Source of the DNA: an uncultured cyanobacterium | GTDB taxonomy: Bacteria > Cyanobacteriota > Cyanobacteriia > Cyanobacteriales > Cyanobacteriaceae | Reading direction: 5' to 3' | Assembly: GCA_963710605.1 (NCBI GenBank) | Contig: CAVQBA010000006.1 | Location: 160,001-224,000, forward strand | Length of the DNA: 64,000 nucleotides | Shown: piece by piece, positions 1 to 64,000 of the stretch | Layout: each line of letters begins with the position of its first letter | Numbering within the stretch: position 1 is the first letter of the stretch | Position numbers and translations under genes: made by a program | Notes under the pieces: model-generated | Told to the model about the DNA's origin: nothing | Database searches by the model: none | Seen by the model: only the letters and a program-made list of their open reading frames with translations

Positions 1-65
1 TAATTGCTGATTGACTGTATTTAGGGTTAACTAGATTTTGTAGATAATCAGTTATATTATAAATC

Positions 66-503
66 ATGACCAAAAATATTCGTTCTGTAAAAAAAATACA
101 GTTGTTAATAATTGTAACAATATTTAATTTTACCTTATTTGGGTGTGGTGATAATAAAATCGGTAGTTGTAAATTAATTCAAGAAGTAACCACGGAATTA
201 AACCAAACTGTTGTACTCTATTTAGATAGTGAAGATACGATCGAAATTCAACAAGTTGCCGATAAGTTTAAACAAGCAGAAGAACAAATATTATCAGCAA
301 ATATTAAAGACGAAAATTTAGCTAATTTAAGTGACCAATTAGCTAATATATATAATCAATATAGTATAGTTACTAGTAATTATATTGTGGCTTATCAACA
401 ACGCAATCGAGAAAAAGTTATACAATATAAAGAGCAAATTAATCAGTTATCTCTTAAGCAAAACAATATTATTCAACAAATAAATAACTATTGTCTTAAT
501 TAA
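66..503 (+). CDS. Hypothetical lipoprotein, helical
   Basis: Basic N-terminus, hydrophobic stretch and lipobox LFGC; 145 aa. Confidence 0.65.
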   Translation: MTKNIRSVKKIQLLIIVTIFNFTLFGCGDNKIGSCKLIQEVTTELNQTVVLYLDSEDTIEIQQVADKFKQAEEQILSANIKDENLANLSDQLANIYNQYSIVTSNYIVAYQQRNREKVIQYKEQINQLSLKQNNIIQQINNYCLN

Positions 504-590
504 AAATGAAGGATGAAAGATGAAAAAAAGAGAAATAAAAAATATTGTTGTTAATTATTAACTATCAACTATCACTATTCATTACTAAAT

Positions 591-2099
591 ATGTTACCAA
601 TAGATGTAAAAAAAAGACTAGAATTTGCCGATCGTTTTTGGTCAGATTTTAGAAATAAAAAACCCAATATAAACAAAGTTATTACAACTAGTGAAGAAAC
701 GATCGATAACCATGATTTTGATGTAGTGATTTGTGGTGGCACTTTAGGTATCTTTTTAGCTACAACTTTACAACAACAAGGTTATCAAGTAGCCGTAATC
801 GAGAAAGGTATATTGCAAGGAAGAGAACAAGAATGGAATATATCTCGTCATGAATTAAATAATTTATTAGAATTAGAATTACTAACGCAAAGTGAATTAG
901 AAGATATTATTTATACTGAATATAATCCCGCTAGAATTAGTTTTCATCAAGGTTACGAATTGTGGGTAAAAGATATTTTAAATATTGGTGTTAGCCCTAA
1001 ATTATTAATAGCTAAAATTAAAGAAAAATTTATTCGCTGGGGTGGAAAAGTCCTCGAAAAAACCGCCTTTGAATCAGCAATTGTATCCGATACAGGTGTA
1101 ATAGTTAAAACAGATCAAAATCAATTAAAAACTAAATTACTCATTGATAGTATGGGTAACTTTTCACCGATCGTTAAACAAGTAAGAAACGGCACAAAAC
1201 CTGAAGGAGTTTGTTTAGTTGTTGGTAGTTGTGGTGATGGTTTTACTAATAACAATACAGGTGATTTAATCGCCTCGATTACGCCGATTCAAAATCAATG
1301 TCAATATTTTTGGGAAGCATTTCCTGCTAAAGATGGGCGGACAACTTATTTGTTTACTTATGTTGATGCACACCCAGATAGAATTAGTTTGACAGAATTG
1401 ATGAATGAATATCTGCGATTGTTACCTGAATATCAACAGATAGAATTAGGCGAAATAGACTTTAAACGTTTTTTGTTTAGTTTTTTTCCTGCCTATCGTC
1501 AAAGCCCATTAAAAATGCCTTGGCAAAGAATGCTAGCCATCGGTGATAGTAGCGGTTTGCAATCTCCCGTTAGTTTTGGTGGTTTTGGATCGATGATGCG
1601 TCATTTACCCCGATTGAAAGTTGCGATCGATCAAGCTTTAAAAGAAGACTGTTTAACAACGGCTGAGCTAGGTTTAATTCAACCATACCAACCTAATATA
1701 TCGGTGACATGGTTATTCCAAAAAACGATGAGTGTGAATATTGATGCCCAACCACAACCTAACCAAATTAACGATTTGATGAGTGGAGTTTTTAAAGTGA
1801 TGGATAGATTAGGCGATAATGTTTTGACACCATTTTTACAAGATGTGGTTACTTTTCCGGGGTTAGCGAAAACTTTACCTTTAGTTAATCCGTTGTTGGT
1901 ATTGCCTTTGTTACCTCAAGTGGGTGTACCTGTTTTAGCTGATTGGTTAAAGCATTTTGCTACTTTAGGTGTTTATAGCGGTTTGTATCCTTTAGGTAAA
2001 TCTTTACAATCAACTATTATGCAGAAATTGACACCTCAACAACAATATTATTACGATCGTTATCTACAAATGTGGCAATATGGTTCAGGGAATAAATAG
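591..2099 (+). CDS. cruP: FAD-dependent oxidoreductase, CruA/CruP lycopene-cyclase family (CruP-sized)
   Basis: DVVICGGTLG FAD motif, GREQEWNISR, GDSSGLQSPVSFGGFG and C-terminal YGSG; 502 aa. Confidence 0.7.
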   Translation: MLPIDVKKRLEFADRFWSDFRNKKPNINKVITTSEETIDNHDFDVVICGGTLGIFLATTLQQQGYQVAVIEKGILQGREQEWNISRHELNNLLELELLTQSELEDIIYTEYNPARISFHQGYELWVKDILNIGVSPKLLIAKIKEKFIRWGGKVLEKTAFESAIVSDTGVIVKTDQNQLKTKLLIDSMGNFSPIVKQVRNGTKPEGVCLVVGSCGDGFTNNNTGDLIASITPIQNQCQYFWEAFPAKDGRTTYLFTYVDAHPDRISLTELMNEYLRLLPEYQQIELGEIDFKRFLFSFFPAYRQSPLKMPWQRMLAIGDSSGLQSPVSFGGFGSMMRHLPRLKVAIDQALKEDCLTTAELGLIQPYQPNISVTWLFQKTMSVNIDAQPQPNQINDLMSGVFKVMDRLGDNVLTPFLQDVVTFPGLAKTLPLVNPLLVLPLLPQVGVPVLADWLKHFATLGVYSGLYPLGKSLQSTIMQKLTPQQQYYYDRYLQMWQYGSGNK

Positions 2100-2232
2100 T
2101 TAATCAAACAAAGTTGATTCGATCAGCAAAATTTTCTCATTTTTATGAGAAAAAATTATATTTGCCCTAACCTGATTTATTGCTCTCAAACAGAAGTATT
2201 TGATGATTTATTTTAAATATTACTGACTGTTA

Positions 2233-2341
2233 TATAGCGTTTCCCATCATTATGAAGTACACTTACGATTCCCCCTAAATCCCCCTTACAAAAGGGGGAC
2301 TTACCATTTTTTTGTACCTCGTAAATATGGGAAAGGCTATA
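2233..2341. mobile_element. MITE-like element with imperfect 29-bp TIRs and an internal CCCCC..GGGGG hairpin
   Basis: tatagcgtttcccatcattatgaagtaca ... tgtacctcgtaaatatgggaaaggctata (5 mismatches); TA at both ends. Confidence 0.6.
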
Positions 2342-2676
2342 ATCGTTTCAAATAATAATAAGATAATTTATGGTTAAGAATCTTAGTTTAATTTATTAAA
2401 CGGATAAGTGTTAGCCTTAAATGGCAATTTAAGGCGGGTTTTATCCTCAAATTTGACCGATCATTATTGATATCTCAGTTTAAATATTACTGACTGTTAT
2501 CAATCAACTACTGTACTTACCTTTGCCCTTTGCACGAGTGCCCTTTGCCCTTTGTTGACAAATTGTCAATCGTTTCTTGATTATACTCTCTACCAAATTA
2601 TTTAAACTAGTCATCTTATCTAATTAGCGATCATTTGTTTGTTACACAATTAGCGATTATCCAACAGCTTAATTAA

Positions 2677-2773
2677 TCCCCCTCCTTTGAAAGGAGGGGT
2701 TAGGGGTGGTTATTTCCCTATTTAAATAGGGTTAGGGGTGGTTATTTCCCCATTTAAAGAGGGGTTAGGGGTG
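2677..2773. repeat. Three tandem REP-like units (hairpin + GGGTTAGGGGTG tail)
   Basis: The first unit recurs almost identically at 45592-45627. Confidence 0.75.
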
Positions 2774-2774
2774 T

Positions 2775-4703
2775 TTATTTACCTACACCAACCGAAGTTT
2801 CTTCTTCTTGTTTAGCAAACCAAGAATTTAAGATTTGTTCGGCGATTTGAGGAGGAGTTAAACCTAAATCATAATAAGACTCATCAGGTTTAGCATGATC
2901 GACTAATTTGTCAGGAATACCAATACGTTTGAACTGAGGAGTCAAGATCGTTGTCGAATAAAGCTTCAGCGACGGCTGAGCCAAATCCACCCATAATGCA
3001 ACCTTCTTCTAAAGTCACAACTTTACCAATTTTTTCAGCTAAAGGTAAAATCAAGTCAGTATCTAAAGGTTTGACAAAACGAGCATTAACTACAGTTGCT
3101 TCTATTCCATGCTCACTTAGTATTTCCGCCGCTTGCATCGAAACATTAACCATTGTGCCATAACCTAAAAGTAATAAATCATCACCTTGGCGTAAAATTT
3201 CACCTTTACCAATTTCGATTTCTTCCCAACCTTCCTCGGCTAAGACAACACCAATACCACTACCACGAGGATAACGCATAGCGATCGCACTTTCAGTATG
3301 ATTAATACCTGTTACCACCATTCTTTGTAGCTCAGCTTCGTCTTTAGGTGCCATCACTACTAAGTTAGGAATACAACGCAGGTAAGCAATATCATATACC
3401 CCTTGGTGAGTTGGGCCATCTGGCCGACAATACCTGCTCTATCTAAACAGAAAAATACAGGTAATTTTTGAATACAAACATCATGAATAATTTGGTCAAA
3501 AGCCCGTTGCAAGAAAGTAGAATAAATAGTCGCAACTGGACGCATACCTTCACAAGCTAAACCTGCGGCAAGAGTAATTGCGTGTTGCTCGGCAATACCA
3601 ACATCGATATATTGCTTAGGTAATTTTTGTTGTAATTTAACTAAACCTGTACCTGTACCCATCGCCGCTGTAATTGCAATAATTTTGGGGTTATTTTCAG
3701 CCAACTTCGTTAAAGTATGAGTAAAAACTTTAGAATAACTAGGTGGTTTTGGTTTACTTGAAGGAATTGGTTTACCTGTAATTAAATTGAAGGGATTTTG
3801 AGCATGATAACCAACTTGATCTTTTTCAGCGACGGCATAACCTTTACCTTTAACTGTCGCTACATGGACGAATACTGGTCCTTTTACTTTATGAGCTTTT
3901 TTAAAAGTCTCAATTAACTCAGCTAAATTATGCCCATCAATCGGACCAAAATAAGTAAAACCTAATTCTTCAATTACAGCACCGACTTTAGGCATCGCTA
4001 CTCTTTTCATTGCTTCTTTGAGGTTGATCATTTCAGGAGAAAGATTTTTACCATCACCAAACAATGGAAAATGTTTGAATTGCTCTTCGAGGTTATCAGT
4101 GATAAATTGAACAGGATCTGATAAACGAACTTTATTCAAATAACGAGAAATTGCTCCCACATTAGGAGAAATAGACATATCGTTATCATTAAGCACTACC
4201 ATCAAATTAGTATTGGGTAAATGTCCTGCGTGGTTAATTGCTTCTAATGCCATTCCACCTGTTAAGGCACCATCACCGATAATGGAAACTACTTTGAAGT
4301 TTTCGCCTTTACTATCTCTAGCTAAAGCCATACCTAACCCAGCAGAAATACTTGTAGAGGCGTGTCCTGCTCCGAAATGATCAAATTTGCTCTCACTACG
4401 TTTTAGATACCCCGCAACACCTTTTTTTTGTCTTAAGGTATGGAAATCATTGTATCTACCCGTTAGCATTTTATGAGGATAAGCTTGATGCCCTACGTCC
4501 CAAATTACTTTATCGTGGTCTAAGTCTAAAGTTTGATATAATCCGATGGTTAATTCTACTACTCCTAATCCCGGCCCTAGATGTCCTCCTGTGGCTGCGA
4601 TCGTTTCTAGGTGTTTTTCTCTGATTTGTTTGGCAACATCTTCTAACTGCCTAACAGAGAGTCCGTGTAATTGATTGGGATGAGTAATTTCACTTATCTG
4701 CAT
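2775..4703 (-). CDS. dxs: 1-deoxy-D-xylulose-5-phosphate synthase, split by two frameshifts (about 3422 and 2935)
   Basis: [31 protein letters not shown] and RYPRG; three consecutive ORFs rebuild the full protein. Confidence 0.93.
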
Positions 4704-5032
4704 ATGTTATCTTCCCTTTAATATATATATACTAAATGTTTATCTATTGTATTAAGACTACTTTTCTTTATTGTGTCTCAATTTTCTTTTTTTTACTATC
4801 GATAATTTATTTAGTTAACCACAGATTGTAATGTTCTTATGTAAAGTATTATCGCAAATATTAATTAAATAGCCGAACATTCGCCGATAAATTTCATTTA
4901 AATTTATTAGTTTATTTTTATGAACGATTGTTATTAGCCTTGTTAATTTATACTTTGAGTTTATACAAGTGAAGGTTTTAAAACCCTGATGACAATCAAC
5001 TTGTTTTAAGGCAAATTTTGACAATGGGAATT

Positions 5033-6091
5033 TTAATTGCTGAATGAGGCAATCTGATTACGGATTAACTCTAGTTGCTGAGCTAGTTTACCGCTACTTA
5101 ATAACTCTTTTGTTACGGTCAAACCTTCTTCTATACTAGAAACGACACCACACCGCCACAAATAAAAACCACCATTCAAAATACTAATTTGAGTTAGGGG
5201 TGTATTTTCTCCGGCAATTGTTTGTTGTAGTTGTTGGAAATAAGTAGATCGATCGTCTAAAATTGGATCATCCCCATCTAAATCATATTCACGAGCATTA
5301 ATTTTCAAATACTTTGATTCATCAGATTCTTCTGAATGATCGATACTGATAATATTAGTTTGAGATAATTTTAAATCACCACTTCCTTCTAATCCTTTAA
5401 TCAAAGTATATTTTTCTTGCCCATTAAGTTTTAATGCACCTTTAATCATCTTTTCGGTGGGAGGATGAACAAAACCCGCTATCACATGAGTTTTACCTTG
5501 ATAAGGATGCCAGATTAATTCTAAAGTAGCTAAAGGTGGACGTTTACCAATTTGATCTCTATATGCCACCATATTATGAGCTAAAGGAAAATGATTCGGC
5601 AGATAAAGAAAACCAAAATTAGTAGCTTTTAATAATTGATTAACTTGATTCAAAGAAAGACTAGTCACATCTACACCTAAACTTGCCCAAATATCAGCTA
5701 AAGGTAAACCATATTTAGTCGGCATTGTGATTCCGCCGTGCATCACTACAGGTAGATTCATCGTGCTTAAAACCAAAGCCGTAATTGGTGAAATAGGTGT
5801 AGTACGTGTTCTACCATCATAAGGGATACCTAAAACCACCAGCTCAGAAGAATTATCTAAAGGTGCTAATACATCACCTAAATTGTTGTAGCTACTCAAC
5901 ATTCCGCCTAATTCTTCAGCAGTAGGGCGTTTGATTCGATGAGCAATCAAAAAAGCACCTATTTGAGCTGGAGTAGCAACTTCGGTGAACATCATTTCTA
6001 AAGCGTTACTGGCTTCGGTAAATGTAAGGTCTTTGTGGGTGTGTGTACCACTACCTACTTTTTTTAAAAGTTCTCTGAATTCGTTACTCAT
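5033..6091 (-). CDS. Anthranilate phosphoribosyltransferase-family protein (TrpD2/YbiB-like)
   Basis: QIGAFLIAHRIK, PYDGRTRT, GKRPPLATLE and GFVHPPTE. Confidence 0.85.
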   Translation of the reverse strand: MSNEFRELLKKVGSGTHTHKDLTFTEASNALEMMFTEVATPAQIGAFLIAHRIKRPTAEELGGMLSSYNNLGDVLAPLDNSSELVVLGIPYDGRTRTTPISPITALVLSTMNLPVVMHGGITMPTKYGLPLADIWASLGVDVTSLSLNQVNQLLKATNFGFLYLPNHFPLAHNMVAYRDQIGKRPPLATLELIWHPYQGKTHVIAGFVHPPTEKMIKGALKLNGQEKYTLIKGLEGSGDLKLSQTNIISIDHSEESDESKYLKINAREYDLDGDDPILDDRSTYFQQLQQTIAGENTPLTQISILNGGFYLWRCGVVSSIEEGLTVTKELLSSGKLAQQLELIRNQIASFSN

Positions 6092-6433
6092 AGATTTAGA
6101 TTAAGATTGATTTAGATCAAGAAAAAAGACATCTTTTAACGAATTGTTAAACATAAATTATAATAATTTATCCATTTTTTTTCATTATTTAATCTCAATA
6201 GGTATCAGATAATTAACGATCGACAAATGATAGTTAAAAACAAGTAGGTACGTTAGAACTTAAATGAAATAGATAAAAAAATCCCACGCTTAACTAAAAA
6301 CGTGGGTATAAAAGCGATCGATAATTGATCAATAGGAATTATATTCTCTTTCTTTTTTTCACCTCTAAATTGAGATAGAGGTTGATTATCAATTATTGGC
6401 AATAAGACCGAATCTGACTTATTTTTGATAATT

Positions 6434-6757
6434 TTAAAGATACTTTTCTAATGTATTAGATAAAGTAGTTTTAGGTACTGCACCTACTACAGTATCTGTT
6501 TTTTGACCATCTTTAAAAATCATCAAAGTTGGAATGCTACGGATACCGTACTGACTAGCAATTTGAGGATTTTCGTCGGTATTTAACTTAACGACTTTAA
6601 CCTTACCTTCGTATTGTTGAGCAATTTCTTCTACCACAGGTGCAACCATCCGACAAGGACCACACCAAGGAGCCCAAAAGTCAACTAATACAGGGACATT
6701 ACTCTCTAAGACAGTTTCTTTAAAATCTGCTTCTTTTACTTCTGTCACATCTGACAT
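6434..6757 (-). CDS. trxA: Thioredoxin (m-type)
   Basis: WAPWCGPC active site and YGIRSIPT. Confidence 0.97.
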
Positions 6758-6897
6758 TATATTTATTCTTCCTTAACTAGATTTAGTAGTATTTAAAATA
6801 CTATCAAATTTTAGAATAGCAAATATTACGGTTCTCACCATCAATTATTTTCAGAAGTTTACATTCTGACTAAAACAAGTTGACAATAGACGAAATT

Positions 6898-6965
6898 AGA
6901 AATCCGCCCTTACGAATAAGAGCGGTTTATGGTGTGAGGAGTGAACGGAAAAAAAATTCTTCCGC
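6898..6965 (-). ncRNA. yfr1: Yfr1 small RNA
   Basis: Minus strand: 5' hairpin GCGGAA..TTCCGT, conserved ACTCCTCACAC (6932-6942), terminator hairpin CCGCTCTTA-TTCG-TAAGGGCGG; upstream of trxA; TAGAAT -10 at 6973-6978. Confidence 0.9.
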
Positions 6966-7110
6966 CTTCTCTATTCTAAAACAATTCTGAGGATTATTAT
7001 CATCATCAGTTTAAATAATCCTTTCTTAATCTAAAAATAAACCTATTTTTTCACCAACTAATTTTAACAAATGTTAAATTTTTATGAATTTTCTCATTTT
7101 CGACAGTAAA

Positions 7111-7302
7111 CTAACCAAGATGGGATAAATAAGTCAAACAATCACGAACTAAAAAGTAAACGACCATCATCGCCGCGGCGGCTAACGCAACTAGTGTACC
7201 AGCTAGTATCAAGGAAAATTCTCGATGGTCAAAGGCTTTCTGCATCAAGTGCAAAGACCAAGCAACTAAAGCGACATCTAATATGAGAATAGGTATTAAC
7301 AT
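7111..7302 (-). CDS. Small two-TM cyanobacterial hypothetical protein
   Basis: 63 aa with two hydrophobic helices; downstream of hisF on the same strand. Confidence 0.7.
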   Translation of the reverse strand: MLIPILILDVALVAWSLHLMQKAFDHREFSLILAGTLVALAAAAMMVVYFLVRDCLTYLSHLG

Positions 7303-7373
7303 TTCTTAAAATATAAGTTCTATTCTATTTTAAACTAATTTTTTTAAGATATGAAGTTTTGTAAAGGCTAAAC

Positions 7374-8141
7374 CTATTTTCGGACTTTAACATCATGAAA
7401 TGTTAAGAATTGCTTAATTTCACTGACAGTTAATTCTCCATAGTGTAGTAGTGAAGCGAGTAAGGCGGCCTCGGCTTTACCTTCTGTCAGAGCGTCGTAT
7501 ATATGTTGACAGTTACCCGCACCACCAGAAGCAATCACGGGTATTTCAACTTGAGAGGCGATCGTTTTAGTTAGGCTTAAGTCATAGCCATTTTTAGTGC
7601 CATCAGCATCCATACTAGTAATAAGTAATTCACCTGCACCTCTATTAGTTACTTCTTTTGCCCATTCAATCGCATCAATGCCTGTATTTTCTCTGCCACC
7701 ACGAACATATACATCCCAACCAGGGTTAGTGGGATCATTTCTTTTTCTCGCATCGATCGCTACTACTATACATTGAACCCCAAAACGATCGCTAGCGGCG
7801 TTAATAAAATCAGGATTTTTAACCGCAGTAGAGTTGATACTGACTTTATCTGCCCCCGCCCGTAATAAATTTTTGACGTTATCTAAAGTTTTGATTCCAC
7901 CACCTACAGTTAGAGGAATAAATACTTGTTCTGCGGTACGGTAAACTACATCAATAATAGTGTCCCTAGCTTCATGAGTGGCGGTAATATCCAGAAAAAC
8001 TAACTCATCAGCACCCGCATCATTATAAACTTTAGCTAATTCTACAGGATCGCCTGCATCTTTTAAATCGACAAAATTGACTCCTTTTACAACTCTACCG
8101 TTATTAACATCCAAACAAGGTAAAATTCTTTTCGCTAACAT
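7374..8141 (-). CDS. hisF: Imidazole glycerol phosphate synthase subunit HisF
   Basis: [22 protein letters not shown] and SMDADGT. Confidence 0.97.
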
Positions 8142-8292
8142 CTATATTGACCAGTAATTACACGCCATTATTTAGGATAACAGTTTTGTTACCATTGCGA
8201 TCGATCGATCGTTACGTCATATTTTATCCTCAATTAATAAGGTGTAATCGCCCCTAATCTTCTTGCTTTTGCTTTCTTGCTTTAGAAAAGGG

Positions 8293-8484
8293 GCAGGGCT
8301 GTTTCATTCTTAAAAAGAAGAAAATAGCTAGAAGCAAAAAATAAATAGCTAGAAGCTATTACTACATACTCGATCGAGAGATTTAGTAAAATTGTATTTT
8401 TACTATTAGAAAAAAACTGCGATCCATTTACTGCTATTTCTGGCGTTGTAGAAATTACAAATTTTAAGAATGAAACAGCCCTGC
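8293..8484. mobile_element. MITE, 192 bp, perfect 23-bp terminal inverted repeats
   Basis: gcagggctgtttcattcttaaaa (8293-8315) is the reverse complement of ttttaagaatgaaacagccctgc (8462-8484); no transposase inside. Confidence 0.8.
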
Positions 8485-8631
8485 ATAGGGACGGGGGGGA
8501 TACTCCATTGATAGGCGTTATTAATTTTGGTGGTAGTGATGGCACGCTACTTTTAAAATTACCTTTGCACGAGTGCCCTTTTCACGAGTGCCCTTTGTTG
8601 ACTTTTAATTAAAACAATTCAAAGAAAATCA

Positions 8632-9471
8632 TCAACAATTAGAAGTCTTACCGAATCGTTTGACAAATTTGTCTTCTACTTTAGTCATTAAATCAAAAGG
8701 AAAACCAGCTTTTTTATAAAGGTGGGAAGGGATATTTTTCTTGATTTCTTCATGAAGCATTGGTAGTTCGCTCCAATGACGGCCATATTGAAGATGATGA
8801 GCGGTATGGTATCCCAAATTACAAGTAAAAAAGTTATACCAACGATCGGTAATATTATAAGTTGCTTGGTAATGATCTTCTTCATCTAATCCAGCATGAT
8901 GATCATAAGTTACATACACCGTCATAAATAACAAGAAAATCATTGGTACCACAAAAATAATTAAAGTGTTTAGCCAATTAATCCAAGAGAATATAGCCAG
9001 TGTGAATAATGTGAGCAAGATATTTTCAATTAGTTTTCGACGAGATTTAGGATGAGCTTGACCAACTTGTAAAGCTACAGGGTAAGCCTGAATTGAAACT
9101 TTGAAAGTATATTCAAGACGAGGTATTAGCTTTCGGCTACTACTCATCCAAGCCGATTCATCTTTAGATTGATCTAGATAATTAACATGATGACCAAGAT
9201 TATGATGCAAAACCCAAAGTTCTCCCACAATTCCGGTTTGTAAACCCATAATTAATTCAATAATCCGATTTGCCCAAGGACGATTGAAAAACTTGTAATG
9301 TTGGTGGTGATGATTCCAACTACAAATCCATCCTTTGATGTTAAGGCTAATAATAATCCAAATAAGAGGAGTTAAAACCGAAGAACTAGACAAAAAAAAA
9401 GCTAAATCAAGAGCGAATACGGATAAAATGACAGCGATTAGGTAGTAATCAATTTTTTTTCTAACAAGCAT
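8632..9471 (-). CDS. Membrane fatty-acid desaturase/hydroxylase superfamily protein
   Basis: His boxes HHHQH, HHNLGHH, HH and HTAHH plus TM segments. Confidence 0.85.
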   Translation of the reverse strand: MLVRKKIDYYLIAVILSVFALDLAFFLSSSSVLTPLIWIIISLNIKGWICSWNHHHQHYKFFNRPWANRIIELIMGLQTGIVGELWVLHHNLGHHVNYLDQSKDESAWMSSSRKLIPRLEYTFKVSIQAYPVALQVGQAHPKSRRKLIENILLTLFTLAIFSWINWLNTLIIFVVPMIFLLFMTVYVTYDHHAGLDEEDHYQATYNITDRWYNFFTCNLGYHTAHHLQYGRHWSELPMLHEEIKKNIPSHLYKKAGFPFDLMTKVEDKFVKRFGKTSNC

Positions 9472-9757
9472 TTTTTATATTAAGAGACAAATTGTAACCA
9501 AAACCATTATAAAACCATCAAAAGACAAAATCAAAGCTTACATTAAGAACACAGATAATATAAGAGCATCAGAAAACACAAATTATCACCGCAAATAGCC
9601 ATAATTAAAGAACTTAATCTTATTATTATAAGATGGGCAAATTACTATAGCTTAGGGTACGATCGTCGATCGTGTAGTCCATTGATAAGTCTCGAAAAGT
9701 CTAATATGTAAACGATACATAATTATCTTCATTCTCAATTACTAATTACTAATTATT

Positions 9758-10861
9758 ATGCTTAGCGGTTACACATTACCTGTCTTTGCCACGGCTTCGG
9801 CTGTAGCGGGTTTACAATATTTACAAAACAAGTTTGACGATTCAAAACAAGTTTCGATCGATTTAATTAATCCTGAGAAGATAGTCTCGATCGAAATCGA
9901 ACAAATAGCCAAAATTAGCGCATCCGAAGTATTAGCTATTACAAAATCAGATCCCGGTGATAACTTAGATTTAACTCGTGATACACCAATTTGGGCGATC
10001 GTTAAATTAACACCATCATCTGAAAAGAAAGTCATTTTTAAAGGAGGAGAAGGAGTAGGGCAGATAGTAAATAAGAATCATCAATCGGCAATTTATAGTT
10101 ATGCCCAAAATTTATTACAAACAAATTTACTAGCTAATCTTGAAAGTAATAGTTTAGTTGAAGTGACGATTATTTTACCCGAAGGAAAAAAACTAGCTCT
10201 TAAAACATCTAATTCAGCTTTTGGTGTTGTCGAAGGTTTATCCTTGTTAGGTACAAGTGGTATTGCTCAACCTTTAACCAGTAAAGAGCAATTAGATATT
10301 TATCAACAAGAATTACTCGAAAAAGCCGAGCAACACGATACTTTAATTTTTTGTATCGGCGAAAATGGTTTAGATTTAGCCCCAAAATTAGGTTTTAATC
10401 CTGAGCAATTAATTAAGACAGCTAATTGGTTAGGCTCGATGCTAGTCTCGGCTACCCAAACACCAGTTAAATCAATTATTTTACTTGGTTATCATGGTAA
10501 ATTAATTAAACTAGCTGGTAATATTTTTCATACTCATCATAAATTAGCTGATGCGAGGTTAGAAATTTTGACGGGTATAGGGGCTTATTTGGGTTTACCT
10601 CATCATCTTTGTTCGCAGATATTTGAAGCCTCTACAACAGAAAGTGCGTTGAAAATACTCAGAAATTTTGACGAGCAAAATGGTAGTTGTTGGCAAGAAC
10701 AAATTTATCAATTTATCGCTAATCGTATTGAGCAAAATTCAGTTGAGTATATCAATAAGAATGTTGATTCTTCAATTAAAGTTGGTGCTATTTTATTCGA
10801 TCGTGATCGACAAGTGATTAGTCGGGGTGAACAAGCTCAGAAATTGATGGGTAATTTTTGA
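9758..10861 (+). CDS. cbiD: Cobalt-precorrin-5B C1-methyltransferase
   Basis: SGYTLPVFA, KSDPGDNLDLT, GLSLLGTSG and GYHGKLIKLA. Confidence 0.93.
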   Translation: MLSGYTLPVFATASAVAGLQYLQNKFDDSKQVSIDLINPEKIVSIEIEQIAKISASEVLAITKSDPGDNLDLTRDTPIWAIVKLTPSSEKKVIFKGGEGVGQIVNKNHQSAIYSYAQNLLQTNLLANLESNSLVEVTIILPEGKKLALKTSNSAFGVVEGLSLLGTSGIAQPLTSKEQLDIYQQELLEKAEQHDTLIFCIGENGLDLAPKLGFNPEQLIKTANWLGSMLVSATQTPVKSIILLGYHGKLIKLAGNIFHTHHKLADARLEILTGIGAYLGLPHHLCSQIFEASTTESALKILRNFDEQNGSCWQEQIYQFIANRIEQNSVEYINKNVDSSIKVGAILFDRDRQVISRGEQAQKLMGNF

Positions 10862-10991
10862 GAGGGCGATTACTTGTTGGTATTGGCTGTTGGGTTTCGC
10901 TTTTTTTTAAGTATTGTTTAGCTCTCAAATTTTTTGAGGCTTAACCGCTTTTTATGATCGTACCTCATCCTAGTTGTTTCCTCCTTTTGAA

Positions 10992-12077
10992 TTAGTTGTT
11001 TTCGGCAGAATCGATCGTTAATAACGAAGGTGATTCAAGTTGTTTTGGTTTTAGATACAAATTTTCAATCACTACCCCCACACCAGCTACCCAAGGAGGA
11101 ACAATTAACGCCCCCAGAATACCTAAAACTTGAACTCCACCTAATACTGCTAAAAGTTGATACAAAGGTGGTACTTTCACGCTAGAACCGACTAATAAAG
11201 GATCTAGTACATAAGTTTCTAGATTTTGAATAATTAAAAACAGAAGTAGTACCCAACCAAAGGTAAATCCACCTTGAGCAATAGCGACAATCAATGCCGG
11301 TACTAAACCTAAAACAGGACCAAAAAAAGGAATTAAATTAGTAATACCAGCAATTACCCCTAAACCAAGAGCAAATTCACTAATACCAATCACCCTTAAA
11401 CCAATACTGACAGTTATTCCTAAAATAAAGGAAACGAGTAATCTACCCTGAATATATTTGCCCATACGATCGCTTACAGGACCAAATTGAGCTTGAATAC
11501 GAAGATCCCACGGTGCAGGAAATAAACTAGCAAAATCTCGAATCAGTGTATGCGAGCCAGATAACATATACCCTGAAAAAATAATTGAAAGTAAACCATT
11601 AAAAAGCCCTGTGGCAATTAGTCTAGTTAAATCTAAAGAGCTTAAAATAATTCTTTGACTATAACGTGCTGTCCATGCTACCAAGACTTGTAAATCTAAC
11701 CATTTCTCCACTAAATCTAATACCTGAGGCTCGGTGATACCTACACGAAGAATTAAGGATTGAGTCAGACTATTAAGAATATCTAAATATAAAGGGAATT
11801 TTTGTAATAATTTTTGAATTTGGGTAATGACAGTTGGTCCAATTAATAATCCTGTCACAGTAGCGATCGAAATAATTGACAGATAAGTTAATATTACCCC
11901 CAGCCAACGTGGTAGATTGAGTTTTTTCTCTCCATAATCAACTATAGGAGCTAATGTAGCCGCTAACACTGCCGAAATCATTAAAACAACGATTAATGCT
12001 CTAATTTTCCACAACAAAATCACTAAAAAAAAAGTGACGGTTACTAAAGCAATATTTCTTAAAGATTTAGACATCAA
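10992..12077 (-). CDS. AI-2E family transporter
   Basis: Multi-TM; NLIPFFGP and QNLETYVLDP. Confidence 0.88.
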   Translation of the reverse strand: MMSKSLRNIALVTVTFFLVILLWKIRALIVVLMISAVLAATLAPIVDYGEKKLNLPRWLGVILTYLSIISIATVTGLLIGPTVITQIQKLLQKFPLYLDILNSLTQSLILRVGITEPQVLDLVEKWLDLQVLVAWTARYSQRIILSSLDLTRLIATGLFNGLLSIIFSGYMLSGSHTLIRDFASLFPAPWDLRIQAQFGPVSDRMGKYIQGRLLVSFILGITVSIGLRVIGISEFALGLGVIAGITNLIPFFGPVLGLVPALIVAIAQGGFTFGWVLLLFLIIQNLETYVLDPLLVGSSVKVPPLYQLLAVLGGVQVLGILGALIVPPWVAGVGVVIENLYLKPKQLESPSLLTIDSAENN

Positions 12078-12087
12078 TCTCCTGAGC

Positions 12088-12127
12088 TAATGAATAATGA
12101 ATAATGAATAATGAATAATGAATAATG
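12088..12127. repeat. STRR heptamer tandem repeat (TAATGAA)n
   Basis: About 5.5 copies; other heptamer arrays at 34119-34146 (AATTGAC), 52762-52803 (GAGTTAA) and 55578-55622 (AAGTTAA). Confidence 0.85.
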
Positions 12128-12290
12128 GAAGATTATCATTAAACTTTTGAATGTGGTGGTTATGTAAATAATGTGACAGACAAAGATAAAGAATGAACAC
12201 CTTTACAGATAAAAATCCCACAGTGAGACATTTTAACAGTCAATTACTAATAAATATATTTAATTAATATTCGTTCTTTATTTTTAACTA

Positions 12291-13004
12291 TTAACTATTA
12301 ACTTTTTCGACTGATTCTTGTATTTCCAGCGAATTTTTCTGTGAAAAGCCCCAAGTAAAAAAGCCAATAATCAAAATAATCATTAACCATTCAGGAGGAG
12401 CAAATTGTGGATAACCAACTTTAATCAGTAAACGTAAACCAACTAATGCTACGGTAATAAATCCTGCGTCTTGTAAATGAGTATATTCTTCAATCCAACG
12501 AATGAACAACTGAGCCAAAAATCGTAAGGTAATCACACCAATTGTACCTCCTGCAATAACTAACCAAACTTCATCAGCGACTGCGATTGCGGTAGTAACA
12601 CTATCAAGAGAAAATGCTAAGTCGGTAAAACCAATAATGGGTATAGTTTGCCATAGACTTGTAAAATTTAATTGTGAGCCATCGGTATTATCTTCATCTT
12701 CCGAATTAGTAAAATAACGATACGAAAGCCAAATTAAATACAATCCTCCAATCAATTCAAACTGCCAATATTTAATTACCCAAGTGGCAGTTACAATTAA
12801 AGTCATTCTCAAGACATAAGCAATTAGTAAGCCAATATTTAACGCTAAGGCTTGTTGCTTTTCGTCTTCTAAACCTTGAGCAATAGATGCTAAGGCGATC
12901 GCATTATCAGCTGATAATACGGCTTCTAATGCGACTAAAATTATTAAGATAAAAAATGTATCAAGTCCTAATTCTATCGAAGGATGTAAAATTTGCTCTA
13001 GCAT
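12291..13004 (-). CDS. TerC family membrane protein
   Basis: LEAVLSADNA and DLAFSLDSV. Confidence 0.9.
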   Translation of the reverse strand: MLEQILHPSIELGLDTFFILIILVALEAVLSADNAIALASIAQGLEDEKQQALALNIGLLIAYVLRMTLIVTATWVIKYWQFELIGGLYLIWLSYRYFTNSEDEDNTDGSQLNFTSLWQTIPIIGFTDLAFSLDSVTTAIAVADEVWLVIAGGTIGVITLRFLAQLFIRWIEEYTHLQDAGFITVALVGLRLLIKVGYPQFAPPEWLMIILIIGFFTWGFSQKNSLEIQESVEKVNS

Positions 13005-13236
13005 TGGCGATCGTTACCTTTAAAATTAATGTTAATGTAAGTTTGGTGAATTATTATGTAAATAAAAAATATCTTTATTTTGCTTTTGAGTAATGATGAA
13101 AACTATTAAAACTATTTAGGTGACAAAATATTTTGTGCGATATGATCTAATCAAGATCGTGAAAAAGATTGATTAATCTCTCAATTATCTTTTTTACTCT
13201 ACTTCTATTCTATTATTACTTAACCTGTTCCGTAAA

Positions 13237-13641
13237 ATGCTGATTCTCGGATTTGATCCTGGTCGAGATAAATGTGGTTTAGCTATCACCAAAAATAAAG
13301 TTGAAATTCTTTATCATCAAGTAATCGAAAGTAAAGATGCGATCGAGATTATCAATAATTTGATTAATCAATATCATCCTGAGAAAATAGTAATGGGTAA
13401 TCAGACTACTTCCAAGCAATGGCAAGAAAAGTTAACCCAAAATCTTAACACTTCAATCAAAATTGAATTAATCAACGAAAAAAATAGTACTGTTGAAGCA
13501 AAACAACGTTACTGGCAAATGTATCCAGCTAAAGGATTAAAGAAATTAATTCCCTTAGAAATGAGAATTCCACCACGCCCTGTAGATGATATTGTGGCAA
13601 TTTTGTTGATTGAACGTTATTACAACCAAATCAAGGATTAA
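13237..13641 (+). CDS. YqgF/RuvX-like RNase H-fold nuclease
   Basis: GFDPGRDKCGLA, NEKNSTVEA and VDDIVA. Confidence 0.85.
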   Translation: MLILGFDPGRDKCGLAITKNKVEILYHQVIESKDAIEIINNLINQYHPEKIVMGNQTTSKQWQEKLTQNLNTSIKIELINEKNSTVEAKQRYWQMYPAKGLKKLIPLEMRIPPRPVDDIVAILLIERYYNQIKD

Positions 13642-13722
13642 GTTTTCTTAAGATACACTTGTTGTAACAGTAAAAAAAAGCCAACATATGATTATTTATG
13701 TCACCCGTTTAAAATCAATCAT

Positions 13723-14691
13723 ATGTCAAATCAAAATAACGAATATATTATCTATATTCACGGAGTTTCTCAAGAAAATAATCTTCCTCATACCGAAACT
13801 TACAATCAACTTCATCAGGGTATTCAAGCAGTTTCCTCAAAAGATTTTCCTCATCGACAGACTTGGCAGGAGGCGAATCGGTGCGATGTCGAATGGGGTT
13901 GGGATCATTCTTCTATCGAAAATAATAGTAATGGCGATCGATTTTTAGCTGATGCTCAAGATCAATTTGGTGATGACATTCTACAAACCGTTAAGGATAC
14001 CAGTGATTTTACAATTCGCCCTGCTCGTCTGCTAAATCCTGAGTTACGAGATTTAATGATCAAAGGATTTTCAGATATGTTTTATTATTGTTCGTATGAT
14101 GGCAAAAATAGCGTTAGAGCAACAGTTGCTTCGCAAATCATCAAATCGATTAAACAACCATTAGCTAATAACGAGCCTATCTCTCTAACCCTAATGGGGC
14201 ATAGTGCTGGTTCGATCGTCGCATTTGATTTACTTTTCTACCTGTTTGCTCCTGATGATGTTTTAAACAAACATGAGTTTATTGAAAAAAAGAATAACAC
14301 AGAAATAATCGAAGATTTTAAGCATTTACGCACTTTAGCTCAAGCACAAAAACTACGTATTCGTCGATTAATTACCTTTGGCTCACCTATTTCTATGTTA
14401 GCTTTTCGTAGTAATGCTGTGGTTAAAATTCTCGCTGAAGGAGAAAAACTTAATCCTGACGATTATGGTTTGAACCAAAACCCAGAAATATTTGGTGAGG
14501 CTTTAGCTCAACCTCGTTGGCTTAATTTTTGGGATAAAGACGACATCATTTCTTGGCCAGTTCAACCTTTGATGCAAAATTCACCAACAATAAAAGATAT
14601 TTACCCATATGTTAGTAATAATATTGCTAAAGCTCACAATGAATATTGGGATAACGAAAAAGTTCATCAACAAATAGCTCAATATTGGTAA
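13723..14691 (+). CDS. Alpha/beta-hydrolase-fold protein
   Basis: IHGV, GHSAG nucleophile elbow, TFGSP, NFWDKDD and C-terminal AHNEYW. Confidence 0.7.
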   Translation: MSNQNNEYIIYIHGVSQENNLPHTETYNQLHQGIQAVSSKDFPHRQTWQEANRCDVEWGWDHSSIENNSNGDRFLADAQDQFGDDILQTVKDTSDFTIRPARLLNPELRDLMIKGFSDMFYYCSYDGKNSVRATVASQIIKSIKQPLANNEPISLTLMGHSAGSIVAFDLLFYLFAPDDVLNKHEFIEKKNNTEIIEDFKHLRTLAQAQKLRIRRLITFGSPISMLAFRSNAVVKILAEGEKLNPDDYGLNQNPEIFGEALAQPRWLNFWDKDDIISWPVQPLMQNSPTIKDIYPYVSNNIAKAHNEYWDNEKVHQQIAQYW

Positions 14692-14935
14692 GTTATATTA
14701 CTAACTGATGTCACGCAAAAATTATTTGAGGTATGAGGAGTTAGGGGCTTGCCGCATTCCTTGCACCGCTTCTATCCGTAATTAGCAATTATAAAAGAGG
14801 TCTATTAAGTCTATTGCAAATTTCAACTTCTAAATAGCGAACTGCGAATTCTAATCTATTTATTATTTTGTAATCCAAAAATTTGCTTTATAATGAACAA
14901 TCGACAAGATAACTATTAATTTTAAATTAATTCTG

Positions 14936-15109
14936 ATGAGCCAAGCAATTATTGTTGATAAAATTAGATCGATCGCCGACAAGAGAAAAGCATTAGTAGA
15001 ACTACTAGAAAGACCAGATATAGGTAGTTTACGTCTTGATGTTAACCAAGCACTAGAAGAATTAGACGAATTAATTGAAGAATTAAACAAAACTTTTCCT
15101 CAAATCTAG
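14936..15109 (+). CDS. Small 57-aa cyanobacterial hypothetical protein (below the ORF-track cutoff)
   Basis: MSQAIIVDKIRSIADKRKALVELLERPDIGSLRLDVNQALEELDELIEELNKTFPQI, followed by a hairpin. Confidence 0.7.
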   Translation: MSQAIIVDKIRSIADKRKALVELLERPDIGSLRLDVNQALEELDELIEELNKTFPQI

Positions 15110-15210
15110 ACCTTAAAAAAAAAGCCCATACTTAAAAAAATAGATGGGCTTCAATTATTTAATTATCAATAAAGTACGATCGTATTTTATCTGTGTGACA
15201 ATCAAAAAAA

Positions 15211-15846
15211 TTATTTATTTGGTTGAGGAGTCATACGTAAATAAGGCTTGACTTCATTAACACCTTTAGGAAATTGTTTTTTAGCATCTTCAGTCGAAAT
15301 AGAAGGCACAACTACACAATCACTGCCATCTTGCCAATTAGCAGGAGTAGCAACTTGATGATAATCAGTTAATTGTAACGAATCAATAACTCTTAAAATT
15401 TCATCAAAATTACGTCCAGTACTTGCAGGATAAGTAATAGTTAAACGTAATTTTTTGTTAGGGTCAATAATAAAAACACTTCTAACAGTCAAATTGTTCA
15501 AAGATTTAGGATGAACCATCCCATATAAATCAGCTACCTTACGATCTTCATCCGCAATAATGGGATAGTTGACGTTAGTGTTTTGAGTTTCGTTAATATC
15601 GTTAATCCAACCTTTGTGAGATTCTACACCATCCACACTTAAAGCTAATACTTTTACATTACGTTTTTCAAACTCAGGTTTCAAACTTGCCACAGTACCT
15701 AACTCAGTTGTGCAAACAGGAGTATAATCAGCAGGGTGAGAAAAAAGTACAACCCAACTGTCACCAGCCCATTTATGAAAAGAAATTTCTCCCTCACTGG
15801 TTGCTTGAGTAAAATCTGGTACTACGTCTCCTAATTGTAATGTCAT
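15211..15846 (-). CDS. 1-Cys peroxiredoxin (Prx6)
   Basis: FSHPADYTPVCTTE and YPASTGRNFDE. Confidence 0.95.
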   Translation of the reverse strand: MTLQLGDVVPDFTQATSEGEISFHKWAGDSWVVLFSHPADYTPVCTTELGTVASLKPEFEKRNVKVLALSVDGVESHKGWINDINETQNTNVNYPIIADEDRKVADLYGMVHPKSLNNLTVRSVFIIDPNKKLRLTITYPASTGRNFDEILRVIDSLQLTDYHQVATPANWQDGSDCVVVPSISTEDAKKQFPKGVNEVKPYLRMTPQPNK

Positions 15847-16313
15847 AATCTAATTTTTAGTCTTGAAAGAAAATATAGAGGTCAATCTTTATCTTGTCAT
15901 ATTAAAGGTTTGATTGTTGCATCAGCTACATTTATTGTTTTTTATCTTTACAAATCTTTACTTGATTATGTAACGAAAAACGCAGATTGACTGATAAAAT
16001 CAATAATTAATAGATACTCTAAGCACTAGCACTTAAGAGTAACCCAGACTCTTTAAAATAGTCGTTGAATACACATTTGGTTTGTCTGTACATTTTTGTT
16101 TTTTCATGAGTTATTTTTCTCATGTCTCAAATGAGTTACAGTGTGCGTACATCGTACTCAAAAATATAGTTATGTAACTATTGTTTAAATTTCAGACCAA
16201 AAAATAACTAGCGTAGATGTTTATCTATCTGCAATAGTCTCATAAAATTAATATATATCAAGATAAAGATTACATTATCACCATCAATTTTAAATCTCGG
16301 AGGTTCTACTTTA

Positions 16314-16742
16314 ATGAAATTTTGGCGTTCTCTTTTCACCTTTATGGGTGTAGTTTTATTTTCATCTTCTTTATTTTTCTCTCAACCAGCTCAAGCAGTT
16401 AACTTCACTTCTATTACTCAGGCTAGTTCTAGTATGATAGCCGTAGTTAATGAACGTCGTAATGTAGCTGATGACTTGCTAAACACTGATTTTGGACAAA
16501 AAATTGATGTTAATAACAGTGATATTCGCAATTTTCGTGAATTAAGAGGTTTTTATCCTGGATTAGCCAGTTTGATTATTCAAAATGCTCCTTATGATGA
16601 TGTTGATGGAGTATTGTCTATTCCTGGTTTGAGCGAATCACAAATTAGTAGATTACAAGCTAATATGGATAAATTTACTGCTAATCCTCCTTCGATCGTT
16701 TTTAATGAAGGAGACGAGCGTTATAATCCTGGTGTTTATTAA
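16314..16742 (+). CDS. psbU: Photosystem II extrinsic protein PsbU
   Basis: Signal peptide, KIDVNNS, RGFYPGLA, NAPY and C-terminal GDERYNPGVY. Confidence 0.93.
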   Translation: MKFWRSLFTFMGVVLFSSSLFFSQPAQAVNFTSITQASSSMIAVVNERRNVADDLLNTDFGQKIDVNNSDIRNFRELRGFYPGLASLIIQNAPYDDVDGVLSIPGLSESQISRLQANMDKFTANPPSIVFNEGDERYNPGVY

Positions 16743-16795
16743 ATCAAAATTTGAATAAGTCACTTTAGATTAAGTACTTAATTATAATAATTTTG

Positions 16796-16829
16796 AAGGA
16801 GTAACTAGTATTGCCGTTACTCCTTTTTT
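16796..16829 (+). terminator. Rho-independent terminator of psbU
   Basis: aaggagtaac...gttactcctt followed by a T run. Confidence 0.7.
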
Positions 16830-17037
16830 GTTGTCATTTAAGCTAAATCAACTTGATAGTAACAATATCTGTGAAACGATCGACTTTCAATACAGTATTT
16901 GTACTTCAATTAAACTGAATAATCATCAAACTCGACTCTAACCGTGTCCAAACAACCAATAATTGTGATCAAATAAGACAAAATAAAGTAGTCTAGCAAT
17001 TATAATTAATTTTAATTCCTAGTCATGAACTTATAAA

Positions 17038-18471
17038 ATGAGAAGACCTCTATTTTGTATTTGGCAAAAAGATATAATTGAGCAAAATCAACAAAAAAGA
17101 CAATTAGCCTTAGAAAAATTAGAATTAACATCAAATAAAGTAATTCCTATTTTTGACGAAGCAACTCAAACTGTTGCCGACGTTTTAAATTGTCCAATTG
17201 CTATGTTAGGAATAGTTTCAGTTACTCAAACAGAATATATTTTAAAGTCAGCTTATGGGCTTTCTAATTTAGGTTTGATGAACGAATTAGCTCGTACCAG
17301 AAAAGTTTCTACTCCACAATCCTTCGCAACAAACGTAATTGATAGTTGTAGTTGTTTACTAATTGACAACACCTTAAATGATAGTTTTTTTTCTCAAACT
17401 GATTTTTCTTTAATTTATGGTATCACAGCTTATATTGGTGTTCCTCTAATTACGGCTGATGGAGTTTGTATTGGTTGTTTAGAAGTGATGGATACTCAAT
17501 CACGTGAATTTAGCCCGATAGAAATTAATTATCTAACTGTTACCGCTCGTTGGTGTCTTGCTGAGTATGAAAGAAATAAACTGGTAACGACAATTGCGAC
17601 TACTAATTTAATCACTAATCAGCAATCTGTGGTCAATGATTTAAATTCAGCGGAGTTACTGCCGACTCAGAATGAAGTTGTCTCACCATCATTACCACTT
17701 CAACAAGATAGTCATAGTGATTATGATCAAGAATCATATCTGAAAAAACTGATTTTTTTATTGTTAAATAAATTAATTGGTAAACTGTCTATACCTTTGA
17801 CTTCTGTGATTGGAATGTCGAGTGTTTTAAAACGAGAAATTTACGGTAATTTAAACCCTAAACAATCAGAGTATATTGAAATTATTTATAATAGTGGGCA
17901 AGAAGTTACTAATCTAATTGATGAAATTACTCAAATTACTAATATTGAAAATGAGCTAAAGCTTGTATATGCACCAGTAGATTTAGAAAATTTAGGTAAG
18001 CAAGTAATTGCTAGCTTAGAGTCAATGGCTGACACTCAAAAGCAAAAAATGCGTTTATCTATTCAGCCGGGAAAAAAAGTATGGCGACTCGATCGAGAAA
18101 AAGTTAAAAAGACTATTTATTATCTTTTAATTAGCGTCATCCAAAGTTCTCGCACAGGGGGAGAAATTCAAATTCATATTTCTCAAAAAGGTGAGCAACT
18201 TAATATTAGTTGTCATGTTGATCATTCTTGGTTAGGAGATGGTATTTCTTTAGAAAAAGTTAACTGGTATCGAGAAATTTTGCAATATGATGAATATAAT
18301 CATTTATCGATCGAAAATAGTGTTAATCTAATCAAACACAACAATCTTGATTATGATTTAATTTGCTTATTATTTACTGCTTATTTAGCTCATATTCAAA
18401 ACGGTAATGTCAAATTACTAGGCTCGATCGAATCTGGACATCGTTTTATTCTCTCCATACCTGTTCCTTAA
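17038..18471 (+). CDS. GAF domain + degenerate histidine-kinase-like protein
   Basis: GAF (AYIGVPLITADG...DTQSREF); HisKA-like PLTSVIGM without the H-box His. Confidence 0.75.
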   Translation: MRRPLFCIWQKDIIEQNQQKRQLALEKLELTSNKVIPIFDEATQTVADVLNCPIAMLGIVSVTQTEYILKSAYGLSNLGLMNELARTRKVSTPQSFATNVIDSCSCLLIDNTLNDSFFSQTDFSLIYGITAYIGVPLITADGVCIGCLEVMDTQSREFSPIEINYLTVTARWCLAEYERNKLVTTIATTNLITNQQSVVNDLNSAELLPTQNEVVSPSLPLQQDSHSDYDQESYLKKLIFLLLNKLIGKLSIPLTSVIGMSSVLKREIYGNLNPKQSEYIEIIYNSGQEVTNLIDEITQITNIENELKLVYAPVDLENLGKQVIASLESMADTQKQKMRLSIQPGKKVWRLDREKVKKTIYYLLISVIQSSRTGGEIQIHISQKGEQLNISCHVDHSWLGDGISLEKVNWYREILQYDEYNHLSIENSVNLIKHNNLDYDLICLLFTAYLAHIQNGNVKLLGSIESGHRFILSIPVP

Positions 18472-18472
18472 A

Positions 18473-18976
18473 CTAATGAGTAAATTGTTTAATTATATTT
18501 TCGTGCTGAGGATATAATTTAATCAAACTTTCTTGTTCAGCGATCGAAAAATCATCAAAATCAAAACCGGGAGCAACAGTACAACCAATCAAACTATAAG
18601 ATTTTGGTTGGCTCACACCACAAGCAAACCAAGTTTGTTGAGGGATAACTAACTGTAAAATTTGGTTTTGATCAGGCATATTTCCTAATTTATAATAAGA
18701 ATATTTTCCTTGTTCACTAATTAAATGAACATCTAAAGCAGAGCCACTATAAAAATGAAATATTTCATCACTTTTAAGTTTATGAAAACGAGAAAAATCT
18801 TCGTCTATTAATAAATAATAAATAGCTGTACTAGCATTTCTTGAACTATCATATTTATTTAAAGAGCCATCTTGATTTACTATATCTAAACTTCGATAAG
18901 TTTCTCGATAATATCCACCCTCTGGATGTTCTTGTAAATCTAGTTTTTTGACCCAATCTTTACCTGTTAAATTCAT
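18473..18976 (-). CDS. DUF985 cupin protein
   Basis: HPEGGYYRET, FHKLKSDEIFHFY and CTVAPGFDF; probable ATG at 18976. Confidence 0.9.
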   Translation of the reverse strand: MNLTGKDWVKKLDLQEHPEGGYYRETYRSLDIVNQDGSLNKYDSSRNASTAIYYLLIDEDFSRFHKLKSDEIFHFYSGSALDVHLISEQGKYSYYKLGNMPDQNQILQLVIPQQTWFACGVSQPKSYSLIGCTVAPGFDFDDFSIAEQESLIKLYPQHENIIKQFTH

Positions 18977-19161
18977 TTTCTTTTCTACTAAATATGATAA
19001 TTTGTGCAAAAATACCGAAGTGATATTGGTAGTATAGCTAATCACTGACAGTTAATAGTATAGATTATCAATTATCGTGACTGTGGACATTCTCTGTGCC
19101 TCTGTCGCATTACTAGCGGGCTTCTGTCCGCAATTATCAATTATCAATTATTAATTATTGT

Positions 19162-20136
19162 ATGCCTATTTATTTGTATTGGGGTGATGACAATTTTGTT
19201 ATTAATCAACAAGTCAGTAACCTAAAAAAAGAAAACTTAGATAGTAACTGGCTACAATTCAATTTCCAAAAATTTTCTGGAGATAAAGCTGAGTATATTG
19301 AAGAGGCTTTAATCGAAGTAATGACTGCTCCTTTTGGTAGTGGCAATCGATTAGTATTAATAGAAAATACAACCATATTTACTCAATGTAGTGAAGACTT
19401 GTTGATACAGTTACAAAAAACTTTACCACAAATTCCTGCGACAACTCATTTATTGTTTATTAGTAATAAAAAACCGAATAATAGATTAAAAAGTAGTAAA
19501 TTATTAACTAGTCAACAAGCCGAAATAAAAGAGTTTAGTTTAACCCCTCCTTGGCAAACTGATATTTTAGTGAAAAAAGTAGCTAATTCATGTCAAGAAA
19601 AAGGAATTAAAATTAACACTGAAGCGATCGAAGTCTTAGCTAATTGTGTCGGAAACGATAGTCTTTTATTATGGCAAGAAATAGAAAAATTAGCAATTTA
19701 TCAAGGAGAAAAAAGTCAACCTTTAGATAGCGAAATAATTAAAGAATTAGTTAATTCTAGTAACCAAAATAGTTTGCAATTAGCTAAAGAAATTTTAAAT
19801 AATAATGTTGCTAATGCTTTACAAATAGCTACAGATTTAATTAATATGAATGAGCCTGCATTGAGGATAGTTGCAACCTTAGTCGGGCAATTTAGAACAT
19901 GGACAATCGTTAAAAATATGATCGAAATAGGAGAAAAAGACGAGCAAAAAATAGCTAAAATAGCTGATATTTATAATCCTAAAAGAATTTATTTTCTCAA
20001 AAAAGAAGTCAATCGCAAAACAGTAAAGCAATTAAATAAAAGCTTACCAATCTTGCTAGAATTAGAATCTAGTTTAAAATTAGGAGCTGAACCTTTAACT
20101 ACTTTAAAAACTAAAATAATCGAATTGTGTCAGTAA
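19162..20136 (+). CDS. holA: DNA polymerase III delta subunit
   Basis: MPIYLYWGDD, TAPFGSG and EPALRIVATLVGQFR. Confidence 0.9.
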   Translation: MPIYLYWGDDNFVINQQVSNLKKENLDSNWLQFNFQKFSGDKAEYIEEALIEVMTAPFGSGNRLVLIENTTIFTQCSEDLLIQLQKTLPQIPATTHLLFISNKKPNNRLKSSKLLTSQQAEIKEFSLTPPWQTDILVKKVANSCQEKGIKINTEAIEVLANCVGNDSLLLWQEIEKLAIYQGEKSQPLDSEIIKELVNSSNQNSLQLAKEILNNNVANALQIATDLINMNEPALRIVATLVGQFRTWTIVKNMIEIGEKDEQKIAKIADIYNPKRIYFLKKEVNRKTVKQLNKSLPILLELESSLKLGAEPLTTLKTKIIELCQ

Positions 20137-20364
20137 TAAAAATAGTAATAGTAGTGGTATTTTCACCGTAGTTTGAGACATTATTAATTAAAATAACTAT
20201 TAACTATTATGCCCACCCTGAAATAAATTTCAAGGCTAATCGATTACGTTCAATAAATTGAACTCAAATTTAAAAGTGCGAAAATTGTCTCATCGTTATT
20301 TTAAACGACTATAAATTATTATTCATGCTTCATTCCTCATTACTCATCTTTCCTTTATTACTCC

Positions 20365-21441
20365 TTACTCATTCTTCATGGGTTTTTCCGAGGCAAAATA
20401 ATTTAATTGAGTAGGATAAGCAAACTCTATATTATGCTGAGTAAACGCATTTTTAATCGCTAAATTAACTTTATGTTTAGCTTGACGATATTTTTTTAAC
20501 TCATTACTATGTACATAAAAAATAACTTCAAAATCCAGACTAAAATCACCGTAACTAGAAAAATAAGCAATATCAAGAGTTATAATATTTATGTCTTTTA
20601 AAGCATACTTAATAATCTCAGGAATTTCTTCTAACAACTCATGTGGAGTTTGATAAATAACTCCGATTGTTAAAATTACCTGCCTTCTTTGCATACGCTT
20701 AAAATTACGTAATCTAGAGTTAGTTAAATCCGTATTTGCTAGAATAATTTGCTCTCCTGTTAAGGCTTTTATCCTTGTAGTTTTAATCCCAATATGTTCT
20801 ACATAACCGACAAAATCATCAACCGAAACTAAATCATATATTTCAAAAGGACAATCGAATAAAATAGCAAAATAACTAAACAAGTCTTGTAGAATACCTT
20901 GAGAAGCTAAAGCAATTGCCACACCACCAATACCTAAACCTGCTACTATCGCCCCGACATCCAAACCTAAATTACTTAATATAAATATAGTAGCTAAAGT
21001 CCAAATCATAACTCTTAAAGCAGGGAATAGAGCATTGATTTTACTTTCAATATTTTGATCAGATAACTGATATTTTGTGCTATAAAAAGAAATACTAATC
21101 CGAGAAATATCAACCAATAATTGAGCCACATAAAAAGTAGTCGCCAAAATCAAAATCGTTTTAGTCGTTGTTAAAACTGTCGGGTGTAAATTGATTTCTT
21201 TGACTGTCAGATAAAATAAACCAAAGTAACTAATCGGCAAAAAATATTGATTTAAAAGCTCAATAAAAGTAGTTGTAAGAATATGCTCATTGTGATCACT
21301 AATTTTTCTTAGCTGGCGAAAGATAAATTTTTTGATGAAGTCAAGAAAAAAATAACCGAAAACCAAAATAAATGAAGAGATAATTATATCTTTAACAAGG
21401 CTAGGTAAATTGGTAATTAAATCAATGACAGGTTGCCACAT
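20365..21441 (-). CDS. MscS family mechanosensitive channel
   Basis: AGLGIGGVAIALA, IGIKTTRI and IEFAYPT. Confidence 0.92.
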   Translation of the reverse strand: MWQPVIDLITNLPSLVKDIIISSFILVFGYFFLDFIKKFIFRQLRKISDHNEHILTTTFIELLNQYFLPISYFGLFYLTVKEINLHPTVLTTTKTILILATTFYVAQLLVDISRISISFYSTKYQLSDQNIESKINALFPALRVMIWTLATIFILSNLGLDVGAIVAGLGIGGVAIALASQGILQDLFSYFAILFDCPFEIYDLVSVDDFVGYVEHIGIKTTRIKALTGEQIILANTDLTNSRLRNFKRMQRRQVILTIGVIYQTPHELLEEIPEIIKYALKDINIITLDIAYFSSYGDFSLDFEVIFYVHSNELKKYRQAKHKVNLAIKNAFTQHNIEFAYPTQLNYFASEKPMKNE

Positions 21442-21806
21442 AAGTATAAATGCAAGATTGATAAGACGTTTTGAATAATGAGAGTGCTTTGTTTATGTTT
21501 TACTCTTAATATTCCTTCACCTAGTTTAGAGTAATTACTCTTGTTTTATCGCCAATAAAAAAACTCATTCGATCGTATAATGACTTTGATAATGATTGTT
21601 CTCAGTATAGTCTTTGTGTGACTACAAAACTTAGTTTGATAAAAATATTGTCTAATTCTCAATTATCTCAATTATTAGAGTAAAGTAATGACTAACTTTG
21701 GATATCATTTGGTAATTTTTACTGAATTGAATATAATTTATTCTTTATGTTTAATATTTCCAATATTGTGTCATCGATGATTATTTCTTCAATAACAGGG
21801 GCGGAG

Positions 21807-22046
21807 TTATTAACTAAAACGGTGACGGTAGCTTGATTAGAAAGATTACCATCGTTATCTTCTACAGTATAGGTAAATCGATCGAGTCCTACAAACTCGC
21901 TATTAGGTTGATAGTCAACTATGCCTTGTGAATTAACTGTGATAACGCCGTTACTAGGTTGGCTCGTTATTTGTAAGCTATTAGGTATTAATGTACCATC
22001 ACGATCGCTATCATTGGCTAAGACATCGATGGCGATATTTTCTCCT
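21807..22046. repeat. 240-bp direct repeat, copy 1 (Ig-like domain)
   Basis: Closely matches 24213-24453. Confidence 0.85.
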
Positions 22047-23404
22047 TGGTTTATGGAGATTAAATCGTTGAGGGCTAATGGGGCAGTAACGGACTGATTG
22101 TCGATTTTTACGTTATCGAGATAAATTGTCGAATCTGCGTCACCAAAGCCTAATAAATCAAAATAGAGAGTAACTTCAGTACCCGATGGTATGTCAGAAA
22201 TATCAACAGTAACAGTTTCATTAATTGTCAATTGTCCATTGTCCATTGTCAATTGCTCACCGCTGGATGTGCCACCAATTCTAACTCGATCGTCGAAGTA
22301 GGCTGTGCCGTCGTTTTGCAGGTTGAAGAAGCTATCGGTATTTGATAAAGTATTACCGAGAATTGGTTGGTTGGTGTTGGCATCAAGAAGAGCTACTTCA
22401 AAGGCATCTGGTGGTAGAATCGTGTTGTTGGTATCGCCATTACCTAGTTGGGCGTTAAAGCTAAATTGTAAGGTTTGACTATTTTCAGGGACGATAAAGC
22501 TTTGGGTGAAGTTACTTAAATAGGAAGAGTCTTCGGTGAGAATTGCTCGATCGTTTTTGACGGTAGCGGCACCTCGGTTATTCCAGCCATAATCAGGGTT
22601 TGTATTGTTACTAATAGCAAAGTCACCGTTAAGGATTTCTGCCATCAATCCACTAGAGGTTAGTGGTGCGGTGAGGGAGATTCCCACCTCTTCTTCGGAA
22701 GGAGAAAGGCTATTGCTGAGGTTGAAATCTAGAGAAGAATCCCCCCTAGCCCCCCTTTGTAAGGGGGGAACAAGATCGTGGTCGTGGTTGTCCGTTTGAG
22801 GTATTAGGGTATGATAAGTGTCGGTTTTTGTATTTTGAATTGCGTTGAGTATTAAGACGTTGATATCAGAAGGAAGTTTACGGATACTAGGGGCGAGATG
22901 GGTATTTAATAAGTCATGGGGGTGAGCTCGTTTGTCTAAATGTGAACCATCTACTGAGAGCAAGGCAGTAAAGTTATCGCCGATAAAGGTACGTTTACCA
23001 TTTTTATAACGAACATTTTTATCAAATTCTGAATAACCACCCATGAAGCCATAAAGGTGTGCGGCTTCGTGGAGGATAGTGGTAAGGAGATCGTATTTAC
23101 CATATGCTGGGGAGTCGGGAGTGGCTTGAAATGCCCAATCTGTATTATTGATACTGTATTCTTCGTTGGCGAAGGGTGTTTGGTCGATAAACCAGCCGGC
23201 ACCGTTAGCATCATGATCGATTTTAATAATACCAGCGTTAGGTTTACCTTGAGAGTCGAAACCTGTTATGGTAGCTTCTGCTAGTTGTCCAGAAGGTAAG
23301 TCTTTTATTTCATAAGTGATGTCTATATCTGTTTGGGGTATAAGGGTTGACCAGATGTGGTTTACGCTATTATTTAGTTGGTTAAGCGTTTGGAGATTTG
23401 AATT

Positions 23405-23938
23405 ATGGATATTACTGCCGAAGAATTGGTCAGAAGATATGAGGCTGGGGAACGTGATTTTCGAGGTATTATTTTGCAGTACACCAGTTTGAATGGAGTT
23501 CAATTTGAAGAGGTTGATTTCCGAGGAGCGATTTTTAATAATATCTCGTTTGGCACCATTAAATTCGTTCCAACTAAGTTTATTAATTGTAATCTCTCCT
23601 GTACTGAGTGGTGGTTTTGTGGTTTGCCCCCACTGTTTGGATGTAATTTGCAATACTCTATCATAGAATCTTGTTATTTTGGAGATACTTTTGTTGATTG
23701 CGATTGGAGAAATAGTCAAATTAGTTGTCCCACCTTTGATGACGTTATTTTCGATAGGTGTAACTTGACTGGGCAAAGAGAAGCCAAAGGAACTGGTCAT
23801 TTTCTTTCTGGTGAAGTGATTGGACTCCAAAACTTTGGAATTGGTCTTAAAAACACTTTCGATAGAAATGGTGTTTTTCACTCTGGTATCTTTTGTCGAT
23901 GGCCTCGTAGAAGTCTTCTGCAATATCCGATTAGATAA
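23405..23938 (+). CDS. Pentapeptide-repeat-family protein nested antisense in the 21719-24085 frame
   Basis: Typical N-terminus MDITAEELVRRYEAGERDFRG, degenerate pentapeptide repeats and a GGAG SD about 9 nt upstream of the ATG. Confidence 0.85.
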   Translation: MDITAEELVRRYEAGERDFRGIILQYTSLNGVQFEEVDFRGAIFNNISFGTIKFVPTKFINCNLSCTEWWFCGLPPLFGCNLQYSIIESCYFGDTFVDCDWRNSQISCPTFDDVIFDRCNLTGQREAKGTGHFLSGEVIGLQNFGIGLKNTFDRNGVFHSGIFCRWPRRSLLQYPIR

Positions 23939-24212
23939 TAAATTAGCAGAATTATTAGAAGGTGAAGGTATTGTTATGATATTTAAATTTGTGAGATTAA
24001 ATATTTGATTAAAGTCAAAACGAGGTAAGTTGATTTGATTGTTTGGACTATTTAGAATATTTTGTAATTCTGATAATCCTATCAACCATACATGAGGATC
24101 TCTCCATTCGCTGAAGTTATCAATAGCGATAGAGCTCGCTTGTAGGGTGCGTTCTCTTAAACCGTTACATATTTAAGACGATCCCATATAGCAAAGAACG
24201 CACCACCCTTGT

Positions 24213-24453
24213 TTATTCACTAAAACGGTGACAGTAGCTTGATTAAAAAGATTACCATCGTTATCTTCGCTATGTATAGGTAAATCGATCGATTCCTACA
24301 AACTGATTATTAGGTTGATACTCAACTATGCCTTGTGAATTAACTGTGATAACGGCGTTATTAGGTTGACTAGTTATTTGCAAGCTATTAGGTATTAATG
24401 TACTATCACGATCGCTATCGTTAGCTAAGACATCGATGGCGATATTTTCTCCT
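24213..24453 (-). pseudogene. Second copy of the Ig-like domain with a +1 frameshift/stop
   Basis: AIDVLANDSDRDSTLIPNSLQITSQP...FTYT*, continuing out of frame as EDNDGNL.NQATVTVLVN. Confidence 0.8.
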
Positions 24454-24481
24454 CGATCGATCGTCGTCATTTGTAAATCCC

Positions 24482-25783
24482 TTAAACACCATAAGGAAGC
24501 CCCTCACTATTAGATAAAGGAGGAGTCACACCATCTGGCACACCTAACTCATAGGTACGTCCTACTACATTAGTTTCAACTAATTGTAAACCTGCGGCAA
24601 CATCAATTAAAGGCTCAATATCATCGATCGGTTTACTTTTGAGATCGCTAGGATTATCATTTACAGTCTTAATAATCTGTTGAATATCAAAGATAAAAGT
24701 ACTAGCCGCAAAAGGATAAGTAGCATAGAGATAGCGATCGTTTCCAGAGACAGTTAAGCTAGTAGCGATCGCCCCTGGTACCGGTCTGGTGGCGGCAACT
24801 AGTTCAGGATTACTACCTAATGGATTTTTGATAATACCAATATTACTACCAGCAAACTCATCACTGATACTTGGAATGGTACTACCTAAATTGCGACCAT
24901 TACGCCCAACCACAAACCCATATTCAGTTCCAGTTATCTCATCATAAACAATCGTGACATCAACAGCCTCATTAACATCAAAGTAATCGTTAGTGCTACC
25001 AAGATTTAAGCCAGCATAATTAACCTTCATGGTAAAAGCATTAGAATCGTTGTTGGTAATAGTTAAAACACCATAACCTTGAGATTCATTTGCTCTGTTT
25101 GTAAATGCCATTTTCGAGTCACTAGGAGTATCAGAAATAGCTTTGACACCACTACCAACCTTGATAATACCGATTTGTTCGTGCCAACGGAAAAGATTAT
25201 TGAAACTGCTTATCGGTTGCTCATCGGGATTAATATTGATTGCCACAATATAACCATCACCCAAACTCCGATAACTACCTAAAGTAACAAAAAGACGATC
25301 GCCTTGATTGTTAATAGCAATATCTTGAATGTTGACATCATCAGTAGGAACATTCAGATTAATATTAGCAATATGTTGATTGTAAGTATCCGAATTAGCA
25401 TCAATATCAACTACATAGATCAGATTTTGATCACGATCGCTAATATAAGCATATCGATCGTTTTTACTAATGGTAATCGATCGAGGTACAGAACCCGCAG
25501 GTAAAGGAATCGGGTCAATTTGACTAGTATTAAGATTACCATCTAACTGCTTGAATGCCAGTAAATCAACCACCGCTACACTAGAAGAAGTTTCTAAAGG
25601 TACGTATAAACGAGAAGCCTTATTTGTAGGGGCAGAGAAGCGAGGAGTATCTTGAACAGCAGATGTACCTACGCCAATACTAGCTAAGAGAAGATTACCC
25701 ACACCATCAGTTTCAATAACTGTCTTTGGATTACTTGAGTTAATAATATTAACACGATCGGCAAAAGGTATAGTTGCGATCGC
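24482..25783 (-). pseudogene. YncE/YVTN-like beta-propeller fragment of a giant secreted protein
   Basis: RLYVP..SSSVAVVD, DRYAYISDR..IYVVD and DRYLYATY; no signal peptide; the frame runs upstream through a HIP1 site at 25776. Confidence 0.65.
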
Positions 25784-25939
25784 AAAATCAAATCCTAATT
25801 CTTCAAGGAAAGTTAGTCAAGGCTTTTAATGATAAAAAAGTAATCTTAAAAGAAGCTAGAGATAGTTATATTCAAATATTTTTTTTATAGTGCTAAACTA
25901 ACTATTGATACTGTCTGTAATCAAGAAGCACATAAAAAA

Positions 25940-26010
25940 TGGGTCGCCTGAGACTCGAACTCAGGCCGATTGGTTAAAAGCCGAGTGCTCTACCACTGAG
26001 CTAGCGACCC
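25940..26010 (-). tRNA. trnK: tRNA-Lys(UUU)
   Basis: GGGTCGC acceptor stem, D arm GCTC/GAGC, anticodon loop CTTTTAA, T arm CTGAG-TTCGAGT-CTCAG. Confidence 0.9.
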
Positions 26011-26120
26011 TTTTGTTGTTGATGTTATTTTCAGCAACAGTAACCATTATAGCTACTATTTTTTGAGATTGCAAGGGGTCAAGCCAAAAAATTTTCAAAA
26101 ACTTTTAAGCCTGATTTTCC

Positions 26121-27557
26121 CTAAGATTTACTCTCGGATTTTGCACTAATATCTAACAGTACTTCAGGCATCACATTCGGTGTCATCATTGCCCCTGGTG
26201 TATTCTGCTCATATATTTCACCCATAGGTAAAGTCTCTTGTCTAACTTGTTCTTGTGGGTCACCTTCAGGTAATAATTTAAGTAGTGGTAAAGGAAGTAA
26301 AGTTGATAAATTCGTAATCAAAAGTAATAACCACATATGCTCAAAATTGGTTTCGGTTACACCCAGCCATTTAGTCAGTAATGCACCTAATTCGTGAGAT
26401 AACAAACCACCCAAATTCCAAATTGACATTAATAAAGCAAAAAAACTAGCTTCAATACCTTCTGGGCATAAACGGGCGGATAAAACCAAAACGGGCATAA
26501 AAGCAATTTGCCCCATGACAGTTAAAACTAGACTATCACCTAAACTAAACCAGTGGTCATCGATACCAATGGCACGATTAGCATGAGTAACTAACAATAA
26601 ACTAGTCATACCCAATACTGAAGAAAGTACCACACACCAACCCAGAATAGTCCGAAAAGAAATTTGTTTTAACCACTGTTGGTAAGACCAAATACCAATT
26701 AGAGACGCTAAGCTGGTAATAAGACGTACTCTACCTAAAAATTCAGGGGTAAAACCTAATTCATTAGTAGAAAAGAAGAAAAAAGCAGAATCGGCACTAG
26801 GTGTACTTTGCCAGAGAAAAACAAACATCACAGGAGCAAAAATAGATGGTTGTCTAAGGGTTTGCCATAATTGCTTAACTTGTTCAGGAAAAGGTTTTAT
26901 TTTGGTTTCTTTGGTGACAGGTTGCTCAATTATTAATCCTGCTACAGTAATTACTAAAATAGGAAAACTAGCAACGATGAGAAATACTTGATTATTACTA
27001 AAATGTTCTAATAATAAACCACTAAAGTAGGCGGTAATTAAACCACCTAAAGCTGAGGTTGCCCATGTGACAGACTGTAATGAGCCAGATTTGGCTAATG
27101 ATTCTGATTTTGCTCTTTCTACTACTACAGAATCAACAATTACATCGCTCATCGCTACTGATAAAGATGTACCGAGGATTGCGATAACTGCACTCCACAA
27201 ACTATCAACAAATAGGGCTAAACTCAACCAAGAAATTGAGCCGAGAATACCTGCAAGGATAAGATAACTACGACGACGATAATTAAATAATGGTTTACCA
27301 TCGCTTAAAAAACCAATCACGGGTTTGGTTATCCAAGGAATAGAGGCGACTCCCATCAAGGCGGCTACTTGAGCAGGAGAAAGCATTAAATCATCTTTGA
27401 GGAAGAAACTAACGGCGAGTCTAGCTAATCCTAAAATACCTTGAACAAAATATACGGTTAAGATGGCAAATAATTCTGCTGTAAGCTTGTTACCAAATAA
27501 TAGTTTCTCTTCTATATATTGGATAACTTGATTTTTAAAATCTGTATTGACAAACAT
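26121..27557 (-). CDS. Folate/biopterin transporter (BT1 family MFS)
   Basis: VYFVQG, PWITKP..G..SD, DVIVDS and ARLCPEGIEA. Confidence 0.92.
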   Translation of the reverse strand: MFVNTDFKNQVIQYIEEKLLFGNKLTAELFAILTVYFVQGILGLARLAVSFFLKDDLMLSPAQVAALMGVASIPWITKPVIGFLSDGKPLFNYRRRSYLILAGILGSISWLSLALFVDSLWSAVIAILGTSLSVAMSDVIVDSVVVERAKSESLAKSGSLQSVTWATSALGGLITAYFSGLLLEHFSNNQVFLIVASFPILVITVAGLIIEQPVTKETKIKPFPEQVKQLWQTLRQPSIFAPVMFVFLWQSTPSADSAFFFFSTNELGFTPEFLGRVRLITSLASLIGIWSYQQWLKQISFRTILGWCVVLSSVLGMTSLLLVTHANRAIGIDDHWFSLGDSLVLTVMGQIAFMPVLVLSARLCPEGIEASFFALLMSIWNLGGLLSHELGALLTKWLGVTETNFEHMWLLLLITNLSTLLPLPLLKLLPEGDPQEQVRQETLPMGEIYEQNTPGAMMTPNVMPEVLLDISAKSESKS

Positions 27558-27859
27558 TAAGTATTTTGATGTTAGTTTACTTAATATATCTTAATACATT
27601 AGTCTCGATCGACAAGTAAGATCACAAACAGATAACTGTATTTAAACTAAATAATAGGTCGCACAGTTAATACTTTTTAGTTTTGTTCAAATCAATATTG
27701 CTTGAATTAATATTTTCTGAGGTTACATTCGATAAATTGACATCAGTAAAAGACTTGAATATTACAAATAAATAGAGCTAAAAAATTTTCATTTAGTCAA
27801 TACGTTAATTCTTAATTACTATATAATGCTGTTGAATATGATCAAGATAATTAAAAATA

Positions 27860-28300
27860 ATGACCTTAAGTGAACAAATCAAAAACAAAGAAGTGAGTTC
27901 AAATATCGCCGTAGATTGTGTTGCATTGATGGAAGAGCAAGTTAGTGCTAAAAAAGGGATTAAAGGAGTAACATTTAAGACACTTTATAAAGGAATTAAA
28001 ACCATAAGTCCAGACTACACCACCAATGCAATAAAAGGGCTTTTACCTTCTATTTCTCAAGCGATCGATCCTCTTTGGAGTGAAGGAATCGAGCAAGGTA
28101 ATCCTGTTGATTATTTATCAAAGAATCAATCTTTAACTGCGGATACAATTTTAACAGTAACAGACAATAGAATCAAGAATTCTAGTAATAAAATTGTCAA
28201 GGCTAGTTATAATAAGGTGCGTAATTCTTTAAAAAGTGAAATTGAAGAAGTAGTACCACAATTAGCAGTTATCCTCGATCGAAATATTGCTTCTACATAA
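27860..28300 (+). CDS. Hypothetical helical protein
   Basis: 146-aa ORF with host-like codon use. Confidence 0.7.
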   Translation: MTLSEQIKNKEVSSNIAVDCVALMEEQVSAKKGIKGVTFKTLYKGIKTISPDYTTNAIKGLLPSISQAIDPLWSEGIEQGNPVDYLSKNQSLTADTILTVTDNRIKNSSNKIVKASYNKVRNSLKSEIEEVVPQLAVILDRNIAST

Positions 28301-28411
28301 AAAAACCATAATCACACAATTGATAATAATCTCAATTAATCGGCATAAAACTTAAGAATTAGAAATAAATTTTGATGCTTTATGTTTGGGTTAAGTTATA
28401 AAATACAGAAC

Positions 28412-29629
28412 ATGAAATCAGTCAAAGAAGTAGAACAAATAATTATTGATTTAGTTCAACCCCTTACAGAACATGAATTTGTACCTTTAAATAAAGCAAC
28501 TAATCGTGTTTTAGCCCAAAATATATCTTCAAAGCTCGATTTTCCTTATTGGGATAACTCAGCTATGGATGGTTATGCAGTGAGATATGTCGATGTCAAA
28601 AACGCATCGGCAACTAATCCTGTTTGTCTAAATATTGTTGAAGAAATTCCTGCTGGTTATTGCCCAAAAAAATCAATTAATAGTGGTGAAAGTGCCAGAA
28701 TTTTTACAGGTGGTATTCTGCCAACGGGTGCGGATACGGTGATTATGCAAGAAAATACTCAGCGACAAAATGATCAAGTCTCTATTTTTTCTGCTTCACA
28801 TCAAAATAATTTTGTGCGTCGTCAAGGTTCATTTTATCAAGCCCAAGACTGTTTACTCTCAGCTAGAATCAAAATAAATCCGCCTGAAATGGCTATTTTA
28901 GCTACTGCTCAATGTTTAAATGTACCTGTAATACGATCGCCTATTATTGCTATTTTATCTACAGGAGATGAATTAATTGCTCCCGATGAGCCTTTACATC
29001 GAGGTAAAATAATTGATTCTAACCAATATTTACTCACCAGTTTTTTAGAACAAAATAATGTAACTGTCTTACCTTTAGGTATTATCAGCGATAATTTTGA
29101 GGTTTTAAAACAAACGGTAAAAAATGCTTTACAACAAGCTGATTGGGTAATTTCGACAGGAGGAGTTTCGGTAGGGGAATATGATTATGTCGATCGAGTT
29201 TTAACTGAGTTAGGAGCCCAAATTGTAGTTAATAGTGTCAACATCAAACCCGGTAAACCTCTAACAGTAGCCCGTTTTCCTGAAAATAAACTGTATTTTG
29301 GGATTCCGGGTAATCCTGTTTCAACGATGGTTACTTGTTGGCGTTTTTTACAAACTGCTATTAGTAAATTATCAGGAGACAAAAACTATACATTACCTAG
29401 TATAGTAATAGGCAAAACTAAAATTAATTTAACATCTACAGGTACTAAAGAAACTTATATTTGGGGTCGTGCTACTTTAGTTAAAGGATATTACCAATTT
29501 TCGATCGCTAAGGGGGCATCTAGTTCGGGTAACTTGATTAATTTACAGGGAGTTAATGCTTTGGCTATTATTCGGGTAGGGACAAATTTGATTGAGACAA
29601 ACAACGATGTAGAAATTATGTTGATTTAA
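28412..29629 (+). CDS. moeA: Molybdopterin molybdotransferase
   Basis: NSAMDGYAV, STGDEL, TGGVSVG, KPGKP and GIPGNPVS. Confidence 0.95.
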   Translation: MKSVKEVEQIIIDLVQPLTEHEFVPLNKATNRVLAQNISSKLDFPYWDNSAMDGYAVRYVDVKNASATNPVCLNIVEEIPAGYCPKKSINSGESARIFTGGILPTGADTVIMQENTQRQNDQVSIFSASHQNNFVRRQGSFYQAQDCLLSARIKINPPEMAILATAQCLNVPVIRSPIIAILSTGDELIAPDEPLHRGKIIDSNQYLLTSFLEQNNVTVLPLGIISDNFEVLKQTVKNALQQADWVISTGGVSVGEYDYVDRVLTELGAQIVVNSVNIKPGKPLTVARFPENKLYFGIPGNPVSTMVTCWRFLQTAISKLSGDKNYTLPSIVIGKTKINLTSTGTKETYIWGRATLVKGYYQFSIAKGASSSGNLINLQGVNALAIIRVGTNLIETNNDVEIMLI

Positions 29630-29679
29630 ACAATGTATCATTTGTTTTCCATTGTTTACAAACAGCCGTGAATTAAAAT

Positions 29680-30723
29680 ATGATGAATCAACTTTATAAC
29701 GCTTTTACTTTATTCACCAGTTTACTAGTAGAAGCAATGCCTTTTTTATTAATTGGGGTATTGTTATCTAGTGGTTTAATTTTATTTTTAGAGGATAATG
29801 TTTTAATTCAAAAAATGCCGAAAAATCCGATACTGGGTTCTATTGTCGGGAGTATTTTTGGTTTTTGCTTTCCTGTGTGCGAGTGTGGCAATATTCCTGT
29901 AGCACGTAGTTTTTTATTACAAGGTTTACCGACTTCGGTGGCGGTTTCTTTTTTACTAGCCGCACCAACAATTAATCCTGTAGTATTATGGTCAACTTAT
30001 ATCGCTTTTCGTGGACAACCAGAGGTTTTTTGGTTAAGAATTATTTTTTCTTTAACGATCGCTATTTCTATTGGTTGTATCTTTAGTTTTCAAACTGATG
30101 CTCGTCCTTTACTTAAACCAATTTTAGCTAAGCGTTTGACTACATTGATGAATCAGCAACAGAAAGCTGAATTAGCGTCAACACAAAATAAACTAGAATC
30201 AGATTACAATTTACTTCAATCAGGGAGTTTTATCTTATCAGACAAAGGTCAAACCCTTAAAATGGATGAGCAATTATTAAAGTCTTCTTCATCTGTAAAA
30301 AATTCTCGTGCGATTTGGCAACAGAGAATAAATTTATTTTTAACCAACGTTCATAATGAATTAAGAGAATTAGGTGCTGTTTTGATTTTAGGTAGTGCGA
30401 TCGCTTCTTTGATACAAGTTTTTGTACCCAGAGAAGTGATTCTTAGTTTGGGGCAAAGTAATGTGACTTCAATCATTGCGATGATGATTTTAGCGGCTGT
30501 TGTTTCTATTTGTTCAACAGTAGATTCGTTTTTTGTATTATCTTTTGCTTCTACTTTCACTACTTCTTCTTTAGTCGCATTTTTAGTTTTTGGTCCTATG
30601 ATAGATATCAAAGCTATTGGGTTAATGTTATCTATTTTTAAACCTCGAATGATTATTTATTTAATGTTGATTGCGGCTCAACTGACTTTTCTTTTAACTC
30701 TTTCTTATAGTTACTTCTTCTAA
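29680..30723 (+). CDS. DUF318/YcgR-type permease
   Basis: FPVCECGNIP and SICSTVDSF. Confidence 0.88.
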   Translation: MMNQLYNAFTLFTSLLVEAMPFLLIGVLLSSGLILFLEDNVLIQKMPKNPILGSIVGSIFGFCFPVCECGNIPVARSFLLQGLPTSVAVSFLLAAPTINPVVLWSTYIAFRGQPEVFWLRIIFSLTIAISIGCIFSFQTDARPLLKPILAKRLTTLMNQQQKAELASTQNKLESDYNLLQSGSFILSDKGQTLKMDEQLLKSSSSVKNSRAIWQQRINLFLTNVHNELRELGAVLILGSAIASLIQVFVPREVILSLGQSNVTSIIAMMILAAVVSICSTVDSFFVLSFASTFTTSSLVAFLVFGPMIDIKAIGLMLSIFKPRMIIYLMLIAAQLTFLLTLSYSYFF

Positions 30724-30749
30724 CCATCATCTTTACTTAATTAAGACTA

Positions 30750-31550
30750 ATGACTAAAGTAATTTCCCGAAAAAAATGGTTTGATGTTCTCGATTTTATA
30801 TCTATGTTTTTATGGTTTTTATTATTATTTAAATACTGGATCACAGGACAGTTAAATCTTTTAATTCATCCTAATTATTTTTTATTAGTCCTTGTGACTA
30901 GTCTGGTTTTACTTTTATTAGCAGTTGGTAAATTATTTTTAATTATTAGTAATTATCGTCCTCAATCTCAATGGTCAACTAGTAATATTAGTGGTCAACA
31001 AACTAGTTTATTTCCACCAGGATGGGGTAGTATTTTGTTAATTACGGTAGCCATTTTAGGTTTAGTTATTCAACCTCGTGTTTTAAATTCTGAAGCGGCT
31101 TTACAAAGAGGAATTAATGATTCTTTACCGCCGACTACTTTACAAGCTCAATCTTTTTTAAATTCAACTTCTCCTGAGCAACGATCGTTAATTGAATGGG
31201 TACGAACTTTAAATGTTTATCCTGAACCTGATAACTATACGAATCAACCGGCAAATTTGATCGGTTTTGTGGTTTATTTAGAGCAATTACCTGATAATTA
31301 TATTTATTTATCACGTTTTGTTTTGACTTGTTGTGCCGTTGATGCTTATCCTGTCGGAATCGTAGTTCATTTACCCCAGCCTCGTAGTCAATATGCGATC
31401 GATAGTTGGTTAGAAGTTAAAGGAATGATGCAAACAGAAACTTTACCACCATTAGATCCTAAAAGCATCAGTGAAAATCAACGTCAATTAGTTCTCAAAG
31501 CAACAGAAATTACCACTATTCCTACCCCTAGAAATCCTTATAGCTACTGA
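30750..31550 (+). CDS. TIGR03943/YcgQ-type permease partner
   Basis: LLIHP, RFVLTCCAVDA and C-terminal PRNPY; operon with the preceding gene. Confidence 0.88.
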   Translation: MTKVISRKKWFDVLDFISMFLWFLLLFKYWITGQLNLLIHPNYFLLVLVTSLVLLLLAVGKLFLIISNYRPQSQWSTSNISGQQTSLFPPGWGSILLITVAILGLVIQPRVLNSEAALQRGINDSLPPTTLQAQSFLNSTSPEQRSLIEWVRTLNVYPEPDNYTNQPANLIGFVVYLEQLPDNYIYLSRFVLTCCAVDAYPVGIVVHLPQPRSQYAIDSWLEVKGMMQTETLPPLDPKSISENQRQLVLKATEITTIPTPRNPYSY

Positions 31551-31603
31551 TAATAATTGAGAATGGAGAATGGAGAATTGAGAATGAAGATAGCTAAAAA
31601 GAA

Positions 31604-31626
31604 AAGGTGAGCATTGCCCACCTTAC
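31604..31626. repeat. GTAG-type REP palindrome
   Basis: aaggtgagcattgcccaccttac; near-identical copy at 43840-43862; related palindromes at 39099-39127, 39954-39977 and 48043-48067. Confidence 0.7.
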
Positions 31627-31663
31627 AATTAATAAACTTGAGTTGATAATCTAAATCTAATCG

Positions 31664-32920
31664 TTAAGCTTCATGTTTTTTGAAAGCCAAAGTGACGTTA
31701 TGTCCGCCAAAACCAAAAGAATTAGATAAAGCAACATTAATCTCTACCTCACGACTTTGATTGGCTACGTAATCCAAATCACATTCAGGGTCAGGATTAG
31801 CAAGATTAATCGTTGGTGGTACTTGATCATTTGCTATCGCCATAATTGTTGCTACTGCTTCAATACCACCACTACCACCTAACAAATGACCTGTCATTGA
31901 TTTGGTTGAACTAATTGCAATAGCGTTAGCTCGCTCTTCTCCTAAAGCGGTTTTAATTGCCTTGGTTTCGGTTTTATCATTAGCAGGTGTACTAGTACCA
32001 TGAGCGTTGATATAAGATACTTGGTCAGGTGTGATACCAGCATCTTTCATTGCTAATTCGATCGCTCTAGTAGCACCAGCACCATCGGGTACAGGGGCTG
32101 TCATATGATAAGCATCACAAGTCATGGCATAACCAATCATCTCGGCATAAATTTTAGCTCCACGAGCGATCGCACTTTCTCTTTCTTCTAAAATTAGAAT
32201 ACCTGAACCTTCACCCATAACAAAACCATCTCTATCAGCACTAAATGGGCGACTAGCAGTTTCGGGGCTGTCATTACGAAAAGAAAGAGCCTTAGCCGAG
32301 GCAAAACCAGCCATTGATAATTGTGTAATTGCCGCTTCTGTACCGCCACAAATTACGGCTTGAGCGTAACCTGATTGAATCAAACGAAAGGCATCACCGA
32401 TTGCATTAGAACCTGCGGCACAAGCGGTTACAGGGCAACAATTAGGTCCTTTTGCACCGGTATGAATAGCAGTTAAACCTGCCGCCATATTACAAATCAT
32501 TGTTGGTACAAGAAAAGGAGTTACTCGACTTGCCCCTTTTGTGAGTAAAACTTCATTTTGCTCTTCCATGACGCTTAAGCCACCAACACCTGTACCAATA
32601 ATAACGCCAATATCATGAGCATTATCCTCATTAATTTCTAGCTGTGCATCTTTAAGGGCATCAAGACTAGCCGCAACGCCAAATTGCGAAAAACGAGCCA
32701 TCCGTTTGGCTTCTTTGCGTGTTATGTAAGCTAAAGGATCAAAATCTTTTACTTCACCTGCTATTTTACAAGCATAATCGGTAGTATCAAAATGGGTAAT
32801 ATAACCGATACCATTTTTGCCTTCTGTTAGCCCTTGCCAATATTGCGTTACATTATTACCAATTGGGGTAATAGCACCTAAACCTGTAACTACGACTCTG
32901 TTGAGTTGTCGATCAGTCAT
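31664..32920 (-). CDS. fabF: Beta-ketoacyl-ACP synthase II
   Basis: RVVVTGLG, TACAAG, NAHGTST and SNSFGFGGHN. Confidence 0.97.
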   Translation of the reverse strand: MTDRQLNRVVVTGLGAITPIGNNVTQYWQGLTEGKNGIGYITHFDTTDYACKIAGEVKDFDPLAYITRKEAKRMARFSQFGVAASLDALKDAQLEINEDNAHDIGVIIGTGVGGLSVMEEQNEVLLTKGASRVTPFLVPTMICNMAAGLTAIHTGAKGPNCCPVTACAAGSNAIGDAFRLIQSGYAQAVICGGTEAAITQLSMAGFASAKALSFRNDSPETASRPFSADRDGFVMGEGSGILILEERESAIARGAKIYAEMIGYAMTCDAYHMTAPVPDGAGATRAIELAMKDAGITPDQVSYINAHGTSTPANDKTETKAIKTALGEERANAIAISSTKSMTGHLLGGSGGIEAVATIMAIANDQVPPTINLANPDPECDLDYVANQSREVEINVALSNSFGFGGHNVTLAFKKHEA

Positions 32921-33240
32921 AATGTTATTGATATAATGAAAAATCTGACTCCTTGAGCAGACCAAATTTATAGAAATTTACTTTATTATTTTTACTGTAT
33001 GGGGTTTTAGCCAACAGACATAATAATTAATATCTAAATTAGTTTGATTTTACTAATACTTAATGTAAAAGCAGTTTTTTCCATTGCCAACAACAAAGTC
33101 CACAACAGATTAATTAATCACACGTCATCTAGATAATATTTACGTCTGAGAGTCAATTGTTTAAATGATATGAGCTATGATTAACCCCATAACTGAAATA
33201 TTGAAAAATTAAATTAATTGAGAACTAATTAATTAATTAA

Positions 33241-33489
33241 TTAGGCTGTTGCTTGTGTTTTAGCTTCAATATGCTCGACTGCGGCACCTACTGTAGCAAT
33301 TTTTTCTGCTTCTTCGTCAGAAATTTCAATTTCAAATGCTTCTTCTAAAGCCATGACTAATTCGACTACATCTAATGAGTCGGCATCTAAGTCATTAACA
33401 AAGTTGGCTTCTGGTGTTACTTTTTCTACGTCTGCATCTAATTGTTCAACAACGATGTCTTTGACTTTATCTAAAATTGCTTGATTCAT
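33241..33489 (-). CDS. acpP: Acyl carrier protein
   Basis: [18 protein letters not shown]. Confidence 0.97.
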
Positions 33490-33832
33490 GTTATTTTCTA
33501 TATTGTTTTATTTATCCGTCTTTGATTTAATTGTGGTTACAAACAGCTTATATTCTTGACTAAATATAGTCTTCCAAAATTTTTAATGGCTGTTAAATGA
33601 TTTATTTTTATCTCACTTTTTATCTTTTAGTTATTGTGGCTAAAAGTTTTATGCGTGTTTTTTTCTCAAATAAATCGTTAAATCATAAATTAAGACGATT
33701 GAACTGTTTCTTAGTTTACATTTTTTTGGTAGATCGATCGATAAAATTTGCTAAAATTTACCTTTTTCATTTTGACCATTACCAATGAGTTAATTTGGTT
33801 TAGATAATCTAAATATCTTTGCTTTAATTATT

Positions 33833-34054
33833 TTAGTTATCTAGTAAAGCACAATTGTCAGCATCCCTGAGATTATCACAAACTCTGGTTTTGAATGCGT
33901 CTGGGATTTGTAAAAGAGAATTACGTTTACTCATGTAAATTGGATCATCCCATAAAGTTTCGGCATGATTAGTTAATAACCGACAATCATTATTAGTCCA
34001 TTGAACCAGTTTTACGCCACAACGATCGCATTGTTTAATTACTTTAAGATCCAT
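33833..34054 (-). CDS. Small hypothetical protein with an N-terminal CxxC
   Basis: 73 aa, CDRC motif. Confidence 0.5.
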   Translation of the reverse strand: MDLKVIKQCDRCGVKLVQWTNNDCRLLTNHAETLWDDPIYMSKRNSLLQIPDAFKTRVCDNLRDADNCALLDN

Positions 34055-34233
34055 TTACTTTCTCTCTCAAAATTTTTAATTCAAGTGTGTGATTATTTTA
34101 TCTCAAATTATGCTCAATAATTGACAATTGACAATTGACAATTGATAATTATAATAATTTTAAATAAAAACCGATCGTTATAATGTCGTCAATTTCTCAC
34201 CTTTTAACGTTTAACTCTAACGGGTGTTAGGTG

Positions 34234-35781
34234 TTAAGATAATTTCGTTAAAAATTGCAAAAGTTTTTTGGTGTTAGATGTTAACAAAGTACGACGATAA
34301 GCATCAGCGGCTTTTTTGATGGCATCGGCTTGAGTGGGATAAGAATGAATCACGCTTGATAAACCATTCAAACCTATTTTATTAACCATCGCACTGGTAA
34401 TTTCTGAGATTATCTCTCCTGCATGACTAGAAACAATTGTTGCACCTAAAATACGATCGCTTCCTTTTTGGTAATGTACTTTGACAAAACCTGTTGTTTC
34501 AGCATCAGTTATTGCTCTATCAACAGTATCCATCTCAATTTTGATTGTCTCTACTTCTATTCCTTTTTCTTTAGCATCTGTTTCATACATTCCCACATGA
34601 GCAATTTCTGGTTGAGTATATGTCACCCAAGGAATAACTAAATCACTAAACTTGGCTTTACCAAAACCAAAAGGAGAAAACAAGGTATTTTTAATGACAA
34701 TACGGGCGGCGGCATCGGCTGTATGGGTAAATTTTTCACTTAAACAAATATCACCTGCGGCGTAAATAGAAGAATTTGTTGTTTGTAAATTATCGTTAAC
34801 TTTAACTCCACGTCGATCGTATTCTACCCCAACAGCATCTAAATTAAGAGTTTCTAAATTTGGTTGTCTTCCTGCACCCATTAATATTTCGTCAACTTCG
34901 ATCGATTTTACTTGTCCATTACCTTGATAATAAATCTTTTTACCTGTTGCTGTTTTTTCTGCTCTAACAACATCGGCATTCAACACCAATTTGATTCCTT
35001 CTTGAAGAAACTGATTTTGAACAATCTCAGCGGCATCAGCATCTTCACGGTTTAATAAATGTCCGTGTTTATGAAATAAAATTACTTCTGAGCCTAAACG
35101 ATGAAATGCTTGAGCTAACTCACATCCGATCGGACCTCCTCCAAATACAGCCATAGTTTTAGGTAATTGAGTTAAAGAAAAAATAGTTTCATTAGTTTTA
35201 AATCCTGTTTCTTCTATTCCCTCTATTTCGGGTTTAACTGCCCTTGCACCTGTAGCGATGACAGCTTTTTTGTAACTTAAATTTTGACCATTAACCACGA
35301 TCGTTTTATTAGCTTGAAAACTAGCTTCACCAAAAAAAACATCAATACCCAAGTCTTTAAATCTTTTAGCAGAATCATGATGACTAATACTTGCTCTAAT
35401 ATTACGCATTCTCGCCATTACTTGAGCAAAATTAACTTTAACTTCGCCAACATCAACACCTAAATGTTTGCCTTTCATTATTTCGCCGATTACCTTTGCC
35501 GATCGAATCACTGCTTTTGAAGGCACACAACCGAAATTTAAACAATCTCCTCCCATCAAATGTTTTTCAACTAAAGCTACTTTCAAACCAATATCTAATC
35601 CTGCCGCCCCTGCCGCTACTACTAATCCTGCTGTACCAGCACCGATAACAACTAAATCATATTGACTTTCAGGAGTTGGATTTGCCCAATTTGATGGATG
35701 CACATGATTGATAAGTTTTTGATTATACTCATCCATTGGTGCGAGGTTAACGGCTTGGTCGTTTTTAGATAGTGTATTCAT
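34234..35781 (-). CDS. Pyridine nucleotide-disulfide oxidoreductase (MerA/Lpd-like)
   Basis: GAGTAG, GGDCLNFGCVPSK and GGGPIGCE; no C-terminal Cys-Cys. Confidence 0.88.
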   Translation of the reverse strand: MNTLSKNDQAVNLAPMDEYNQKLINHVHPSNWANPTPESQYDLVVIGAGTAGLVVAAGAAGLDIGLKVALVEKHLMGGDCLNFGCVPSKAVIRSAKVIGEIMKGKHLGVDVGEVKVNFAQVMARMRNIRASISHHDSAKRFKDLGIDVFFGEASFQANKTIVVNGQNLSYKKAVIATGARAVKPEIEGIEETGFKTNETIFSLTQLPKTMAVFGGGPIGCELAQAFHRLGSEVILFHKHGHLLNREDADAAEIVQNQFLQEGIKLVLNADVVRAEKTATGKKIYYQGNGQVKSIEVDEILMGAGRQPNLETLNLDAVGVEYDRRGVKVNDNLQTTNSSIYAAGDICLSEKFTHTADAAARIVIKNTLFSPFGFGKAKFSDLVIPWVTYTQPEIAHVGMYETDAKEKGIEVETIKIEMDTVDRAITDAETTGFVKVHYQKGSDRILGATIVSSHAGEIISEITSAMVNKIGLNGLSSVIHSYPTQADAIKKAADAYRRTLLTSNTKKLLQFLTKLS

Positions 35782-36734
35782 TTATCTTTAATATCTCTAC
35801 TTTTTAGTTTAATTAACAATGATTAGAAGTTGGGAATAATAACAATTCAAATAAAACTTGCAACAGTTTTTGTTAGTAAGTCTTTCAAAAATAGGAGCGA
35901 GGCATCCGCACAGCCTCCCCCACAATTAAAGCGAAGAAGCATCCTTTATTGTCCCCCAGAATTGGGGGATTTAGGGGGCAGGGGATAGAGGGGGATCGGA
36001 ATTTAAGGAGCTTAATCTATCTTTTTAGTTTTTTATCTTTTAAATATTTTCATCTATTAAAATCTTGCTGTTGTCTTAGTTTTAATTGTAATTATCAAAT
36101 CTGAGAAACAAATAAATAAAACTGAAGAATTAGATAAGACTTTGATCAAGGTGTTAGGTGTTAGGTGGAATGCTTATAACTTATAGCTTATCTTTTATCA
36201 AAGTATCGTAAAGATATTTCAATTGTTGTAAAGGAATAATAATTAGTAGTTAATAAATATGAAAAAATATGTCAACTTCAATACAGATGGCTTAATTCAA
36301 TTGGGGAAAAGATATATTAGAGCTATAGACCACTAATACTTAATGACCAAAAAATAGTCGTTGATTAGTCAATGTAAAATAGCTAGTTTATGTTAGTGCC
36401 AGTAGATCTTAAAGTTTTTTATCTATTTAATTCTCTACTTAAAAATAATGAGAAAAGAATAGTTAATTATCGATCGTAACTACAAAAAAATTAAGTATTA
36501 GTTATTTAAACTTTTGTAAAAAATATTTGACAATTGGCTAAATTTAATTGAATACAAAACAAAAAGATCGGTTTAAAACGATCGTAAATACAAAATATTA
36601 GCAAATTAAATCTTGTCAAACATTACTTAAGTAACTTGAAAGACTACTGCAAAATAAACTTTATTCAAAGCGATCTCTTTGTGTAAACTTTCAAAGTACG
36701 ACTATCACAACAATAATAGAAAAAACGGAACTAA

Positions 36735-39032
36735 ATGAACAACACCCCTCCTACCTCTTCTTCTGGACAGTGTCCCTTTCGTGGAACCCGCGTTGGAGGT
36801 GCACTTGGCTCTAAGCCACAAACAGATGATTGGTGGCCAAATCGACTTCAAGTAGAGCTACTTCATCAGAATTCACCTTTAGCTAATCCCCTCAAAGATT
36901 TTAATTATCAAGAAGCGTTTCAAAAAATTGACTTCCAACAGTTAAAAAATGATATTAAAGCTTTACTAAAAGATTCAAAAGATTGGTGGCCAGCAGATTA
37001 CGGTAACTATGGACCTCAAATGATTCGTATGGCATGGCACTCAGCGGGAACATACCGTATCGCCGATGGTCGTGGTGGAGCCGCTCAGGGTATGCAACGC
37101 TTTGCCCCAATTAATTCTTGGTGGGATAACGGTAATACAGATAAATCAAGACGGTTACTTTGGCCCATCAAACAAAAATATGGAGCGTCACTAAGTTGGG
37201 CAGATTTAATGATTTTAGTCGGTAACTGCTCTCTTGAAATTATGGGTTTAAAACCCTTTGGTTACGGCGGTGGTCGTATTGATGCTTGGGAAGCAGATAA
37301 AGCCACTTATTGGGGTCCTGAATTCTGGAACGGTGAACCTTTTGGAGGAAATGAAAAAGCTAAACCCCTTGAAGGACATCCAGATCAAATGGTTACTCGT
37401 GATATTCGTTGGGTTGGCGAACCAAAAGACGAGTACTATGACCTCGAAAATCCTTTAGGAGCTTCCCATCAAGCGTTGATTTACGTCGATCCTGAAGGTC
37501 CTGGTGGAAATGGCGATCCGATCGCATCTGCCCGTGACATCCGTGAAACTTTCGCTCGTATGGCAATGAACGACGAAGAAACTGTAGCCTTGATTGCAGG
37601 TGGTCATGCTTTTGGTAAAAGTCATGGTATGGTCGAGCCAGATAAAATCGGTCCTGCCCCAGAAGGTGCCCCAATTCAAGCAATGGGAATGGGATGGCAA
37701 AACCCTGAAGGTACTGGCTTTGCTGAATATACGATGACCAATGGTATTGAAGGCTCTTGGACACCAAACCCAACTCAGTGGGATAATAGCTACTTAGAAA
37801 ATTTATTTAAGTACGAGTGGGAAAAAACAAAAAGTCCCGCAGGTTCGGTACAATGGCATCCAAAAGATTCAGACGCACCTAAAACACCAGACGCACACAG
37901 AGAAGGTGTTGAGCATGCGTTAATGATGATGACTTCGGATATTGCCTTAAAAGAAGATTCTGCTTATAATGAAGTTTGTCAACGTTTCCTCAATGACTTT
38001 GAGTATTTTAGCGAAGCATTTTCTCTGGCTTGGTATAAGCTAACCCACAGAGATATGGGACCAAAAGTACGTTATCTAGGTCCAGAAGTTCCTGAAGAAG
38101 AGCTATCTTGGCAAGATCCAATTCCAGCACTCGATCATGATGTTGTTGATGATGCGGATATTAGTTCTTTAAAAGACAAACTTTTAGCAAGTGAGCTTTC
38201 TGTCTCGGCATTAGTGTCGGCGGCTTGGGCATCGGCATCAAACTATCGTAATACTGACAAACGTGGTGGTGCAAATGGTGCGCGTGTTGGCTTAAATCCT
38301 CAAAAAGAATGGGAAGTAAACCGTCCGCAAGAACTAGCTCAAGTTTTATCGACTCTCGAACAAATTCAAACTGACTTTAATAATAGTCAGTCAGGTAACA
38401 AAAAAGTATCGATCGCCGATCTTATTGTTCTCGGTGGCTGTGCTGGTATCGAAAAAGCGGCTAAATCTGCTGGAGTAGATGTGACTGTTCCCTTTACCCC
38501 TGGTAGAATGGATACTACTCAAGAATTAACAGATATTGAAACCTTCCAATGGCTCAAACCTGTCTCCGATGGTTTCAGAAATTACCATAATGAGGCGATC
38601 GGTTATAAAGTAAAAGCCGAGCGTATCTTCCTCGATCGAGCCCAATTACTTACTTTAACTGCACCTGAATGGACAGCTCTTGTTGGTGGACTTCGAGCTT
38701 TAGATCAAAACTGGGATCATTCTAAGCATGGTATCTTCACCGATCGTCCAGGTGTTTTAACTAATGACTTTTTCCGTGTCTTGACTAGTATGGATTATGA
38801 GTGGAAACCGATCGATAATCGTGAAATGATTTTTAATATTTGCGATCGTCAAACAGGTGAAACCAAATTTACTGCTACACGTTGCGATCTCATCTTTGGC
38901 TCTAATGCCGAACTACGTCAGGTAGCTGAAGTTTATGGTGCTAATGACGGTCAAGAGCTGATGGTTAAAGACTTTGTTGCCGCTTGGAATAAAGTGATGA
39001 TGCTCGATCGTTTTGATGTTCGCACTGTGTAA
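36735..39032 (+). CDS. katG: Catalase-peroxidase
   Basis: [27 protein letters not shown] and [12 protein letters not shown]. Confidence 0.97.
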
Positions 39033-39062
39033 TTACTAATTGTTATAGCCTTTATGAAGCTA

Positions 39063-39171
39063 TATAGTAATTTCAAATAAAAACCGATTGTATAGGATGT
39101 AGGGACGTAGCAATGCTACGTCCCTACCAGATCTTTTACATATGGTTTGGAACTTGATTTAAATGACTATA
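39063..39171. mobile_element. MITE-like element with TATAGT ends and a central REP palindrome
   Basis: tatagtaatttcaaat ... atttaaatgactata, enclosing gtagggacgtagcaatgctacgtccctac. Confidence 0.5.
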
Positions 39172-39222
39172 ATTATTAATTGTTAAAGTTATTGACAGTA
39201 AAATATTTTTAACTCTTCATTT

Positions 39223-39759
39223 ATGATAGATAGAGAAAAAAACCGCCCGACATGGAATGAGTATTTTATGCTGATGGCAAAACTAGCATCGAGCCGATCG
39301 ACTTGTTTGGCTTTTCCTGTAGGTGCTGTGATTGTCAAAAATCGACAAGTTTTAGCGACAGGTTACAATGGTTCGCCTTCAGGTACTGCTCATTGTATCG
39401 CTCAAGGTTTTTGTTATGAAGGTTTAGATAGTTGTGATGCAAGTAAATCATTACCTTCTCGTGCCGTTCATGCCGAAGCAAATGCGATCGCTCAAGCGGC
39501 TAAACATGGTATTGCTACCGATGGAGCAACAATTTATGTCACTCTTGAGCCTTGTCTGGCTTGTTTAAAATTAGTAATTTCAGCAGGAATTAAAGAGGTT
39601 TTTTATGAAACTGATTTCAATTCAGGAAAAAAAGCCTTAGTCAGAGATAGTTTTGTGGCGGATGATCTGGTTAAATTACATAAAATGACTGTACGTGAAG
39701 AGTTAGCTAATAATATAGCCGATTTTTTGCTTACACCTATTTCGATCGTTGGTGATTAG
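39223..39759 (+). CDS. dCMP deaminase/ComEB family protein
   Basis: ATGYNG, HAEANA and PCLAC. Confidence 0.92.
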   Translation: MIDREKNRPTWNEYFMLMAKLASSRSTCLAFPVGAVIVKNRQVLATGYNGSPSGTAHCIAQGFCYEGLDSCDASKSLPSRAVHAEANAIAQAAKHGIATDGATIYVTLEPCLACLKLVISAGIKEVFYETDFNSGKKALVRDSFVADDLVKLHKMTVREELANNIADFLLTPISIVGD

Positions 39760-40115
39760 AGAAATTAATGAATAATTAATAAGTATTTATGGTAGGGGTG
39801 TAAGCGGTGGAAACCCGCTCAGATGCGACAGAAGCAAGCGGTGAGACCCCCAAGACCACACTTTTCCGCAAGGGAGCGCTGACCAAGACAGGCTTGCATC
39901 CTCCTTCTGCAATAATTGTAGCCATTCCAGTTAAATAATGGTCTGGTAAAAAAGGGTAGAATGATATTCTACCCCTACGGTGTTTGAATTTGTATAATTA
40001 AAATTTTATTCTTAGTTCATGTCAATGAACGATTCCTATTAGCCTTGCACGATAGTTCAAGGCGGGTTATAACAATAAGTCTGACTCATCTTCATCTCAT
40101 CGATTTAATTATCTC

Positions 40116-40229
40116 TCAACGAGATAAAAACTCTAAATTTTTCCCTGTCTGAGAACGAAAATCTTTGATTGAACAACTAAACTCTAATTTTCCTTGCTCT
40201 AAAAGAATAATCCAATCGGCAGAAGCGAT
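40116..40229 (-). pseudogene. C-terminal remnant of an ABC exporter ATPase
   Basis: IASADWIILLEQGKLEFSCSIKDFRSQTGKNLEFLSR*, starting at a GCGATCG. Confidence 0.6.
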
Positions 40230-40597
40230 CGAATTATGAAAGCCGATTACCGAACTAACTGATGATGATAAATATTTACTTTTAGATTTAGAAATAAATA
40301 CTCTAGCTTTTTGTTCACCGGTTTTTTACTGGGCAGAAGATAGCTTAAAAGTAGTAACTGCTTGCGATTAGTCTCGGTCAAACATTTTTATCAAAAATTT
40401 AAAATTCTTTGACTATTAATGGTCAAATCGAATAAATGACGATCGTTATTTATCTAACTATTCCTTTTAGAAGATGCCGTATTTGTTGAAGAGTAATAGA
40501 ATTTATTTAAATTATAATTATTTATTAATTTTTTCCAACTTAATTTTGTACCCATAAATTTTACTAAGATTATTATTTTCTAAGTTATCTAATAGAT

Positions 40598-41326
40598 TTG
40601 ACTACAAAAACAGTTCGTATTCCTAATCAAGATATACTAATTGACGCTTATTTAGTACAACCAAAAACTACAGAAAAATTACCTGCAATTATCGTTATTC
40701 AAGAAATCTTTGGTGTCAACGAGCATATTAAAGATGTAACTGAGCGTTTAGCCAAACAAGGTTATATCACAATTGCCCCTGCCATGTATCAACGTCTTGC
40801 ACCAAATTTTACCGCAGGTTATACGCCAGAGGATGTCAAAATAGGTAAGGCTTACAAAGTACAAACTCAAGCTAGTCAATTACTTAGCGATATTCAAGCA
40901 ACGATCGATTTTTTGTATCAATTACCGCAAGTCAAAAAAACAGGTGTTGGTAGTATCGGTTTTTGTTTTGGCGGACATATAGCTTATCTATGTGCTACTT
41001 TACCTGAAATTAAAGCCACAGCCTCTTTTTACGGTGCTCAAATAGCGACTTGGTGTCCGGGTATTGAAGATACAGCTACGATCGATTTTACTAAAGAGAT
41101 TAAAGGAGAGATACACTGCTTTTTTGGTTTAGAAGATGCCAGTATTCCTAAATCACAAATAGAACAAATTGCGACGGAATTAGATAAACAGCAAATTCAA
41201 AATCAAGTTTTCCGCTACCCTTCGGCAGGGCATGGGTTTTTTTGCGATTGTCGTCAAAGTTATCATCAAAAATCGGCAGAATCTGCTTGGGCAAAAGTGT
41301 TGACTTTATTTAACAGATTGTTATAA
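40598..41326 (+). CDS. Dienelactone hydrolase family protein
   Basis: QEIFGVN, GFCFGG and AGHGFFCD. Confidence 0.93.
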   Translation: MTTKTVRIPNQDILIDAYLVQPKTTEKLPAIIVIQEIFGVNEHIKDVTERLAKQGYITIAPAMYQRLAPNFTAGYTPEDVKIGKAYKVQTQASQLLSDIQATIDFLYQLPQVKKTGVGSIGFCFGGHIAYLCATLPEIKATASFYGAQIATWCPGIEDTATIDFTKEIKGEIHCFFGLEDASIPKSQIEQIATELDKQQIQNQVFRYPSAGHGFFCDCRQSYHQKSAESAWAKVLTLFNRLL

Positions 41327-41900
41327 TTACAAATTATGGTTAATTGACTAAGTTAAATGTATTTAAATGAAGTTGTTGTAATAATGATTCATAATTATTT
41401 AAAACTTTTATCGATCATTGCCATATTTAGGCTGTAATATACTAACAATTGGTTATCGAAATAATTACAATTCGATCGTTACATTAGTTTATCTTAAACA
41501 AAAAATAATCAAGGTTCGTTTTTAGTGGTTAAAAACTGAGTTAAATGTCTATTTTTAGTAATTATAGGGGAATAGTATTAGATAATCTCATCGAAAATAG
41601 GAAAAAGAACTCATTTCGTTCTCTGTTAACTTTTATTGATACAATTACGATTAATAATAAGATAATATGACAACATAAATATTTATATTATTTTCTGTAG
41701 TATATGTCCTCGTTGCTTTAATGAAGATTATAAAGTTTTTGTTAAGAGTAATTACGATAACTACACCATAAACAATTATTTATGATTAAATACAGATATA
41801 AAGAGTAATTAAGCAACTACTGAGTAATGATTTAGTTATTAAAAACCCAAATGTTGAAAAACTTGATTAGTGAGTAGGAAATAAATAGAGGTTAAAGTAC

Positions 41901-42774
41901 ATGAAAGCAAGCCAATTTTTACGTCTATATGAACAAGGAATTCGTGTGTTTCACGGGATTAATTTACAAAGTGCCCAGTTACATCGATCGGTTTTAGTTG
42001 CTTTAGATTTAGAAGGGGCAAATTTGATTGGGATTGACTTTGATAGTGCTTTTTTGACCAAATCTAATTTTAATAATGCTCAACTAAATTGGTCTAATTT
42101 CACTCACGGAAAATTAAGTGAAGCTCAATTTAATCAAGCTGATTTAACTAAAGCTAATTTTTCAGGTGCTTTTATGGTACGTTCACAACTAATTAGTAGT
42201 CAGTTGAGCGGTGCGAATCTAAGTCATACTAATTTGCGTCATGGTAATCTTCAATTATCTAATCTCTGTGGTGCTTCTTTATACCGTGTTAATCTGAGAG
42301 GCTCTTTATTGATGGAAACCAATCTTAATTGGACTAACTGTCAAGAATCTCGATTGAGTGGCTCTAATATGCAAAATTGCTCGGCTTACAATGCTAATTT
42401 TACTCGAGCGTTTATGAAAGAAGTTGATTCTTAGTAATAGCGATTTAACTAACGCTAATTTGTATGGTGCGAGATTAAACGATGCTAATTTACAAAATGC
42501 TAATTTACAAAATGCTAACTTGTCTAATGCGAGACTAAAAGGTGCTAATTTGGAAAACGCTGATTTACGTGGTGCGAATTTAAACAATGTCGATTTAGAA
42601 ATGGCTAATCTTAAAGGTACTATTCTCGATCGTTATCATCCACAATATACTAATACACGTAATACTAAATTAGCTCAAAATTACTTACATAGAGCATGGG
42701 AGCAAGAAAAAGTTTTTGCTGAACAAAACTATTGTTTAATTAATAGCGGTGGTTGTTTCAATTATAGTTTCTAA
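41901..42774 (+). CDS. Pentapeptide repeat protein with one frameshift at about 42428
   Basis: A(N/D)LxxA repeats continue across both ORFs; removing one T from GATTC joins them. Confidence 0.85.
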
Positions 42775-42801
42775 TTATTTCGATGATGATTATTCTGTTG
42801 A

Positions 42802-43752
42802 TTATAAGGGGATAATTCCGCTGGGGTTAAGAGGAAAGAGATTACCAAAATAATCTTGTTTGACTGCATCAACGTCGTAAGTCTCTTTAATATTAGGTAA
42901 ATTATCAATTTGGGTAACGTACCGACTCAAATTAGGATAATCACTGATACGTTTAAGACTACACTTGAATAAACTATAATAAGCCACATCAAAACGAATT
43001 AAAGTAGTAAACAAACGAACATCAGCTAAAGTTATTTGCTCGCCACATAAATAAAGATTATCTTGTAAATGTGATTCGATCGTATCTAAAGTATCAAATA
43101 ATCCCTGACAAGCTTCTTCATATGCTGATTGAGTAGTAGCAAAACCGCAACGATAAACGCCATTATTCACATTATGATATATCTTTTCGTTCCATTCCTC
43201 TATCTGCGATCGTAAATCATCAGGATAAAGATTCAATTCGGGTTTCTCGGCAAATTGATTAAATTGCTCGTTGAGGATAATAATAATCTCGGCACTCTCG
43301 TTATTGACGATCGTTTTAGTGGTTTTATCCCATAAAATAGGTACAGTAGAACGACCACTATAACCAGATTGAGCTAACTGATAAAGTTGTTTGACAGATT
43401 GACAATTTTCTGACGGTTGTGTCATTACCCAACCACCTTCATTAACTGAAGGAATTAAGACTGTAACATCGATCGTTTTTTCTAAACCCTTTAATGCCCT
43501 CACCATCAAAGTACGATGCGCCCAAGGGCAACTCATCCCCACATACAAACGATAACGCCCTTCTTCTGCGGGATAAACAGCAGAAGAATTGTTACTTACA
43601 GATTGAGTAAACTGACTTGAGGGGCGTTGATAACTACCTTCTTTTGAGCTAGGTGCGAGTTGAGACATCATCGTTTGCCACATAGTATGCCAAACCCATT
43701 TAGCTGTCACAATCAAAAACGATGTCGGTAATGATTTGTTTTTGTTACTCAT
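42802..43752 (-). CDS. Glutathionyl-hydroquinone reductase (GST Xi/omega-like)
   Basis: CPWAHR, TVPILWD, VNNESAEI and NNGVYRCGFA. Confidence 0.92.
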   Translation of the reverse strand: MSNKNKSLPTSFLIVTAKWVWHTMWQTMMSQLAPSSKEGSYQRPSSQFTQSVSNNSSAVYPAEEGRYRLYVGMSCPWAHRTLMVRALKGLEKTIDVTVLIPSVNEGGWVMTQPSENCQSVKQLYQLAQSGYSGRSTVPILWDKTTKTIVNNESAEIIIILNEQFNQFAEKPELNLYPDDLRSQIEEWNEKIYHNVNNGVYRCGFATTQSAYEEACQGLFDTLDTIESHLQDNLYLCGEQITLADVRLFTTLIRFDVAYYSLFKCSLKRISDYPNLSRYVTQIDNLPNIKETYDVDAVKQDYFGNLFPLNPSGIIPL

Positions 43753-43904
43753 AAAAAAATTACGCCTAGATATTGATGATTATACCTCAATCAATAATAA
43801 GAGAAAGAATCACCACTTTCTCAATTTTTGACAAAAATAAAGGTGGGCATTGCCCACCCTACTTAATTCTCTTCCACTGCTAATTGTCAATTGTCAATTG
43901 TTAT

Positions 43905-44834
43905 CTAAACTTCGTATGCTATTTCAGCATTATTAGAATTATCTGCTACGATTTTTGATTTGTTTGCTAACCAAATAAATACAGTCAGAGGTAAAATACC
44001 CAATAAAATACCTAAAGCGATAGGAAGATAAAAACCCGCACCCATACTCATAATCATCGCAAAACCAAAGTTACCGATATAAACTAGAGCGGGAATAGTT
44101 AAAGATATTTCATCAAAATTAAGCGGTTTTAAACGCCAGATAAATGTCGCTACAGTCATGAATACAACACCTGTACCAAACCAACCGGCAAAGTTTTGAT
44201 AAGGCATACCAAAAAATGCTCCTGGTTGATCCCATAACCAAAATGGTACAGTAGTTTGACTCATGGCAGGATCTAAAACAAAATCCCATGAGGTTAGTAA
44301 TAATGAACCAAAAACGATCGCACCTAAGTCTTTTAACCAAGGATTGATAGATAGCTGATTTAAACCTACTCGTGCAACCAGATAACTACTCAAACCAAGA
44401 TAAAACCAAGACAAAGGAATAGTAAAAGGTACTAAACCGGCAATCTTGTAACCTAATCCTGAAAGATAATGATATGCACCGAAAGGAAAACCTGTGCTTG
44501 TACCTAATAATTCGCTGGTTAAAGAAATTCCTAAAGCAGGAATCATAAATCCGAAACAATACCAAGCACCTAATTGACGATAAGCATATACTGCGACTGC
44601 CGCCCAACCCAAAATCATATAAACGACACCGCCACCAATCATTGACCAACTAAATGCTGATTGTCCGATTGGCGGTAAACTAGCTATAAATTGCGGATTT
44701 GGTAACACTAACAATAATCCTGCTAAACCAAACACCATCGATATTATATGACCAACTAAAAAATAGCCTTCTGTCGTTAGTATTTTGTCTTTGACTACAG
44801 TCGTTGTTTCTTTAAAATTTCCCTTTAACAACAT
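43905..44834 (-). CDS. cruF: Carotenoid 1,2-hydratase (gamma-carotene 1'-hydroxylase)
   Basis: SELLGTSTGFPFG, VPFTIPLSW, WDFVLDPAM and GMPYQNFAGW. Confidence 0.85.
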   Translation of the reverse strand: MLLKGNFKETTTVVKDKILTTEGYFLVGHIISMVFGLAGLLLVLPNPQFIASLPPIGQSAFSWSMIGGGVVYMILGWAAVAVYAYRQLGAWYCFGFMIPALGISLTSELLGTSTGFPFGAYHYLSGLGYKIAGLVPFTIPLSWFYLGLSSYLVARVGLNQLSINPWLKDLGAIVFGSLLLTSWDFVLDPAMSQTTVPFWLWDQPGAFFGMPYQNFAGWFGTGVVFMTVATFIWRLKPLNFDEISLTIPALVYIGNFGFAMIMSMGAGFYLPIALGILLGILPLTVFIWLANKSKIVADNSNNAEIAYEV

Positions 44835-44955
44835 AAAATGATTTCATTGTGTATAAGTAAACGTATGGTTAACATTTTACTGATTTTTTATTAAGTTTTG
44901 TGAATATTTAATCAAATATCAAGATCTAAGCTTGTTTGATAATTAGAAACTTGCT

Positions 44956-45501
44956 TTAAGCAGAACATAATAATAATCGATCGTATTTATTAATGATAGA
45001 CAATAAAATGGGTTTGATCTTAACTTTCTCTACCCAAGATAAGATTAAACAAGGATAAACCGCTTTGCCCCATATATTATGATATAAGCCACAGCTACCA
45101 TTTTGTTTTTGAAAGCTAGGTAAGTAACGTGTAACGATCGTATTTAGATCAAAAATATCCGTTCCCGATTTTGAGTATAAAGGTAAACCAGAGCGAGGAC
45201 AAATAATTTCTACACTAATATTTTGCTCCTGACAAGTAAGATAAAAATCACGACTCAAACTTTCAAACTCTTTTAATAATCGATCTTTTTCTAATTGCTC
45301 TTGTTTTAAATTAGTACCATCTAAAGGTAAATTACATTGGAAAAAAATAAAAACGATCGTCTTTGGTGGTTGTTGATATTCAGGTAGTAATCGATCGTGA
45401 TATTGAATAATATACTCTTCAGATATACTTTTTAACGGTTGAATAGATATTTCTATTTCTTGTTGATTAAAAGTAGTTTGATGTTTTTTCTTTTTGTTCA
45501 A
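44956..45501 (-). CDS. MMADHC (CblD)-like protein
   Basis: EKDRLLKEF, EIICPRSGLP and HNIWGKAVYP; start uncertain. Confidence 0.65.
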   Translation of the reverse strand: MNKKKKHQTTFNQQEIEISIQPLKSISEEYIIQYHDRLLPEYQQPPKTIVFIFFQCNLPLDGTNLKQEQLEKDRLLKEFESLSRDFYLTCQEQNISVEIICPRSGLPLYSKSGTDIFDLNTIVTRYLPSFQKQNGSCGLYHNIWGKAVYPCLILSWVEKVKIKPILLSIINKYDRLLLCSA

Positions 45502-45636
45502 AATTAAATATTTTTAATCGTATAACAGTAAACGGTGTTCACTTTTGACAAATTCTCAATCGATAAATTTTAGACTTAAAACTGTGATTAAATCCCCCTC
45601 CTTTCAAAGGAGGGGTTAGGGGTGGTTTAGAATCTT

Positions 45637-47515
45637 TCATCTCATTAAATCAATAATCGTCGTCTTATCTAACATTTCTGGAGATAGATTAATATATTCT
45701 TTTTCCTGCTCTTCTTCAGTCACCGCAACAATAACTATTAGCTCCTGCCTTAGTCAAAATTTCTCTAAAATCAAGAGAATTAACTAATTTACTTACTAAA
45801 AATTTTCTAGTATATAGAGACTGTTCATTCTGATAAGAAGTAATAGAATTACCGATACTTACGTTAGCAAAATAAAATCTGTTTTCTTGGTTTATATTAA
45901 CTATTAAACCTAAAATATTTTGTTTTTTAGTGATGCTTATATTAGCAGAAGCAATTATTTTATTAACATCTACCATATAGTTTTTACCGAAATTATCGGG
46001 TTTTTCTTGGGCAACCAAAATCTTCGCTTCTACTTCGTCGCTTTTATTAAAATTGTAGTAATTAACCGTTAAAATACGTGCTTCTTGCTCAGCCTGTTTA
46101 AGATAAAAAAGTTCAGATGCCCCTTTTGGTGCAGGTGCGTTAGTAACATCTCCAGAAAATAAGACTTGTTTATCTGAGGAGCGATAATCGGCATCCCAAC
46201 CAATTTTACCTGATTCTCCAATAACAGATAAATCTAAATCGACTCTCTTAGTTTTTGTATTTGTCCAATGGATACCAACGATCGTATCTTGCTTGGTTAC
46301 AACATAACTACCCGTAGGTATATACCCTGTAAATTGCTTTTCGGTAGCAGGTAGAGCATAATGGACGTTAGCAGGAATATAAATAGTTTTACCTTCAACG
46401 TTTTTTTTCACATCTTCAACGATCGAATTTATAACTGCATTCAATGCTTGTTGGGTTTTATCTTTAACCACAGTCCACCATTCAAAGTCAAATTCCGTCG
46501 CCCAACCTTTTCCATTTCTGACTGTATAGACGATCGAATCACAAGCATTAAGACGATATTTTAAAGCATAAGCCAAACGAATTTTACGAAAAATAGTTGC
46601 TTTACCCAGTTTTTGAGCTAAGGTTTCTAGATTTAAGTTGTCCTGTTTTATCTGACTAGTAATGCTATTAAGATAATCTGGTGGTAAAGGTTTATGTAAC
46701 TTGTTCGCTTTTTTTCTTAACTGATTAAAATATGTTTTGTTACTAGAAATAGACTTCATTGCTAAGAATAAAGGTTTGAAGCGAAAGAAAATTGAGGCTA
46801 AATCATTTGGGGCATCTTGCAATAAAGTATCTAATAATTTACCGTTAGCTTGTTTAATTTTGTCGATTAGGTATTGATTTTTGATTAGTAATGATTCATC
46901 GGTTAATTTACTAATCAAATGACGTAAAAATTCAACTGGCTCTGATGGTACAATATGATAAAAATCGTATAGTAAGGCTTTTAATTCTCGATTACCTATT
47001 TTCTCAACAAAGCCTTTATCGTAATTGTGAGCTTTAATGATACTCATCATATCAGCCAGTGTTTCTGGAGATAAGGCGATACCATCGGCTAATTGAATGA
47101 TATTAGCTAAAATTTCCTCAGCAGTCATCGCTTTGATAATAACTAAAGGAATATCATCAGTAATCTCTGGTAACTCTAAAACTTCTTTGGGGATATAAAC
47201 GGCATCTTCTCGATAAATACCTATACTTTCAAAGCCGTAGGTGGTGATGTAATGAATAATCTGTTGCTTGACCAAAGATTCCATATCGGTATCTTGAATA
47301 ATCTGCCATGATTTGTGGAAAGCAGAATTAGCTTTAATGCCTGAAATACCGACTACACTTTCAATTGCATTTAGTAATTTTGTCTTAGGATTAATTGCTC
47401 GATCGAGAATATAACCCTGAGCGATCGTTCTTGCTAAAATAGATTCAGATATATCTTGATTATTTTTATTCTCAACCTCGATCGCATTAAATAATCTTAA
47501 CGTTGCTGGATTCAT
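45637..47515 (-). CDS. Probable ROT/TROVE-like helical + C-terminal TerD-like protein (frameshift near 45737)
   Basis: ATG at 47515 (MNPATLRLF); QIIHYITTYG, FFRFKPLFLA; TerD-like VGIHW...VDLDLS...FSGDVTNAP..GASE; the shifted frame ends INLSPEMLDKTTIIDLMR*. Confidence 0.65.
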
Positions 47516-47536
47516 TTTTCGTACTTTTAATTTTAA

Positions 47537-47608
47537 AGAGGGCGAGAGATAATTTGTTTTATTGCAAAAAACTGGCTTTCGCCATTCAAGGAATCTCTTT
47601 TGCCCTCT
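47537..47608 (-). ncRNA. Putative structured RNA / 5' leader element
   Basis: Closing stems AGAGGGC/GCCCTCT and AGAGAT/ATCTCT, a TGGC-GAAA-GCCA GNRA hairpin and a GTTTT/AAAAC hairpin. Confidence 0.6.
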
Positions 47609-47613
47609 CTTGT

Positions 47614-47730
47614 TGGGGAAGGTAGGATTTGAACCTACGTCCAACGAGACCAATAATAAAAGGAACTTTGGAGTGCATAGTAATGCGCAAAGTAAAAAAT
47701 CGTTGCTCTACCAGACTGAGCTACTTCCCC
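47614..47730 (-). ncRNA. tRNA-like RNA with a 52-nt structured insert replacing the anticodon loop
   Basis: GGGGAAG/CTTCCCC acceptor stem, GCTC-AGTCTGGTA-GAGC D arm, ACGA/TCGT stem and GTAGG-TTCAAAT-CCTAC T arm. Confidence 0.85.
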
Positions 47731-48092
47731 TTAATTGTTCCCTTTTCAGTTTAGCTTATTCATAAAATAATCAAGTTGAATTTTTATGAAGAATGAAAAG
47801 CGATCGCTTTAATCAACTCTCTCTATCGAAAAATATTTGTTGACTTAAAACCAGTTATTCTCTCTTTTTCTCTTCCTCCTTTCCACCTCTGATTCTGTAT
47901 TTTTCTCTCCTCATCTTTCTTCTCTCTGCGTACTCTGCGTACTCTGCGGTTAATTACCACTGACAATAAATGTCTAACACCACAGATATTTTTTACGATA
48001 CGATGCTTTAAAACTAAATTACCAGATCAATGACAAAATAAAAAGACAAGGCGTACCTTGTCTCTACGTTAGAAAATAAATTGTACCTTTAA

Positions 48093-50912
48093 TTAAACAG
48101 GTTGTGGTTGTGGCTGTGGTTGGAATTGGAATAGAGAATAAACGACATTACGACGAATATCGATCATCATTTCCAAGAACATTTCGTATCCTTCTTGTTT
48201 GTACTCAACTAAAGGATCTTTTTGTCCATAACCACGTAAACCAACCGATTCTCTTAAACCATCCATTGATTGTAAATGTTCACGCCATAGGTTATCAATT
48301 TGTTGCAGAATAAAGAATCTTTCTGCTTGTCGCATCAAACCCGGTTGCATTTGTTCAACTTGATTTTCTTTCAAGTCATAGGCTTTATGTACTTCTTCAT
48401 GGAGAAAAGTTTTCATTTCGGTAACTGTCATATCCGCCATATCTTCAATGGTGACATCTTCTAATAGATAGATAAATTCTTTAGCTTTAGCGACTAACGC
48501 TTCTACATTCCATTCATCAGGTGGTAAATCGGGGTTAACATAGGCATCAACTATCTCATCCATTGTACGAGTAGCGTAGTCTAAAACTTGCTCTCTTAAG
48601 TCTCTTCCTTCTAATACTCGACGACGCTCAGCATAAATAGCTCGACGTTGGTTGTTCATTACCTCGTCATATTCAAAGACTTGTTTACGGGCGTCATAAT
48701 AAAAGGTTTCAACTTTTTTCTGTGCACCTTCTAAAGAGCGAGTGAGCATACCCGATTCGATCGGCATATCTTCTTCTACTCTAAAAGCATTCATTAAACC
48801 TGCAACTCGATCGCCACCGAAAATACGTAGTAAATTATCTTCTAAGCTCAAAAAGAAGCGTGTAGAACCAGGATCTCCTTGTCTTCCTGCTCTTCCTCGT
48901 AATTGGTTATCAATACGGCGAGATTCGTGTCTTTCTGTCCCGATTACGTGCAAACCACCGTTATCGATTACCAAATCATGTTCACCATCGGTAACGCCTT
49001 CGTATTCAGCCAAAATTGCTTGATATACTTCTCGTAGTTTTTGAATTACAGAATCGTTTGTGGGTGCTTTTTCAGCGGCGATCGCAATTTTTTCTTCTGC
49101 GTCTAATTCAGATAAACTTTGTCTGCCATAATTTTGGACTGCAACGGCAACAGATTCTTTGAGTTTATTTTCGGTTTCAGGAGAAAGTTGGCAAGGAAAA
49201 AGATCAGATGTCGGTTTCCAGTTTTTGAGTTTTTTACCATTTTCGGCATTACCATCACCATTAAAACCTTGTCCTTTGGTGTGTTTTTTTAACATCGATG
49301 TAGCCATTAATTGATCTTCTTCAGGGATGACAATCTGAGGCATGAGATATTCTCTGATTTTTAATCTTGCCATATAGTCAGAGTTACCACCAAGGATGAT
49401 ATCTGTACCACGCCCTGCCATGTTGGTTGCGATCGTTACTGCTCCTTTTCTTCCCGCTTGAGCAACAATTTCGGATTCTCTTTCGACGTTTTCTGGACGA
49501 GCATTCAGAATGTTATGAGGTATTTTTTTCTCGACTAATAATTTAGATATTACCTCTGATTTCTCAACACTTGTAGTACCAACTAAGACAGGTCTGTTTG
49601 TTTCGTGCATTTCGGCACATTCTTCGGCTACTGCTTTCCATTTAGCAATTTCGTTTTTATAAACAACATCGGGTAAATCAGCTCGATCGGAAGGACGGTT
49701 AGTAGGTATGATGGTAACTTCAAGGCTATAAACTTTTTCAAATTCAGTTTCTTCAGTTTTAGCTGTACCTGTCATACCTGAAAGTTTGTTATATAACAAG
49801 AAGAAATTTTGATAAGTAATACTAGCTAGAGTTTGAGTTTCTTTTTGAATATCAACACCTTCTTTAGCTTCCATAGCTTGGTGCAAACCATCACTCCATC
49901 TTCTACCAGATAAAACCCTACCTGTATATTCATCGACAATGACAACTTCGTTATTACGAACAATATAGTTAACATCAGCGACGAATAATTCTTTGGCTTT
50001 AATAGCATTAAAAATATAATGAGCCCAAGGATTTTCTTGATCGTATAAATCAGTTACGCCTAATAATTCTTCAGCTTTAGCAAAACCTTCTTCAGTAAGA
50101 ATGACACTACGAGCTTTTTCATCAACTTCATAGTCATTACCATCATTTTCTTCTTTTTGTCTGACAAGCATGGAAGCAACTTCTTTGGCTTTAAGATATT
50201 TTTCCTGAGGGCGTTCAATTTGCCCTGAGATAATTAAAGGAGTACGAGCTTCATCAACTAAAATAGAGTCAACCTCATCAATGATGCAATAATTAGGTGG
50301 ACGTTGGACAACTTCATTAATGTCAGTTGACATATTATCTCGTAGATAATCAAAACCCAATTCACTGTTAGTAGCGTAGGTAATATCAGCGTTATAATTT
50401 TTTTGTCTTTCGGTGGCTGTCATCCCACCTTGAATTAAACCAACTTCTAAACCTAAAAAGCGATGTACTTGCCCCATCCACTCTGCGTCTCTTCGGGCTA
50501 GATAATCGTTGACTGTGACGACATGGACTCCTTTACCTGTTAAACCGTTAAGATAAGCGGGTAAAGTAGCAACGAGGGTTTTACCTTCCCCTGTTTTCAT
50601 CTCAGCAATTTGTCCTGAATTTAAGACAATTCCGCCTAACATTTGTACGTCATAATGACGCATTCCTAATACTCTAATTCCTGCTTCTCGCACCAAAGCA
50701 AAGGCTTCGGGAAGAATTTCTTCTAATATTTCTTCTTGCTCTTCGGTGGTATCTACTTTAGCTAACATTTGTTGGAATTCTGCGGTTTTCGATCGCATTT
50801 GGTCGTCTGTTAGCTGTTTGATATCTTCTTCTAAAAGATTAATCTCGGCGATTGAGGGTTGTAATTTTTTGAGTTTACGAGTGTTTGGATCACCAAATAA
50901 CTTTTTAAACAT
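48093..50912 (-). CDS. secA: Preprotein translocase subunit SecA
   Basis: [28 protein letters not shown] and [13 protein letters not shown]. Confidence 0.98.
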
Positions 50913-51082
50913 ATTTAATTTTATATAATATCTTTCCTATATATTAATAATCATAAGGGATAATTGATAGTTGACTGTTACGGCAATTAATAATTGCTAA
51001 TAATCTGTTTTACTTAACTAGTTTATTACTTATAATGGAGTTTAACTATTAGCTGTATAATCACCCTATCCAATTACTCATT

Positions 51083-51487
51083 GTGCCTCTGCGAAAAACT
51101 AACCCTATCGACCTTAAAAATGAATATCCTTGCCCTTGTCGTCGTCAAGGTAAACTGTGTAATATTATTTTAACCGAAGCAATGGGTTGCCAATTATGTC
51201 AAACTATTTTTGTTTTGTCTGCTACAGGAGAATCTTTAGAGCAATTAAATGCTCATTATCCTTATAAGAAAGAGTGGCGTTGGACGGGTAAAAAATGGAT
51301 TAGTAACCATAAACGTTGGTATGAAAACTATTTTGTTCTTTCTACTATTTGCTTATTTTTTTCGGTTTTGATTTCTAGTCCTTTATTGATTACTTTTAAA
51401 GGAGGAATTCATTTAATCTCTGTTATTATGGTAGGGCTAATAATTATATTACTAGCCGCATCTTTATGGTTTGCTTATCGCCGTTAA
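51083..51487 (+). CDS. Hypothetical membrane protein with CPC/CxxC motifs
   Basis: YPCPCRR...CQLC plus two C-terminal TM helices. Confidence 0.7.
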   Translation: MPLRKTNPIDLKNEYPCPCRRQGKLCNIILTEAMGCQLCQTIFVLSATGESLEQLNAHYPYKKEWRWTGKKWISNHKRWYENYFVLSTICLFFSVLISSPLLITFKGGIHLISVIMVGLIIILLAASLWFAYRR

Positions 51488-51497
51488 TTAAATAATA

Positions 51498-52763
51498 ATG
51501 AATGATCATAACCCCCCACCGATTTCTGTAATTGCACAACAAGCACAAACTGCTTTTTTAGAGCTAAATTCGATTAAGGGGATAGAAAGTTCGGAGGCTG
51601 TCGCACAAATGGCGAGTAAGTTGAATGAATGTATGGATGATATTCTTCAGGCTAATACTTTAGATTTAGAAATTAGCCGAGAAATGGCTGTACCTGATCT
51701 GATTTTGGAGTGGTTGAAACTTACTCCCCAAAGGTTAAGGGCAACTGTTGAGATTCTTGAAGCCCTCGCCGAATTACCTGATCCTTTTCAGAAGGTAATT
51801 AATTCGCCTTATCAGGTTACTTATTGTCAAAATTATTCTCAATTGATGCCTTTAGGTACTGTTGCTTTTATTTACGAAGCGTTACCTGAGTTAGCGATCG
51901 TTGCCGCTGGTTTAGCGATTAAAACGGGTAATACGATCATTCTTAAAGGTAGTAGCGAAGCGAGTAATACCAATACAATTATTGCTCAGGCTTTACAAGT
52001 GGCTTTAGAAGAGGTTAATTTTCCTGATAATTGTTTACAGTTTTTGCCTCCTGAGCAAGGATATTCGATCGAAGATTTGGTAACTCAAGATGAATGTATT
52101 AGTTTAATTATTCCTTATGGTAGAACCAGTTTAGTCAAACAAGTAACTCAATTTGCTACCGCACCAGTACTCAAATCAGCTATTGGTAATTGTTATTTAT
52201 ATTGGTCATTATCTAGTGATTTAGATTTAGTCAGACACATAATTTTAGATAGTTATACCACCATACCAGAACCTGTAAATGCGATCGAAAAAGTATTAAT
52301 TAGTACCCAACAAAAACCTAATTCTTTGATCAGATTATTTAATTATTTACGAGAACAAGAATTTACACTCATGGGGGATGAAAGTTTGATGAATGAATTC
52401 GGCGAATATTTAACTTTTATTCCTGCTGATTCTCCTAAATGGGGTGAACCTTTTTTAAATAAAACGATCGCTTTTCGTTTAGTTGATGATCTCGATGAAG
52501 CTATTACCCTGATTAATAAGTATAGTAGTGGTCACGCTAATTGTTTAATTACCGACTCCTATCAAGAAGGTAGAATCTTTGGCATGGAAACTGATAGTGC
52601 TTTAATTTATATCAATTCATCTCCTCGTTTTTACCGTTATTTACCCGGTAGTAATTCTGTATTTTTAGGTATTTCTAATCAAAAAGGTCATCGCCGTGGC
52701 TTAATCAGTTTAGAAACTTTTACTACTCTCAAACAAATTGTTGTCGGAGACGGCGAGGTGTGA
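51498..52763 (+). CDS. proA: Gamma-glutamyl phosphate reductase-like protein (ProA2 type)
   Basis: MPLGTVAFIYEA, KTGN..ILKG, IPYGR and YSSGHA; NAIEK rather than CNAxE. Confidence 0.8.
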   Translation: MNDHNPPPISVIAQQAQTAFLELNSIKGIESSEAVAQMASKLNECMDDILQANTLDLEISREMAVPDLILEWLKLTPQRLRATVEILEALAELPDPFQKVINSPYQVTYCQNYSQLMPLGTVAFIYEALPELAIVAAGLAIKTGNTIILKGSSEASNTNTIIAQALQVALEEVNFPDNCLQFLPPEQGYSIEDLVTQDECISLIIPYGRTSLVKQVTQFATAPVLKSAIGNCYLYWSLSSDLDLVRHIILDSYTTIPEPVNAIEKVLISTQQKPNSLIRLFNYLREQEFTLMGDESLMNEFGEYLTFIPADSPKWGEPFLNKTIAFRLVDDLDEAITLINKYSSGHANCLITDSYQEGRIFGMETDSALIYINSSPRFYRYLPGSNSVFLGISNQKGHRRGLISLETFTTLKQIVVGDGEV

Positions 52764-52880
52764 GTTAAGAGTTAAGAGTTAAGAGTTAAGAGTTAAGAGT
52801 TAGTTGATAATTTTTATTTCCTATTTCTTAATTCCCTATTTCTCGATTCTCACCGAAGACGTGCGAAGCAGGGATTCATC

Positions 52881-53159
52881 TCAATTATTACCACGAGCGT
52901 CTTTTTCTACTTGCTCGATAATTTCGTCTGTTTTTTTATTATTGTATTTGTTGTTTTCTAATACATCTTCATCAAAAGAGCCGACTAAAGCATTATTTAT
53001 TTTAGTCCTAGTTTGATAACTCCAGCTATTAAGAGGATAAGGTAAAAACTTATCTCCATAAGCGATCGCAACGATTAAAAATACAGGTAAAAGCTGGAAT
53101 AAGCGAACGAAAATACTTCTTATTAAGCTACCTGAACCATTTAGCAATTTGATTTTCAT
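52881..53159 (-). CDS. Small hypothetical membrane protein
   Basis: One TM helix followed by YGDKFLP. Confidence 0.6.
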   Translation of the reverse strand: MKIKLLNGSGSLIRSIFVRLFQLLPVFLIVAIAYGDKFLPYPLNSWSYQTRTKINNALVGSFDEDVLENNKYNNKKTDEIIEQVEKDARGNN

Positions 53160-53265
53160 AGTAATTGTTTGCTCAAATTAAATACTATTGTTGATCTTGT
53201 TCTTAATCTAGCAAAAATTAAAATCATATAATAGAAATGTTAATGTTTAATTACAAAATTTAATT

Positions 53266-53610
53266 ATGACTCAATTTTTAATTACTTTGTTGGTTACGGC
53301 TGTATCAATGTTGATAACTTCATATTTGATACCGGGTATTGTTGTCAGTAATATTGTCGCCGCTGTGATTGCGGCATTTATTTTTGGTATAGTTAATGCG
53401 ATCGTCAAACCACTTTTAATTCTATTAACTTTACCTGTAACGATCGTAACTTTGGGTTTATTTTTATTTGTCGTCAATGGAATTTGTTTTGCTTTAGCGG
53501 CGGCTTTTACCCCCGGATTCGCTGTTAGCGGTTTTCTCAGTGCTTTAATCGGTGCTGTGGTTGTTTCTATTATTTCTAGTGTTATTAGTAGCCAAATCGA
53601 TTCTAAATAA
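53266..53610 (+). CDS. YvlD/phage-holin-like 4-TM membrane protein
   Basis: VNAIVKPLLILLTLP..IVTLGLF. Confidence 0.88.
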   Translation: MTQFLITLLVTAVSMLITSYLIPGIVVSNIVAAVIAAFIFGIVNAIVKPLLILLTLPVTIVTLGLFLFVVNGICFALAAAFTPGFAVSGFLSALIGAVVVSIISSVISSQIDSK

Positions 53611-53819
53611 TTTCTATTTCAATAATTAATTTTAAAAAATCAACTCAAAATTTCTCACTCATGAGCAACATGAATTATTAAGATAACTCGATCGTAAATG
53701 ATAAATAGACTTCTAGTCAAAAAGGTTTAATAATAGTTTTGGGTTGAATACTATTCAACCCTGACAATTGTCTTTTCTTCATTCTTTATTCTCGCACTCT
53801 TTCAATCCTCAATTCTTTC

Positions 53820-55577
53820 ATGATTCATCCAATCTTTCGTTTACTAAGATATGCTCATAAATATCAAACTCGCATTAATCAAGCTAGTATTAGCTCAATT
53901 TTAAATAAAGTATTTGATCTCACACCACCGATTTTGATTGGTATTGCCGTCGATATTGTTGTTGAACAACAAGACTCTTTTGTCGCTCAATTTGGAATCG
54001 AGGGGGTTTTTAATCAATTAGTCGTTTTAAGTATCTTGTCGTTTATTGTATGGAGCTTAGAATCAGTTTTTGAATATGCCCATGAGCGTTTATGGCGTAA
54101 TATTGCTCAGAATATTCAACATGATTTACGGATTAATGCCTATAGTCATATTCAAGATTTAGAATTAGAATTTTTTGAAAATAATAGTACAGGTCGATTA
54201 TTAGCTATTCTTAATGACGATATCAATCAATTAGAAAGGTTTTTAGATGTCGGGGCGAATGAAATTATTCAGGTTTTGACTACTGTAATTATTATCAGTA
54301 CAGCTTTTTTTATTTTAGCCCCTAGTCATGCTTGGATGACCATTTTACCTATTCCGATTATTATCTGGGGTGCGGTTAGTTTTCAGAAATTATTAGCCCC
54401 TCGTTATGCAGAAGTTAGAGAACAAGTTAGTTCATTAAGTAGTCGTTTAGCAAATAATTTGTCAGGGATTACGACGATTAAAAGTTTTACTACTGAATAT
54501 TACGAAATCGAAAGGGTAAGAAAAGATAGTCTGGCTTATCTTAATAGTAATCAAAAAGCGATTAATTTAAGTGCGGCTTTTGTACCTTTAATTCGCTTTG
54601 TTATTTTGGCAGGATTTACAGGTATTTTACTTTTTGGTGGTTTAGAAGTAGAAAAAGGTAATTTGGCAGTTGGTACTTATAGTGTATTAGTTTTTATGAC
54701 ACAACGGTTACTATGGCCACTAACTCGTTTGGGGCAAACTCTTGATTTATATCAAAGGGCGATGGCTTCGACGAATAGAGTTATGAATTTATTAGATACT
54801 CCTGTGACGATTCATTCAGGGGATACATCTTTGCCTTTGCATAGTATTCGAGGAGATATTGTTTTCGATCGTATTAGTTTTGCTTACAATCAAAGAGAAT
54901 CTGTCATTAAAGATTTTAACTTAACTATCCCCGCAGGAACAACGATCGCAATTGTTGGTTTGACAGGCTCAGGAAAAAGTACTTTAGTCAAATTATTATT
55001 ACGTTTTTACGAAATCCAAGCCGGTAATATAACAGTTGATGGTATTGATTTAAGAAAAATAGTCCTTTCTGATTTACGTCGAGCAATCGGTTTAGTTAGT
55101 CAAGATGTATTTTTGTTTCATGGTACGGTTAGAGACAACATTGCTTATGGTAATCCTGAGGCAACCGAAACCGAAATTATTAATGCGGCGAAAATGGCGG
55201 AAGCTCATAATTTTGTGATGGAATTACCTGAAGGTTATGACACCATCGTCGGTGAGAGAGGGCAAAAACTTTCTGGGGGGCAAAGACAACGGCTTTCTAT
55301 TGCTCGGGCGATTGTCAAAAATCCACCGATTCTAATTCTTGATGAGGCAACCTCAGCCGTGGATAATGAAACAGAAGCGGCGATCGCACGATCGTTAGAA
55401 TATATCACTAAAAATCGTACCACGATTATGATTGCTCATCGTCTTTCTACTATTCGTAATGTCGATCGTATTTATGTACTAGAAAGAGGCAAGATTATCG
55501 AGCAAGGCACACACGAAGATTTAATTACCCAAGAAGGAGTTTATAATAATCTATGGCGAGTACAAACAGGGCAATAA
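53820..55577 (+). CDS. ABC exporter, fused permease-ATPase
   Basis: [25 protein letters not shown] and IAHRLST. Confidence 0.93.
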
Positions 55578-55657
55578 AAGTTAAGAGTTAAAAGTTAAAA
55601 GTTAAAAGTTAAAAGTTAAAAGACTGATTACCCATTTATCCCTCATTCTTCATCCTT

Positions 55658-56254
55658 TTATTGTGGTGTTTGGGGAGAAAGATTTGTGGTTATCCATTGA
55701 TTGTCTGAGTTAAGAGAGTAATAATAATGATTTTGAGGATTACCTCTTAATTCTAAATGATCGACTTGTTCAGGAGCGAATAATAATAAACAAAAATTAC
55801 TGACAGGTTGTTGCTTATCAACGGGTGTATCTATAGGCGGTAGGCTTTCTTCGGGTAGAATTTGAGGATACGACCAAAAAAATTGAGCTTTGGCATTATC
55901 GCTAAGTCTTTGCCATGTTTGTTGACGTGTCTGCTCGAATTCTGTATTTTCTTCTGCGGTAACTAAGATAATCTTACCGCTAATTCTAAATTGTTCTCTG
56001 GTTTTGGTGAAATACCAACAAATTTCAGCTCTATGATTGTTTTGTAAATGAGTAAACTTATCACTACGAGTATCAGTAATTATTTTAATCTGGTTACTAT
56101 CATCAAGAAAGCCACGGAAGACAACTGTTCGATTTGTCGGAAAACCTTGCTCATTTATAGTTGCTAATTGAAAATACCGACTAAAAACCTGCGATCGATT
56201 TCTATGTAACGCTCTTTGTAATACGCTTCGCCATGGGGCTAAATTTTCGTTCAT
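55658..56254 (-). CDS. Pyridoxamine 5'-phosphate oxidase-like FMN-binding protein
   Basis: QLAT...NRTVVFRGF, TDTRSDK and CWYFTKTREQFR. Confidence 0.88.
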   Translation of the reverse strand: MNENLAPWRSVLQRALHRNRSQVFSRYFQLATINEQGFPTNRTVVFRGFLDDSNQIKIITDTRSDKFTHLQNNHRAEICWYFTKTREQFRISGKIILVTAEENTEFEQTRQQTWQRLSDNAKAQFFWSYPQILPEESLPPIDTPVDKQQPVSNFCLLLFAPEQVDHLELRGNPQNHYYYSLNSDNQWITTNLSPQTPQ

Positions 56255-56420
56255 TATCTATTAAATTTAAAAGCTAAATATTGGAGTTTTTGACAATTTT
56301 TTATAATTATTCTTGATAGTAAAATGTTGATTTTGGTAATAGTAAATTTGATGTATCTTATTTTATTTTCATACGATCGATAAAATTCAGAGTTTTTTTC
56401 TTACTCCCCTCTCTTTTCTT

Positions 56421-56550
56421 ACTCCCCTCTCCTTGAGGAGCGGTCAGACCCCGCGTCGGCGTAAGACGCAAGCGGTGAGACCCCGCGACGACTATAAGTC
56501 GCAAGGGAATGCTCACCAAGACGGGAACGCTGACCAAGACAGAGGGGCTG
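56421..56550. repeat. CCCCTCTCC-type REP carrying nested small repeats
   Basis: ctcccctctccttgagga...agaggggctgggggtgagg split by gcggt(c/g)agacccc...ggga..gct(g/c)accaagac units that also occur at 39838-39890. Confidence 0.7.
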
Positions 56551-56983
56551 GGGGTGAGGTAGTATTTTCAAACGTAGTAGAAGTTAAAGGCAAAGCGTAA
56601 TCAACAATTTTATTTAACACCATTTCCAAATTATCAAAAACTTCCTCATTAGTAAATCGAATCACAGTCAAACCATGAGACTTTAACCAATTTTCTCGAT
56701 CTAAATCTCTTTCTTTTTGCCTTGGTAAATCATGAATTTTACCATCAACCTCAATGACTAATTTGGCATTGTAACAATAAAAATCAACAATGTATTGTCC
56801 AATATTATGTTGACGACGAAATTTAGTATCAAATAGTCTTCTTCCTCTTAAACATTGCCATAATATTTGCTCAGCAGGAGTTTGTTTTTTTCTTAATTCT
56901 CTGGCTTTGGCTAATAATTCTCTAGGAATTTGACGGTTTGCACCTGCTATTTTACTTATTTCTAGTGGCTCTTTTTTGCTCAT
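56513..56983 (-). CDS. DUF559 (Vsr-like PD-(D/E)xK) endonuclease
   Basis: ARELRKKQTPAE, FRRQH, YIVDFYC, IEVDGKIH and IRFTNEEV. Confidence 0.9.
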   Translation of the reverse strand: MSKKEPLEISKIAGANRQIPRELLAKARELRKKQTPAEQILWQCLRGRRLFDTKFRRQHNIGQYIVDFYCYNAKLVIEVDGKIHDLPRQKERDLDRENWLKSHGLTVIRFTNEEVFDNLEMVLNKIVDYALPLTSTTFENTTSPPAPLSWSAFPSW

Positions 56984-57186
56984 CCTTAACTCTTTTTCCA
57001 CTGGAGTATTTGCCCTCATCCCTAACCCTTCTCCCACTGGGAGAAGGGGACAATATTCTTTCTGCGTCTTCATAACGCCATAAATCAATCTTAAAAGTAA
57101 AAGGTATTTTTTGCATACTCTTTATTTTTTCAACCTATAGATTAGCACAACAGAAAATGTATATCGATCGATTTGAGGAATTACTT

Positions 57187-57684
57187 ATGACTACTAAAAA
57201 TTTACAAAAATCAAAAACTATCTCAGAAGTTGTGAATATAGACAATTCCCAAGACGGTATTCTGACTTCTTCTTCTACTCAAGAACGTTTACAAATGATT
57301 GGTGCGATCGCACATCTGATGATTAATTCTCCTCTCCATCGTCAATACAACATCAGTGACATTGCCGAGCGATTTGTACCTGCAATGCTTCACAATCAAT
57401 TTCGCTATTACGAGATCGATGGTAACCCAATCGGTTTTGTTAACTGGGCATGGCTAACTGATGAAGTAGAACAAAAATTTATTGATGGGGCATATGTCTT
57501 AAATCTTGATGAATGGCAAGGAGGAAATAACTTATGGTTTCCCGAATTTATCGCTCCTTTTGGTCATGCACGATACATAGTCAAAGATTTACGTACCAAT
57601 ATTTTACCTAAAGGTACACCAGCTAAATCCTTTAAAATCAACCCCGATGGTAGTTTTAACACTATCTCTCACTGGAAAATATAA
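57187..57684 (+). CDS. RTX toxin-activating lysine acyltransferase (HlyC/RtxC family)
   Basis: SPLHR, PIGFVNWA, W..G..LWFPEFIAPFGH; GAGGA SD before ATG 57187. Confidence 0.92.
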   Translation: MTTKNLQKSKTISEVVNIDNSQDGILTSSSTQERLQMIGAIAHLMINSPLHRQYNISDIAERFVPAMLHNQFRYYEIDGNPIGFVNWAWLTDEVEQKFIDGAYVLNLDEWQGGNNLWFPEFIAPFGHARYIVKDLRTNILPKGTPAKSFKINPDGSFNTISHWKI

Positions 57685-57750
57685 TTCTTTCACTTCACAT
57701 TATGAAATTTTACGTTTAAGACATTAATTTAATTTATTTGGAGACATATC

Positions 57751-60700
57751 ATGGGGAAAGCAGTTAAAGCAGTCAAAAAAACCGTCAAGAAAGTTAGTAA
57801 CAAGGTTAACCCTTTCTATAAAAATGGCGGTAACCGCAACGATAGTTTTTCAATTTATGGTGCAGGTGCGGCTTATGGTAACGGAGGAAATGATACCCTC
57901 AGGGCTTATGCTATTTATGTCAAACTCAGTGGCGGTTGGGGTAATGATAATATTAAAGCCTATTCAGGTAGATCGGACTTGTACGGTGGCTCAGGTCATG
58001 ATTATATGGAAGCATGGGGGCTTTCTAACAAAATTAGAGGCGATTCAGGAAACGATACAATCAAAGCTCACGCCGCTCATAATGACATTTCAGGAGGAAC
58101 GGGACATGATAAAATCTACGCCTATGGTGGCTATAACAATGTCCGTGGTGATAGTAATAACGATCGTATTTATGCTTATGGTGCGGGTAATACAGTAGAT
58201 GGTGGTAGCGACAGTGACTATATTTATGCGGCGGCGGCTGGTAATTGGCTTTACGGCGGTTCGGGTAATGATACCATCGAAGCTCATGGTGGAGCGAATT
58301 TTATTTACGCAGGTTCTGATTACGATACTATTAGAGCTTACGGCGGTGCGAATATTATCGATGCTAATGACGATAGTGATTATGACAATATCGAAGCCTA
58401 TGGTGGTGCTAATGTAGTGAATGCAGGTGGTGGTAGCGATCGAATTATCGTCGGTGGTATCGGTAATAAGGTTAATGCAGGTAACGGTAATAACTATATT
58501 GAAGGTTATGGTGGTGCTAATGTAGTTAATACTGGTAGTGGAAACGATCGTATTATTGCAGGTGGTATCGGTAATGTAGTTAACGCAGGTAGTGGTAATA
58601 ACAGTATCGAAGCCTATGGCGGTGTCAATGTAGTTAATACTGGCTCAGGCAACGATAATATCACTGTCGGTGGCGGATTAAACGTCGTTGTTGCGGGTAC
58701 TGGAAACGATAAAATTAAAGCCTTTGGTGGTGCTAATGTTGTTTACACTTCAGGTGGTAATAACGAAATACTCGGTATCGGGCTTGGTGGTAACGTTTTT
58801 GTCAAAACAGGAAATGGTAATGACAAAATGTATGCCGCAGGTGGTTTAAATGTAATGGCTAAAGTCGCCGACGGCGATACCACAATGATGGTGGGAGGGT
58901 TATATAATATCCTGACTAAAATCGGTGACGGTGATGATACTTTTGTCACTTTAGGTAAAGGTAATCTTAATACTAAAATTGGTGATGGTAGCTCTTTAAT
59001 GCTCAGTGGCGGTTTATACAACATAACCACCTCATGGGGTGAAAGCAATGATTTAATCGCTTCAGTTGGTTTATCTAATGTAGCGATCGCTGGTGCTAAA
59101 GACGATAAAATATTTTTAGCAGGAATAGGAAACCTTGCCTTTGGTGATTCTTTAGCAATTTCTCTTGATAGCTTTAAAAGTGAAGAAAGCAAACAAGCAG
59201 GAAAAGATGCTAAAACAGATGAGGTAAATACGGGTGTTGATTGGGAAAGTGTAGTCAATAGCCTTACTGCTACCCTCGATGTTACTGGAGATGATTTGGT
59301 TGTCGCTTTGGGTTTAAATAACGCCGTAGTTGGCGGTAGAGGTGCGGATACATTAGTAACAATGGGACAAAATAATGTTTCTGTAGCTGATAATTTAACT
59401 GATGTAATTAATGATTTTAGTATCGATTTAACTAATCTTACTAATATCGGTGCTAACGTTATTCTTCCTGAATGGAATTTTGACTTTTCTCCTGAAGTAA
59501 CTCTTCCTGAGTTTAATTTCGATTTTTCTCCTGAAGTAATTTTGCCAGAATTTAATTTAGATTTAACTCCCTCTATTATTCTCCCTGAATGGAATTTTGA
59601 TTTTTCTCCTGAAATCAGTTTACCTACTTTCAGTGCTGACTTATTCCCTTCTATCACTTTACCAGAATGGAATTTAGATTTCGATCGTCTCAATTTTGAT
59701 TTTACTGGCGAAAATGACGATACTCAAGTTAGTCTTGGTTTAAACAATATCTTATTCAGTAATGACGGAAACGATCGAGTTTATGCAGTGGGTAAAAACA
59801 ATTTCATCCACAGTGGAGAAGGTGATGATTTAGTAACCAGTCTTGGATTAAATAATGTCATTGTTGGTGATGAAGGTGCGGATACAATCATTAATGTCGG
59901 TAAGAATAACTTGATTTTAGGTGATTATTTAGAAATACCTGATTTAAGTGATTTGACGATCGATTTATCGGGTTTTGGCTTTGACTTTAGTTTCCCAGAC
60001 ATCGACTTATCAGATTTTGGCTTTGATTTAGGTATTCCCACGATCGATTTATCGGGTTTTGGCTTTGACTTTGCTCTCCCCGATATTGACTTGTCAGGAT
60101 TAGGATTTGATTTTTCACTTCCCGATTTAGATTTATCAGGCTTCGGTTTTGACTTTGCTATTCCTGATTTAGACTTATCTGGTTTAGGATTCGATTTAAG
60201 TCTCGATTTTGAAGATATTATTCTTAGTGCTGGTACAAATAATATTGCTTATAGTGGTGGTGGTGATGACTTGACTGTAACCTATAGTCAAAATATTAAA
60301 AGTCAGGTACAAGAAAGCTCTGGTAACGACAACCAAAGCACTTTAACTAAACTAGCTAATATGGGTTGGAATGTCTCGCTATCTGGTGATGGTGATGATG
60401 TAACGATCGGTGTTGGTAACTATAATATGCTTAGTGGTGGTGATGGTGATGATAATCTTTGGGCAGGGCAACTACCAAAAATAAAAGATACTACTGGCGA
60501 TTCAACCTTAACTAATCTTAAAAACAGAGCTAGTAATTTATTAACCATCAAAAGATTAGCCACTGGTGCAATCGAATATATCGGCAGTGGTGATGAAGTT
60601 TCTGCAATACAAACGATCGCTGGTAAAAGTAATTTTAATATGTTGCTCGGTGGTGAAGGAAAAGATACTTTATGGAGTAAAGGTAAGGGTAATATTCTCC

Positions 60701-61320
60701 ATGGTGGTAAAGGTGACGATGTAATTTCTGCTAATGGGCATCTTAATATTGCTCTTGGTGGCGATGGTGATGATTACATTGAAACAACAGGATTATTTAG
60801 CTCGGTGCATGGTGGAGATGGCGATGATGCAATTTTTGTCCAAGATGTAGCCAGTCAAATTTATGGTGGTGATGGAGACGATTTGATCGGTTTAGGTGGC
60901 ATCAAAGGTGGTATTCTTAGTACTCTAGATGGTGGTAAAGGAAATGACACTTATGCGATCGATACTGATTTATTTCAACTCTCAACTTTAGCTAGTGCTA
61001 CTTATATCAATAATGATGGCGATAACAATAGTATAGATACTCTTTTGTTTGGTGGCGAAGTTACTGCAACAGAGATTAAATTTAGTCGCTTTGATAATAC
61101 AGATTTGGAAGTAGGCATTTTCGGTACTAACAGACATCTTATCCTTCAAGATTGGTATGAAAACGAAACTGGACGCATTGATACTTTCCAAATTAGTCAA
61201 GGTGCTAGTTTAGAGAAATCACAAGTTGAGCAGTTAGTAAATAATTGGGAAAACTTTGATACTGGTTTGATTAGTCAATCTCAATTAGATACTACGATTA
61301 ATAATAGTTGGATTGTTTAG
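57751..61320 (+). CDS. RTX/MARTX-like repeat protein, probable type I secretion substrate
   Basis: 18-aa GGxGxD..GGxN repeats, K(V/I)(G/A)DGD repeats, C-terminal nonapeptide repeats and a hemolysin-type tail LILQDWY..RIDTFQ. Confidence 0.85.
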   Translation: MGKAVKAVKKTVKKVSNKVNPFYKNGGNRNDSFSIYGAGAAYGNGGNDTLRAYAIYVKLSGGWGNDNIKAYSGRSDLYGGSGHDYMEAWGLSNKIRGDSGNDTIKAHAAHNDISGGTGHDKIYAYGGYNNVRGDSNNDRIYAYGAGNTVDGGSDSDYIYAAAAGNWLYGGSGNDTIEAHGGANFIYAGSDYDTIRAYGGANIIDANDDSDYDNIEAYGGANVVNAGGGSDRIIVGGIGNKVNAGNGNNYIEGYGGANVVNTGSGNDRIIAGGIGNVVNAGSGNNSIEAYGGVNVVNTGSGNDNITVGGGLNVVVAGTGNDKIKAFGGANVVYTSGGNNEILGIGLGGNVFVKTGNGNDKMYAAGGLNVMAKVADGDTTMMVGGLYNILTKIGDGDDTFVTLGKGNLNTKIGDGSSLMLSGGLYNITTSWGESNDLIASVGLSNVAIAGAKDDKIFLAGIGNLAFGDSLAISLDSFKSEESKQAGKDAKTDEVNTGVDWESVVNSLTATLDVTGDDLVVALGLNNAVVGGRGADTLVTMGQNNVSVADNLTDVINDFSIDLTNLTNIGANVILPEWNFDFSPEVTLPEFNFDFSPEVILPEFNLDLTPSIILPEWNFDFSPEISLPTFSADLFPSITLPEWNLDFDRLNFDFTGENDDTQVSLGLNNILFSNDGNDRVYAVGKNNFIHSGEGDDLVTSLGLNNVIVGDEGADTIINVGKNNLILGDYLEIPDLSDLTIDLSGFGFDFSFPDIDLSDFGFDLGIPTIDLSGFGFDFALPDIDLSGLGFDFSLPDLDLSGFGFDFAIPDLDLSGLGFDLSLDFEDIILSAGTNNIAYSGGGDDLTVTYSQNIKSQVQESSGNDNQSTLTKLANMGWNVSLSGDGDDVTIGVGNYNMLSGGDGDDNLWAGQLPKIKDTTGDSTLTNLKNRASNLLTIKRLATGAIEYIGSGDEVSAIQTIAGKSNFNMLLGGEGKDTLWSKGKGNILHGGKGDDVISANGHLNIALGGDGDDYIETTGLFSSVHGGDGDDAIFVQDVASQIYGGDGDDLIGLGGIKGGILSTLDGGKGNDTYAIDTDLFQLSTLASATYINNDGDNNSIDTLLFGGEVTATEIKFSRFDNTDLEVGIFGTNRHLILQDWYENETGRIDTFQISQGASLEKSQVEQLVNNWENFDTGLISQSQLDTTINNSWIV

Positions 61321-61534
61321 TAATACCAAGTTTATTAAATAAGGCTACAGATAGAATAGCTCCCCCCAACCCCCTTACAAAGGGGGCTTATGTTAACGCT
61401 TTGGATGAATACTAATAAATAGAGCTTGTAGTAATGACCTGAGTCATTAAATTATTCTCAAATTAAAATAAAGTTACTATAACCTCTGTTCGCTCAACAC
61501 ACGAGAAAAAGATTTTATTATTTAGAAATCGATC

Positions 61535-64000
61535 TTAGATTGCTTTACCAATTAGTGTAAAAGCCGCCCAGTTATACGGTTCAGGATATTTTTCTTTTAT
61601 TGTCAGCATCGCTTGGCGTAAAGCCTGAGCTTTATTCGGGTTAGATTCAAGATTTTGATAGAATTCAACCATTAATTCAGCCGTAGGACTATCTGGAACT
61701 GACCATAAGGAGGCAACCACAGTAGGAACACCATTAATAAGAAAAGGGCGAGCTAATCCGATTACTCCTTCCGTAGAAGTTTCTCCTAATCCAGTATCAC
61801 AGGCACTCAAAACTATTAAATTAGCATTTAGATCGAGACCATAAATTTCTGCTTCATCTAATAAACCGTCATCTTGATCAGATGGAGTAAATGCCAATAC
61901 GTCAATTCCTTCTTTTTGTATTTGACAAAGCTCAATTAATTTTATAGTTGAATTGTATGGTGTATCACTATCAATATTATGTCCCTCGTTGTAATCTTGA
62001 CATTGTGGGCTGAAAATTTTCGCATTTAGAACTCCATGGGTTGCAAAGTGTACTATTTTTGCTTCAGATATTCTGTTCGTAACTTCTGTTTCAGTTGCGT
62101 CTTTACCCAATAAAGGTTTGGTATTAAGTATCTGTGCAATAGTTCTAGCTTCTTTTTCTGCTCCAGGTAGTGAAATAAGTTCTTGCTCTGTTCCTTCCAC
62201 AGTATTTGCAATAGTTACTTCAGGCATTATAGGATTACCAACAACTAAAGCCTTTGTGTTTGTCAATGAATTATTTCCATTCGCATTTAAAAGCTCAAGT
62301 ATTTTGAGAGAAGGAATACTACTAATAGTATGCTTATCAATTAAATATTGTCCTTTTGAATCTTGTAATGCTGCAAATGAAACAGTATGTAATTCTTCAT
62401 CTGGAACGAAGATGATTCTGTTCTTCTGTATTATCTGGCAATAAATCTTCTATAGGTTCAATTATAATTTCAGACAAAGAGCGTAAACAATTGTTTTGTT
62501 CGTGGCAGTTCAACTGTTGCTCAGAGATAGAACGCTTTTGTTTATTTATCCCTCTAGTTTCTGTAACAGCAGATTGAATTAAAGAAGAAAAATGGACGTT
62601 GCTAAATTCTTTTGTATTAGAAAAAGACAAATTAGTGGAACTATTTTGACAAGAAGAAAGAGTTAACAATGGAATGCAAAGAATCAGTGCACCCTTGGAT
62701 AATTTATGACCTTTAAATTTGTAACAAATAAAGAGATAAAATATTATTAATATGGTAAAAAAAGTAGCTAACGAAGTTTTTTGAGTAGATTTAGAGATCG
62801 ATAAGTTATTACCCAAATTCAAATGAATTTGACGTAAGTTTATTACTCCTTCAGAATTGATTACCCAGATGGCAAGTTTCTCTTCTGTTAACATCGAGTA
62901 ATAAACAATAGTGCTACTGTTTTCTTTCGCAATTTGCTTAATTTTATCGATAGTAAGTGTATCAAATCGTTTGTAATTAGTATTAAGTTGCTCTGATAAT
63001 AAAATTGCCATCGCTCCAGTTCTACGTTCTTCTGCAAATTCTAAAGCTTTTTCATAATTACCCTGTTCAATATTCAGTTCTTGTAATCCATCGTATAGAA
63101 ATTCGTATGTATGATAAACTGAAGTAACTTGATTTGTGACTCCTAGAAATGGATTTGTTCCTCTATTACTTGTATATTTTTGAACAAGAAAATCTTCTCT
63201 TTCTTTAAACATTTGATATGTTTTGTCAAAATGTAATTTGGCTTTTTTAATTTTATTTTGACGTAATAATGAATATCCTAAACCAGTAGAGTCCATAATA
63301 GGGTAATTTACTAGATCGGAAGAATCTTCATTTGTAGAAGGATATTTTTGTTCTAATTCAATCCGTGTGTTTTTTGCCTTTGTATAATATTTAACCGCTA
63401 AGTCATAATCTTGATCTAAAAAGGCTAATTGAGCTATTCGTGTAGAAAATTTAGCTCTTTCTATCTCTATCATTTTTTGTCCAAGAGCAGAATCGACTTC
63501 ACCTCCTACTCTCATAATTTCACGACTCGTTTCTTCAATTCGATGTCTCTGTTCTGCTTTTTTAGTTGTAGAAATTGCTTTTTTATAGTTACCTAATTGT
63601 TCATAAATAGATGCCAAACTACTATAAGCCACATGTGTGGTTATTTCTGGATTTGACTTTTGTAATTCTTGCTGTATCTCTAAGCTTAGTTGACAATATT
63701 TTTCTGCACTACTCCAATCCTCAATTTCAAAAGCCGCCGCACATAATTGACTAGCGATATTCTGAGCAAAAAAGAGACTATTTGGATTATCAATATTTTG
63801 CTGTAAAATTGATAGTGATTTTTTTAAATTGGCAATTGCAGCTTTTTTTTCTTCTAAAGAACCATAATATAGAGGAAGTTCTGTCTTTTTTACTAATTGT
63901 TCTGCTTCCTTATTCAAGTTTCTTGCTGAGTTAGACTGAATAGCAGGGGAAGGTGTAGTAGAGAAAGGTATCTTCTGATACCAATCTATTTTTACATCAG
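61535..64000 (-). CDS. TPR + CHAT (caspase-like) protein; frameshift at about 62416; 5' end outside the window
   Basis: TPR helices, ALEFAEERR, HFATHG, VLSACDTG, SLWSV and WAAF; the frame is open to the window edge. Confidence 0.88.

Follow-up and report, generated by a model that had tools for sequence, protein, structure and literature searches.

A pentapeptide-repeat gene nested antisense and codon-in-register within the reading frame of a cyanobacterial multidomain protein: a case of probable dual coding

Introduction

It remains a matter of dispute whether, in bacteria, the same codons can specify one protein on each strand. To our knowledge, most of the proposed antisense cases are young, restricted to one strain and based on expression data alone. 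The question is raised by a locus of an uncultured cyanobacterium: in the window (the whole stretch of 64,000 nucleotides that was analyzed) a gene encoding a pentapeptide-repeat protein (PRP) lies antisense within a long ORF of the minus strand, designated host ORF in the following. An earlier note on this DNA had suggested that selection keeps both strands coding, and took the arrangement for a polymorphic-toxin-like design with the immunity gene embedded opposite to its toxin. Do both frames encode proteins, and are these a toxin and its antidote? Based on codon statistics, homologous loci and predicted domains, we assign a probability of roughly 0.8 to true antisense dual coding, inherited as a conserved module. 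What this case adds to those proposed so far is an embedded family that is old and structurally known, conservation over multiple genera and a separate measurable mark of selection for each frame.

Results

The PRP gene and its codon register

The overlap is defined by the following features:

23392..23395, plus strand: GGAG Shine-Dalgarno-like tract, 9 nt upstream of the PRP ATG
23405..23938, plus strand: PRP gene of 177 aa plus stop; of the two frames, the primary coding one
21719..24172, minus strand: host ORF of 817 codons between two stops, a remnant that has lost both ends
23405..23938, minus strand: linker segment of the host ORF, aa 79-256 of 817, antisense of the PRP codons

Coordinates and register could be confirmed: the PRP gene (23405-23938, +) lies wholly within the minus ORF 21719-24172, with the codons of both strands in exact antiparallel register. 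The PRP gene was also correctly described as possessing its own Shine-Dalgarno (SD) sequence and a family-typical N-terminus, as is evident from the GGAG tract, the cap motif and a match to PF00805 (Pfam Pentapeptide, the family with tandem A(D/N)LXX pentads; 35.1 bits for 23405-23935 (+), compared with a cut-off of 20.2). The protein is of the HetL/Np275-276 type with an N-terminal cap motif (consensus EELLxRYAAGERDF), and its likeness to 3du1 and 2j8k suggests a right-handed quadrilateral beta-helix (Rfr) fold. Its orthologue in genome G037 shares 57% identity in the PRP frame compared with 40% in the antisense frame, with 51, 45 and 81 differences at PRP codon positions 1, 2 and 3, respectively. 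A promoter and terminator scan of 23100-24300 gave five promoter-like sites, compared with 4.0 expected, and no terminator.

In this register the PRP codons TTA, CTA and TCA give stops in the host frame, and ACA, GCA, GTA and ATA give Cys or Tyr. The 13 Leu codons of the PRP gene are TTG (6), CTT (3), CTC (2) and CTG (2), with neither TTA nor CTA, and TCA is not among its 10 Ser codons. The earlier note had pointed out this lack of all three codons despite the dominance of TTA, and rightly so, as TTA accounts for ~59% of the genome's Leu codons (58.5%, plus 9.1% for CTA; TCA makes up 18.3% of Ser; 1261 long ORFs). With the PRP protein fixed and synonymous codons drawn by genome usage, an open antisense frame arises with a probability of 5.8e-8, and the converse calculation with the minus segment fixed gives 2.7e-8. 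Permutation with genome codon usage had been named as a test on which the claim should stand or fall; at ~6e-8 the claim stands. In an empirical null set of 1261 ORFs of this genome (each of at least 300 aa; 641,055 codons in all) the longest in-register antisense open run has a median of 45, a 99th percentile of 109 and a maximum of 184 codons. Neither chance nor codon bias accounts for the open antisense frame. Horizontal gene transfer was considered as the source of the odd codon usage and could be ruled out, because the two-fold codon choice of the PRP gene is like that of the genome.

Further PRP genes of the genome

About 19 PRP genes of this genome (class B) share the antisense-open property. 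Their 353 Leu and 240 Ser codons include seven TTA, one CTA and no TCA, and the avoidance is frame-specific, since TTA occurs 7, 178 and 35 times at offsets 0, 1 and 2, respectively. Two-fold codons of class B are genome-typical (AAA 84%, GAA 84%, CAA 89%). The ordinary PRPs (class A, 27 ORFs) use TTA for 59% of Leu; their antisense open runs mostly comprise ~18-54 codons with a longest of 93, and their antisense translation would yield 3.1% Cys and 10.8% stops. Nested PRPs are depleted of ACA (2.2% instead of 17.1%), GCA (1.5% instead of 27.7%) and GTA (5.2% instead of 24.1%), and deviations from genome codon usage are confined to the eight NYA codons in the host-register frame. Avoidance of "near-stop" codons as the cause of the NYA depletion was rejected because CCA, which is read as TGG in antisense, keeps its usual share (23.9% and 22.9%).

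Homologous loci across cyanobacteria

Through the HExxH domain, 79 homologous loci were collected from many cyanobacterial genera; the set includes many MAG contigs and contains kin that are not independent. In 75 of these loci, the region immediately upstream of this domain holds an antisense PRP ORF. In the remaining four loci no PRP match was present. Matches to a class-B HMM defined 85 nested PRP ORFs in the 75 loci. The opposite in-register ORF spans the entire PRP ORF in 80 of these 85 cases and also contains the HExxH motif in 64, so that the minus frame, for which stops in homologous loci had been named as counterevidence, is open in most of them. Over the PRP spans this frame contains 1.3 stops per 1000 codons, compared with 24-115 in the four other non-PRP frames.

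The plus strand is conserved as well. Of 80 nested PRPs, 67 are near full length (13 are not). In 69 the cap is accompanied by an ATG no more than 14 codons away, and 53 of these 69 starts are preceded by an SD-like tract (positions -17..-5), as compared with 13.7% (1028/7487) of other same-strand ATGs. Cap, C-terminal MPDG motif, ATG and SD are all conserved. A profile of the nested PRPs matched 42 solved sequences at E <=0.001 (best 1e-60), most of them named pentapeptide-repeat proteins and with Qnr, MfpA and McbG-like chains among them; for the profile of 61 nested PRPs, 3du1 and 2j8k were matched at E values of 2e-56 and 5e-56 from profile position 4 onward.

Homologues of the host ORF comprise 450-1400 aa, in addition to giant ORFs. 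Intact host proteins are composed of an N-terminal region, a DNA/RNA non-specific endonuclease, the antisense-PRP linker, a metzincin-like HExxH peptidase, a conserved region and Big_9/PKD/Calx-beta repeats. The nuclease, of which a whole match or a C-terminal remnant was detected in 49 of 83 host-strand in-register ORFs, ends ~10-64 codons (mostly 20-30) before the PRP stop.

The PRP might also be a selfish or cassette-like gene that moves among host genes and keeps its antisense frame open to spare them. The divergence of the PRP is not significantly correlated with that of the metzincin domain next to it (rho 0.07 for 50 loci; -0.07 and 0.11 in subsets), which would fit such mobility; the same holds for the nuclease and metzincin domains, and the host genes are therefore mosaic. 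Locus L058 carries three PRPs in tandem, and a repeat element bounds many of the copies in this genome. Against a cassette stand the constant position of the PRP between the end of the nuclease and the first peptidase helix, the conserved junction, and the fact that neither a transposase nor terminal repeats were seen at the PRP itself. We regard this origin as improbable.

Selection on the two frames

Summed over the 45 closest pairs, 1677, 1268 and 2779 substitutions fall on PRP codon positions 1, 2 and 3, respectively, and an alignment guided by the antisense protein gave the same pattern (1800, 1293 and 2739). The ratio pN/pS, which is biased in overlapping frames in its standard form, is mostly 0.13-0.45 in the PRP frame and ~1 (mostly 0.6-1.4) in the antisense frame. 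In the Chamaesiphon group (L050, L051, L062, L064, L065) and a Nostocales trio (L034, L041, L078) both frames reach ~0.5-0.7; PRP constraint is therefore not uniform. The PRP amino acid sequence is under purifying selection.

The second frame carries a mark of a different kind. Across the family the antisense segment contains 0.2% Cys and 0.6% Tyr, and Cys makes up 0.1% of the remainder of the host ORFs (92,608 aa). The linker sequence drifts freely, and selection purges only stops and the codons for Cys and Tyr. Selection thus acts on both reading frames of the overlap. The view that it keeps both strands coding is borne out by the permutation, the class-B codon bias, the homologous loci and the Cys depletion.

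These data also bear on two readings in which one of the frames is not a gene. According to the first, the minus frame is an unselected shadow ORF resulting from PRP composition and codon bias. Some conserved genes are known to be faced by long antiparallel ORFs, which are usually unselected, and one opposite dnaK ("NAD-GDH", PF10712) is described as long, conserved across species, explained by codon bias and unselected (10.1101/724807). The antisense pN/pS of ~1 would agree with this. At our locus, however, codon usage is skewed against the genome bias, the departure is limited to NYA codons in one frame, and ordinary PRPs would have 10.8% stops in antisense. Moreover, the open frame joins real domains in frame in dozens of diverged loci, unlike the dnaK shadow ORF, and its Cys avoidance equals that of the rest of the host protein. 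We consider a shadow ORF highly improbable.

The second reading takes the minus frame as the sole real gene and the PRP as the accidental mirror of a five-residue host repeat. The antisense of ANLSG-type repeats, STQIS, is indeed five-residue periodic too, and gene callers picked the minus ORF: the 788-aa protein is in the protein collection, in which no homologue of the PRP reaches 100% identity. The substitutions, however, pile up at PRP position 3, which is host position 1, a pattern unlike that of any coding frame read from the host side. Furthermore, the conserved cap, MPDG motif, ATG and SD and the profile match to solved PRPs at 1e-60 stand opposite a host segment that is predicted to be disordered. 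This makes the mirror reading even less probable than a shadow ORF.

The host ORF in the window

Beyond the overlap, the host ORF and its surroundings comprise:

22829..23404, minus strand: predicted metzincin-like zinc-peptidase domain, HEAAH at 23057-23071, a further invariant His 39 residues on
22106..22678, minus strand: conserved region after the peptidase domain, with conserved columns and without Pfam match
21818..22084, minus strand: Big_9 / cadherin-like bacterial Ig domain, PF17963 with 68.3 bits, aa 668-756 of the 788-aa form
24129..24223, no strand assigned: ~95-nt hairpin repeat, the 5' boundary of the host ORF and also a boundary of other truncated copies in the genome
24270..24470, minus strand: broken Big_9 fragment, PF17963 with 47.9 bits, with a stop and a frameshift

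The linker segment is rich in Ser, Thr, Ile and Gln and contains no Cys and one Tyr. AlphaFold2 returned pLDDT values below 50 (~40) without any secondary structure, and the segment is predicted to be disordered. This agrees with the earlier assignment of the antisense segment as a linker ahead of the HExxH and Ig domains. A second beta-helix was considered because the STQIS repeats are pentad-periodic; the AlphaFold2 model shows no such structure, a weak exclusion given its low confidence.

In the alignment of the peptidase domain the H, E, H, G, G and H columns are invariant, including the distal H, and all invariant residues are present in the window. The domain was modeled by AlphaFold2 with a pLDDT of 73.5 and a pTM of 0.73. 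Foldseek placed leishmanolysin first (1lml; E 7e-4, probability 1.00, with a low TM-score of 0.44 normalized to the query), followed by MMP catalytic domains. At sequence level no significant match to solved chains (best E 0.53) or to Pfam was obtained. The model thus suggests a metzincin-like peptidase fold, which shares HExxH and the distal invariant His with leishmanolysin (M8) and MMP metzincins but, unlike these, is not recognized by sequence matches to solved chains or Pfam.

The host frame had been described as an uninterrupted giant ORF. In the window this does not apply: the frame has 817 codons and is preceded by a stop at 24172, the hairpin repeat, the broken Big_9 fragment, which is debris of an earlier larger gene, and a separate beta-propeller ORF at 24482-25816. 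Copies of the hairpin repeat were found by blastn at C7:499321-499415, C7:500290-500377, C2:137712-137799 and C6:258210-258282, and the region 24140-24262 containing it has a predicted folding energy of -27.4 kcal/mol. The first TTG of the host ORF is located at 24085 (788 aa) with a somewhat distant GGAGAG upstream, and the first ATG, at aa 96 of the 788-aa form, lies inside the overlap. The ORF stops after one Ig domain, and relatives continue for thousands of residues.

For the window, therefore, a further explanation has to be weighed: the PRP is alive and the minus ORF is a recent truncated pseudogene, untranslated now, whose frame was inherited from a dual-coding ancestor. The minus frame may be such a recent fossil because the nuclease is absent, just one Ig domain is left and no convincing start codon exists; the gene is cut at both ends, with debris upstream. 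Moreover, a single antisense stop has already appeared in each of seven class-B PRPs (of 19), five of which retain no remnant of the peptidase region. On the other hand, 817 codons are still open in a genome of 33% GC and all invariant peptidase residues are retained. Of the 593 Leu and Ser codons of class B, no more than 8 are stops in antisense, even though one transition, favored by the genome bias, would turn TTG into TTA, and a 618-aa relative with 77% identity has an equally short architecture. We rate a pseudogene in the window as a serious possibility at somewhat less than even odds. In the family as a whole the host frame appears to be translated, as it joins real domains on both sides.

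Discussion

Dual coding and its possible origin

According to the dual-coding reading, the plus strand would encode an independently initiated PRP of the HetL/Np275-276 type, and on the minus strand the same codons read backwards would give a ~180-aa disordered linker of a large secreted multidomain protein. The PRP probably came first. Its overprinting would date from a read-through event that joined a nuclease gene upstream with a peptidase gene downstream, which is possible because the PRP antisense frame can be opened by synonymous changes alone. Its function is probably tied to the host protein. In the window the host gene is a remnant cut at both ends, with the PRP intact. Overprinting of a repeat gene, the antisense of which is opened by silent changes, would be a route to a de novo disordered linker. 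Judged from these sequence data, two proteins appear to be encoded by one DNA stretch, and the support is unusually good for a case of this kind. Direct tests are feasible, since a single substitution that is silent in one frame can create a stop in the other.

Relation to known systems

HetL (All3740, PDB 3du1) and Np275/Np276 (2j8k, 2j8i) belong to the same family, including the N-terminal cap. We take them to be ordinary stand-alone genes, as they are described; here, by contrast, the PRP gene is read antisense by the frame of another protein, with matching codon avoidance. Bacterial antisense pairs comprise adm/dmdR1 (Streptomyces), nog1/citC, pop/ompA, laoB, ano and asa (E. coli) (PMC7457138, PMC7103648, 10.1101/724807). 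In these, too, a coding ORF is embedded antisense in a coding gene, but their occurrence is limited to a strain or genus, the embedded partner is young and weakly constrained, and the evidence is mostly expression and phenotype. At the present locus the embedded gene is of an old family and under purifying selection, its overprinting partner is a linker of the host protein, and the arrangement spans many genera. A literature search through the full texts of main articles gave no account of a pentapeptide-repeat gene nested antisense in another gene.

The nuclease and the question of toxin and immunity

The proposed embedded toxin-immunity design needs revision. The HExxH domain next to the PRP resembles a metzincin-like peptidase and is no obvious toxin; a nuclease does precede the PRP in intact relatives, but it is missing in the window. 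The better toxin candidate is this DNA/RNA non-specific endonuclease. A toxin-immunity role of the PRP is plausible. NucA/NuiA (Anabaena), polymorphic toxins and McbG/AlbG/Qnr/MfpA likewise combine a harmful domain with a protective protein encoded beside it. PRPs acting as DNA mimics or immunity factors (McbG, AlbG, Qnr, MfpA) are established. The host nuclease belongs to PF01223, presumably the family of NucA as well. What distinguishes the present loci from toxin-immunity pairs with a variable C-terminal toxin and, immediately downstream, a same-strand immunity gene is that the nuclease is internal and that the putative immunity gene is contained, on the other strand, within the gene for the toxin. 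PRPs as DNA mimics and immunity factors are treated in PMC10886550; in Zhang et al., 2012 (PMC3482391) the word "pentapeptide" is absent from the first 300,000 of 357,715 characters.

PRP and nuclease identities are weakly correlated (rho 0.14, reached by 30 of 500 shuffles, and rho 0.22, reached by 29 of 1000; p ~0.03-0.06). A complex prediction from alignments for the L041 nuclease domain and its nested PRP scored 0.01 compared with a mark of 0.32 and is neutral as evidence. Among possible functions of the PRP, inhibition of the neighboring nuclease domain inside the cell, or immunity to it, is the most plausible, though less likely than not. No more likely is the fuller account of a conserved, selected two-strand gene, with the PRP as the producer's DNA-mimic inhibitor of a giant secreted nuclease-peptidase and orphan PRPs, such as the one in the window, persisting as immunity genes once the toxin gene has decayed. 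If the PRP were a nuclease inhibitor, this would be a new genetic architecture for toxin-immunity linkage, in which toxin and antidote share the same base pairs.

That the two genes cannot be separated, as the earlier note had put it, is contradicted by intact PRPs beside truncated or mostly deleted host genes in this genome and in G037. This genome has no intact host gene, and none of its copies of the gene family contains a nuclease domain; in the window's host ORF, Pfam gave no Endonuclease_NS. An HMM built from four nuclease domains found no remnant upstream of the antisense-PRP segments of this genome at E <=10. The sole PF01223 (Endonuclease_NS) match in the genome belongs to a standalone 256-aa ORF elsewhere (match at C5:276186-276791). 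At C7:5546-6448 and C7:497848-499356 a short motif resembles the nuclease C-terminus by eye, without being significant.

The giant form of the host gene is best seen in two complete plasmids, with single annotated host coding sequences of 34,794 and 30,984 nt (>10,000 aa). Genes ascribed to type I secretion are found beside them, and the Cys-poor giant protein may be a substrate of such a system. The PRP is unannotated in both records, the feature tables of which are incomplete. Together with the protein collection of the window, from which the PRP is missing, they represent an annotation gap, as gene callers retain one gene. In both plasmids a small hypothetical gene separates the giant gene from a toxin-secretion ABC transporter gene nearby, and in one of them a leukotoxin-secretion-like gene is located further along.

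The nested gene and its opposite frame

The window covers C6:160001-224000 of a source genome of 3.93 Mb with a GC content of 33%. Three features make up the arrangement under study:

23405-23938, plus strand: ORF of a pentapeptide-repeat protein (PRP), 177 aa; Pfam Pentapeptide match of 35.1 bits (cut-off 20.2)
9 nt 5' of the PRP ATG, plus strand: GGAG, read from the sequence
21719-24172, minus strand: host ORF, 817 codons from stop to stop; 788 aa from a TTG at 24085

The whole of the PRP ORF lies within the minus-strand ORF and the codons of both frames are exactly antiparallel, so that PRP codons TTA, CTA and TCA would be stops in the host frame. The nesting of a PRP gene antisense and in codon register, as proposed in the earlier note, thus held for the ORFs, the Pfam match and the register. 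Close to the C-terminus of the minus product Pfam detected a Big_9 Ig domain; the HExxH region of this product gave no Pfam match.

In the genome, TTA and CTA account for 58.5% and 9.1% of the Leu codons and TCA for 18.3% of the Ser codons. The PRP of the window uses TTA or CTA for none of its 13 Leu and TCA for none of its 10 Ser residues. When the PRP protein was kept fixed and synonymous codons were drawn according to genome usage, the probability of an open antisense frame was 5.8e-8. GTA (0/8), ACA (0/10) and GCA (0/4) are missing as well. Foreign origin could be ruled out as the cause of the codon pattern, because the two-fold codons TTT, AAT, GAT, GAA and CAA are used as in the genome.

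For 1261 genome ORFs of 300 aa or more, the longest stretch over which the in-register antisense frame stays open was determined; its median was 45 and its 99th percentile 109 codons. Three of these ORFs (583, 2793 and 1189 aa) showed runs of 150, 155 and 184 codons, respectively; these may represent additional candidates for dual coding, or genes of low complexity.

A second class of PRP genes in the source genome

PF00805 matched 159 places in the source genome. For the comparison, 48 listed places and two further PRP places were collapsed to 50 distinct ORFs, which split into two classes. Within the 27 ORFs of class A, TTA makes up 59% of Leu overall and the antisense frame is soon closed. 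Class B consists of nineteen PRPs of 126-266 aa that have the N-terminal cap and contain no more than one TTA, CTA or TCA codon each; their antisense frame is open over the entire gene or almost so. In total, the 3401 codons of this class include TTA for 7 of 353 Leu, one CTA and TCA for 0 of 240 Ser. The avoidance is frame-specific, with TTA counts of 7, 178 and 35 at offsets 0, 1 and 2, and extends to GTA (4% vs 30% in the genome), ACA (4% vs 29%), GCA (3% vs 26%) and ATA (8% vs 19%); AAA, GAA, CAA, AAT and GAT are used at genome values.

About half of the class-B PRPs lie antisense within paralogues of the window's minus protein, in which, along the minus frame, the antisense PRP leads straight into the conserved beginning of the HExxH region. 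Minus-frame motifs like FPSSIISSEQFF are the PRP cap read antisense, and STQIS-type repeats are ANLSG read antisense. At C6:565237-566871 two PRP/antisense units occur in tandem (82% identity in the PRP frame). There, a different dispersed repeat, which translates to a string resembling NVGCWVSLLFY, interrupts each host frame just past the point where the peptidase region begins; strings of this kind also stand beside other copies.

Conservation of the nested arrangement

A search with the HExxH region (aa 250-560 of 817), covering lengths of 449-1430 aa, retrieved 188 homologues in this size range. Their names, where given, are cyanobacterial, and many carry Big_9, PKD, cadherin-like or DNA/RNA non-specific endonuclease domains. 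By eye, the antisense-PRP signature was found directly N-terminal of the HExxH region in 18 of 20 homologues taken; of the others, one retains the signature's last residues only and one is annotated as beginning after it. In several homologous host proteins, namely P0004, P0007, P0020 and P0040, the nuclease and the HExxH region flank the signature, which is internal; P0020 contains it three times in tandem. Three nested PRPs were also observed in the MAG Cyanobacteria bacterium J06648_1 (locus L058, 2597-4060), in tandem and antisense between nuclease and peptidase; they share one host ORF and are 69-80% mutually identical in the PRP frame.

The host-protein alignment was used to scan one genome per species, which yielded 79 loci, including Waterburya, Xenococcus, Myxosarcina, Tolypothrix, Calothrix, Rivularia, Richelia, Crocosphaera, Nostoc, Dolichospermum, Acaryochloris, Chamaesiphon, Altericista, Desertifilum, Symploca, Thermosynechococcaceae, Pseudanabaenaceae and others. 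Seven loci have "plasmid" in the record title. An HMM of the 19 class-B PRPs, applied to stop-to-stop ORFs of at least 80 aa, detected 85 opposite-strand PRP ORFs in 75 of the 79 loci. The earlier note had named stops in the minus frame of homologous loci as evidence that would refute its reading; this frame is open over the whole PRP, as an in-register host-strand ORF, in 80 of the 85, and the covering ORF also holds the HExxH motif in 64 of the 85. Many host ORFs, at >2400-3300 aa, extend beyond the 10-kb locus. Over the 16,136 codons of these spans, the in-register host frame contains 1.3 stops per 1000 codons vs 24-115 in the other four frames.

Of the 80 nested PRPs, 67 are near full length, 66 of these with a start codon where expected; 74 of 80 possess the cap motif, and 69 of 80 an ATG within 14 codons of the cap. 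A Shine-Dalgarno-like tract precedes 53 of these 69 ATGs, vs 13.7% of other same-strand ATGs. As judged by sequence profile, they belong to the same family as HetL/All3740 (3du1) and Np275-Np276 (2j8k), which are matched from the cap onward with E ~1e-56; the best solved matches (E to 1e-60) are chains named beta1.

Evidence for translation of the host frame through the PRP

In four long host ORFs, Pfam revealed the order N-terminal region, Endonuclease_NS, antisense-PRP segment, HExxH region, Big_9, PKD repeats and Calx-beta. With an HMM of the nuclease domain, 49 of 83 host ORFs were found to contain the nuclease, either as such or as a C-terminal remnant, the match ending 10-64 codons (mostly 20-30) ahead of the PRP stop codon. 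Single annotated CDSs run across the nested PRP on the complete plasmids of Calothrix sp. NIES-4105 (34,794 nt; record L102, AP018293.1) and Calothrix sp. PCC 7716 (30,984 nt; L103, AP025023.1), with plasmid coordinates of the PRPs converted from loci L030 and L033. On both plasmids the giant gene has a toxin-secretion ABC transporter gene nearby, separated from it by a small hypothetical gene, and the PCC 7716 plasmid carries a leukotoxin-secretion-like gene further along.

Cys makes up 0.1% of the host ORFs outside the PRP overlap (92,608 aa) and 0.2% of the antisense-PRP segments, which contain 0.6% Tyr. In ordinary PRPs read antisense, Cys would amount to 3.1% and stops to 10.8%; in their own frame, the nested PRPs contain 2.2% Cys. 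Measured against the peptidase-coding part of the same genes, nested PRPs are short of ACA and GCA (antisense Cys) and of GTA and ATA (antisense Tyr). CCA (antisense Trp) is not depleted, which rules out avoidance of near-stop codons as the cause. The depletion matches what protein-level selection on the host frame would produce.

For the window, AlphaFold2 (55 aligned sequences) predicted no secondary structure over the overlap (pLDDT ~40) and helices with pLDDT ~76 where the peptidase region begins. In this model the antisense-derived segment behaves as a disordered linker, in agreement with its earlier description as a linker ahead of the HExxH/Ig domains.

From these sequence comparisons the region is confirmed as a conserved antisense dual-coding module that occurs in many cyanobacterial genera and in which each frame carries its own signs of selection. 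The proposed selection keeping both strands coding is borne out by the permutation probability, the 80 of 85 open frames and the depletion of Cys, Tyr and stops. Searches of the main texts of papers found no account of a gene for a pentapeptide-repeat protein that is embedded antisense within another gene.

Constraint on the two frames

In pairwise codon comparisons among class-B PRPs and an orthologue from another family (genome G037, locus L002), differences cluster at PRP codon position 3, which pairs with host position 1. The closest pair (C6:565285 vs C6:566068) differs 14, 15 and 38 times at PRP positions 1, 2 and 3, with 22 synonymous differing codons in the PRP frame vs 4 in the antisense frame. 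For the window PRP vs that of G037 the values are 51, 45 and 81, with 57% identity in the PRP and 40% in the antisense frame. In an extension to 99 sequences, counts followed Nei-Gojobori and the alignment was guided by one protein or the other. Among the 45 closest pairs, differences at positions 1/2/3 numbered 1677/1268/2779 (PRP-guided) and 1800/1293/2739 (antisense-guided); pN/pS lay mostly at 0.13-0.45 for the PRP frame and mostly at 0.6-1.4 for the antisense frame. Since, to our knowledge, the first codon position is the fastest in no coding frame, this substitution pattern marks the PRP as the gene constrained in sequence and the antisense sequence as drifting. Exceptions with pN/pS ~0.5-0.7 in both frames are a group of Chamaesiphon and allies (L050, L051, L062, L064, L065) and a Nostocales trio (L034, L041, L078), in which the PRP constraint may be relaxed or the linker may have gained constraint.

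The HExxH domain

The HExxH domain showed no sequence match to solved structures. Foldseek matched its AlphaFold2 model (pLDDT 73.5, pTM 0.73) best to leishmanolysin (1lml, E 7e-4) and, with weaker scores, to MMP catalytic domains. The alignment columns H, E, H, G and G are invariant, as is another His located 39 residues beyond. We call the domain metzincin-like and regard it as a candidate metzincin.

State of the window's copy

The only Endonuclease_NS of the source genome is a stand-alone 256-aa ORF elsewhere; all host-gene copies of this genome are therefore without nuclease. In the window, the host ORF begins after a stop at 24172 and ends after one Ig domain. Upstream of it are located:

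24129-24223: hairpin repeat of ~95 nt, just upstream of the host ORF start
24482-25816, minus strand: beta-propeller ORF, 444 codons from stop to stop; lactonase-type seven-bladed, PF10282, weak match of 29.5 bits

A broken Big_9 fragment stands between the hairpin repeat and the beta-propeller ORF, which may be another piece of a once-large gene. With no nuclease, a stop just ahead of its beginning, debris upstream and a single Ig domain before its end, the host gene in the window is a truncated remnant, possibly still translated, around an intact PRP; the uninterrupted giant-protein frame assumed earlier is here reduced to 817 codons. The hairpin repeat also occurs at C7:499321-499415, C7:500290-500377, C2:137712-137799 and C6:258210-258282, where it bounds truncated copies. 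It lies at the 5' boundary of several of them and may thus have accompanied truncated PRP/HExxH copies as they spread or were cut.

In G037 the orthologous PRP lies amid housekeeping genes within an open antisense ORF of 289 codons, in which the peptidase region is reduced, by eye, to a short stretch resembling its C-terminal end. This PRP uses TTA for 0 of 12 Leu vs 41 of 87 in flanking genes. Together with the truncated host of the window, it shows that PRPs persist after loss of their host genes. The suggestion that toxin and immunity genes cannot be separated did not hold, as the G037 PRP survives with its host mostly gone.

Possible function of the PRP and apparent mosaicism of the host genes

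PRPs are known as DNA mimics and immunity factors, and the Anabaena nuclease NucA, a member of Pfam PF01223, has a dedicated inhibitor. In the host genes the PRP gene directly follows the nuclease domain. Mean pairwise identity is 42% for the PRP, 41% for the nuclease and 62% for the peptidase domain. Covariation was analyzed in 24-27 loci (among L023-L101) with nuclease, PRP and peptidase. PRP and nuclease identity covary weakly (rho 0.14, reached in 30 of 500 shuffles; rho 0.22, 29 of 1000), and PRP and peptidase identity not significantly (rho -0.07 and 0.11). These values are only suggestive of a functional link between PRP and nuclease. A role of the PRP as immunity factor in a toxin-immunity pair is a reasonable hypothesis, for which the nuclease is a better target than the HExxH domain. 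Within one host gene, the divergence of the nuclease does not track that of the peptidase (rho -0.02 and -0.13); the giant host genes therefore appear to be recombinational mosaics.

What the first reader, a model, noticed from the sequence alone, without database searches (positions are those of the whole stretch)
47537..47670. Second structured RNA shares an unpaired UUCCUU motif with the tRNA-like insert
Seen: AGAGGGC AAA AGAGAT TCCTTGAA TGGC GAAA GCCA GTTTT TTGCAAT AAAAC AAATT ATCTCT C GCCCTCT. This is a bulged closing helix with a GNRA-capped hairpin. In both RNAs TTCCTT directly follows a helix strand (CAAAG-TTCCTT; AGAGA-TTCCTT). Inference: a repeated protein-recognition site. Its position just before the start codon could also allow autoregulation by the downstream protein.
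Basis: partly seen in the sequence, partly recalled or inferred. Interest (0 to 1): 0.7.

Follow-up and report, generated by a model that had tools for sequence, protein, structure and literature searches.

The report
New RNA motif partnered with unknown protein
The small folded RNA is one copy of a previously undescribed RNA module that, in bacteria, archaea and phages, always sits beside one uncharacterised protein family and is often built into a tRNA look-alike, so it probably marks a new RNA-protein particle resembling the Ro60/Y-RNA system.

Summary
A 72-nt three-way-junction RNA (47608..47537) lies 5 nt after a tRNA-like gene (47730..47614) and 21 nt before a 599-aa ORF.

Both RNAs carry the same module, not just UUCCUU: P1 GGC/GCC, an AnA-versus-C internal loop, a 6-bp P2, then UCCU. 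In the tRNA-like gene the module is circularly permuted and replaces the anticodon loop.

- **Spread:** a covariance model finds it in 28 of 38 genome loci and 75 of 79 viral loci that encode a homologue. All 253 hits are on the gene's strand.
- **Covariation:** 11 of 12 pairs show compensatory changes in the viral set.
- **Co-occurrence:** in 41 related genomes, the same 8 hold both RNA and protein.
- **Y-RNA likeness:** some copies enclose a permuted tRNA-like domain and score below threshold as YrlA.
- **Protein:** at least 1569 clusters at 50% identity, no Pfam, PHROG or PDB sequence match. It has a helical N-domain without a fold match and a TerD-fold C-domain; it gave no TROVE match by sequence and only weak, inconclusive fold rows.

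Best reading: a new Y-RNA-like RNA-protein particle, with possible feedback through the copy next to the start codon. Binding and function are inferred, not shown.

The parts
47537..47608 (-). Stand-alone copy of the RNA module, a 72-nt three-way junction. P1 47608-47602 with 47543-47537; AAA 47601-47599 opposite bulged C 47544; P2 47598-47593 with 47550-47545; UCCUU 47592-47588.
   Evidence: Sequence; MFE fold, z -3.64; covariance model R1 52.7 bits, E 2.7e-11, the only hit in the window and in the whole genome.
47556..47584 (-). Lineage-specific variable region of the module: hairpin UGGC-GAAA-GCCA (47584-47573) and hairpin GUUUU-UUGCAAU-AAAAC (47572-47556).
   Evidence: Fold. In 7 relatives the second hairpin is UUAGU...ACUAA, with compensatory changes at three pairs; the loop of the first is GAAA, GUAA or UUAC (read by eye).
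47614..47730 (-). tRNA-like gene with acceptor, D and T arms and a 4-5 bp anticodon stem. Its anticodon loop is replaced by a 45-nt insert; no anticodon, no encoded CCA.
   Evidence: Rfam tRNA 58.4 bits with a 45-nt insertion. ARAGORN does not call it. Alignment with 17 homologous tRNA-like genes: 95.5% of cells paired.
47660..47693 (-). Circularly permuted copy of the module inside the tRNA-like gene. P2 3' strand ACUUUG 47693-47688; bulged C 47687; P1 hairpin GCAU-UACU-AUGC 47686-47675; ACUC 47674-47671; P2 5' strand CAAAGU 47670-47665; UCCUU 47664-47660.
   Evidence: Sequence; alignment A5 and pair counts, P2 98% paired with 4 of 6 pairs covarying.
45716..47515 (-). ORF of 599 aa (P0001): helical N-terminal domain (about 1-375) plus a TerD-fold C-terminal domain (about 400-550). 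Member of an uncharacterised family. Its C-terminal tail is frameshifted relative to homologues.
   Evidence: Translation. No significant match in Pfam (only AbrB_C, E 0.096, 12.8 bits against a 22.8-bit cut-off), PHROGs, PADLOC or PDB sequences. Homologues. AF2 models and fold searches. Frameshift.
48042..48065 (-). Terminator-like hairpin after secA. It bounds the upstream end of the tRNA-like / RNA / ORF unit; no terminator-like site lies between the three parts.
   Evidence: Consensus scan; a consensus match only.

Best explanation
The 72-nt RNA and the insert in the neighbouring tRNA-like gene are two copies, in two topologies, of one conserved RNA module. The module is a short helix (GGC/GCC), an asymmetric internal loop (A-n-A opposite a single C), a 6-bp helix of free sequence ending in a U-A pair, and an unpaired UCCU.

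The module is the cognate RNA partner, most likely the binding site, of the protein encoded just downstream. That protein has a helical N-domain and a TerD-fold C-domain.

The unit is probably transcribed as one precursor (tRNA-like, module, mRNA). tRNA-processing enzymes would release the tRNA-like RNA. The RNAs would then assemble with the protein into a particle built like Ro60/Y RNA: a conserved bulged stem holds the protein, and a variable or tRNA-like part acts as the effector or mimic. The copy about 20-35 nt before the start codon could also let the protein feed back on its own translation.

Shown here: the module, its structure, its covariation, its permuted forms, and its strict genomic coupling to the protein family.

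Inferred: physical binding, co-transcription and processing, the feedback loop, and a role in tRNA or RNA-damage biology.
For: **Conserved in relatives.** The tRNA-like gene, the RNA and the ORF start are conserved together in 7 of 19 same-family genomes.

**Non-circular motif test.** The 5' half-motif occurs 191 times on the gene strand and 2 times on the other strand in 117 loci (876 kb). Of the 191, 172 have a perfect 6-bp partner plus bulge plus GC.

**Covariance model R1.**
- 42 hits in 38 genome loci (28 loci with a hit) and 211 hits in 79 viral loci (75 loci with a hit); all are on the gene strand.
- The 4 viral loci without a hit have under 60 nt of upstream sequence.

**Covariation.**
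- Viral set, independent of the training set: 94.9% of cells paired, 11 of 12 pairs with double changes, 0 of 500 shuffles reach the observed values, and slid controls give 37-52% paired.
- Permuted form in 18 tRNA-like genes picked by Rfam tRNA hits: 95.5% paired.

**Invariant unpaired bases.** A7, UCCU and the U before the P2 3' strand are at 100%, the bulged C at 98%.

**Co-occurrence.** In 41 related genomes the same 8 have the RNA and the protein; 33 have neither. The own genome has one R1 hit.

**No other conserved neighbour.** In 79 viral loci the commonest neighbour cluster is in 7 loci.

**Y-RNA likeness.**
- L059 scores 42 bits against Rfam YrlA over the full model (gathering score 69). 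L120 has two partial YrlA hits.
- The motif-T-arm-D-arm order was found 8 times in 7 loci, one of them an artefact.

**tRNA context.**
- Homologues at 27-30% identity in phages S-CRM01 and S-CBWM1 lie inside their tRNA arrays, with 6 and 2 module copies.
- CCA is encoded after 9 of 31 tRNA-order copies (counted by eye).
- RNA ligases, RtcB, CCA-adding enzyme, RlaP and HAD_SAK_2 occur among the nearest neighbours in several phage loci.
Against: - No experiment or RNA-seq shows that the RNAs accumulate or bind the protein; no RNA run was listed.
- The protein has no recognisable RNA-binding or TROVE domain. Its N-domain has no fold match, so nothing in the protein itself says 'RNA-binding'.
- The RNA lacks the GNCGAA motif that Y RNAs use for Ro60 (PMC4201824, sections 5 and 6 read), and the window copy has no tRNA-like domain in its variable region.
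- The constant position of the last copy just before the start codon fits a purely cis-regulatory leader equally well.
- RNA-repair neighbours are found in a minority of phage loci, and I computed no background rate.
- The instances that trained R1 were chosen by requiring P1 and P2 pairing, so the counts are circular for those pairs.
- In G000 the protein's conserved C-terminal tail is out of frame, so this particular copy may be impaired, or the assembly may carry an error.
Confidence: 0.7

Rival explanations
1. Pure cis-regulatory leader. The module is only an operator in the 5' UTR through which the protein, or another factor, controls translation or stability of its own mRNA. No independent noncoding RNA exists.
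For: - The last copy ends a median 34 nt (range 17-343) before the protein match, on the same strand.
- In the window the gap to the ATG is 21 nt.
- No terminator-like site separates the RNA from the ORF.
Against: - Up to 7 tandem copies occur.
- Copies lie downstream of the gene in L060, L064, L065, L067, L077 and L130.
- One copy lies about 2.5 kb upstream, inside the tRNA array of S-CBWM1.
- Copies are built into tRNA-like genes with encoded CCA, or enclose a YrlA-like tRNA domain.
Confidence: 0.15
2. Excisable element or processing signal. The module marks an intron-like insert in tRNA precursors, and the protein is the enzyme or cofactor that removes or processes it.
For: - In the cyanobacterial relatives, L031 and L032:1065, the insert sits between nucleotides 29 and 30 of the anticodon stem.
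- Removing it would leave a perfect anticodon arm with loop CUCAUAA, CUUAUAA, CUCUUAA or CUUCGAA (read by eye).
- CCA is encoded after 9 of 31 copies.
Against: - Most tRNA-embedded copies, including the window's, have no anticodon hairpin.
- Most copies overall are stand-alone hairpins outside any tRNA: 195 of 219.
- G010, G006, G004 and G017 have orthologues of all three ordinary tRNA(CAU) genes elsewhere, so the CAU tRNA-like gene is not needed to complete the set.
- The protein shows no nuclease or ligase signature.
Confidence: 0.07
3. Ligand-sensing riboswitch or other protein-independent structured element, such as a terminator or an RNase site.
For: - The unpaired nucleotides are highly conserved.
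- The location is a 5' UTR.
Against: - The core is only a bulged helix.
- The variable region ranges from 15 to more than 90 nt and can be a whole tRNA-like domain.
- Arrays of up to 7 copies occur, with no expression platform and no U-tract.
- Coupling is to one protein family, not to a metabolic pathway.
Confidence: 0.03

Closest known systems
Bacterial Y RNAs (YrlA, Rfam RF02553) with Ro60/Rsr (TROVE domain)
   Same: - Small RNAs encoded next to, and on the same strand as, one large protein, often in several copies.
- A conserved bulged stem plus a tRNA-like domain.
- Some copies (L059, L120) have the YrlA order, stem then T arm then closed acceptor then D arm then stem, and score as sub-threshold YrlA.
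- Also present in phages and near RNA-repair genes (PMC4201824 sections 5-6; PMC7824862 passages).
   Different: - The protein has no TROVE or vWA match; it has a TerD-fold C-domain and a helical N-domain of unmatched fold.
- No TROVE gene was found in the own genome, which is 85% complete.
- The RNA lacks GNCGAA and has GGC-AnA...GU-UCCU instead.
- Most copies have no tRNA-like domain.
- Many tRNA-like copies keep normal tRNA topology, with open acceptor ends.
tRNA genes with inserts: group I introns in cyanobacterial tRNA-Leu/fMet, and archaeal non-canonical introns (recalled, not tested here)
   Same: An insert interrupts the anticodon arm of a tRNA-shaped gene. In some copies it lies at 29/30 and leaves an intact anticodon hairpin.
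   Different: - The 45-nt insert is far too small for a group I intron, and no Rfam intron family matched.
- I did not look for a bulge-helix-bulge motif.
- Most copies have no anticodon.
- The same module occurs free-standing.
Type III toxin-antitoxin RNA repeats (ToxI/ToxN; recalled)
   Same: Tandem structured RNA units lie directly upstream of a protein gene on the same strand.
   Different: - The units here are not near-identical direct repeats; their helices covary and their loops differ.
- The protein is about 620 aa with no PADLOC hit and no endoribonuclease signature.
TerD family (PF02342) of tellurite-resistance/Ter systems
   Same: The C-terminal 150 residues model as a TerD beta-sandwich: Foldseek probability 1.0 and TM 0.5-0.56 to 2kxt, 3ibz, 2qng and 2qz7. 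The acidic positions D426, D428, D441, D456 and E468 are invariant.
   Different: - No Pfam TerD sequence match at E <= 1.
- The domain is fused to a large helical domain.
- No Ter-operon genes were seen among the neighbours checked.
- No RNA partner is known for TerD proteins. One search (tRNA-like + TerD + noncoding RNA) returned no paper.

Membership tests
YrlA / bacterial Y RNA (RF02553) | Score at or above the Rfam gathering threshold (69 bits) | tested here: not met
   The window RNA has no YrlA hit over the element; only a 19-nt D-arm hit of 14.6 bits in the tRNA-like gene. The best relative, L059, scores 42 bits.
YrlA / bacterial Y RNA (RF02553) | GNCGAAN0-1G motif near the 5' end, the presumed Ro60 site (PMC4201824, section 6) | tested here: not met
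   The consensus is GGC-A-n-A-NNNNGU-UCCU; no GNCGAA.
YrlA / bacterial Y RNA (RF02553) | Internal tRNA-like domain with T arm, closed acceptor and D arm | tested here: inconclusive
   Present in a minority of copies: 7 real instances in L059, L109, L111/L112, L115 and L120. Absent from the window's stand-alone copy. The window's tRNA-like gene has ordinary tRNA order.
YrlA / bacterial Y RNA (RF02553) | Encoded within about 4 kb of a TROVE (Ro60) gene on the same strand | tested here: not met
   The adjacent protein has no TROVE match. PF05731 was not found in the own genome, which is 85% complete.
Ro60 / TROVE (PF05731) for the protein | TROVE HEAT-repeat ring plus vWA domain | tested here: inconclusive
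   - No Pfam hit.
- No PDB sequence hit with a single sequence or a 76-sequence profile.
- Foldseek and VIA-align list no Ro60 chain.
- Two TROVE rows appear in BFVD at E about 1, probability 0.07-0.21.
- The C-domain is TerD-like, not vWA.
tRNA (RF00005) for 47614..47730 | Cloverleaf with acceptor, D, anticodon and T arms | tested here: met
   58.4 bits against a gathering score of 29; helices supported in alignment A5.
tRNA (RF00005) for 47614..47730 | 7-nt anticodon loop with an anticodon | tested here: not met
   A 45-nt insert replaces the loop. ARAGORN makes no call. I read no anticodon hairpin in the window copy.
TerD (PF02342) for the C-terminal domain | Sequence match to the Pfam model | tested here: not met
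   No hit at E <= 1. There is only a local NCBIfam hit to RING_SCO0854, 33.9 bits against a cut-off of 600.
TerD (PF02342) for the C-terminal domain | TerD beta-sandwich fold | tested here: met
   Foldseek probability 1.0 to 2kxt, 3ibz, 2qng and 2qz7, TM (target) 0.51-0.56, on a model whose C-domain pLDDT is about 60-76.
Any Rfam 15 family for the 72-nt RNA | cmscan match | tested here: not met
   No hit at gathering level in the window. With E <= 10 in 47300..48100 there is only a chance-level snR46 row on the opposite strand, 13.3 bits.

The most novel reading that the evidence does not exclude
A second, Ro60-independent class of Y-RNA-like particles exists. In it, a TerD-domain protein family, spread by phages across bacteria and archaea, is loaded with arrays of small RNAs. 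The shared bulged stem binds the protein. The variable parts, up to complete tRNA mimics with CCA ends and sometimes displayed anticodon hairpins (CAU, UAU, CUU, UCG), act as decoys, sensors or scaffolds in the conflict over tRNA cleavage and repair between phages and hosts.
Probability: 0.35. Interest if true: 0.9.

Novelty: new variant of a known kind. Interest (0 to 1): 0.8.

Why it matters
- **Function for an unknown family.** A genomic partner RNA would give a first functional handle on a protein family of at least 1569 clusters at 50% identity that currently has no Pfam model or annotation.
- **A new structured RNA.** It would add a new family with hundreds of covarying instances to the catalogue.
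- **Beyond Ro60.** It would show that the Y-RNA design, a protein-binding stem plus a tRNA mimic, was used more than once, or has diverged beyond recognition.
- **Testable prediction.** The circular permutation between tRNA-order and YrlA-order copies is a natural experiment. It says the three-dimensional juxtaposition of a tRNA-shaped body and the protein-bound stem is the selected feature.
- **Phage link.** The placement inside phage tRNA arrays and near RNA ligases, RtcB and CCA-adding enzymes points to tRNA maintenance during infection, an active area of phage-defence research.

Tried and rejected
- **Dispersed repeat or MITE:** rejected. The 74-nt element is single-copy in the own genome by BLAST and by covariance model.
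- **Known RNA family:** none in Rfam at gathering level or E <= 10.
- **Known protein family:** no significant hit in Pfam (only AbrB_C, E 0.096, below its cut-off), PHROGs, PADLOC, PDB sequences or a PDB profile. NCBIfam gave only a weak local hit. The ESM Atlas gave only unnamed, mostly viral clusters, and no lead for the N-domain.
- **Fold of the N-domain:** Foldseek PDB best E 0.24. VIA-align wide best Z 7.1, over an about 80-residue helical stretch only. BFVD returned only family members. This does not show that the fold is new.
- **Conserved partner gene:** none found in 79 viral loci.
- **Expression data:** no RNA holder was listed for the locus.
- **Promoter scan:** no consensus sigma-70 site on the minus strand upstream of the tRNA-like gene; uninformative.
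- **K-turn reading of the AnA bulge:** considered and dropped. No tandem G-A pairs follow the bulge (sequence).
- **UCCU pairing with the Shine-Dalgarno sequence as a general mechanism:** considered and dropped. The window gene has no Shine-Dalgarno-like sequence in its 21-nt spacer, and UCCU is equally invariant in copies far from any start codon.
- **Literature:** six full-text searches found no description of this RNA or protein. Subscription journals and supplements were not covered, so prior description cannot be excluded.

Full report
**What is there**

The finding lies on the minus strand. Reading 5' to 3' on that strand, the order is:
- secA (50912..48093), followed by a terminator-like hairpin (48065..48042);
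- about 310 nt of spacer;
- a tRNA-like gene (47730..47614);
- a 5-nt gap;
- the structured RNA (47608..47537);
- a 21-nt gap;
- an ATG at 47515 that opens a 599-aa ORF ending at 45716.

Rfam calls the tRNA-like gene at 58.4 bits but with 45 extra nucleotides in the anticodon loop. ARAGORN does not call it.

MFE is -24.1 kcal/mol, z = -3.64, and 1 of 200 shuffles folds as well.

The hexamer TTCCTT alone is no commoner in the window than chance, 50 against 59.8 expected. By itself it proves nothing.

**Not a repeat, not a known family**

The element is single-copy in its genome. It matches no Rfam 15 family, even at E <= 10.

The downstream protein has no significant Pfam match. The only row at E <= 1 is AbrB_C, E 0.096, 12.8 bits against a 22.8-bit cut-off. 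It has no PHROG, PADLOC or PDB-sequence match.

**Comparative evidence**

*Relatives.* BLAST of the region against 40 relatives found the same tRNA-like / RNA / ORF-start arrangement in 7 of 19 same-family genomes. Reading those loci showed two things.
- The stand-alone RNA is conserved, and its second hairpin changes by compensatory substitutions (GUUUU/AAAAC against UUAGU/ACUAA).
- The tRNA insert occurs as one or two tandem modules.

*The protein family.* It is large and strongly conserved.
- More than 2122 hits, at 60-80% identity across Cyanobacteria, Desulfobacterota, Chloroflexota and Gammaproteobacteria.
- 1569 clusters at 50% identity with E <= 0.001, and 1045 with E <= 1e-30.
- The nearest ESM Atlas clusters are mostly viral.

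*The motif upstream of homologues.* I fetched 38 loci from genomes and 79 from viral contigs. Upstream of almost every homologue the same motif appears: GGC, A-n-A, four free bases, G-U, UCCU(U/A), a variable stretch, U, A-C, four complementary bases, C, GCC.

*A test that does not presuppose pairing.* The 5' half-motif occurs 191 times on the gene strand and twice on the other strand in 876 kb. Of the 191, 172 have a perfect 6-bp partner followed by a bulge and GC.

*Covariance model.* R1 was built from 30 genome-locus copies. Those copies had been selected for pairing, so one search is circular for those pairs.
- R1 found 42 hits in the 38 genome loci, with 28 loci having a hit.
- It found 211 hits in the 79 viral loci, with 75 loci having a hit. 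The four without have under 60 nt of upstream sequence.
- Every hit is on the gene's strand.

*Pair counts on the viral hits, which are independent of the training set.*
- 94.9% of cells pair.
- 11 of 12 pairs show changes on both sides.
- No shuffle in 500 reaches the observed values.
- Slid controls pair at 37-52%.
- This alignment was fitted to the model, which favours the structure somewhat.

*Unpaired invariants.* A7, U17-C18-C19-U20 and the U before the P2 3' strand are at 100%, A9 at 97%, and the bulged C at 98%.

**The two RNAs in the window are one module in two topologies**

In the tRNA-like gene the order is: P2 3' strand, C, a P1 hairpin, AnA-like linker, P2 5' strand, UCCU. This is a circular permutation in which P1 is closed by a loop and P2 opens toward the tRNA anticodon stem.

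I aligned 18 such genes, chosen through Rfam tRNA hits and therefore blind to the module. The full structure pairs in 95.5% of cells. P2 pairs at 98%, with 4 of 6 pairs covarying.

A pattern census found two arrangements.
- The tRNA-order arrangement occurs 31 times in 28 loci, the window included.
- The opposite arrangement occurs 8 times in 7 loci, one of them an artefact of adjacent genes. Here the module's stem lies outside and T arm, closed acceptor and D arm lie inside.

The second arrangement is the architecture of bacterial Y RNAs of the YrlA type. L059 scores 42 bits against Rfam YrlA over the whole model (gathering score 69), and L120 has two partial hits.

By my count, nine of the 31 tRNA-order copies are followed by an encoded CCA.

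In some copies a complete anticodon hairpin follows the module, so that the insert lies between positions 29 and 30. The loops are CUCAUAA or CUUAUAA in the cyanobacterial relatives, CUCUUAA in L031 and CUUCGAA in L032 (read by eye). The window copy has none.

The relatives G010, G006, G004 and G017 carry orthologues of all three ordinary tRNA(CAU) genes elsewhere. G019 matched two of the three. The extra CAU tRNA-like gene is therefore not needed as a tRNA.

**Coupling to the protein**

- In 41 related genomes, the same 8 have an R1 hit and the protein; 33 have neither.
- No other gene is conserved beside the family in 79 viral loci; the most frequent neighbour cluster is in 7 loci.
- Copy number upstream ranges from 0 to 7 by a strict pattern.
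- The last copy ends a median 34 nt before the protein match.
- A few copies lie just downstream of the gene.
- In the cultured cyanophages S-CRM01 and S-CBWM1, homologues at 30% and 27% identity sit in the middle of the phages' large tRNA arrays. R1 finds six and two copies next to them.

I scanned 145 of the 261 nearest-neighbour ORFs of the viral loci and 16 cluster representatives. Among them:
- RNA ligases in L069, L070, L106 and L122;
- RtcB in L101;
- CCA-adding enzyme in L134 and L137;
- RlaP in L134 and L137, a cluster present in 6 loci;
- a HAD_SAK_2 RNA-repair domain in L132.

Many replication genes were also present. This is a hint, not a statistic, because I computed no background rate.

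**The protein**

- AlphaFold2 on 20 sequences gave a mediocre full-length model, pLDDT 67.5.
- Its C-terminal domain matches TerD structures: probability 1.0, TM about 0.55.
- A 76-sequence alignment of residues 1-380 gave a confident helical model, pLDDT 81.6, pTM 0.72.
- That N-domain model found no convincing structural relative in the PDB and only family members in BFVD.
- TROVE proteins appear only at E about 1.
- No TROVE gene was found in the own genome, which is 85% complete.

The protein is therefore not demonstrably Ro60-like, although its overall plan, a large helical domain plus a C-terminal metal-site domain, is loosely similar.

In G000 the conserved C-terminal tail (…YINLSPEMLDKTTIIDLMR) is encoded in another reading frame after about residue 592. 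This is either a real frameshift or an assembly error.

**Interpretation**

The best reading is an RNA-protein unit.
- The bulged stem with UCCU is the protein's recognition site.
- The variable part, up to a whole tRNA mimic, is the functional or decoy part.
- The copy next to the start codon may allow feedback.

What is shown: the motif, its structure, its covariation, its permuted forms and its genomic coupling. What is inferred: binding, processing and function.

Rival readings:
- A pure leader is hard to square with arrays, downstream copies and tRNA-like forms.
- An intron or processing signal fits only a minority of copies.
- A riboswitch does not fit: the core is too small and too variable in context.

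**Comparison with the known**

The closest system is Ro60 with Y RNAs (PMC4201824, abstract and sections 5 and 6 read; PMC7824862, passages read). Membership fails on every defining feature tested for the RNA: the gathering score, the GNCGAA motif and a TROVE neighbour. It is inconclusive for the protein fold.

Six full-text searches found no description of this RNA or protein. Subscription journals and supplements were not searched.

**Verdict**

The element belongs to an apparently undescribed, widespread RNA family tied to an uncharacterised protein family. I rate it a new variant of the Y-RNA kind of system, with a substantial chance that it is a distinct class of particle.

Noticed in passing
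window 45716-45790 (minus strand): The 599-aa ORF ends about 25 residues early relative to homologues. The conserved tail (EKEYINLSPEMLDKTTIIDLMR) is encoded in a different frame just past residue ~592, which implies a one-base indel or an assembly error.
   Followed up: partly
L016/L023 (G018:C12) 1-240 and L019 (G018:C84): In one relative the tRNA-like gene and the stand-alone RNA lie on two contig ends. The sequence abutting the RNA encodes a C-terminal peptide I read as TnpB-like (CENCGLKIDRDLNASINL, recognised from memory, no domain search) followed by structured sequence. This suggests an IS200/IS605-type insertion between the two RNAs.
   Followed up: no
L140 4791-4937 (Synechococcus phage S-CRM01, annotated g173c): The annotated 48-aa minus-strand ORF g173c lies under three of the five R1 module hits upstream of g174 (4747-4971 on the plus strand). 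It is probably not a gene.
   Followed up: partly
L141 7183-7359 (Synechococcus phage S-CBWM1): Two features annotated 'tRNA-pseudo' lie just downstream of the family member gp22/gp23. They may be tRNA-like RNAs of this system; I did not examine them.
   Followed up: no
L011, L012, L013, L014, L015 (relatives G010, G006, G004, G012, G017): The tRNA-like gene holds two tandem modules. The first is followed by its own small hairpin, with an anticodon-like 7-nt loop in four relatives (CUUUUUU, UUAUUAA, CUUCUAA twice); G017 differs. The tRNA's own loop is CUCAUAA.
   Followed up: partly
L142 (Phage Phass-1) and L065: In two phage loci the family member lies next to NAD-salvage genes: nicotinamidase/isochorismatase, NAMPT or NAPRTase, PRPP synthetase, NAD synthase.
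   Followed up: no
G000 whole genome: ARAGORN reports one tRNA with anticodon CUA, labelled 'tRNA-Pyl', among 39 tRNAs in this cyanobacterial genome. I did not inspect it.
   Followed up: no
window 57751-61320 (+): A 1189-aa ORF made largely of glycine/aspartate-rich repeats (GGxGxD-like, RTX/hemolysin-type calcium-binding style, judged by eye), with overlapping spurious ORFs on both strands.
   Followed up: no
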